Virus record (IMG/VR): IMGVR_UViG_3300042972_000018
Location: 1 to 35,263 of that record
DNA length: 35,263 nt
Origin: a virus
Lineage: Duplodnaviria; Caudoviricetes
Strand: one strand, 5' to 3'
Under the pieces are notes generated by a model, which was not told where the DNA came from, made no database searches, and worked only from the letters and a program-made list of their open reading frames with translations. The stretch's first letter is position 1. Each line of letters starts with the position of its first letter. Below, piece after piece: positions 1-35,263 of the stretch. The position numbers and the translations under genes are program-made.

Positions 1-43
1 AATCGTTATTTTTTATTGGTTATTTTTTTATTTACGTATGCTT

Positions 44-268
44 TTAATATTTCAAAAACGGGGTATAATTTTTGTCTAATCCGTACACTTTCCACTTCCC
101 GTCTTTATTGCTCTTATGAAAAATTTCATACTTTTCATAATCTTCTAACCCAAGCATTCCCTCAGCGTAATCGCTAACACCCATTGTGTATTTTTCGCCA
201 TTTACAGTAACAGCATCACTGTCGGTAAAATCTACCTTTACACCTTCTATAATAAATACCTTCTTCAT
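44..268 (-). CDS. Hypothetical AT-rich accessory protein (moron-like, or a flanking gene); start probably at 268 or 301 rather than 340
   Basis: ORF track 44..340. A TATATTTG -7 element on the - strand at 313-320 lies inside the longer ORF, which favours a later ATG (MKKVFII...). Confidence 0.55.
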   Translation of the reverse strand: MKKVFIIEGVKVDFTDSDAVTVNGEKYTMGVSDYAEGMLGLEDYEKYEIFHKSNKDGKWKVYGLDKNYTPFLKY

Positions 269-415
269 AATCGTAATTTTTTTTAGTGTTATTATCTTCA
301 TTGTTTCTACTTGCAAATATACGGACTTTTTTCTTATCATGCAACATTTGGTGCTACTATTTTTGATAGTTGCACTTGTTTTTAACTCTTTTTAAGGATT
401 AAGGCTAAAATCAAC

Positions 416-449
416 AAAAAATTGCCCAGAGCATCACTGCTGTGGGCAA
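416..449 (-). terminator. Intrinsic terminator with GNRA (GTGA) loop
   Basis: - strand TTGCCCA-C-AGCA-GTGA-TGCT-C-TGGGCAA followed by a T run. Confidence 0.65.
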
Positions 450-498
450 CCATCTGCAATTAGACTCCCGGCAAAAGGCCGACAGTCTAATAAAATAA
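416..498 (-). ncRNA. Candidate small RNA (~80 nt)
   Basis: TATCTTTG -7 element at 505-512 (- strand), stem-loop at 459-491, terminator at 416-449, and no ORF in the track in between. Confidence 0.35.
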
Positions 499-547
499 TC
501 GATGCAAAGATACGAATATTTTTTGTTTGATCGTGAAAATATCAAAT

Positions 548-580
548 AAAAAAGCCTCTATCATCGCTGACCGAGGCTTT
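548..580 (-). terminator. Intrinsic terminator after the endolysin (end of late operon)
   Basis: AAAGCCTC (551-558) / GAGGCTTT (573-580) stem, GCGA loop on the - strand, followed by Ts. Confidence 0.7.
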
Positions 581-635
581 GAATGTAAATAATTAAAATA
601 AAATTAAAGATTTCATATGGATAAAAATTGATTGA

Positions 636-1169
636 TTATATGTACTGTTTTGCCCTATTATAATACTCGAGTCTGTCATAATAACCGTTGTAGCCACCGT
701 TGATTACCTTGGTGATTGCGCGGAAACTCCCATAATCGGCTAACCTATTGAGTCCATGCTTCCACCACCACCAGCACGCGGACCGTATTGCATAGTCGGG
801 CTGCTCGAGCAGTTCGGGATGGTCCACAAAGTCAATCCCCAACGCCCTGGAGACCTCGATGTAATTGTCCTTGCCTGTGATCTGTATAGCGCCGCGCCCT
901 TTATACTTTTGACCGTCTCCGTCCTTTTCGGGGGTGTTTCCGAGTTTTTCGGCCAACTTGCCGGTATCATAAGCCGCACCGGATGCTATTTCCTTAGTGT
1001 ACTTTAGCCCTGCGGTCTCATGGAGGATCTGCGCCAAAAACGCAGCCTGCCGCAGGGGGTTAGCGATGCTGTAGTACGGCATCCACTTGTTAAGAATCGG
1101 AACGTACAACTTGATTTTGTCATCCTGAATATTTGGAGCGATCTGCTTTAATTTCTTTTCCGTTATCAT
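636..1169 (-). CDS. Endolysin, glycoside hydrolase family 19 (chitinase-like)
   Basis: Motifs AFLAQILHET, DGQKYKGRGAIQITGKDNY, SACWWW and ITKVINGGYNG are typical of phage GH19 lysins. Last gene of the lysis cassette. Confidence 0.92.
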   Translation of the reverse strand: MITEKKLKQIAPNIQDDKIKLYVPILNKWMPYYSIANPLRQAAFLAQILHETAGLKYTKEIASGAAYDTGKLAEKLGNTPEKDGDGQKYKGRGAIQITGKDNYIEVSRALGIDFVDHPELLEQPDYAIRSACWWWWKHGLNRLADYGSFRAITKVINGGYNGYYDRLEYYNRAKQYI

Positions 1170-1714
1170 TTACCTACAATCTTCTTAATTTTGTCTATCA
1201 AATTAAACTTAATGGTCAGCCATGCCAAGACTCCCAAAATCACGACGATCGTAAACGCCAGGGCGACCTTGTATATTGCAGGTGTACTCTTGACTGTTTT
1301 TGTCGGATTGGACTTGGTGACATAAGCGGTATGGTCAACGTGCACAGTATCGGTCTTGGCGAGTGTTTGCCGGTCCGTACTGTTATGGTCGGTAGCCTTA
1401 TTGGCCGTATGTGACTGATAAGCCTCCCTCGTATGGTCGATGGTGTGCGAGAGCACCTTGCCGTCCGGACCGATTTGGATGACCTCATGTATCTTGTCGA
1501 CGGTAGAGTCATTGGCCTTGTCTGATGATCTCTCACTCAGGGAGTCCACGTTTGCCTTTACAGAGTTGGTCACGACAACAGTATCTCTTACGGCCGTCTG
1601 CTTTTCGGCAAGCCGTGACGTCCTGCAACCTGACAACGACAGTAGCACAACTGCCGTCATCAGGATTAATAATTCACTTCTTAGTCTCATCATCGTTATA
1701 TCTTTTACGTTCAT
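1166..1714 (-). CDS. Putative unimolecular spanin (lipoprotein signal plus C-terminal TM helix); start at 1693-1726 uncertain
   Basis: Lipobox LLSLSG-C, hydrophilic middle region, C-terminal TM VALAFTIVVILGVLAWLTI. Lies between holin and endolysin. Confidence 0.7.
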   Translation of the reverse strand: MNVKDITMMRLRSELLILMTAVVLLSLSGCRTSRLAEKQTAVRDTVVVTNSVKANVDSLSERSSDKANDSTVDKIHEVIQIGPDGKVLSHTIDHTREAYQSHTANKATDHNSTDRQTLAKTDTVHVDHTAYVTKSNPTKTVKSTPAIYKVALAFTIVVILGVLAWLTIKFNLIDKIKKIVGK

Positions 1715-1955
1715 TTCTCTCGCCAACGGCTTTTGTCAGTCCTGCGGTGGCAAACAGGGCGGATATGGCCGTTATGTATGTCGCCAACCCCCTGAGGTCG
1801 GTATGTATCGTGCCGGTCTTGATCACCTCGTAGACCAAAACAAACGCTCCGGCCAGCAACATCAGACACCCGATTACCGTAACGGCGACTAGAAAAAATG
1901 CCTTGGACGATACACCGGAGTCCGACACGATCAGATCCTTAAAAAAGTTGCTCAT
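1674..1955 (-). CDS. Putative holin (2 TM helices)
   Basis: MSNFFKDLIVSDSGVSSKAF start, two hydrophobic helices, charged C-terminus, lysis context. Confidence 0.7.
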   Translation of the reverse strand: MSNFFKDLIVSDSGVSSKAFFLVAVTVIGCLMLLAGAFVLVYEVIKTGTIHTDLRGLATYITAISALFATAGLTKAVGERNERKRYNDDETKK

Positions 1956-1956
1956 C

Positions 1957-2202
1957 TTATTTGTCCGCTTTATTGTCATTTAACTGCGTCACCTTGATTT
2001 GGATGTCATTTATTTTGTCCATCAGCTCTTTCATGTTTTTGTCGGATTTTCCTTGATTGTCCATCAGGGTCTGATGATCGTTTTGCACCTCGACCTCAAG
2101 GATCGAGATGCGGGAGTTGGTATGTGACCAGGCAAAGATGCTGGAGACGATGACCGGCACCATGACCGCGATAAATGTATTGCGTAGCGTCTTGTCCATC
2201 AT
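1957..2202 (-). CDS. Small membrane-anchored coiled-coil lysis-associated protein (holin/antiholin-like)
   Basis: Real start probably MMDKTLRN (2202), since the longer ORF overlaps the upstream gene. One TM helix plus a coiled coil. Confidence 0.55.
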   Translation of the reverse strand: MMDKTLRNTFIAVMVPVIVSSIFAWSHTNSRISILEVEVQNDHQTLMDNQGKSDKNMKELMDKINDIQIKVTQLNDNKADK

Positions 2203-2206
2203 CCCA

Positions 2207-2590
2207 TCATTTTGAGGTTGTTGCATCAGGGTCAGGGTCTGCGGTAGGATCAGGGGCGGTCGTGGATGTTGCATTTGACTCTGTGCCGGATGCAGGATCA
2301 GGATCGGATGCCGGTGCAGGGGTGATGTTTGCATTAGCCTCAGCATAGAGACTGTTGATCACGTCTGCGATTGCAGGGAGGGTCGTGGGGTCCTTGACTG
2401 CAATAGTATTGCTCGTACCGTCATAGTTGGCGTTTCCTGCAAAGACACCGTTAAGGTCGGTAATGGTGACGCGGAATGTCTTCAGTTGGCCGTCTGTATA
2501 CGTATACTGGATGGCATAATCGTTGGTTGCTGATTTGTAGTCTCCAGTAATCAGCGTCTGTTGAGTTTGGATTGTAATTAGCTTTCCCAT
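2207..2590 (-). CDS. Hypothetical protein with Pro/Asp/Thr-rich tail; paralog of 5517..5912
   Basis: Aligns by eye with 5517..5912 (LI...TL..G.Y...Y..QYT...G..K..R....D...FAG.AN...N...V.D...L.AI.DV...Y.EA). Confidence 0.75.
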   Translation of the reverse strand: MGKLITIQTQQTLITGDYKSATNDYAIQYTYTDGQLKTFRVTITDLNGVFAGNANYDGTSNTIAVKDPTTLPAIADVINSLYAEANANITPAPASDPDPASGTESNATSTTAPDPTADPDPDATTSK

Positions 2591-2648
2591 ATTTTTATAA
2601 TTTATATCTCTTTACTATTACATGAGGATGCATGATTTAGGTGGCAAA

Positions 2649-2777
2649 TTATGACAGTCTGATGTGTATCTTGCCACCACTTTTCCAAATCTCGACAAAA
2701 TATTTTGATTTTAGATAGTCGACAAAATCCATATCGAGCACGTCCGTCTCGATGTCGATGTCACTAGAGCTCTCCAT
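2649..2777 (-). CDS. Unannotated 42-aa protein overlapping the RT stop (MESSSDIDIETDVLDMDFVDYLKSKYFVEIWKSGGKIHIRLS)
   Basis: Hand-translated ATG(2777) to TAA(2649), preceded by AGGAGG. Fills the gap between the RT and the next gene. Confidence 0.5.
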   Translation of the reverse strand: MESSSDIDIETDVLDMDFVDYLKSKYFVEIWKSGGKIHIRLS

Positions 2778-3945
2778 TTGCTATCCTCCTTATAATCTGT
2801 GTCCTTGTCTTATATTCGTCACGCAAAGCCAGGCATTTATAATGCCCCTTGATGTAGATATAGTTAAAAAGCCTATCATCTATCATGTCGAGCACTTTCC
2901 GTCTGTTGGCATATTCATTGTAATGACCGAGCAATCCGAGATACGAGTTAATGCTATTGACGCATTTCTTGATTTCTCCTATTGCCTTTGCATGGTTGAG
3001 TGCCCCTATGGCGCTCCTCAGATTGCCGATTGTTCTGTTCATGGCATACACTCTCCCAGGCTTGACTACGGCGCCTGTGAACGGCACGCCCTTGGAGCAG
3101 TGCTGGAAATAAAATTTCTTCGTATTCAACCTTAGCCCGATAGCCGATAACTCTTTCCTGATTATCGGAACGAGATTTAAAAGCCGTTCCTTGTCGGTCG
3201 AAATGCAATACATATCATCAACGTATCTTCCATGGTATTTCGTTCCGTACTTTTCGATAAGCCAATCAATTCTGTTAAGGTAAAAGTTCGCAAATAGCTG
3301 CGAAAACAGATTTCCGATTGCAAGCCCCTTGCCTTTGCCGTTTGTAAAAAGCGACTTTTCCTTTGGAATGTGACTCCAAAGACTATCCGGGCTTTTTCTG
3401 ATGCAATTTTTCTGCGGCTCGTGCATGATGACCGCCTTGCACAAAAATCTCAAATCCTCCTTGTCCTCTCCGTTATAGTTGCTGACAACGAAATCGTCTA
3501 TCATGGATGCCATAATGGATTTGCCAATCGACATGAAAAATCCCTTGATGTCGAGCGTCATGCAATAACAGTCCGTCTTGTAGTCGCGGCTGCACTCCCT
3601 CATGTCGTTTTTAAGACATTCAACTCCGTACAACTGTCCCTTGTCCTTTCGGCAATTAAAAGTTCTGTCGTTGAACGCACGCTCGAATAGCGGTTCTAGC
3701 CTGATGGCAATGTAATGATGGATGATTCTGTCTTCAAAAGCGGCGGCAAACACTTCCCGATAACGTGGCCGTGTGACCACAAAACAGATTGACTTGCCCG
3801 GAGCATAAGTCCTACAGTTTACTCTGTCCCTTAACTCTATGAGTTTCGGCACATAGTCCATTTCGTATTCTATTGCGCTCGCTGTTCTCCGCTTTCCTCT
3901 GCGGCAGACGAAATACGCTTGCAGGAGATTCTCAAGGTTTATCAT
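2764..3945 (-). CDS. DGR reverse transcriptase
   Basis: GLAIGNLFSQLFAN (the DGR-type [LIV]GxxxSQ motif), RYVDD catalytic motif, REVFAAAFEDRIIHH, LDIKGFF. 393 aa, adjacent to TR and avd. Confidence 0.97.
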   Translation of the reverse strand: MINLENLLQAYFVCRRGKRRTASAIEYEMDYVPKLIELRDRVNCRTYAPGKSICFVVTRPRYREVFAAAFEDRIIHHYIAIRLEPLFERAFNDRTFNCRKDKGQLYGVECLKNDMRECSRDYKTDCYCMTLDIKGFFMSIGKSIMASMIDDFVVSNYNGEDKEDLRFLCKAVIMHEPQKNCIRKSPDSLWSHIPKEKSLFTNGKGKGLAIGNLFSQLFANFYLNRIDWLIEKYGTKYHGRYVDDMYCISTDKERLLNLVPIIRKELSAIGLRLNTKKFYFQHCSKGVPFTGAVVKPGRVYAMNRTIGNLRSAIGALNHAKAIGEIKKCVNSINSYLGLLGHYNEYANRRKVLDMIDDRLFNYIYIKGHYKCLALRDEYKTRTQIIRRIANGEL

Positions 3946-3965
3946 TTTTTGCTTGCTTTCAAAAG

Positions 3966-4064
3966 TGCTGAGACTGCCCTAACGTGACCTGAGTTGCTCG
4001 CCTTAGTGTTCCAGTTGTTGAGGTTGCCATCGTTGAGGTACAGATTCCAAGCGTTAGAACTGCC
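3966..4064 (-). repeat. DGR template repeat (TR), 99 bp
   Basis: Reads GSSNAWNLYLNDGNLNNWNTKASNSGHVRAVSA in the target frame, with 8 AAY codons and 29 adenines. Matches 4608-4706 and 30725-30819. Confidence 0.96.
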
Positions 4065-4137
4065 TATATGCTATATTGTCTTGCCCTTAACCGTGAATGA
4101 CGGTATATAGCCCATTTGTCGGAAGCAACACACCCGG

Positions 4138-4539
4138 TCAGCCTTGGCTTGTCCGGTTCCCGCATTTTTCGCCCACGCTGATGAGCGAACTCTTCCATGC
4201 TGTGCTCTGTCTTCCAATTGATTCCATCATCTCGGAGATATGTGCGTGCCGCCCTAAACTTATCCACTTTCTCTCGCCTGCAATCCGAACAAGGGTCTTG
4301 AGCACCTCGAACGACACCTGAAAATCAGTCAGCGCCCCAATTCTGACGGAAAGCGGTTTTTCCATGTATGCTTTCGTAACGAGCAAAAGGAGGTTGATTG
4401 AGATGTCGTGCATTTTCCCGCCTATGGTGTACTTGTACGCACGTGGAAAATTGACTGTGATGTCGAGGATTTCATCGAGCAAATGCCTCATGTCGATGTA
4501 GATTCTCGTCCTTGATGCAAGTTTGAGTTTGTTTGCCAT
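4138..4539 (-). CDS. avd: Avd-like accessory variability determinant (four-helix bundle)
   Basis: 133 aa, basic and helical, with FPRAYKYTIG and IGRQSTAW motifs. Lies between target and TR. Confidence 0.9.
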   Translation of the reverse strand: MANKLKLASRTRIYIDMRHLLDEILDITVNFPRAYKYTIGGKMHDISINLLLLVTKAYMEKPLSVRIGALTDFQVSFEVLKTLVRIAGERKWISLGRHAHISEMMESIGRQSTAWKSSLISVGEKCGNRTSQG

Positions 4540-4554
4540 TTTTTAATTTATAAC

Positions 4555-4574
4555 GCCGCACCTTAAAGTGCGGC
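4555..4574. promoter_or_regulatory. DGR target-recognition hairpin/cruciform downstream of VR1
   Basis: Perfect 7-bp inverted repeat GCCGCAC-cttaaa-GTGCGGC, 21 nt past the stop codon of the target gene. Confidence 0.75.
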
Positions 4575-4595
4575 TAAAGAACCATTGACCACTGA

Positions 4596-5510
4596 CTACG
4601 AAATAAATGCTGAGACTGCCCTAACGTGACCTGAGTTGCTCGCCTTAGTGCGCCAGTAGTTGAGGTAGCCATCGATGAGGTACAGAAACCAAGCGGTAGA
4701 ACTGCCGTTTTCCGTTGAAGTCCAATACCAAGCTTCTGCCAACTGTGTTGCACCCGAGATGAGACTTAGCGCATAATTGACCTTAACCATGTTGGCGTAT
4801 ACCATCATCCATTCGGCAACGGAGGGTAGCCACCATTTTCCTGTCGTCAGCCCTGCACCCTTTGAATTTGTCCTACTATATAAGTTGCAAAAGCCGGGGG
4901 CGTAACTTGCGGTGTTGGTTACTGCATTTGCGGTAGACGCTGCAATCTGCGCTGCGGTATTTGCCTTTCCGTTCCAATCGTTCATCGCTGCCACCCTGTC
5001 GCCTGTGCTCGTTCCACCGCCTGTTATTGCAGCGGATGACCACAAAAGTGTCGTGGGTGATTCTGTCGGGGCTACAACCAGCACGTGACCGCCCTCGACA
5101 ATGGCCACTCCGTCCGCAATTTCTCCCGAATTTTCGTAGGATTTCCACTTGTAGGGTTTGACCATCAAAGGGTAATTGTCGGACGCACGATGGAACATGA
5201 CAAAAACTCCGTCCTCCATCATGCTCAGGGTATGTCCTCCGAGTAACGAGGTCTGTAGATTTTGCGGAGTAACTAGCTTTCCGCTTTTGTCTGTGTCCGC
5301 CATCACCAGTTTCTGTCCTGTCGACAGGGTGGTAACCTCTGCCGATGCATCTATCAAAGCCTCTCTGACAACCTTAATTAAGTCTGATTTTTTAATTGAT
5401 GTTGACTTTCCGCCAACCACCAACCTCACCAAGTCAGTATCACCGAACGTTGTAACTGGAGTAAGGCTAGCTTCCTTGGTAAAACCTTTGCCTGTTGTTG
5501 TATCTGCCAT
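4596..5510 (-). CDS. DGR target protein 1 with C-terminal C-type-lectin-like variable domain; likely receptor-binding/tail-associated adhesin
   Basis: WWLPSVAEW...WYWTSTE...AW...VRAVSAF C-terminus typical of CLec-fold DGR targets. Contains VR1 and follows the tail fibre genes. Confidence 0.9.
   Translation of the reverse strand: MADTTTGKGFTKEASLTPVTTFGDTDLVRLVVGGKSTSIKKSDLIKVVREALIDASAEVTTLSTGQKLVMADTDKSGKLVTPQNLQTSLLGGHTLSMMEDGVFVMFHRASDNYPLMVKPYKWKSYENSGEIADGVAIVEGGHVLVVAPTESPTTLLWSSAAITGGGTSTGDRVAAMNDWNGKANTAAQIAASTANAVTNTASYAPGFCNLYSRTNSKGAGLTTGKWWLPSVAEWMMVYANMVKVNYALSLISGATQLAEAWYWTSTENGSSTAWFLYLIDGYLNYWRTKASNSGHVRAVSAFIS
4608..4706 (-). repeat. Variable region VR1
   Basis: 99-bp ungapped match to TR with 8 mismatches, all at TR adenines (coding strand). 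Confidence 0.96.
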
Positions 5511-5516
5511 AATTCT

Positions 5517-5912
5517 TTAATCTTTAGGTTCTTTAGGATCTGTTGCTTCTGTTGTATCGGTCGAATCAGATGGCTCTGTTGGATCAGCAGGCTTATCCGA
5601 ATCCGTTGGCTCTGCAGGTGTTGCAGGTGCAGGAGGTGTAGCAACACTTGCAACTGCCTCGTTATAGATGTTGGTTACTACGTCTGTAATGGCGGATAAC
5701 ATAGACTGATCTCTTACGACCACGCTATTGTTGTTGTCCGAGAAGTTTGCAGAGCCTGCAAAGGTGTTGTTATCTTTATCCATAACTTCAATTCTCATTG
5801 ATTTCACTTTGCCTTCCGAATGAGTGTACTGTAGACTGTATTTGTACTTGTCCGATAGATAAGTGCCTTTGACCAAAGTTTCTGTTGCTGATACATTAAT
5901 TAAGTTTGCCAT
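5517..5912 (-). CDS. Hypothetical protein with Pro/Asp/Glu/Thr-rich tail; paralog of 2207..2590
   Basis: ORF track; similarity to 2207..2590. Confidence 0.75.
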   Translation of the reverse strand: MANLINVSATETLVKGTYLSDKYKYSLQYTHSEGKVKSMRIEVMDKDNNTFAGSANFSDNNNSVVVRDQSMLSAITDVVTNIYNEAVASVATPPAPATPAEPTDSDKPADPTEPSDSTDTTEATDPKEPKD

Positions 5913-5929
5913 GATTTTCTGTTTTAAAA

Positions 5930-6235
5930 TTATTTTTTAATCTTCTTTCCCTTTTCCAAAACGCTGTCCTCTTTGATGATCTTATCGAGGATCGGAATGA
6001 CTGCTCTCTGTATGTAGAGGTATATTCCGTTATTTAGGATACATTTCTTAATCAACTCGGCACGTGCTGTGTTGACTTCGATTTCGCCTTTACCGTAAAT
6101 TTCTTTCCCCAATGTCATTTCTTCATTTGTAAGGGCTTTACGGTACATAGTATCGCCGAGAGACTTAGCAATATTGACTATGATAGTCTTTCCCTCTACA
6201 TTCTCACACTTAACTACTTCAAAATTTACTTTCAT
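5930..6235 (-). CDS. Hypothetical protein, possible tail-fibre assembly chaperone
   Basis: 101-aa ORF directly downstream of the tail fibre gene; function inferred from position only. Confidence 0.55.
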   Translation of the reverse strand: MKVNFEVVKCENVEGKTIIVNIAKSLGDTMYRKALTNEEMTLGKEIYGKGEIEVNTARAELIKKCILNNGIYLYIQRAVIPILDKIIKEDSVLEKGKKIKK

Positions 6236-6252
6236 AATATTTTATATTTAAA

Positions 6253-9200
6253 TTATTGTCTTAAATCACGCACATACCATCTACTGTTTGCAGCATAATA
6301 GATACACATATACAGATCCTGATTAGCCGTTTCAACAGTTGTTCCCATTGCTATCACTCCATTTCCTGCATAATCCATACCGCCAGCACTATCCGATTTA
6401 AGGAAAATTTGACTACCTGTAGTCATTATCATACAGCTTTGACCGTCCACAAGCTGTGTTGACGGTAAGGTAACTGTTATTGTATGAGCTGGTCTGGTAA
6501 TAACGAGCGAAGGAAAATAAGTCTGACCGTTCAGCGTAGCTGTGCAGGGATCATCACCGACCGTACAATCTGTTGTAACTGCTACTATTGCTTGTGCTAG
6601 ATTATTGATGTAAGTCCCTTCCGTACGTCTTGATACTAAGTACACACTTCCATAACTCAATATAGCCCTAGCACTCGTCTGTGCAGTGATACGGATGCCA
6701 ATTCCGGCCGTATCTTGTGTATATACACTAATGCCAGTATCTCCGTCTGCCCTGACGCTAATCAGAGATGCACCAGCGTTAATCTGTACGTTATGATTAG
6801 CGTTTCCGATATAGACATTTCCACCTCCATCACCGACAACATCAGACCTAAGCCCAAATTCATCGATTGAAAATTTACCAATCTTACCAGCCGTTGCAAC
6901 AACAGTACCGCTGAATGTAGCACCTCCAGCACCCACAATATTACCGTCTTTGTCAACGGAAAATGTAATTGCCCCTGCATTGTTTTTGATTACAAAGTTA
7001 TCAGAATTAGCGCTGATAAGCCCACTTATAATATCAATGCTAGTGCGAGTTAATCCCGATATAATATCATTAGTCTTGGAATCGGTATAACCATTAGCCG
7101 AATTGATTGCATCGTTAGCTTTGTTGGTCGCATCCGTTGCAGCATCCGTCTTGGCCTGGGTAACAGACAGAGAGATACTGTCCGCCTTTTGGTCAATGTC
7201 GGACAACTGTGTCTGTATAGAGTTGTTGTTGCTGTCATAATCAGTCTTGCTGACCTTGCTGCTGATCTCGTCAGATAGCATCGTGACCTGAGAGTCGGTA
7301 TATGTCTTTGCTGCGGTTGTTGCAGCGGTCTGAGCATTATTGGCTTTTGTTGTCGCATCGCTAGCGGCAGCATTGATTGCAGCCGACTGTGCTGCATTTG
7401 CCTTGGCGGTAGCATCGGATGATGCATCCGTCTTGACCTGACTTACCTCAGCGGTGATACTGTCGGCCCTCTGATTGACGTCGGAGATGGACTCCATAAG
7501 AGTGTTGGTCTCCTCATCGTATGCGGTCTGCTCCACCTTGCTGCTGATGGAGTCCTTGAGTATCTCGACCTGCGAGTGAGTGTAATCATCCAGGGACTCA
7601 TTACTTGTGTACTCGTCCCAATCCGCGTTGACGATAAGTTTGCCGTTATCATCAGTTGCAGGGATATATGCTCCGGTATCGGTAACGAGGGGGTTGCCGA
7701 GATCGTCCGTCAGCAATACGATCGGGCAACTGCTCGTTGCAGCATTTGAGAGGTACAGTTGTCCGGATAGTCTCAAGAGACTGTTTTTTGCATAGGTCGT
7801 ACCGATCACCCAATCTCCTGAGGGGATAATCTTGTACATGTCGGTGTATGCCTGTGCAGCACTTGTGGCTGCTGCCTGGGCTGCATTGGCCTTTGCCGTT
7901 GCGTCACTAGCAGCGGTGCTGATGGCGGAACTCTTTGCATTTGCCGATGTGGTATCGGCATACGACTTGGCGGATGAGAGAGCATTGTTGGCTTTTGTCG
8001 TCGCATCTGTGGCAGCGTCCGTCTTGGCCTGGGTAACAGACAGAGAGATACTGTCCGCCTTTTGGTCAATGTCGGACAACTGTGTCTGTATAGAGTTGTT
8101 GTTGCTGTCATAATCAGTCTTGCTGACCTTGCTGCTGATCTCGTCAGATAGCATCGTGACCTGAGAGTCGGTATATGTCTTTGCTGCGGTTGTTGCAGCG
8201 GTCTGAGCATTATTGGCTTTTGTTGTCGCATCGCTAGCGGCAGCATTGATTGCAGCCGACTGTGCTGCATTTGCCTTGGCGGTAGCATCGGATGATGCAT
8301 CCGTCTTGACCTGACTTACCTCAGCGGTGATACTGTCGGCCCTCTGATTGACGTCGGAGATGGACTCCATAAGAGTGTTGGTCTCCTCATCGTATGCGGT
8401 CTGCTCCACCTTGCTGCTGATGGAGTCCTTGAGTATCTCGACCTGCGAGTGAGTGTAATCATCCAGGGACTCATTACTTGTGTACTCGTCCCAATCCGCG
8501 TTGACGATAAGTTTGCCGTTATCATCAGTTGCAGGGATATATGCTCCGGTATCGGTAACGAGGGGGTTGCCGAGATCGTCCGTCAGCAATACGATCGGGC
8601 AACTGCTCGTTGCAGCATTTGAGAGGTACAGTTGTCCGGATAGTCTCAAGAGACTGTTTTTTGCATAGGTCGTACCGATCACCCAATCTCCTGAGGGGAT
8701 AATCTTGTACATGTCGGTGTATGCCTGTGCAGCACTTGTGGCTGCTGCCTGGGCTGCATTGGCCTTTGCCGTTGCGTCACTAGCAGCGGTGCTGATGGCG
8801 GAACTCTTTGCATTTGCCGATGTGGTATCGGCATACGACTTGGCGGATGAGAGAGCATTGTTGGCTTTTGTCGTCGCATCTGTGGCAGCGTCCGTCTTGG
8901 CCTGAGTCACAGATAGCGAGATACTGTCGGCCTTTTGGTCGACTGTCGATATAGCCTCAGCAACATTAGTCACCTCACCGGAGGCGCTCATCGTCTCGAG
9001 TTCGGTCGCAATGATCTTGACTTTTGCAGGTGAGAGCACGACAATATCCTTGCCCTCGAGCGTATAAGTATTGATGCCCTTGTATAGTGCGAAAATGGGC
9101 GCTCCGTCTGCAACAGTATCGAGCATGATAGCATTTTGTCGAGTTGGGTCGCTATCGTTACCCAGCGTGACGATCACGTCATTTGCGGAGGGCGCATCAT

Positions 9201-10362
9201 TTGTCGTGTCTTCACAATCAGTTTTTGACAAATCCACCCAGGCATACTTATGGCCTTTGCCGTCATCATATAGTGTCGTGTCATCCGATACGGCAACGAT
9301 CTTGCGCCAATAGCGCTTGTTGCTTACATTTGTGTATACCCCGGCTTTGATGTTAAATGATTGGCAAAGGGCCTGGTCTCCGACCGCGAAAAGGTTGGTC
9401 GTCTGGGTCGTTCCGTCATCGGCCAATAGATAGCACCTATAACTGTCACCGTTATCAACGACACTAAAGATCGTCCCACCGGCAGGCGAAAAAATGAACA
9501 CACCACCGGTATATGACACTTTCCGGATCTCCAACTCATGGAAAATTGCCTTACCCCAGACTGTGAGGTTTTTAAGCAACAATCCGTTTTGCGTGAGGGA
9601 AAAACCGCTTTGTGCAGCCTCATCAAAATTTGATGATTTGAGACTGTCCAAAACCGCATTACCCAGAGCGTCTATGGAATAAGCCGAGCCGATGTTTAAG
9701 CCTTGGCTAAATCTTGCGCCAAGCTTAAATAATATGTTGGAGACGATGTTGGTGATGGAGGCATCGCCAATGGTGGCACTATCTGCACTAACGGATTTAA
9801 GGGTGGCATTGCCGTTTTCATCAATCGCATAATCCGTCCCGAGTTTGATGCCCTCATCAAATGTTGCGTTGGCTAAAAATACAATATCACCGATGATCCT
9901 GTTGATAGTGGCATCACCTAATGTAGCACTATCAGCCTTGATGGATTTGAGTACGGCATTGCCTAATTTGTCAATGCTATATGAGTTGATCTTGATACCA
10001 TTGTCAAAAAGGGCATCACCTACAGAGTGCAGGCCCTTAACAAAAGAGATAATGCCCTGGGCCGTATCGTCTGTAGTCTTTGACAAAAATACATCCTTGA
10101 GGGCTGCAATAGCATCCGAAATCTCTTTAGCTATCGTAGTCCAGTCGGTTGAGTCTTCAGTCAGATTTTCGGCTTGTGTCGCCAGGTTGGCCGTACCGGC
10201 TTTTGTAGCATAATCCGCGGCACCTGCCTTATCGGCATAGCCTGCCTGAGACGCGTAATCAGGGGTGCCGGAATAACTGACACCGACTGATCCGGAACTT
10301 TGCACAACCGTTCCGGACGCATTATCTTTTGGCGCATCGTATTTTTTGATTATCCTGCTCAT
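6253..10362 (-). CDS. Large tail fibre / host-specificity protein with Ala-rich coiled-coil repeats
   Basis: 1369 aa. YSIDxxGNAxL repeats near the N-terminus, DATxKANxA coiled-coil repeats, Gly-rich beta C-terminus. Follows the tail genes. Confidence 0.8.
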   Translation of the reverse strand: MSRIIKKYDAPKDNASGTVVQSSGSVGVSYSGTPDYASQAGYADKAGAADYATKAGTANLATQAENLTEDSTDWTTIAKEISDAIAALKDVFLSKTTDDTAQGIISFVKGLHSVGDALFDNGIKINSYSIDKLGNAVLKSIKADSATLGDATINRIIGDIVFLANATFDEGIKLGTDYAIDENGNATLKSVSADSATIGDASITNIVSNILFKLGARFSQGLNIGSAYSIDALGNAVLDSLKSSNFDEAAQSGFSLTQNGLLLKNLTVWGKAIFHELEIRKVSYTGGVFIFSPAGGTIFSVVDNGDSYRCYLLADDGTTQTTNLFAVGDQALCQSFNIKAGVYTNVSNKRYWRKIVAVSDDTTLYDDGKGHKYAWVDLSKTDCEDTTNDAPSANDVIVTLGNDSDPTRQNAIMLDTVADGAPIFALYKGINTYTLEGKDIVVLSPAKVKIIATELETMSASGEVTNVAEAISTVDQKADSISLSVTQAKTDAATDATTKANNALSSAKSYADTTSANAKSSAISTAASDATAKANAAQAAATSAAQAYTDMYKIIPSGDWVIGTTYAKNSLLRLSGQLYLSNAATSSCPIVLLTDDLGNPLVTDTGAYIPATDDNGKLIVNADWDEYTSNESLDDYTHSQVEILKDSISSKVEQTAYDEETNTLMESISDVNQRADSITAEVSQVKTDASSDATAKANAAQSAAINAAASDATTKANNAQTAATTAAKTYTDSQVTMLSDEISSKVSKTDYDSNNNSIQTQLSDIDQKADSISLSVTQAKTDAATDATTKANNALSSAKSYADTTSANAKSSAISTAASDATAKANAAQAAATSAAQAYTDMYKIIPSGDWVIGTTYAKNSLLRLSGQLYLSNAATSSCPIVLLTDDLGNPLVTDTGAYIPATDDNGKLIVNADWDEYTSNESLDDYTHSQVEILKDSISSKVEQTAYDEETNTLMESISDVNQRADSITAEVSQVKTDASSDATAKANAAQSAAINAAASDATTKANNAQTAATTAAKTYTDSQVTMLSDEISSKVSKTDYDSNNNSIQTQLSDIDQKADSISLSVTQAKTDAATDATNKANDAINSANGYTDSKTNDIISGLTRTSIDIISGLISANSDNFVIKNNAGAITFSVDKDGNIVGAGGATFSGTVVATAGKIGKFSIDEFGLRSDVVGDGGGNVYIGNANHNVQINAGASLISVRADGDTGISVYTQDTAGIGIRITAQTSARAILSYGSVYLVSRRTEGTYINNLAQAIVAVTTDCTVGDDPCTATLNGQTYFPSLVITRPAHTITVTLPSTQLVDGQSCMIMTTGSQIFLKSDSAGGMDYAGNGVIAMGTTVETANQDLYMCIYYAANSRWYVRDLRQ
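7145..8904. repeat. In-frame tandem duplication, period 873 bp (291 aa), two copies plus 14 bp
   Basis: Identical protein blocks, and alternative-frame ORFs are also identical at offset 873 (7443..7652 = 8316..8525; 7607..7795 = 8480..8668). First mismatches at 7144/8017 and 8032/8905. Confidence 0.93.
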
Positions 10363-10396
10363 ACATAGATACGTGCAGGATAATGCTTTTGCCCCC
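10363..10396 (-). promoter_or_regulatory. Putative late promoter motif copy (GGGGGCAAAA-N14-GTATCTATGT), directly abutting the ATG
   Basis: Same motif and spacing at 18221-18254, 21395-21428 and 22715-22748. Confidence 0.6.
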
Positions 10397-12936
10397 TACA
10401 CCTTATGTTCGCGTATGTCTACTTTGGATTGCGCTTTGGCAAAATCAATGGATTGACAGTCAACGATCAGGTATTTGTCGATAAGCGGTTCGTGCAAAAG
10501 GGTCCAGGGCGCTAGGTAATTGCGGATTGCCATCTCGAGTCGGGTTGCAGGGGTCTGATATTGCGTAACCATCCTATAGATCATGTGCTCCTCCTGCCTC
10601 ATGAGACCTCCGCTATCTCCCGATGCGTCACTATCCGAGCCCTGCCAAAGTTGCTCCCCTGCGTTGATTGCGTCATTGACAGTCTTGTCAAGCCACTTGA
10701 GCACGTCTCCATCCTTGTAGGCAACTGCCGAGTAACAGGGCTTTTTATCGTCCCATGTGTTGATTTTAAACTCAATATCGTCAAGGTCGGATGCAAAATC
10801 AGGGTCAATGACATTAGTGTATTTTGTATCTGTGTCAGTCCGTCCGCTAAATGTAGGATCACCGATCACCGCCTTGATGGCAAAGTCCTGCAAAAAAATA
10901 TAATACGATCTCATGTCACCTTGCCCGGATGCCTCCTGTGCATCGTCGTATTGTTGCATCGGCATGTACATGGTAAACTCAATATCATCGGATAAAATGT
11001 CCTCCTGAGAGAGTGTCGATAAGTCTATGGCCGTACCCTCCTCGTCTATCCCATACCACCATTTGACCGTATTACGGATGGATTGCGGTTGGTAGACAAC
11101 ATCCTTTGCTTTCTGATTTTGTTCCTCTCCAAAGTAGAGTTTAAAGTCAGTTTCCGTTGTCTGCCACGAACTGCCGTTCCAATAGCTATTGCCCCACTTG
11201 AGTCGACAATATACATACATCCAATAGTATCGGACCGTCGATTTGTAGGATGACGACATCTGATATTGTGGCTTGATGTACGCATCGTCATCGTTGAGCC
11301 CCAAAATAAAACTTCCAGATATAACGAGATAAGCGTTTTTTCCGCCAAACATCTTTGCGGTCTGATCAGTAAAAGTCGTCTGAAAGGCAGGAAAATTCAT
11401 ATAGTATTTGTCATATTCCCTGCCACCGGCAAAGTCCTGAGGGTTTCCAAATCCTGATCCGGTTATCTTGACCTCACCACCGGCAAACCATTTAACGTTA
11501 TTAACGTCGCCTTTGGTCATGAACATAACGAGATCCTCAAAATCTAAGGTGGAGACTTCTTTTGAGGCAAACTTGATATAGTCCTCCGTCGTGGAATAAT
11601 TTTTGACCGCAGCCACTACATCATCAGACAACTCCTTGACCTGCTCACGCTTGATGATGCAACCAAAGTAAGTGTGCGCCTCATCCCAACCAAAGGATGC
11701 AGGAGTAGCGACGGACGGACACGTATGGGTACTGTTGTACTGATTTGTATCCCAATTATAAAGATAAGTCTTGTAACGTGTCGAGGTGTAAAATTTCTCC
11801 GCGACAAAATAGTTTTTGCCCTGACCTTTCCCGACCTTGCCCCAGTCAATGATTATCTCAATGTTGCCGTTGACCGCATCTCCGTATACCCATGATGGCG
11901 TATACATGGACGGTTTGATCCAAACATAAAGCCTGGTAGCTTCAATGTCGAGGTTACGGTCATTGGTGGTCGTGATGTTGGTCATCGTGCCGAGATCGTC
12001 GTCAAACATCTCCGGCAGCACATCATCGAAATCATTGATGGTCGCCTTGATCCGGATCTTGTTGTACACCTCATCGAGAGATACAGTTGCACCTGTCTCT
12101 GCATAAGTCTCTTGGCTGACCTCAATGCTATTGGATAAATCGACCTCCTGAGAGACGCTCATATCTGAGAGATCATAAGCCCAAAATTTGGTATATCCGG
12201 CCCGAACCGCGTCGAAGTCAATCAGGTAGACACTATCTCTCCATGCGACGGCCGTCACACCGAGATACTTGCATATCTCCTCGAGCACCTCTTGGCAATA
12301 CCAGGCTACATCATCATCCGATTCTGTCTTATCGTCCTTTTTGTCAAAAAAATTACTCTCCGAAACAACAAGTTTTGAAAACAAAGATTCAGCGTCACCC
12401 GATAGATGGGTGGCTGCGGAAACATAGAGCGACTTAAAGCATCCAACCCTCGAGAGGATATGTTGAACGATTGCAGCAAAGGTGCAGTTTGTCGGGTATG
12501 ATCCGATGACCGTATACTTCATATACTTCAGCACCGCCAGTCCGTCCACGCACTCCAACTTGGTTTCGTCGTGCGGAGACACATAGTCATTATCGTAGCT
12601 GACCGGAGTGGCAAATCCGGTCCATACGACCGTACCCTCATCCGTCACCTTGCCGTCGGCATCGTATGTGGGCGATTCGGTCAGTTGCACTTTCGTACCG
12701 GTGGCCGTTCCGCTATACATGTCGAGCATGAGATCCTTAGCGTTGTCCTGTATGATACCGGCCTCAGCGGTCGAATATCTTGCAGGGGCATAGATGTTTT
12801 CATTTTTTGACATTTCGGTGGTAAACGGTTCGTCAGACGGAGTTAAGTACCTCGTCTGACTATCGTCATCCTCCGTTATGATCCGGACTAAATATAGCTT
12901 TTTATTTAAATCCGCAAACGGCATATAATATTTCAT
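10396..12936 (-). CDS. Minor tail / baseplate-hub-type structural protein
   Basis: 846 aa, acidic and aromatic-rich, between tape measure and fibre genes; stop/start overlap with the tape measure gene. Confidence 0.65.
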   Translation of the reverse strand: MKYYMPFADLNKKLYLVRIITEDDDSQTRYLTPSDEPFTTEMSKNENIYAPARYSTAEAGIIQDNAKDLMLDMYSGTATGTKVQLTESPTYDADGKVTDEGTVVWTGFATPVSYDNDYVSPHDETKLECVDGLAVLKYMKYTVIGSYPTNCTFAAIVQHILSRVGCFKSLYVSAATHLSGDAESLFSKLVVSESNFFDKKDDKTESDDDVAWYCQEVLEEICKYLGVTAVAWRDSVYLIDFDAVRAGYTKFWAYDLSDMSVSQEVDLSNSIEVSQETYAETGATVSLDEVYNKIRIKATINDFDDVLPEMFDDDLGTMTNITTTNDRNLDIEATRLYVWIKPSMYTPSWVYGDAVNGNIEIIIDWGKVGKGQGKNYFVAEKFYTSTRYKTYLYNWDTNQYNSTHTCPSVATPASFGWDEAHTYFGCIIKREQVKELSDDVVAAVKNYSTTEDYIKFASKEVSTLDFEDLVMFMTKGDVNNVKWFAGGEVKITGSGFGNPQDFAGGREYDKYYMNFPAFQTTFTDQTAKMFGGKNAYLVISGSFILGLNDDDAYIKPQYQMSSSYKSTVRYYWMYVYCRLKWGNSYWNGSSWQTTETDFKLYFGEEQNQKAKDVVYQPQSIRNTVKWWYGIDEEGTAIDLSTLSQEDILSDDIEFTMYMPMQQYDDAQEASGQGDMRSYYIFLQDFAIKAVIGDPTFSGRTDTDTKYTNVIDPDFASDLDDIEFKINTWDDKKPCYSAVAYKDGDVLKWLDKTVNDAINAGEQLWQGSDSDASGDSGGLMRQEEHMIYRMVTQYQTPATRLEMAIRNYLAPWTLLHEPLIDKYLIVDCQSIDFAKAQSKVDIREHKV

Positions 12937-15900
12937 TTTGCCCTCCTCATCTTGTTATTCTGATTGTTAAGTACTCCTACCAAGTCACGACCATGTATAC
13001 GGACTGTGATCTCACCGCCACCGTTTCCTCCGAGGTTGCCGGATGATATGGCGTTCCACAGTTTGCCCTGCTGACCGGCATTGATGATCATCTCTCCGCC
13101 CGATACTTTTGCAATGGATCCGTCAAACGGTTTGCCGTCAATGATACCACCCTGGGCAAACGGCTTGGCGGTGGCAACAGATGCGACCATTATGGCTGTA
13201 GCTGCTGCTCCGAGTCCTGCACCGGGCAAACCTTTGTCAGCCTCAGCCAGGAAAAACTTGGCGCTTGCCAATTCCATTACAGCCGATGCGTCATTTTTTG
13301 CAGCGATGGCCTCTTTGGTAATGGACTTGGTACTTTCGTCAGTCGTTTTTGTCGCCAATTTTGACGCGGCAGCACCGGTGACTTTTCCGACCACTCCCGA
13401 AAGGGCGCCCGAGTCTTTTTTACCGTTCTTTCCGCCAACAATTCCCCCGATGGCTTTCATTGCGGTTTCCGCACCTTTCATCTTCTCAATAGTCGACCTG
13501 ATTTCCTTGATCGTGTCGACGACCTGCTCAACCGACCTGATTGTTTGCAAGATGCTCTCAAAGATTGTCAAGGCTTTTTTGAAGACGCTTTCGTTAGAGT
13601 TTTTAAACACGTCCTGCACATTTTCCCACGAATAGGAGATATTGTCGATATTGTCAACGATGCTTGATGCGTCATCGACCAACTCCCTTTTTGCCTCACG
13701 AATATCCTGCTTGAACTTCTCAACCTTAATGGCTTTGCCCAAATCGAGTTTTTGCAGATTGATTTTATTTATCTGCTCCTGAAAAGCCCCGAAATACTGC
13801 TTGTTGAGTTCGGTATATTGTTCGAGCTCACTATTTGCGTCCTCTAATTTAGCCTGGAGTTTGTCAATAGGAGACAACTCATAATCAAATGTACTGTCCC
13901 TCTTGGAGTTGACCACCTGACCGCCACCGGTATAGATACTCTGATCTCTCCAATTCTGTGCGGTCTTAGTCTGATCCGGAGTAAGATTAAGTGCTCCGCT
14001 CTCCCGAAAGGCATTGGCATACGCCTCCTGCTTGCCTTTGTCGGCATCGTCGATATTGATGGCACCCGATTTAAGTTGGTTGTCATATTTTTGCAGATCC
14101 TCATTAAGTTGTTCCTGGATCTGCTTAAATTTGATAGTCTCCTGATTCGGCAGGGCTTTGATAAGTGATGACGCCTTGCTATTGAGACTACTTTGGATTG
14201 ACTTGAATTTGCCAAGATCACCGGATGCAATCGCACTCAAAGCACTTTGCAGGGAGACGGCAAATTGTGAGTTGCGGTTTCTCGCGTATTTCGATGTCTG
14301 TGTTTGCAAAAACGTCTCTTTTGTAAGGTCAGCGACTTGCGAGAGATAGTCGGATTCCTTGATGTAGCCGTTCTGATACTCCCAATTAAGTTTCTTCAAA
14401 CTGTCGGAGTAGCTGCTTTGAGCCTCAGCCAATTCTTGGGCGGATTCCTTCGCAGCACGTTCCGCTGCGGTCTCCTGCCTGGAGGTTGTACCGGTCGGTT
14501 GGGTATTGCGAAATCCGCCACCGCCTCCAGCAATAGCTTTATCTTCCGAGGTTACGAGTTTTCCGTTTTTTGCAGCATTATTCAAGTAATTATTAGCAAT
14601 ATTCCGTTCTCTGATTAATTCATTATATTCATCTTTATCATCAGCTCTTGCAAATACGCTATATTTACCTTTAGCACCGGATAACTTGAAAAAATTACCC
14701 CAGAAATCTCCCCTATGAGTATTAGGGTCGCCTCCCCATTTATCCCTTATCTGCCTCATCCTATCGGCAGCTTCGAGCCTTTTATTTTCGTAAAACTCAA
14801 TATCGGCTGATTGCTTTAGAATATCAATTCGATTTGAAAGTACCCGATTAAGATCTTTTTCATTTGTGATTCGAGTGCCTAATAAACCATTAATCTGATT
14901 AACGATATTCCTGTGCTGAGTAACCGTTAGGTTACTATTATTTAATTGAGTTTTAAGAATTTCCAATTTGTTCAGTTGCGGAGAGTATTGCTGCTCTGCC
15001 AATTTGAGTTGATTGGTGTATTCGGCTGCCATATTCCTAACCCTAACATGGTTACGATATAAGTTAATCAGCCCATCTCCTATTTCCGTAATAGCTGTAA
15101 TTGCTATCATCGGTCCTGCGGATGACCAAAGGGACTTGAACGCGGCGCCAACTTTTGCAGCCCCGACTTGCAAGCGGACGAAAAATGCTTGCCATGCCGT
15201 TCCGTTTTGCAATACTTCGGCACGCTCAGTCGCCACCCGAGCCGATGACTGCATCTTTGCCTCAATGGTACGTTTTGCATCAAGTTGCGCCTCGAGGTCA
15301 TTCAGCTTGATCCGACTAGCCATGATCTGATCATCTGCTGCCTTGTTGACAACTTCGCGTTGCTTGGCTATCTTTTTTTCTAGGGATGCTTCCTGATTAT
15401 GAATTGACGCCAACTCACCATTGAGTTTCAAGGCCTCAGCTATGATGGGCCGAGATCCGCCACTCCAATTTTTAAAAAAGTTCCAGGCTTTTGTACCGGC
15501 AAAGATCACTCCGACCTGTACCATTACGGCCCGAGCGTTATTGACAATATAGCTAAACAGATTCCGGACGCCCTGGAACAATCCGTTAAGAGCTCCCGAG
15601 TCTGATTGTCCCAATTTGACTTGCAGGGTATTCCACGATGCCTTGATGCCGTTGATCGCACCCTCAATCGTCTTACTGTTATCCTCAGCCATGCGAGATG
15701 TCGTACCGTTGCTCGACTGTAGCTGATTGTTCGCCTGCATCACCTTTTGATAATTCGCAATCAGGGTTGCCACACCGGTATAAGCACGACGGCCGAACAC
15801 ATTAGCCAGAGCGTTTGCATCGCTGCCGATACCGCTTTGCGCTAATTTTCTCATTGTGCCGGACAAACCGTCCACCTGGAGACTAGCGGCACTAACCTGC

Positions 15901-16631
15901 ACTCCGTATTGGCGGAGAGTCTGCGTGGCTTTCGGAGTCTGTGCAGCCAGGCGCGCAATAAATTGCATAATGGTGGTACCGGCTTTGCCCGAGCTCACGC
16001 CCGATTGGGTCAGTCCCACTATTGCAGATGCAACATCCTCAATCCCGATATTTGCAGTCCGGGCAACAGGCGCTACGCCCTGGAGTGCCTCGACCAAATT
16101 TTCAATTCCACCGGTCTTTGGCGCAGCGATAGAGAGGACGTCAGCAACTTTTTTGGCATTAGCCTCATTCGCAGCCATGCCAAAGGCTTTGAGTTGGTTA
16201 GTCAAGATCTCTGCCGACCGGCTTGTATCAATGGAGTGAGCCTCAGCAAACTCCAGCGTTGTAGCCAGTATCTTAGTTGCATCGGCAGCCGATATGCCGT
16301 TTTGCGCCATCTTTGCCATGCCGGTTGCAGCCTCAGTCGCGGAGTAGTTGGTGGATGATCCCATTTTGATTGCAGCGTCCTCCACACTCTTCATATCGGC
16401 AGCGGTGCCGTTCGTGGCGCCCTTGATGTGCGCCATTTGCTCCTGAAACTCCTTGGTCTGCTGCACCATCGTGGAGGTAAACGCACCGATACCTATCCCG
16501 ACCCCTATCGAGCCGAGCAAACTGTTTACCGACCTTTTGAGACCGGCAAAGATGGTCTCCACTTTTTTTGCGCCTGTCTTGACACCGTTGGTGATAAGAT
16601 TGAGCGCTATCGAATAATCAAGTTTTGCCAT
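12933..16631 (-). CDS. Tail tape measure protein (TP901-type core)
   Basis: MGSSTNYSATEAATGMAKMAQNG...VADVL...LxxVAPVA motif, long helical Ala/Gln-rich body, FAQGGII...VSGGEMIIN C-terminus. Confidence 0.93.
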   Translation of the reverse strand: MAKLDYSIALNLITNGVKTGAKKVETIFAGLKRSVNSLLGSIGVGIGIGAFTSTMVQQTKEFQEQMAHIKGATNGTAADMKSVEDAAIKMGSSTNYSATEAATGMAKMAQNGISAADATKILATTLEFAEAHSIDTSRSAEILTNQLKAFGMAANEANAKKVADVLSIAAPKTGGIENLVEALQGVAPVARTANIGIEDVASAIVGLTQSGVSSGKAGTTIMQFIARLAAQTPKATQTLRQYGVQVSAASLQVDGLSGTMRKLAQSGIGSDANALANVFGRRAYTGVATLIANYQKVMQANNQLQSSNGTTSRMAEDNSKTIEGAINGIKASWNTLQVKLGQSDSGALNGLFQGVRNLFSYIVNNARAVMVQVGVIFAGTKAWNFFKNWSGGSRPIIAEALKLNGELASIHNQEASLEKKIAKQREVVNKAADDQIMASRIKLNDLEAQLDAKRTIEAKMQSSARVATERAEVLQNGTAWQAFFVRLQVGAAKVGAAFKSLWSSAGPMIAITAITEIGDGLINLYRNHVRVRNMAAEYTNQLKLAEQQYSPQLNKLEILKTQLNNSNLTVTQHRNIVNQINGLLGTRITNEKDLNRVLSNRIDILKQSADIEFYENKRLEAADRMRQIRDKWGGDPNTHRGDFWGNFFKLSGAKGKYSVFARADDKDEYNELIRERNIANNYLNNAAKNGKLVTSEDKAIAGGGGGFRNTQPTGTTSRQETAAERAAKESAQELAEAQSSYSDSLKKLNWEYQNGYIKESDYLSQVADLTKETFLQTQTSKYARNRNSQFAVSLQSALSAIASGDLGKFKSIQSSLNSKASSLIKALPNQETIKFKQIQEQLNEDLQKYDNQLKSGAINIDDADKGKQEAYANAFRESGALNLTPDQTKTAQNWRDQSIYTGGGQVVNSKRDSTFDYELSPIDKLQAKLEDANSELEQYTELNKQYFGAFQEQINKINLQKLDLGKAIKVEKFKQDIREAKRELVDDASSIVDNIDNISYSWENVQDVFKNSNESVFKKALTIFESILQTIRSVEQVVDTIKEIRSTIEKMKGAETAMKAIGGIVGGKNGKKDSGALSGVVGKVTGAAASKLATKTTDESTKSITKEAIAAKNDASAVMELASAKFFLAEADKGLPGAGLGAAATAIMVASVATAKPFAQGGIIDGKPFDGSIAKVSGGEMIINAGQQGKLWNAISSGNLGGNGGGEITVRIHGRDLVGVLNNQNNKMRRAK

Positions 16632-17206
16632 TATTTTTTATTTTTCTTAAATAAAGCCTCAGCGATCTTAATGTCATCTGAAGTAATTTTTTCTTTGTCC
16701 TCATTTTCGTCCCATTCAAAGGGGAGAAAATCGTGTTCGGTCGTGCCCTTTTTGAGATACGGAGAGACTTGAATCATCGCCCAGCGTCTTTTGTCTGTCA
16801 GACAGTTTTTCAAATGGTTCGCAAAGGCATTGGATAGATAGGATAGCCAGAGCAACGGCAAATTGATGATGCTCTCCGGACTGATGCCATGACAGATCAG
16901 ATCACCCAACTGATCACCGACCTTTTCGGGTTCGTCCCCTGCATTTTGTCCGCTTTTCTGTTTGACAAAAAACTGACTTGCAAAGATGATCTCATCGTTG
17001 ATGTCCTTTAGCCTCAGCATCAGGTCTGACCGTTTTGTTTCGCTCAGGGCTTTTTTGTAAAGTTCAAACGTGATTTTGTCCTTTCCGTCGCCCTCGTCAA
17101 TTACATAGAGCAACGCTGCGATGTCATCGTCTTTTGACACGTCAAAAGTCGAAAACGACCTGTCAAGCAACTGCTCCCACAAAATTATCTGTCCAATTCT
17201 TATCAT
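16631..17206 (-). CDS. Putative tail assembly chaperone
   Basis: Position between tail tube and tape measure genes; LPFEWD motif near the C-terminus. Confidence 0.6.
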   Translation of the reverse strand: MIRIGQIILWEQLLDRSFSTFDVSKDDDIAALLYVIDEGDGKDKITFELYKKALSETKRSDLMLRLKDINDEIIFASQFFVKQKSGQNAGDEPEKVGDQLGDLICHGISPESIINLPLLWLSYLSNAFANHLKNCLTDKRRWAMIQVSPYLKKGTTEHDFLPFEWDENEDKEKITSDDIKIAEALFKKNKK

Positions 17207-17219
17207 CTGCCTTTAAACT

Positions 17220-17249
17220 AAAAAAGGACCGACCGAAAGCGGTCGGCCC
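17220..17249 (-). terminator. Intrinsic terminator after the tail tube gene
   Basis: - strand GGGCCGACCG-CTTT-CGGTCGGTCC followed by TTTTTT. Confidence 0.75.
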
Positions 17250-17295
17250 TAATCCGAAACTAACTTAACCAAAAGATAAACTAAAAAAATAACGA

Positions 17296-17796
17296 TTATT
17301 CACCTGTAGTTCCACCGGCAGGTGCAGTAGCGTCAACCGGAGTCAAAGGACCGGAGCCGGTAGCCTGCAAAGTGTTTGTTGCCACGTTTCCTGCTTCGGA
17401 GGTGATCTCGAGTGACGTCAGGATCACATTGCCCTTGTAGGACGGATGAGATGTGTCGATTACAGGATCAGAGATGGTGCCGTCTGCATTTTTCGTGTAG
17501 CTCATTGTTCCGAAAACAAACGGCAGCGGTGTACCTGCGATGATTGCTTTCATTAGAGCGTGATAAGACTCAGCTTCCGTTTTTTCAGTAAGGAGAGATT
17601 CTGTCTCAACTGTGTAAGATCTCTTACCGGCGATCGCGGATCCGAAATCACCGTCGAATTTGTTTGTAGTGTCAACTGTAGCGGTCGTGAAAGTAATTTT
17701 TGCCGATTTGGCAAAAGCGACAACCAGGCCGTTAAGCAAAAGGATCATCTGTCCTGTCAACAGGTCCTTGTTGGAGTCATAAGTAATACTTGGCAT
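17296..17796 (-). CDS. Major tail tube protein
   Basis: 166 aa; VDTTNK and YKGNVILTSLEITSEAGNVATNTLQATGSGPL resemble TP901-1-family tube proteins. Confidence 0.85.
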   Translation of the reverse strand: MPSITYDSNKDLLTGQMILLLNGLVVAFAKSAKITFTTATVDTTNKFDGDFGSAIAGKRSYTVETESLLTEKTEAESYHALMKAIIAGTPLPFVFGTMSYTKNADGTISDPVIDTSHPSYKGNVILTSLEITSEAGNVATNTLQATGSGPLTPVDATAPAGGTTGE

Positions 17797-17815
17797 ATTC
17801 TATTGTATTTAAAAA

Positions 17816-18220
17816 TTATCCTAAATTCAAGTTGCCGACCGTCACTTGCAGGTACTCTGCGTACCATGCCTGACCGCCGACTGTAAAATCAGTCACATCC
17901 TCAGTAGAGTTTGTAATTAGAGGGTATAGATCATCGACCTTGATTAGCATCAAAACCGACCTCAGACGCTCCACTATTTGGCAACATCTGTCGTAGTCGG
18001 GCGAAAATGCCACAATGGCGATTGTTGCGACCTCATCATAAGTCCCGAATTTGGTCCTATAGAGTTTGTAGCCCTCACGACGTATGGTGACGAAATCACC
18101 GGTCGTGTCGGCAGGGGCAAAAAGCGGAAAAATGCTCTCTCCCACCATCTGTTTCAAATCCGCGTCTTGCAAAAGCAACTTGCGGAGATCCGTTGCTACT
18201 GACAATAATGACTTGCTCAT
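17816..18220 (-). CDS. Putative tail completion/terminator protein
   Basis: Size, position, and LKQMVGESIFPLFAP N-terminal motif. Confidence 0.65.
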   Translation of the reverse strand: MSKSLLSVATDLRKLLLQDADLKQMVGESIFPLFAPADTTGDFVTIRREGYKLYRTKFGTYDEVATIAIVAFSPDYDRCCQIVERLRSVLMLIKVDDLYPLITNSTEDVTDFTVGGQAWYAEYLQVTVGNLNLG

Positions 18221-18254
18221 CTATAGTAACAGTCAAAGTATGGAATTTGCCCCC
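18221..18254 (-). promoter_or_regulatory. Putative late promoter motif copy (GGGGGCAAAT-N14-GTTACTATAG), directly abutting the ATG
   Basis: One of four equally spaced copies upstream of late genes. Confidence 0.6.
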
Positions 18255-18733
18255 ATTATTTGATTAAAGGCCTGCCGTATGCCGGTCTCAATCATCAACA
18301 TTGCCTCAGGCGTATCATCCTTTTTTGTTGTGGTCCAAAACAACAGAGATCCGGCAGGGCCTTGCACGCCATGACCTGACTTGCCACGATAGTAGCCTTT
18401 GAGTGTTTTACGCGGACCGGTGCCCTGATCGACCAGCCATGAATGATAGCCGTTGTAGGTCTGACCGCCACTCGACCCCTGCCTAAACCCTGCCAGAGCA
18501 CCGAGATTGTTTTTCTTTACTTTCACAACCATTGATTTGAGCAAATTGCCGGTATGTTTTATTTCCGGACGCTCTCCGGCCCTCAATCTCGCCTTGCCCT
18601 GATTGACCAGGTAGCGAGCAGCGAGCCGGAGGGTCTTTTGGATCATCTTATTGTTGCCAATGTCCGAGAGCTGCTTGATCATATTTGTGAGTTCGGGCGA
18701 GGGCGTTAATTTTGCCTTAAATAATATATCCAT
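18233..18733 (-). CDS. HK97 gp10-like neck protein
   Basis: TGNLLKS and HSWLVDQGT motifs; basic; neck-module position. Confidence 0.7.
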   Translation of the reverse strand: MDILFKAKLTPSPELTNMIKQLSDIGNNKMIQKTLRLAARYLVNQGKARLRAGERPEIKHTGNLLKSMVVKVKKNNLGALAGFRQGSSGGQTYNGYHSWLVDQGTGPRKTLKGYYRGKSGHGVQGPAGSLLFWTTTKKDDTPEAMLMIETGIRQAFNQIMGANSIL

Positions 18734-18735
18734 TT

Positions 18736-19053
18736 TTATTTGTTTATTTTTTGTCCAGTTACGAGCCTGGTGTTATCCTCAATCTGTATCAAGTTTTGCA
18801 GGACGTTGTAATCCTCATCCTCGTAGCTAAAATTAGAGATGTTGGCCAGTCGGGGATCATTGCGTACCTGGAGGGTGACCGTCCCGGCATTAAATTCCTC
18901 TTGACCGACCATTTGTGAGTTGTCCACTTTCCGCTTGCGGTAACATCTGACCGTTGCGATGTTTGTCTTTGTCTTAGACACAAAACCGCTATCCGTCTGC
19001 TTAGTCGTGATTGCATAAAACGTCACCTTTTCTCTTAAAAGTCCTGCTCTCAT
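18736..19053 (-). CDS. Head-tail adaptor / head closure protein (SPP1 gp16-like)
   Basis: MRAGLLREKVTF N-terminus; 105 aa; position. Confidence 0.8.
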   Translation of the reverse strand: MRAGLLREKVTFYAITTKQTDSGFVSKTKTNIATVRCYRKRKVDNSQMVGQEEFNAGTVTLQVRNDPRLANISNFSYEDEDYNVLQNLIQIEDNTRLVTGQKINK

Positions 19054-19054
19054 A

Positions 19055-19354
19055 TCATGTAAACTTAATGTAGGGTACGATCAAATTGCGGTAAGAATAT
19101 GGCACCGGCTGCGGAGTGCCGAACGAGACCGCCTCCCGATTGTCATAGAGAGTTGCAGCATAGATGATGATGGCATGTTTCAGGTCGCTCGTTAACACTC
19201 CAGCCTCATCAACATAGTCGGTGAGTGGGCATTGGATCTCCTTTTGTACGTGTGATTCGGCAGCGTCAAGGAGCGATTGTATATAATCGTCCTCATCGTC
19301 AGACTCGATATAGGAGTGCTGCTTCAATTCTTTGACAGTTACGTATTTTGACAT
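19055..19354 (-). CDS. Head-tail connector (HK97 gp6 / SPP1 gp15-like)
   Basis: ELKQH..I..D.EDDYIQSLLDAAE...LKHAI...LYDNREAV...VP.SY..LI.PY. Confidence 0.88.
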   Translation of the reverse strand: MSKYVTVKELKQHSYIESDDEDDYIQSLLDAAESHVQKEIQCPLTDYVDEAGVLTSDLKHAIIIYAATLYDNREAVSFGTPQPVPYSYRNLIVPYIKFT

Positions 19355-19366
19355 AGTTCAAAATTT

Positions 19367-19397
19367 AAAAAAGCCACACCGGACGAACCGGTGCAGC
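19367..19397 (-). terminator. Intrinsic terminator after the major capsid gene
   Basis: - strand GCTGCACCGG-TTCGT-CCGGTGTGGC followed by a T run. Confidence 0.7.
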
Positions 19398-19435
19398 CCA
19401 AAAACTAAAGATACTATTTAACCAATAAGCACAAA

Positions 19436-20692
19436 TTACGCACCTGTACCGGTACCGGTAGTGCCAGATGTCACCTGGATGTAGCCAAAGGCTTCATTCC
19501 TAAATGCCATCATATCCCAACGGCTGTTGATGGTAAATGCCGTCATATCCGTACCTGCTACGGCAGCGGAGCTGCTATCAATCCCCAAAGTGACGTTTCC
19601 GAACTGTCCCAAAAGTTCATAACCAAACAGTCCATAGCCAAGGAAGTTGGCCGGAACATATTCTGTCCGGAATACCGGTACGCCGTCGATTGTGTTTTGC
19701 GCGTCAATGATCATGATCCCTGATCCTGCATCCCGAGGTGTGGATTTGAGGGTATAGTACATTGATGTCGAGCAAACAAAGCCAGGTGATGTGAGTTGTA
19801 CTCCGGTTGCCTCAACTGCGGCGCGGAGATTGTTGATGTCCTTGTAAGCGATTGGACTTGTCAGGGATATTTTGGCTTTTGCGAGGACGTTTGCGAAACA
19901 TCCGTCAGGTACAATACCCTTTTCATCACTATTTGTGAGGGCAAACATGGTCTCGTTGAGTTTTCGTTGCAGGCCTGCTGCAATCTGTGTCAGGACGATG
20001 TTACGGATTGATCCGGCACTTTGCCAAATTGCCTGATTGGAGACATAGATCTGTAATGGCAATCTGTGAGGCTTAGGAGTGATGCTCGAAAGGGCAATTT
20101 TCTTGGATGTTGCCTGGTCATTCTCGCCCTCCCATTCTGCGGTAACGGCTTCAACGACCGGATAATTCCACGCACCTACGATACCACTCTGCACATGCAA
20201 ACCCAACTGACCCAAAATCAAGCCCTTTTCAAGCGGTTCGATAATGTCGTGGATCGTCATGGGAACGACCGGAGTCACGTCAGCCGTTGTCTGTACAGTC
20301 GTATCGCGATATTGCTTGATGGTTTCCTGCATGGATTCCCGAGAAAATGGTATTACCATCTGGTTAGGATCTCCATCTCGAGAGCGGAGGTAACTGTACT
20401 CGTCCGGGATTCCCCTTTTTGATACCAAAGACCTGATCGTGTCACGACACACTACATCCTGACTTCTTTCTGAGATCTGGGGAGCGCTGATCACCTTAGG
20501 GTTTTCAAGTTCCAATGACCGGAGTTTCAGATGATCAATTTCGGCTTCATAATCCTTCACCTGCTTCCGCTCGTCTTCGGTCAATGCACGATTTTCCTTT
20601 TTGATCGTGTCATTGAGAGTTGTAACCGCCGTTCTGATTTCCAGAATGCGCGAGCGGTTTTCGCGCAACTCCTTTTTTTCTTTTTCTGTCAT
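19436..20692 (-). CDS. Major capsid protein (HK97 fold, with N-terminal delta/scaffold domain)
   Basis: 418 aa; N-terminal coiled coil (ENRALTEDE), AEWEGEN, IDGVPVFRTEYVP; follows the prohead protease. Confidence 0.9.
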   Translation of the reverse strand: MTEKEKKELRENRSRILEIRTAVTTLNDTIKKENRALTEDERKQVKDYEAEIDHLKLRSLELENPKVISAPQISERSQDVVCRDTIRSLVSKRGIPDEYSYLRSRDGDPNQMVIPFSRESMQETIKQYRDTTVQTTADVTPVVPMTIHDIIEPLEKGLILGQLGLHVQSGIVGAWNYPVVEAVTAEWEGENDQATSKKIALSSITPKPHRLPLQIYVSNQAIWQSAGSIRNIVLTQIAAGLQRKLNETMFALTNSDEKGIVPDGCFANVLAKAKISLTSPIAYKDINNLRAAVEATGVQLTSPGFVCSTSMYYTLKSTPRDAGSGIMIIDAQNTIDGVPVFRTEYVPANFLGYGLFGYELLGQFGNVTLGIDSSSAAVAGTDMTAFTINSRWDMMAFRNEAFGYIQVTSGTTGTGTGA

Positions 20693-20694
20693 AA

Positions 20695-21381
20695 CTATAA
20701 AAAATTGATTATATTGTTCAATAACTTTTCATCTTCCCGAACCTTTACAGGGTCTGCCTTAGGTTTCGGCACTTCTTTCGGCTTTGGCGGACCTGGCAAA
20801 GCACGCTTGATCTCATTGGCCAGAAATTCCGCATCCTCACTCCGGGCTTCCACCGATGTCTGAGGATATGCCGGATAGAGCACGATCGAGACGTCACAAA
20901 GATGGTCTATTTTGTTGACCTGTCTGACGATCGTTTCATTGTCATTTTCATCCGTTTCCTTACTGTATGTGACATTTGTTATATCGTCGTCATTGTAATA
21001 GGCAAAAGAGCATCCAGAAAAATCACCGCGCTTTACACCCTCGTAGGCTACATGGCCATCAGGGGTATCGGCAACCTGAAACGAAAACTTGACTCCGGTC
21101 TTGTCTTTCGTCAGGGTCAGTGACCCCGAACCGTTGACAGATCTTGCCAGCAACCTGTTATTGTCGTGATTGATGTTGCAAATGACATCCGATGATCTGA
21201 TGAGATCGTCAGAGATGGACTCCGGAGTTATCACCTCAACAACATATTTCCAAATATTCGGGTCAACTACAAGAAGTGAACGTTGGTTGAAGACGATGGC
21301 ATAACCCTCAATGGTTTTACCGTCATCGAGAGCGCGGAGCGCGCATTTATCGCTTGAAAATGATCTCTTAAAAATTGTCAT
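20695..21381 (-). CDS. HK97-family prohead protease
   Basis: IEGYAIVFN, NHDNNRLLAR, GDFSGCSFAY, DVSIVLYPAYPQTSV. Confidence 0.93.
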   Translation of the reverse strand: MTIFKRSFSSDKCALRALDDGKTIEGYAIVFNQRSLLVVDPNIWKYVVEVITPESISDDLIRSSDVICNINHDNNRLLARSVNGSGSLTLTKDKTGVKFSFQVADTPDGHVAYEGVKRGDFSGCSFAYYNDDDITNVTYSKETDENDNETIVRQVNKIDHLCDVSIVLYPAYPQTSVEARSEDAEFLANEIKRALPGPPKPKEVPKPKADPVKVREDEKLLNNIINFL

Positions 21382-21394
21382 AATTAATTGCTAT

Positions 21395-21428
21395 CTATAA
21401 TTACTCGTCATCACTTGTTTTTGCCCCC
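21395..21428 (-). promoter_or_regulatory. Putative late promoter motif copy (GGGGGCAAAA-N14-GTAATTATAG)
   Basis: Embedded in the portal 3' end, 13 nt before the protease ATG. Confidence 0.6.
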
Positions 21429-22699
21429 TCGTTTTGTTGCGTCGGTTGTGTCTGGTCAGGCAAAGTGCCCGAAATTTTCGGGGAGTCGATAGGCGCCACG
21501 TTGCAGGAAATAAAAGTTGTGTCTCCACCGTCGACAGGCTGCAATCCCTCCTTTGCGCGGATTTCGTTCGGGGTGAGTATACCGGATTGGATACACTTTT
21601 GATAATAATCGGCTTTGGCGGTCGGGTCAGACTCATAGTAGTTGTCAAGGCTAAACTTGATCCGGTAATTACGCATGTTGGCAAAGCCAATCAACTTAAT
21701 ATTGAGTTCATTCTCAATCTTTCTCATGAGGGGCATGAGAGTGTCCGTCATAAAAGTTGTCTGCGAATTTTCGGCCGACTTGTAGTTTGTCGAAGTGTAA
21801 TGGAATACCTTATCAGGCGGAACGCCAAAAAATCTGCAAATCTCTTCGACCGAAAACTTTTTACTGTCCAAAAGCTGCATATCGGCAGGCGACATGGAGA
21901 GTTGGTTGAAACGCATGATGCCGGGCAAAGTAAAAATCCTCTTTCCGGATTTCAGTTCCGTTTCGATTCTGTTTCCGACTGTCGATAATTGTGTGTCCTG
22001 TATTGCACCGTAACCTTGCACAACATCACCGTCTCCGGAGATAAATCCGCGGAGAGTGCTGCCCGATTGGAACATATCACTTTGTTGCCGGTCCGTCTTA
22101 TAGGCAATGCCTAGAGTATTGGCAGCAAAGTGCAGGGTGCTGACTCCGCAAAACCCACCGTCAAGGCAGCGGTTACGGATGTGGATAATATCTATATCCT
22201 TAACATCATCGTGGATTCCATTGATATAATCGTTGATGTGATATATCTTGGTATTGATGTCATACGATACGGTACCTGGAGCTAAGAGTATCAGTCTTAT
22301 CAACTCACCACCCGAATAGGTGGGGAGTATATAGGCATTACCCTGGAGATCCAGCATGGTTACAAGGTTATCCAACAGATCATACGCCGACATATAGATG
22401 TTGGGCTGCATGGATAAGAGATAATCCGCCATGTTATCCGTTGGTACAAAGGTTTTGTGAGTAATGTTGTTGACGGTCTGAGTTTGACTCCGCATGAAAT
22501 GGAGTCCCATACCAGCTATAGCACTAGCCTTGATGCTAACGCACCGGTAGACCGCTGCAATATTCATCGAATATCGGGTGGAAAAACCGTCATAATCAGG
22601 TTGAAAAACGGACGTGTCGCCAGTAATCTGTACAGCCTGGTCGGCCGACCTCTGAACTTTCCGATAAAACGGCCCGAATAATTTCTTAAATTGGATCAT
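21401..22699 (-). CDS. Portal protein (HK97 family)
   Basis: AVYRCV, GNAY, IIHIR, EEICRFFGVPP, GILTPNEIRAKEGLQPVDGGD. Confidence 0.95.
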   Translation of the reverse strand: MIQFKKLFGPFYRKVQRSADQAVQITGDTSVFQPDYDGFSTRYSMNIAAVYRCVSIKASAIAGMGLHFMRSQTQTVNNITHKTFVPTDNMADYLLSMQPNIYMSAYDLLDNLVTMLDLQGNAYILPTYSGGELIRLILLAPGTVSYDINTKIYHINDYINGIHDDVKDIDIIHIRNRCLDGGFCGVSTLHFAANTLGIAYKTDRQQSDMFQSGSTLRGFISGDGDVVQGYGAIQDTQLSTVGNRIETELKSGKRIFTLPGIMRFNQLSMSPADMQLLDSKKFSVEEICRFFGVPPDKVFHYTSTNYKSAENSQTTFMTDTLMPLMRKIENELNIKLIGFANMRNYRIKFSLDNYYESDPTAKADYYQKCIQSGILTPNEIRAKEGLQPVDGGDTTFISCNVAPIDSPKISGTLPDQTQPTQQNEGAKTSDDE

Positions 22700-22714
22700 C
22701 GCAAAATTTTGTTT

Positions 22715-22748
22715 CTACTAACACCAGCAGAAACAAGATTTTGCCCCC
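22715..22748 (-). promoter_or_regulatory. Putative late promoter motif copy (GGGGGCAAAA-N14-GTGTTAGTAG), overlapped by a 16-bp inverted repeat (22701-22744)
   Basis: Lies in the terL-portal intergenic region. Confidence 0.55.
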
Positions 22749-22751
22749 TAA

Positions 22752-24479
22752 CTAAAATCTCTTTTGTTGCAGAGACACCCCGACCGCCATCGTGGCGGTG
22801 ATGGCACCGTCGATCTTATGGTTAGCCTCTTTTTTTATCGGTCTGCAATTTTCCATACTATCCACATCCAATGTACAATTATCAAAACAATATGAGATAA
22901 TCGGATTTGGGGTAAAGGTCAAAACGTTTTGCTCCAGCATACGCGGTAGTGCCTGTACCGGTATGGTGTAATAGTAATTCGTCTGTTTGTAAGGGTAAAG
23001 ATAGTTCTTAGCGCCATACGCTACGAGGATATTAGTAAAGTCCTGAGCCTTATTAGGGTCATAGGCTATTTTCATTATTCGGAGGTTTTGTCCATGCTTC
23101 AGAATGTCCGTTGCAATCTGGTAATAGTCTATGATCTTACCCTTGCAGAGATGGAGGTAACCTTGTTTTGCCCAACGTTTGTAAAGATCCCTGTTCGGAT
23201 GGGATTTTAGTTTGCCCTCCGGAAAATAAAACTCCGTATGGATGTGACTCTTCTTTTCATCGTACAAATAAACGTAATAACTGACCGCGGAAAAATCATT
23301 GTCCACGCTCAGGTCTACCGCAACTTCACAATCATTCTTCCGCCCGGTCGAGTTCGTTCCGAGTTTGTCAATATCAAGTTTCCGGTAATGGTCCATGATC
23401 TCCTTACCGGTAATCCAAGTCTGTCCGGATGCGGTATCATAGACATTCAGCAGTTTCGTGCGAAAGGCTTTCATGTCATCGTGCGTTTTCTGTGCCTCCG
23501 CCCACATGTTTTCGTAGAAACTCTCCTTGACAGTAATGCCCATGTGCGGTTGTACTTTCCGCCAAGTGTGGGGATCGCCCTCTTTGTCGTCGACATCCGG
23601 CTCAAAGATATGTGCAAATAGTGCATCATCCTCGACCTCGCCGCGGAGGGTTGATTTTGCACCATTAAGCATTTCGACAAAAGGTGCATCCGGTTTGTCG
23701 GACGCGGTAGTAATCACGATAACCAAAGGATTTTCGCGAATACCCATTGAGGTAGTGAGCACATGGTATAGGTCTGTTGTTTCAGCCTGGGAAAACTCAT
23801 CCATGATCACCGTTGACGCATTGAGTCCATCGAGTTTGTCGGCATTTGAGGTCAGGCATTGAATGAACGATTCCCGGGCCTGATCCTCGCGCCAACTCAC
23901 CATGTCCCGATTGACTTTAAAGTGCAAGAGTTTTTGATCAAGCCCTTTGATCGCACCCTTGATCGCCTTGAAACAGATCATTGCCTGTTTGTAAGTATTA
24001 GCAGCAGTATAAGCCTGGGCATTCGCATCGCCATACAAAAGATCGTAGATGGCCAGGGCGGCAACACTCGTGGTCTTGGAAAACTTTCGGGGTACATACA
24101 AGATTACGTTATGCGTCAGACGATGCGTCTTGTCCTTGTAAAATCCCAAGATATTGGCAAACTCGAATACCTGTACCGGTGTCAACTTATAAGACTGTCG
24201 ACCGTGGGTGCCCGGAAACTTCAGGTGCTCGTAACAAAGAATGAACTTTTGGAGTTCGTCAATGCGAAATTCATACTTATCCAGAAAACGAAAAAACCTT
24301 GCTAATGCAAGGCACTCGTATAGATTGTGGGCGGAAAAGTCAGATATGACACCCTCTGCATACGACCTCAGGCGCTTATCAATTTGATCAAGTCCGTATG
24401 ATCGTATGTTAATGCCGGCCAGCTTTTTACAGCACTCAGCCTTGCACTCTCTTTCTCTCTGCTTTTCCTCCTCTGTCAT
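22752..24479 (-). CDS. terL: Terminase large subunit
   Basis: Walker A-like VPRKFSKTT, Walker B VIMDE, ITTAS, nuclease motifs AVDLS and KIDGAIT. Confidence 0.95.
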   Translation of the reverse strand: MTEEEKQRERECKAECCKKLAGINIRSYGLDQIDKRLRSYAEGVISDFSAHNLYECLALARFFRFLDKYEFRIDELQKFILCYEHLKFPGTHGRQSYKLTPVQVFEFANILGFYKDKTHRLTHNVILYVPRKFSKTTSVAALAIYDLLYGDANAQAYTAANTYKQAMICFKAIKGAIKGLDQKLLHFKVNRDMVSWREDQARESFIQCLTSNADKLDGLNASTVIMDEFSQAETTDLYHVLTTSMGIRENPLVIVITTASDKPDAPFVEMLNGAKSTLRGEVEDDALFAHIFEPDVDDKEGDPHTWRKVQPHMGITVKESFYENMWAEAQKTHDDMKAFRTKLLNVYDTASGQTWITGKEIMDHYRKLDIDKLGTNSTGRKNDCEVAVDLSVDNDFSAVSYYVYLYDEKKSHIHTEFYFPEGKLKSHPNRDLYKRWAKQGYLHLCKGKIIDYYQIATDILKHGQNLRIMKIAYDPNKAQDFTNILVAYGAKNYLYPYKQTNYYYTIPVQALPRMLEQNVLTFTPNPIISYCFDNCTLDVDSMENCRPIKKEANHKIDGAITATMAVGVSLQQKRF

Positions 24480-24898
24480 GCGTTAGGTTTCCGGTAATCC
24501 TTCCTTGTAATGCCGCCGATCATGCTGCCGAGGGCACTAAGGGAGTCGCCGTCACCCTCCGATTCACTTGCCGACGCTTTCGGCTTAGCCTCATAATACA
24601 TCCCAACATCCTTCAGGGCTTTGCGGATCCGGTCGATATAGACGGCTTCGATGTCGCACGCAGGATTACGCACATATCGGATATTCCCCTCACGTGATTC
24701 CTCCTCGAGTAATAACCCTCTGTTTGCAATTTCATTTCGAGCTTCCTCGAGACGGACAAACAAGGGGGCAATCGTCATGATGATTGTGTCATGCTTTTTC
24801 GGATCATATATGCCTTGCGCTTTAAATGCTTTTCTGAGGAGCTTCGCAAAATCGTCCTCTCTATGTGTTTTAAAATTTCTGTATCTTTCCATTTTCAA
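24476..24898 (-). CDS. terS: Terminase small subunit (P27-like)
   Basis: Directly upstream of terL; GLLLEEESREGN...NPA motif. Confidence 0.78.
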   Translation of the reverse strand: MKMERYRNFKTHREDDFAKLLRKAFKAQGIYDPKKHDTIIMTIAPLFVRLEEARNEIANRGLLLEEESREGNIRYVRNPACDIEAVYIDRIRKALKDVGMYYEAKPKASASESEGDGDSLSALGSMIGGITRKDYRKPNA

Positions 24899-25226
24899 AC
24901 ATCCCTTTTAAATACTTGTCCAATATGGATTTTTGGTGGCTTTTCATATTTTCTTTGTTGTGATCATGCGACCCCATCTTTTTATGGATCTCATGATGGC
25001 ACTCCCGACATACCGACTCGAGATTGTTGTAATCAAAAGCGAGAGCTTCCATGCCGGAGAGATCATGAGCGGTCTCGATTGGTATGATGTGATGGACCTC
25101 CTGAGCGGATCTTATCTTTCCCTTTTTCGTACACTCTTCGCATAGGGGGTCCTTGATGATCTTCTTATCTCTCAACATCTTCCACTCTTTCGAGTTCATG
25201 ATCTTCTTATATTTCCAATCTTTCAT
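24870..25226 (-). CDS. Packaging-associated HNH endonuclease (HK97 gp74-like)
   Basis: PLCEEC...EVHHIIP...NLESVCRECHHEIH; next to terS. Confidence 0.9.
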   Translation of the reverse strand: MKDWKYKKIMNSKEWKMLRDKKIIKDPLCEECTKKGKIRSAQEVHHIIPIETAHDLSGMEALAFDYNNLESVCRECHHEIHKKMGSHDHNKENMKSHQKSILDKYLKGMFENGKIQKF

Positions 25227-25624
25227 AATCGTTTATTAATGTCGGCTTTCCATTCCCGAGTGCCCTGCTCTTCGCAATCCGAAAACAGATCGGCAACTTC
25301 GCTATGGACGCGAGATTTCGGATCGGGATGACGTTGCCGTCTTTTTGTTTCTCTCCAGATCTTCCGGTTCTTGATGTTCCGGACCGCCCTGGAGATAACC
25401 TCAGCGTCCATCTTGTAAGTACCGGCAAACAACTTGATGATTTCCGGTGGCAGGTCAACGGCGCTTCCGCTTTTGCGGTCGGACGCCCGGAGGAAACAAA
25501 GCACGATGTATCTTAGCAGGGAGTAGGTGCTTTTGAAACCACACCACTTTGCCAGATCTTCCATCTTCTTGTTTTCTTCAGGTGTAATCCGAGTCATTAT
25601 CTTTTTGTAATTTTTCTCTTTCAT
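25223..25624 (-). CDS. Hypothetical basic protein, possibly ribbon-helix-helix DNA binding
   Basis: KIMTRITPEE...LAKWCGFKSTYSLLR strand-helix-helix pattern. Confidence 0.5.
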   Translation of the reverse strand: MKEKNYKKIMTRITPEENKKMEDLAKWCGFKSTYSLLRYIVLCFLRASDRKSGSAVDLPPEIIKLFAGTYKMDAEVISRAVRNIKNRKIWRETKRRQRHPDPKSRVHSEVADLFSDCEEQGTREWKADINKRL

Positions 25625-25749
25625 CCGTTTTATGCTTTTTAATTGTTTATGGGGGCTTTATTTTCCTCCAACGATAAATTATAAGTCTGATAGCCAAAAA
25701 GGCTACCAGCGCAAAACTTTGCCCCATAGGGCTAATTCTATATTGCATT

Positions 25750-26004
25750 TCATTGCTGCTTTTTCTTTTTGTCCGTTTTTGCCGTTTTGGGTTTTACTGA
25801 TTTATCGTCAGATTCAGGGGGCACAATTATGTCGTTTTTTGCCCAATACTGATAATGCCTGACCGGTTCGAGTCGACCGTCGTCAAGTTTCACTTGATTG
25901 TTTTTTACGACGGCATGGATTGCCACGCCACCCCTGTAAACATAGATACTTTCGCCATTTTCAGGCAACTGAACTTTTGTCTTTTTCCAATCTGTACTTT
26001 TCAT
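25750..26004 (-). CDS. Hypothetical phage protein
   Basis: ORF track; W...QLP N-terminus of the DUF551-like type; Lys-rich tail. Confidence 0.55.
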   Translation of the reverse strand: MKSTDWKKTKVQLPENGESIYVYRGGVAIHAVVKNNQVKLDDGRLEPVRHYQYWAKNDIIVPPESDDKSVKPKTAKTDKKKKQQ

Positions 26005-26139
26005 AACTTGTTAATTAATCGTTAATATTTTTAACACCCCCACGAGGATTTTTCAAAATCCAAAAAATTTTGTCCAAGGCAGTCGTGTGTGGGTTTTGTA
26101 TATATGAGGGGGCTCGAAAAAACGATAGCCCCCATTATT

Positions 26140-26634
26140 TTACTCACGAATAAATTTGTAAATCTTTATTCCTGTCGATGCTGCGATGTCCAACTCAAGA
26201 CGGCAACCTTTGCTCTCAAACCAATGAGGCAAGAAGACAATATAGTCACATGAGAGTAACAATCTAATGTCAACTCGCATGTGGTCACGCCAATCTCCAG
26301 GCTGTGGCAATCCGTTGTTGAATGGATTAACAGGAAAGAGATTATCATCTGCCAGCTCATACTCAACATTTTTGAATGCTGCCATTCTTTCGTCCAAATC
26401 ATAGTGGGCTATCGGTCCAGATATGTAGACTCTTGAATGTTTTGGTATAATGCAGCCGTCAGGGGTTTCAAAACGTTCCATGCCAAAGCTGCAAGTAGGA
26501 TGCAGACGTTTGACGTGATTTGCTGCCAACTCACCATTAGCATAGATGTTGCGTGTGAACTCGTTAATGCTATAGCCTTTTGACTTGAGTAACTCTTTTG
26601 CTAAAGCAATATCGTCTTTTGTTTTATCTTCCAT
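26140..26634 (-). CDS. DUF4406-like (nucleoside deoxyribosyltransferase-like fold) protein
   Basis: VYISGPI...PVNP...HMRVDIRLLLSCDYIVFLPHWFESKGCRLE; start moved to MEDKTK. Confidence 0.8.
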   Translation of the reverse strand: MEDKTKDDIALAKELLKSKGYSINEFTRNIYANGELAANHVKRLHPTCSFGMERFETPDGCIIPKHSRVYISGPIAHYDLDERMAAFKNVEYELADDNLFPVNPFNNGLPQPGDWRDHMRVDIRLLLSCDYIVFLPHWFESKGCRLELDIAASTGIKIYKFIRE

Positions 26635-26824
26635 TGATCTTTCGTTTTTTAAGTTCTTCATTCGCTTTCTTTATAATCGTATCGACGTTACTCTCCAGCT
26701 TCTTGCTTTCAGCCAAATAGAGCTTTGCGTCGGATGATCTCTTCTTTGCTCTGAAATAGTTCTTCTGAGACTGTCTCATCTTGGAGACCAACACAAAGAA
26801 CTCATACGCTTTCTGTTTGCTCAT
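26624..26824 (-). CDS. Hypothetical phage protein
   Basis: 66-aa ORF packed in the operon (MRQSQKNYFR...SKKLE). Confidence 0.65.
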   Translation of the reverse strand: MSKQKAYEFFVLVSKMRQSQKNYFRAKKRSSDAKLYLAESKKLESNVDTIIKKANEELKKRKINGR

Positions 26825-27428
26825 GATCTATTGTCTTAAAGTAATTATCATACTCCTCGTCAAAGCCATGCTCATGGTTGTAGTATGCCTGACCGCGGTC
26901 TACTAAGAACTTGCCAAGAGCGTTAGTTATCATTATCGGGTCAAATGATCCGTAGAACGATCCGTACTTTCCGTCTTGTATTCGGCGGAAGAACAACATC
27001 AACTCACTCACCTTGAGGTAGAATACTCTTGAGATGATCATCTCGCTGAGTTGTGATAGCTGATAGGTTGTTATCTTGCCCTTTGATCCTGAGAACTCGC
27101 TGATGCCAACTAATTGGGTCATCACCCATTGATATGCCGTCCGTGGTCCGTAAGCCTGATTGATTATTGCCAAGGTCGGTGCAGAACCGAAGTAGCAACG
27201 CTTTGCATCCTGAGTGTAAGAGATCAGTTTTTTTGGGCTAAAAAGGCTCATGAACGACTGTCTGTCTCCGTAGTTTCTGATTACGGAGAGCACTTTCGTT
27301 TTCACGCTCAGCCTCTGCAAAGAGCTCTGCGTAGCCTTTGAGACGCTCCCTTGTTGCCGGATCTGCGTTAATGCCGAGTCCATCGCCGTCTTCAATGGCG
27401 GAATTTCTGTTTTCGTTTTCTGTTCCAT
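26802..27428 (-). CDS. Replication-module protein downstream of the initiator (possible helicase loader equivalent)
   Basis: Position; LKVSELMLFF...GKYGSFYGSFDP motif. Confidence 0.6.
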   Translation of the reverse strand: MEQKTKTEIPPLKTAMDSALTQIRQQGSVSKATQSSLQRLSVKTKVLSVIRNYGDRQSFMSLFSPKKLISYTQDAKRCYFGSAPTLAIINQAYGPRTAYQWVMTQLVGISEFSGSKGKITTYQLSQLSEMIISRVFYLKVSELMLFFRRIQDGKYGSFYGSFDPIMITNALGKFLVDRGQAYYNHEHGFDEEYDNYFKTIDHEQTESV

Positions 27429-28353
27429 GTGCTGTATTGTTATAATTGCCGTCTAAAATCTTGGGGAAATTGTTTGGTTTTAAAATCCAATCGAATGTTG
27501 CTACAAAGCCTCGTTCGCCACCGCCGTTGAGAAAATCACTTTGACTCGCGAGGACGATGACTTTTTTGACATTCTCGATGCCGTAGTTCCGGATGCGAGC
27601 TTCAAGCATTGATTTTCTCTGATTTTCGATCTTCGAGCGGATGCGTGGCATTGTCGAATGATTTTCATCCAGAGTTTTATTATAAAATTCTTTGAAATCG
27701 AAATTTAAATCGCAGCCAGCAGCCAGCGTTCTTTCCATTGCTGGTACGTTAGTACTAGCAATCTTTGAGTTATTATATATATTATTATATTCTCTCTCTG
27801 TTGTCGTTTTGTTTGTCGTTTTGTTTGTCGGTTGCTTTGTCGGTTGGTTTGTCACTTCGTTTGTCATTTCGTTTGTCGCTAATTCATTTTTGATTGATGT
27901 AACTACTTGTTTTTTAGTGCTTTGCGGATTTATTTTGTTTGTCGTTTTGTTTGTCGGTTGGTTTGTCACTTCGTTTGTCATTTCGTTTGTCGGTTGCTTT
28001 GTCGTTTTGTTTGTCGCTCCTTTGTCGCTCGAAGATACGCTAACCTGATAACTGTCATATTTACAGATAGTTATAAGCCTAAATTGTTTGTCGCTTATCA
28101 TAGTGATTTCGGACGTCTCAACAAGCCTTGATAAACACGTTCTGATAGAGCGGACGGTGATGCCTGTCTGTTCTGACAAAGTTGCAAGAGATGTTACGAT
28201 TTGCCCTTTTTTCACCGACTTTCCACGCACGCTACGATCATAAGGGCTTGCAGTCATCAGCAGATGCAAAAACAAATGAACCATGTGAGAGTCTTTATAC
28301 CACTCCCACTCCGTCAATTTCCGATATAGTTTCAACCAGCCTTCCATAATCAA
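27238..28353 (-). CDS. Phage replication initiator / replisome organizer
   Basis: GWLKLYRKLTEWEWY, N-terminal winged HTH (GQIVTSLATLSEQTG), central iteron-encoded repeats, FDWILKPNNFPKILDGNY. Confidence 0.85.
   Translation of the reverse strand: MIMEGWLKLYRKLTEWEWYKDSHMVHLFLHLLMTASPYDRSVRGKSVKKGQIVTSLATLSEQTGITVRSIRTCLSRLVETSEITMISDKQFRLITICKYDSYQVSVSSSDKGATNKTTKQPTNEMTNEVTNQPTNKTTNKINPQSTKKQVVTSIKNELATNEMTNEVTNQPTKQPTNKTTNKTTTEREYNNIYNNSKIASTNVPAMERTLAAGCDLNFDFKEFYNKTLDENHSTMPRIRSKIENQRKSMLEARIRNYGIENVKKVIVLASQSDFLNGGGERGFVATFDWILKPNNFPKILDGNYNNTAHGTENENRNSAIEDGDGLGINADPATRERLKGYAELFAEAERENESALRNQKLRRQTVVHEPF
27770..28030. repeat. Iteron array plus AT-rich tract: putative phage replication origin
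   Basis: TTGTC cores at 12-bp period: 7 copies at 27801-27877 and 8 copies at 27939-28026 (last spacing 11). AT-only run around 27770-27791. Confidence 0.8.
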
Positions 28354-28565
28354 TTCTTTTTTATAATTTTCTTTCTTGACAATGATCGCTCGTAAAGGTC
28401 ACAAAACCTTTTGGCGCTCGCAACGTCACGCACGTATTGCTCAAAGTAAGTGTCATAACATTTCGTACACTCAGCAATGAGCGGATCATTATCCCGGTAG
28501 GAGATAAGATTAGCCCACTTGCAAGTCATGCAAGTGACAAAAGCAGTCTTATCCTTTTTGCCCAT
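28350..28565 (-). CDS. Small Cys-rich hypothetical protein
   Basis: CMTC...C..C...C; overlapping stop/start packing. Confidence 0.6.
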   Translation of the reverse strand: MGKKDKTAFVTCMTCKWANLISYRDNDPLIAECTKCYDTYFEQYVRDVASAKRFCDLYERSLSRKKIIKKN

Positions 28566-28920
28566 AATCTATTTCCTTCAGTTCAAACTCAATGCGAGGA
28601 TTTTTCTTGTCGATAAACTTCCGCGCAATGATCCTTGTGCATTTGTTGTCGTTTTTGATAGCCCCAGCAGTTTGCAGGCAGTCAAGGACTATCTTTAGTG
28701 TGTTGTCTAGGTCATGTGACATAGTAGCCACGTAGACGTCAATAGTAAGCTCAAACAAGTCCTCAATCATCTTTCCGCGGTATGATCCACATTGGAGGTA
28801 AAAACTCCGCTCATATCGCTTTAAAACGGCTGATTTGCAAAGTGACCCATGTCCGTCAATCCGGATGATCCGGTAACAGTTGGGCTTACTTGGTACCTGA
28901 CCGATGATTGTCTGCATCAT
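28549..28920 (-). CDS. RusA-like Holliday junction resolvase
   Basis: VPSKPN, DLDNTLKIVLDCLQ, IKNDNKC, DKKNPRIEF; start moved to MMQTII. Confidence 0.85.
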   Translation of the reverse strand: MMQTIIGQVPSKPNCYRIIRIDGHGSLCKSAVLKRYERSFYLQCGSYRGKMIEDLFELTIDVYVATMSHDLDNTLKIVLDCLQTAGAIKNDNKCTRIIARKFIDKKNPRIEFELKEIDYGQKG

Positions 28921-29275
28921 ATTTTTCAAAATAAAATTCGATAGGTTTGTCATCATAGCTAAGGAGTCCGTAATCAAGACTTTGCCTGACCTGAAACGAC
29001 CTCTCAACAATCCGTCTTGCTTGTAGTCGGAGTTCTTCACGAAAATCTTCGATGGACATTGTACTCTTCCTGAAATTACAACTTCGACATGACGGATTAT
29101 AGTTACTAATATTATCATCACCACGTTTCAGTCCATCCAGTCTCCGCTTATCCCAGCCACGATAGAGTGGTATGATATGATCCACCTGCATATCCTTGTA
29201 TGCGATTTCTTTGCCACAATAAGCGCAATGACCACCGTACTTATTGTATATCTTAATTCTCGTTTTCTTATTCAT
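28886..29275 (-). CDS. HNH endonuclease
   Basis: GHCAYCG...MQVDHIIP...NYNPSCRSCNFRK. Confidence 0.9.
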   Translation of the reverse strand: MNKKTRIKIYNKYGGHCAYCGKEIAYKDMQVDHIIPLYRGWDKRRLDGLKRGDDNISNYNPSCRSCNFRKSTMSIEDFREELRLQARRIVERSFQVRQSLDYGLLSYDDKPIEFYFEKYDADNHRSGTK

Positions 29276-29456
29276 TCTTCGATGTCTCAAAATGGCAGGG
29301 ACCTATCTCATCGACAAATAGCGAGCATGGAACGCACGTTGTTCCGTTGCAGCGGTCTTTCAGGTCGCATAAGTCGCAACCGTCAATGACCGCCTCTTTG
29401 TTCGCTACAGCCTTATAGACCGTCCCTGATAGTATTATTCTGTTAGTCGTGCTCAT
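29268..29456 (-). CDS. Small Cys-rich hypothetical protein
   Basis: GCDLCDL..C...C..C...C; operon packing. Confidence 0.6.
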   Translation of the reverse strand: MSTTNRIILSGTVYKAVANKEAVIDGCDLCDLKDRCNGTTCVPCSLFVDEIGPCHFETSKNE

Positions 29457-29457
29457 A

Positions 29458-30090
29458 TTATAGTTTTATCTCCGGATTCAGTTCTAAAGCCTTGTCCGAT
29501 GCCTCTTGATAGACAACAGGCGAGTTGAGTCGATTGAGGACGACGTTAAGGGCATCGTGGCATTGCCTGTCTTTGCTAAAGTCTATTGGCTCTTTGCTCT
29601 TTATCGGCAACTCTACCTTGTCGCATACGTCGATGATCATACGACAGATGGGCGTGATGTCAGTAGCAATAGCGTAATCTGTGTTTGCCAAGACAGGATA
29701 TTTTTTGATAAATCTATCCCTGGTATTGATGTACCAGATGGCAAACACGTGAGTGATCTCGCAATCTGCAACAACGGACGGATTGTCACATCCTCCCTTT
29801 TGCGCACGATCGAAGATAGAGAGATGGAGGATTGCAATATCCCGGCTTATCTTGACAAAGGCATTATCAGCGAGATCCGACAAAACTCCGTAATACTCGT
29901 CCTTGAGCATCTTATGGAGATAGCCTGTAAAGCCCTCAAATCGCATGGCCACATTATTGCAGCCATGCTTGACATCCCTCTTCAGCAAATCCTCATCGTC
30001 CAGGTGGTCCTCAAAATCGTCAAATTGGTTTTGGACCATAAAGGCATACAGTAAAAACATACTGTATTGTTTTTCCAGATTGTAATCCAT
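29458..30090 (-). CDS. Hypothetical phage protein
   Basis: ORF track 29458..30111; start probably MDYNL. Confidence 0.65.
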   Translation of the reverse strand: MDYNLEKQYSMFLLYAFMVQNQFDDFEDHLDDEDLLKRDVKHGCNNVAMRFEGFTGYLHKMLKDEYYGVLSDLADNAFVKISRDIAILHLSIFDRAQKGGCDNPSVVADCEITHVFAIWYINTRDRFIKKYPVLANTDYAIATDITPICRMIIDVCDKVELPIKSKEPIDFSKDRQCHDALNVVLNRLNSPVVYQEASDKALELNPEIKL

Positions 30091-30094
30091 AGCC

Positions 30095-30643
30095 TTAGAA
30101 TTTTTTACCATGCAAGTATGGACGCGACTCGTTGTATCTCATTTTCATCCGGACGAATAAGTCAAGATTAATGTTAAAAATCTTTGCAAGCCCGATTACC
30201 TCAGAAAGGATATTGCAAACCATATCCTCATCGCTTTTCCAAAAATAATCGCACATCCATTGAATGATGGCATAGCAAGATTCCGAAAAAGTCTTGTTAC
30301 CGATGAGCTGCACTGGTGCAGGAGTAAAGGCGTGCAGGTCTATCCCTTTCATTCCGGCATAATCGAGTAGCCGGATGAACGTGTCGGCCACCTCATCCTC
30401 TACAGAGTCTTTAACGAGGTTTTTGTATTCATCCATCCAATGTTTGATACTCTTAACCTCTTGTATTTCGGGCATGAGCTCATTAAGTGCGAAATGACTT
30501 CTACGCTCAGCCTCAACAGCCTCAGCCAGCTCTGTGATGATAAGCATTTTGCAGGTATCATCAGAGATCGGTTTGTCGTGGAAACCGTGCCTTTTGGCAT
30601 TATCAAAAACCTTGTCCTTTAAATCATTTAAGTCTTCCATCAT
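30095..30643 (-). CDS. MazG-like nucleotide pyrophosphohydrolase
   Basis: LIITELAEAVEA...VEDEVADTFIRLLD...KMRYNESRPYLHGKK. Confidence 0.82.
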   Translation of the reverse strand: MMEDLNDLKDKVFDNAKRHGFHDKPISDDTCKMLIITELAEAVEAERRSHFALNELMPEIQEVKSIKHWMDEYKNLVKDSVEDEVADTFIRLLDYAGMKGIDLHAFTPAPVQLIGNKTFSESCYAIIQWMCDYFWKSDEDMVCNILSEVIGLAKIFNINLDLFVRMKMRYNESRPYLHGKKF

Positions 30644-30656
30644 AATTATTTCCTTT

Positions 30657-30688
30657 TTGTGCCCCTGTCATTAAGGACCAGGGCACAA
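30657..30688. promoter_or_regulatory. Hairpin downstream of VR2 (candidate DGR target-recognition element or terminator)
   Basis: TTGTGCCCCTGTC-attaag-GACCAGGGCACAA, 11 of 13 pairs; 6-nt loop containing TTAA like the VR1 hairpin. Confidence 0.6.
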
Positions 30689-30718
30689 CTTTATGAAACA
30701 ACAATTAACAACTAACAA

Positions 30719-31252
30719 TTAAAATGCTGAGACTGCCCTAACGAGACCTGAGTAGCCCGCCTTAGTGCCCCAGCCGAGGTTGCCAACGAGGAGGGACAGA
30801 CCCCAAGCGTAAGAACTGCTGCATTCCGTTGATGTCCAATACCAACCGTCCCAAAAAGGCTTTCCTCCAACAAATTTGATTGCCTCATCAATCCCCTTTC
30901 GGAAAAGTTGGATGAACTTTAACTCAGCAGCCGATGGAATATATTCTCCGTCTTCGAGATTGATTTCCGGATTCAGGCCTATCTGCTCCAGGTGTTTGGT
31001 ATTCTCTTTGCCATTCCAGTCAGCGGTGGCATCAAGGTAGTTGTCCTTATAGCCGTCATAGTCTGTGTGGTCCATTTTCGACGTCAGCGGTACATAATCC
31101 GCTGATGCGTCATGCAGGGCAATACAGATGGCTTTCGAGCCAAGTTTAAGCCCAACATATCTACAATTCTTTCTCTCCTGTTCACTGTTTCTTCCGGTGA
31201 ACCGGATTTTCTTTCCGTTTTTCAGTATTAAGTAAATTCCATCCATTTTCAT
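30719..31252 (-). CDS. DGR target protein 2 (remote); stand-alone CLec-like variable domain
   Basis: Shares DWNGKxNT, [LI]PSxAE, WYWTSTE and VRAVSAF with target 1; the 3' end matches the TR. Confidence 0.9.
   Translation of the reverse strand: MKMDGIYLILKNGKKIRFTGRNSEQERKNCRYVGLKLGSKAICIALHDASADYVPLTSKMDHTDYDGYKDNYLDATADWNGKENTKHLEQIGLNPEINLEDGEYIPSAAELKFIQLFRKGIDEAIKFVGGKPFWDGWYWTSTECSSSYAWGLSLLVGNLGWGTKAGYSGLVRAVSAF
30725..30819 (-). repeat. Variable region VR2
   Basis: Matches TR 3966-4063 with 14 substitutions, all at TR adenines, plus a 3-nt deletion in the AAC-AAC tandem. Confidence 0.93.
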
Positions 31253-31284
31253 AGCCTATTTTTATTGTTTACTTTTTAGGTTAA

Positions 31285-31584
31285 TTAAAAATCTATCGCA
31301 TCGAAGAGCGCATTAAATTTGGCTATCTTCGTGGGGTCGCCCTTTATCGTCTGGAAATAAGCCGACATGACTTTGAACAGAAAGGCTGCGAAAGCGTCTG
31401 TTCGGTGCATCTGCGATAAAAGGCTATCGCCCATTATCCGAGTTTTGCCGACGACCGTGCCGTAAACGTGTTGTCCGCCATTATTGACCATGAGGCAAAG
31501 CAGGGATTCGTTGTCCCTGATCTCTGTCTTCGCAACCGCTTCTTGCAGCTCATCCAAGGTCATTGTTTTCTTGTTCTTATCCAT
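31285..31584 (-). CDS. Hypothetical phage protein
   Basis: ORF track; operon packing. Confidence 0.6.
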   Translation of the reverse strand: MDKNKKTMTLDELQEAVAKTEIRDNESLLCLMVNNGGQHVYGTVVGKTRIMGDSLLSQMHRTDAFAAFLFKVMSAYFQTIKGDPTKIAKFNALFDAIDF

Positions 31585-31589
31585 AATCG

Positions 31590-32147
31590 TTATTTGTTAG
31601 GCAATGACCTGGTATAAGTCTTGTCGCTGATGGCACCCACCAAACCGGTCATTATTTTAAGTTTTTCTAACTCTTCATCAGTCAGGGGTGCGTTGTCCTC
31701 CTTTTGATCATCGAGAGATTCCCTCAGGAAAAGGTTATGCTTGTACCGATAGACATCGAAAAACGCATCTTCCGTCTTTTTCAATTCGTCGGCCATATTT
31801 CTTTTGTGCCAGGCGAAGAGATTGCTTATCTCTGCATACTGATATGCTGTCAGCGATATTATTATTACATTTCCGCATTTGGTATAGGTCGCATGGTGAG
31901 CCTCATCGTCGGTGATGTTCTTGAAAACGCATGACCAGAAAAGTTTCTCGTATATTGCCTTTCCGGGCCTGAAACGGTAAAATTTCCTTTTGTTCTCAAG
32001 CAAATCCTCCAAAGCGATATTGTACCTTTTGCACATATTTTCAAGCAGCCTTTTTGCATTTGCAGCCTCACCGCCCTCACCGCGTTGCGAAAGCGCCAAG
32101 AGCTTCTTCAGTTTATCCTTGATTGATTCATGTTCCGTCATATCCAT
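31590..32147 (-). CDS. DUF2786-like domain protein
   Basis: IKDKLKKLLALSQRGEGGEAANAKRLLENMCKRYNI N-terminus. Confidence 0.72.
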   Translation of the reverse strand: MDMTEHESIKDKLKKLLALSQRGEGGEAANAKRLLENMCKRYNIALEDLLENKRKFYRFRPGKAIYEKLFWSCVFKNITDDEAHHATYTKCGNVIIISLTAYQYAEISNLFAWHKRNMADELKKTEDAFFDVYRYKHNLFLRESLDDQKEDNAPLTDEELEKLKIMTGLVGAISDKTYTRSLPNK

Positions 32148-32159
32148 ATTTCCTTGTCT

Positions 32160-32315
32160 TTACCAATCGCAATTTAACTGTACCTCGTCACCCTCTGTCT
32201 TGACAAAGTTGATGTAGAGCGGTCCCTGATCTCCGATCATGATTGACACGACCTTATCACCGTTTCCTGCCTCTTTCATTGCGGTCAACTCCTTTATCAG
32301 TTCATTTGTTGTCAT
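32160..32315 (-). CDS. Unannotated 51-aa protein (MTTNELIKELTAMKEAGNGDKVVSI...)
   Basis: Hand-translated; GAGGAGG upstream; fills the gap between neighbours; MTxxELIxxL start is common in small phage proteins. Confidence 0.6.
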   Translation of the reverse strand: MTTNELIKELTAMKEAGNGDKVVSIMIGDQGPLYINFVKTEGDEVQLNCDW

Positions 32316-32327
32316 AGTTGTTCCTCC

Positions 32328-32816
32328 TCACCGGCCCATGGGGTCTTTTTGCTGCGTTTCACCGGATGGAATGTCCTCGTTACCTTTTTGGCTATCATCT
32401 TTGACAGACTCAGAGTTATCAGGATCATCAGGGTGACCAGCAGCATGATTATCATTACTGCCATGAGTTCCATCATTGTCGTGTAAATTGATAATATCAT
32501 CATTTTTGTTTGTTGGATTAATTGGATAAAAGGGGTGTTGGAGTTCGTAATATTTTGGGCTTACAAGGGTATATATAAAACCGTTAACGGCAGTATAGAC
32601 CGCTTGGATAAACATTGCCAACAGCCATATCAAGAGGATTGCAACCAATGACACCAATATGCTGACCACGATATTTCCAAATAAGCCCTTGCCTGGACAG
32701 ATCGGCAGGCTGCATAGCCAAACGACAAACAAAGCCATCAGTCCTAAAACTGCTATAACCGCCAAGACGGCTATCAATGATGCCAATAGACCTCGATGCT
32801 CGATAAAATTCTTCAT
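32328..32816 (-). CDS. Membrane protein (2 TM helices, acidic disordered tail)
   Basis: Two long hydrophobic stretches. Confidence 0.65.
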   Translation of the reverse strand: MKNFIEHRGLLASLIAVLAVIAVLGLMALFVVWLCSLPICPGKGLFGNIVVSILVSLVAILLIWLLAMFIQAVYTAVNGFIYTLVSPKYYELQHPFYPINPTNKNDDIINLHDNDGTHGSNDNHAAGHPDDPDNSESVKDDSQKGNEDIPSGETQQKDPMGR

Positions 32817-32817
32817 C

Positions 32818-32901
32818 TCATGCAAATATTAATATGATGAAATACGCCATAAACAGTCCTGCGACCGTATATGCAAATGATTTTAAATCTTCAGCTTCCA
32901 T
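32818..32901 (-). CDS. Unannotated 27-aa single-TM peptide (MEAEDLKSFAYTVAGLFMAYFIILIFA)
   Basis: Hand-translated; fills the 32817-32917 gap; stop is 1 nt before the next ATG. Confidence 0.45.
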   Translation of the reverse strand: MEAEDLKSFAYTVAGLFMAYFIILIFA

Positions 32902-32917
32902 AATGGTTATTTTTAAG

Positions 32918-33208
32918 TTATTGTAATCTTAATCTCTTCAAGGTGATGTATGTGTCAGCCTTGTTTTCTATCTCCTGATTGGATGGCACCCTCGAGTCAA
33001 GCTGCCAATCCTCGATTTCCGATTTTTTGAAAAATATCTTTTTCCCCTGCCGGTAGTATGGGAGGTCGTGGTCATGCACCATGTGGCGGATTCGGCTTTC
33101 CGATACGCCCATCAATACCGCCAAGTCAGAGACTGTGAGGACGTTCTTCGCTGCCAAGAGCGACAGCCTTTCGATTTTTTCTAATAACTCCTCGATTCGC
33201 TCTTCCAT
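32918..33208 (-). CDS. Excisionase-like helix-turn-helix protein
   Basis: VLTVSDLAVLMGVSESRIRHMV...LPYYRQGKKIFFKKSEIEDW. Confidence 0.85.
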   Translation of the reverse strand: MEERIEELLEKIERLSLLAAKNVLTVSDLAVLMGVSESRIRHMVHDHDLPYYRQGKKIFFKKSEIEDWQLDSRVPSNQEIENKADTYITLKRLRLQ

Positions 33209-33212
33209 AGCC

Positions 33213-33566
33213 TCAACTCCTCCTTTCCATTCTCTCTACCCGAACGGTGCTCCTTTCCGACCTTATCAGGTTTCGCCCTGAGAACATGCTGGGCATTGCC
33301 ACAACAAGGAGTATCAGGGCAATCACCTGACGCTTGATAGGTGACAGGTCAAACGAGATGTTGTAACGCGTGCAGAACCACCAGGCGGACAGTTCGTTGA
33401 TCTTTGTTACTCCAATCTTCCTGAAGATGTTGGCAGCGTGGTTTTGGACTGTGTTTTCGGATATAAACAGTCTGTTGGCAACGTCCTTTTTGGTTGCTCC
33501 CCACGCAAACAGTTCCGCAATTTGCTTTTCTCTTTTTGTTAAGTTGTTAGTTTCGTCTTTCTTCAT
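33213..33566 (-). CDS. LuxR-type HTH regulator with C-terminal hydrophobic segment
   Basis: LTKREKQIAELFAWGATKKDVANRLFISENTVQNHAANIFRKIG; start moved to MKKDET. Confidence 0.85.
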   Translation of the reverse strand: MKKDETNNLTKREKQIAELFAWGATKKDVANRLFISENTVQNHAANIFRKIGVTKINELSAWWFCTRYNISFDLSPIKRQVIALILLVVAMPSMFSGRNLIRSERSTVRVERMERRS

Positions 33567-33567
33567 T

Positions 33568-33786
33568 TTAATTTTCTCCCCAGACCTCTGTGATTCCATA
33601 CTTTCGGAATATGGAATTGATTTTTTTGTATTCACTAATTTTCGGTTCAATCGTTCCGTTAAGGTGCCTGATCCAAGACATTCTACCGCGGATCTCGAAT
33701 GCCGTCATGATCTCCGCCTTGATCTTTTTGGCGTCTTTTTTTCGGACTTGATTCCAGCCTTTCCTAAAAGAATATTCCTTTGCCAT
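33568..33786 (-). CDS. Cro-like first early gene
   Basis: 72 aa, basic, divergent from the repressor gene. Confidence 0.65.
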   Translation of the reverse strand: MAKEYSFRKGWNQVRKKDAKKIKAEIMTAFEIRGRMSWIRHLNGTIEPKISEYKKINSIFRKYGITEVWGEN

Positions 33787-33842
33787 GTATTTTTTATATC
33801 AAATAGTCTATTCTTACTATTGCAAGTATCTCACAAAATGAT

Positions 33843-33924
33843 TACCTTTGTATCGTAATTAGTAACAATGCAAAGATACAGAAAATATCTGTATCTCCAA
33901 CATAAAGTACAGATAATATCTGTA
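33843..33924. promoter_or_regulatory. Lysis/lysogeny switch: opposed -7 promoters and two 17-bp operators
   Basis: TACCTTTG (+, 33843-33850), TATCTTTG (-, 33871-33878), and TACAGA-N5-TCTGTA at 33877-33893 and 33908-33924. Confidence 0.8.
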
Positions 33925-33944
33925 TTTTAACATAATTTAGTTAT

Positions 33945-34610
33945 ATGGGAAGTGTGACAGCGTGTGATATAATCTCTAAATTACTGAAATATTGTAATTT
34001 AAGCGCAAAAGCGTTTTCCGAAAAGATTGGCATAGAAAGACCGCAAGCCATATATGATATATTAAATGGCAAAACAAAATCGATTAGTCGGTCAATGTCA
34101 ATTAAGATTTTATCTGTATTTCCGGAAATCGACAAAGCGTGGCTTTTGACAGGCGAGGGCGAAATGTTGAAAGAAAAGAAAGAGCCTCAACCGGATGACG
34201 ATCATAAAGATTACGAAACGTACCTCTTGCCCATGACCGCTGCCGGAGGTAGTCTTGTGGGGTTTGACTCTGATGGCGCTGCTGCTGCCGACTGTGAAAA
34301 GATAATATCCCCGATAGCCAAAGTTAGCTTTGCCATTACCGTATATGGTGAAAGTATGTATCCGACTTATCCGTCAGGCAGTAGGGTTTTGATAAAAAAG
34401 GCTGACCCAAATGTTTTTATCGAATGGGGTACAGTATATGTCCTTGATACGCTAGATGGCATCGTGATCAAAGAGGTACATAAAAGCAAAGATCCGAACA
34501 AGATTATATGCCACTCCATCAATTCAAAATACGATGATTTTGAGATCAACATGTCAAACGTACGTGGGTGGTATAGAGTTTTGGCAAGTATCAATATAGT
34601 GCATCTATAA
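33945..34610 (+). CDS. cI: CI-like repressor (HTH plus S24 peptidase)
   Basis: N-terminal HTH, WLLTGEGEML, AAGG cleavage-site region, VYGESMYP catalytic Ser, VIKEV catalytic Lys. Confidence 0.92.
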   Translation: MGSVTACDIISKLLKYCNLSAKAFSEKIGIERPQAIYDILNGKTKSISRSMSIKILSVFPEIDKAWLLTGEGEMLKEKKEPQPDDDHKDYETYLLPMTAAGGSLVGFDSDGAAAADCEKIISPIAKVSFAITVYGESMYPTYPSGSRVLIKKADPNVFIEWGTVYVLDTLDGIVIKEVHKSKDPNKIICHSINSKYDDFEINMSNVRGWYRVLASINIVHL

Positions 34611-34639
34611 CCTAAAGGAAATCTGATAATTTAAATAAC

Positions 34640-35263
34640 TTGATCGTGAAAAAGAAATTATTAATTTTACTTTTACTCCTCCCTAGCATATCATGCTTTG
34701 CCTCAGGGAGCATTTGGCTTGATTTAAAAGATTCTGACGGCAGAACCATTATATCATTTTATCAAACTATTTATAGAACTGACTACTCAGGCGCCTGCGC
34801 TACTTATGACATGAATCTTGAAGAACATATAACCCCTAAAGATACATCCTTTTATCTTGGTATTGCTTTTGCAAATGTATTCCCTCATACTATGCCCGAA
34901 AAAGGCAGATTGCTCCTAAAACTCAGAAACGGTCAAAACTTATGTTTGTATTTGTCCAATAGACCGGCTTTACATGCATATATGTACATAGATGACGATG
35001 GAGATATTTATAATCTTGACCCTTTTGGTTATAAAATCCAGATGGTTTCGGGCTTATATCCTATCAGCAAAGATCAATTAGCGGAAATCGGATATGGCGT
35101 AACAAAAATAAGGATGGAACTAAAGGAAGAAAACGTGGAGGCGGAATTAGATCCAAAAGTCTTTGCGGACGCCTGTAAGGCATGCCTTGAAGACATATAC
35201 AACCATCTCCACCCCAAAAAGCACGAACCTCAAGACATGAAAACTTTTGAAAGTAATTTCTAA
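34640..35263 (+). CDS. Exported protein with signal peptide, probably co-transcribed with the repressor
   Basis: KKKLLILLLLLPSISCFA signal peptide; 29 nt after cI; ends at the window edge. Confidence 0.7.
   Translation: MIVKKKLLILLLLLPSISCFASGSIWLDLKDSDGRTIISFYQTIYRTDYSGACATYDMNLEEHITPKDTSFYLGIAFANVFPHTMPEKGRLLLKLRNGQNLCLYLSNRPALHAYMYIDDDGDIYNLDPFGYKIQMVSGLYPISKDQLAEIGYGVTKIRMELKEENVEAELDPKVFADACKACLEDIYNHLHPKKHEPQDMKTFESNF

Follow-up and report, generated by a model that had tools for sequence, protein, structure and literature searches.

A single DGR template has diversified two genes of this phage, one adjacent to it (target 1) and one remote (target 2). The initial annotation had proposed such a second, remote target, and the proposal was confirmed by the A-specific changes in the VR of that gene (VR2), by the allele of a sister phage and by 28 of 28 RT-bearing relatives. 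The overall reading that we consider probable is that one DGR rewrites both genes and that the remote one encodes an early, soluble, non-virion binder with a lectin fold, whose intracellular ligand changes. The non-virion nature of target 2 is the part that we hold with good confidence, and we infer that the protein is expressed early and stays out of the virion. That its ligand is a variable host defence or host-control protein, needed for infection in some strains, is a more tentative suggestion. Both the two-target layout and a non-structural or defence reading have already been published for related phages. If target 2 is an intracellular binder, phage DGRs have a second purpose besides receptor switching.

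The window, meaning the whole stretch of DNA that was analysed, is the entire record IMGVR_UViG_3300042972_000018 (35,263 nt). Pfam and PHROG annotation identified a temperate, HK97-like tailed phage with nearly all of its coding on the minus strand. From the right end, the gene order is a cI-like repressor, early and replication genes, terminase, head, tail, DGR and lysis genes. The features used in this analysis are as follows.

2764..3945, minus strand: DGR reverse transcriptase (RT), 393 aa, intact (Pfam RVT_1, E 6e-16; phrog_1423, E 9e-72)
3966..4063, minus strand: template repeat (TR), 98 nt with 29 adenines, rich in AAC/AAT codons (by alignment)
4138..4539, minus strand: Avd accessory protein, 133 aa (Pfam bAvd, E 3e-23, 82.6 bits against a cut-off of 40; phrog_3206)
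4555..4574, minus strand: VR1-side hairpin, 8 pairs and a 4-nt loop (z -4.5, 0/200 shuffles as good)
4596..5510, minus strand: target 1, 304 aa, N-terminal arm motif and CLec/DUF1566 domain (Pfam, PHROG and arm profile)
4608..4705, minus strand: VR1, with 8/8 substitutions relative to TR at TR adenines
30657..30688, minus strand: VR2-side hairpin, imperfect GC-rich stem and a 6-nt loop (-10.1 kcal/mol, z -2.6, 3/200 shuffles as good)
30719..31252, minus strand: target 2, 177 aa, CLec/DUF1566 fold (AlphaFold2 pLDDT 95.6)
30725..30819, minus strand: VR2, with 14 A-specific substitutions and an in-frame 3-nt deletion relative to TR 3966-4063
33213..34610, no strand assigned: divergent regulator pair, LuxR-type HTH and cI-like repressor (by annotation)

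A DGR-type RT, an Avd and TR-VR pairs differing at TR adenines were each present in the window, and the cassette runs in the order target 1, Avd, TR and RT. About 4e14 amino-acid variants are possible from this TR. Target 1 is the final gene of the tail module, after the tail genes, and is likely a tail-tip adhesin. Its N-terminus (window 4596-4890) is about 44 residues longer than in 10 aligned relatives, and the extra residues seem to duplicate the arm motif.

Alignment of VR2 with TR agreed with the first description of 14 substitutions at TR adenines plus one 3-nt deletion. The substitutions were 7 A>G, 5 A>T and 2 A>C, and with 29 A in 98 nt their all-adenine placement (14/14) has a hypergeometric P of about 1e-9. 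The deletion sits within AACAAC and can be due to slippage there; in-frame indels beside AAC are a known DGR trait in the account of Wu et al. (PMC5758913). When the window was searched with TR by blastn (E ≤ 1), only TR, VR1 (91.8%) and VR2 (82.7%, E 1e-19) were returned. VR2 is 26.7 kb away from TR, outside the structural module and between the immunity switch and the replication initiator.

The common 3' end that had been reported was also found: TR, VR1 and VR2 end in the same 18 nt, followed by CTTTT in TR and by TTT in both targets. From this pattern, the block would correspond to the IMH region. A hairpin lies downstream of each target, and none follows TR. The hairpin noted earlier behind the target 2 stop codon was recovered, though its stem is imperfect. 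It is weaker than the VR1 hairpin, has no U-run after it on the coding strand and is absent from the terminator predictions; it is likely a target-recognition element, as predicted from its sequence. Hairpins stand at the same place in most relatives, with differing stem sequences.

The sister phage (IMG/VR 3300044212_000092; loci L003, L005 and L006) carries a TR identical to that of the window, and the two RTs are 99% identical. Relative to TR, the sister VR2 allele lacks the deletion and has 10 substitutions, all at A. Compared with each other, the two alleles of VR2 show 11 differing sites, every one a TR adenine, plus the gap. None of the 68 non-A sites of VR2 differs, whereas the gene body has 77 differences in 426 nt (P about 1e-6). 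This result shows that VR2 has been overwritten from TR in both lineages since they split. The gene body gave dS 1.01, dN 0.088 and dN/dS 0.09, and the scaffold of target 2 is under purifying selection.

Of 249 viral loci with target-2 homologs, 80 were retrieved. The RT search covered 49 loci, with a strong DGR-RT match in 28, a weak match only in 4 and none in 17. In every one of the 28 RT-bearing relatives, the remote gene matched a TR adjoining the RT, at a distance of 9-50 kb on the contig. The mismatches between VR2 and TR fell at A in 371 of 383 cases; 24 records were purely A-specific and 5 had a 3-nt gap. The 28 records are not all independent, since they hold 19 distinct TRs. Rewriting is evident between lineages. 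In the window lineage itself, the VR2 allele was unchanged in the contigs of 5 runs (X3, X4, X6, X7 and X8), alongside the sister allele. Contigs lose low-frequency variants, one of these runs may have yielded the record itself, and a single campaign may lie behind all the studies. The constancy of the allele and the imperfect hairpin would fit a frozen relic, or a repeat made by chance or by assembly, to which we give practically no weight. The adenine placement, the independent sister allele, the homogenised non-A sites and the A-specific VR2 variation found in the relatives largely refute a relic for the family, and contiguous 874-nt contigs confirm the assembly.

Two further candidates were rejected. 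A change at 30749 in run X9, shared by three contigs, was dismissed as proof of homogenisation, since the site is a TR adenine. VR2 as a silent donor for VR1 was discarded on the uncorrelated alleles of the two VRs and the purifying selection on the protein body. Two relatives are unusual. The VR2 of L066 (G037) disagrees with its own TR (L094) at 7 non-A sites. These cluster at the 3' end, where this VR2 is similar to the TR of the L088 group; a cassette swap seems to have occurred, with the remote target not yet rewritten. In L060 (1285-3951), a target-2-type gene abuts Avd-TR-RT and lysis genes directly after a DNA polymerase, as a VR2-by-VR1 recombinant without late genes or as a misassembly through the repeat.

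Structure prediction was confident for target 2, whose AlphaFold2 model was built on a 33-sequence alignment, but not for target 1 (pLDDT 42, 11-sequence alignment). The best solved match of the target 2 model was the C-terminal domain of a B. ovatus pilus protein (4EPS; Z 15.5, rmsd 2.5, 169 residues). Legionella Lcl-C (8Q4E) gave Z 11.5 and Mtd (1YU0) Z 4.9, and the top viral structural match was a tail fibre. Pfam Lcl_C/DUF1566 (PF07603) matched below its cut-off (20.1 vs 34.9 bits), and the ESM Atlas returned only unnamed or DUF1566/DUF3310 clusters. Judged by the modelled fold, target 2 is a divergent DUF1566/Lcl-C member. VR2 encodes its final 32 residues, at the C-terminus of the CLec fold.

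The protein had been described as a stand-alone CLec-like domain of 177 aa, with no signal peptide and without the N-terminal extension of target 1. For the window protein this description holds. By hydropathy, neither a hydrophobic N-terminus nor a lipobox was found in target 2, and a hydrophobic N-terminus was seen in 0 of 68 homologs. Profile search for the target 1 arm motif was likewise negative in the 68 target-2 proteins (0/68). For the family, the stand-alone form does not hold, as a two-helix motif of about 30 residues (e.g. P0029, 1-45) is present at the N-terminus in 63 of the 68 homologs. In the examined loci this motif was seen solely in front of the target-2 domain, and it gave no Pfam match and no usable ESM Atlas match. 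It is absent from the window (0/430 frames) and from the roughly 13 closest homologs, which suggested that the target-2 domain can work alone. Target 2 of the window is the minimal version: 177 residues and no N-terminal extension, with a confident model and a sister allele.

In total, 311 homologs of similar length were found, and a search for longer fused forms (544-2000 residues) gave 9 distant DUF1566 proteins. DUF3310 is fused to the target-2 domain in L043 (5134-5949), L033 (5503-6318), L029 (1439-2254), P0088 and P0111; DUF3310 is presented as a SaV-like domain of early host-control proteins in PMC8306868. Other unnamed N-terminal domains occur on the target-2 domain in P0016, P0050, P0053 and L057, and in P0121 (692 aa) DUF1566-like domains related to target 2 occur three times in tandem.

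Target 2 is 35% identical to target 1 over 130 residues. A tree was built without the VR from 40 target-2 and 22 target-1 sequences, with target 1 recovered from 20 of 28 RT loci. The two targets formed separate clades (support 100/100, with a long-branch flag at the T1/T2 join), which suggested that the remote target is an old paralog and not a fresh copy in each genome.

Target 2 is located 2.6 kb downstream of the regulator pair on the leftward strand, ahead of a DnaD-like initiator (27238-28353). The initial annotation had placed it among early genes. The replication-side position and a pyrophosphatase directly downstream (PHROG, E 6e-45) agree with that, but the DUF2786 gene two genes upstream was just under the cut-off (E 1e-4), and 'MazG-like' was that annotation's own label. 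Among the loci examined, the pyrophosphatase flanks target 2 in the window and the sister only. It may be relevant because a phage MazG-like enzyme counters TIR-STING, according to a preprint (bioRxiv 10.1101/2022.06.09.495361). The sister has two extra genes between a 99-aa ORF and target 2 (L006:4692-5524) and a diverged pyrophosphatase, and from this comparison the region around target 2 is a mosaic accessory zone.

After 12 of the 80 loci had been removed by eye as near-duplicates, 68 were examined. A replication, recombination or transposition gene (polymerase, SSB, exonuclease, helicase or clamp) was within 4 ORFs of target 2 in 52 of them, and a methyltransferase was near it in 14. Homologs of the virion and packaging queries, which cover this tail type only, were near target 2 in 0 of the 68 loci, and PHROGs identified no structural gene among 36 neighbour representatives. 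At least four unrelated replication modules are represented among the neighbourhoods, in phage groups with different tails. In L015 (6091-6771) and L025 (1838-2497), the homologs belong to transposable (Mu-like) phages, whose early operon carries them immediately behind the transposase and ATPase genes.

Five near-complete records lacked the RT. Three of these (G004, G013 and G041) end within the tail module and were excluded, and G016 (L122) and G045 (L123) were counted. Both have continuous tail-lysis-integrase regions with a different tail tip and are without target 1, Avd, TR and RT, yet they keep target 2 and an intact GC hairpin (2/2 informative). L122 and L123 are candidates for diversification in trans. 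A sixth record, G033, gave no Avd match.

The closest cultured comparison is with the B. uniformis phages Bacuni F1, F2 and F4 (PMC8143477; MT635598, MT806186 and MT806185). They are described with the same target-Avd-TR-RT order before the lysis genes and with a distant second target likewise in the replication module. The Bacuni distal target is 50% identical to target 2 over 98% (E 3e-48) and falls in the same clade, but it has a 49-residue N-terminal extension that the window protein lacks. Bacuni replicate via a family-A polymerase module, whereas the window phage has a DnaD-like initiator/RusA module. Their remote-target VR is reported to vary between isolates (Hedzet et al. 2021, PMC8143477). 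Between F1 and F4, target 2 is identical (0 nt), target 1 differs by 13 residues and the hosts differ; between F1 and F2, target 2 differs by 11 residues, target 1 by 1, and the host is shared. The comparison, which covers three isolates and one contrast each way, speaks against adsorption being determined by target 2, and it equally lends no support to control of the strain range by VR2 from inside the cell. The role in host takeover or counter-defence that was initially offered as an example gained no support from the methyltransferase count or from the unaltered host of F2.

VR1 and VR2 are changed to the same extent, with 365 and 367 changed A sites, respectively, of 926 in 29 genomes (the VR2 of L066 was unaligned and scored 0). 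The similarity of VR1 to VR2 was 0.526 within a genome (n=13) versus 0.530 between genomes (n=40), so the two were uncorrelated. The amino-acid spectrum of VR2 equals that of VR1 (chi-square p 0.52) and fits mutation bias as its main source in both VRs, giving no sign of selection on VR2 for a ligand.

According to Wu et al. (PMC5758913), many phage DGRs combine an adjacent target with a non-adjacent one within 50 kb. By its published layout, Quimbyvirus (Benler et al. 2021, PMC8008677) has one TR, a tail-module target and a distal C-type-lectin target, the latter read there as non-structural and conflict-related. Its distal gene is given as on the opposite strand and near four methyltransferases, with a frameshifted RT, whereas in the window target 2 is co-oriented, has no methyltransferase beside it and is served by an intact RT. 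Dahlman et al. (2025, PMC12629997) report four induced prophage species with a distal second VR from the gut, whereas the window phage is from bioreactor sludge. Roseburia phage Shimadzu (Cornuault et al., bioRxiv 10.1101/575076) has a tail VR1 and a remote VR2 in orf43 by layout, but it is presented as a Firmicutes myovirus, unlike the window phage; both of its VRs are described as mutated in virion reads, with weaker selection on VR2. The BPP-1 DGR (mtd-avd-TR-brt), as outlined in PMC5758913 and PMC6199706, resembles that of the window in the A-specific TR-to-VR transfer, Avd, RT, shared 3' end, downstream inverted repeat and CLec-fold target. BPP-1 has a single adjacent target, a proven tail-fibre tip, and the window adds the remote one. 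The fold of target 2 is of the DUF1566/Lcl type and closer to 4EPS than to Mtd.

No experiment on the function of a distal DGR target was found in a literature search that ran mostly without subscription papers, and the accessible parts of PMC6199706, PMC8144416 and PMC10743442 describe no functional test of one. The results on clade, context, tail swap and host range make the cultured Bacuni phages the place to settle the role of the distal target.

In the preferred reading, TR RNA would be reverse-transcribed with adenine errors, as established for BPP-1 and suggested here by the sequence pattern, and the cDNA would overwrite whichever loci combine the common 3' end with a hairpin downstream. 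Because retrohoming would act on any such locus, one cassette could serve both genes at whatever distance. It would write target 1 as a tail-tip adhesin, and target 2 would be made early, stay in the cytoplasm and bind a variable ligand through its VR2 surface. The earlier view that target 2 is probably non-virion gains indirect support from the replication context, the separate clade, the missing arm motif, the retention after the tail swap and the Bacuni contrast, and also from the DUF3310 fusions and the lack of hydrophobic N-termini. Against it, the closest solved folds are surface adhesins (the pilus tip 4EPS and Lcl), and a tail fibre is the top viral match. A ligand-driven VR2 is opposed by the Bacuni F2 host, unaltered by an 11-residue change, and by the weaker selection reported for the Shimadzu VR2; the presence of a methyltransferase in only 14/68 loci also speaks against a counter-defence context.

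The chief rival, which we regard as unlikely, is that the scaffold has a fixed job and that VR2 is near-neutral, being rewritten since the gene descends from a DGR target with its signals kept. The spectrum and change load that VR2 shares with VR1, the Bacuni F2 host, the weak selection on VR2 in the Shimadzu preprint (bioRxiv 10.1101/575076), the persistence of target 2 in DGR-less phages and the tolerated one-codon deletion are all in line with such hitch-hiking. However, most lineages retain the downstream hairpin, with differing stems, as do DGR-less phages, and the VR matched its own TR in 28/28 records with 19 TRs. This indicates that targeting has persisted throughout a long history, even though few mutations would abolish it. 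The VR is also the binding surface in CLec targets as treated by Wu et al. (PMC5758913). Next comes the assumption of the Bacuni authors, whose paper reads both targets as fimbrial-tip adhesins and annotates the distal one 'putative fimbrial tip protein' (PMC8143477). Target 2 would then be loaded on the tail as a second receptor-binding tip, which we find improbable. An accessory adhesin would explain the adhesin-type fold and the identity to target 1, and the two-helix motif and linker of most homologs could dock on a partner. But no homolog has the arm motif and the clade of the window is without even the two-helix motif; moreover, the gene sits beside replication functions in phage groups that are unrelated and differ in their tails, stays after a tail-tip swap, and has a VR2 that host range does not track.

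It is more improbable still that target 2 is a soluble blocker or decoy, binding the phage's own receptor or its precursor and thereby causing superinfection exclusion or preventing binding to debris. With the same fold and the same template, target 2 could reach the specificities of target 1, but VR1 resembles VR2 no more closely within a genome than across genomes, hydropathy gave no export signal, and the gene is ahead of the replication genes, not beside the lysis genes. The intracellular-binder reading can also be extended to the whole family as hypermutated binders, an antibody-like counter-defence library across unrelated Bacteroidales phages. This extension, which we think rather unlikely, would make target 2 the founding member and take in lambda-like, Bacuni-like, transposable and 110-kb phages; where the gene outlives its cassette with the targeting signals intact, the DGR of a co-resident phage could diversify it in trans.

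The window occurs in metagenome runs from bioreactor sludge. The host is likely one of the Bacteroidales, because the genomes with target-2 homologs are mostly of this order (11 of 18 record titles: Prevotella/Prevotellaceae, Muribaculaceae, Porphyromonadaceae, Bacteroides and Alistipes); we read the other titles as likely binning errors. A sigma-70 scan of the window was near chance (33 vs 23.7 promoters), and the sigma-70 model is ill-suited to Bacteroidales. At the regulator pair, boxes at 33843 (+) and 33878 (-) resemble the Bacteroidetes -7 element, with the consensus TAnnTTTG. Because the record stops within an ORF beyond the repressor (34640-35263) and the window yielded no integrase, part of the genome is likely missing at the right end. 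Two 12-bp repeat arrays within the DnaD-like replication gene (27765-28042) are likely origin iterons. Internal repeats of 873 bp, up to 93% identical, lie at 7077-8940 in a 1369-aa tail-region protein (6253-10362).
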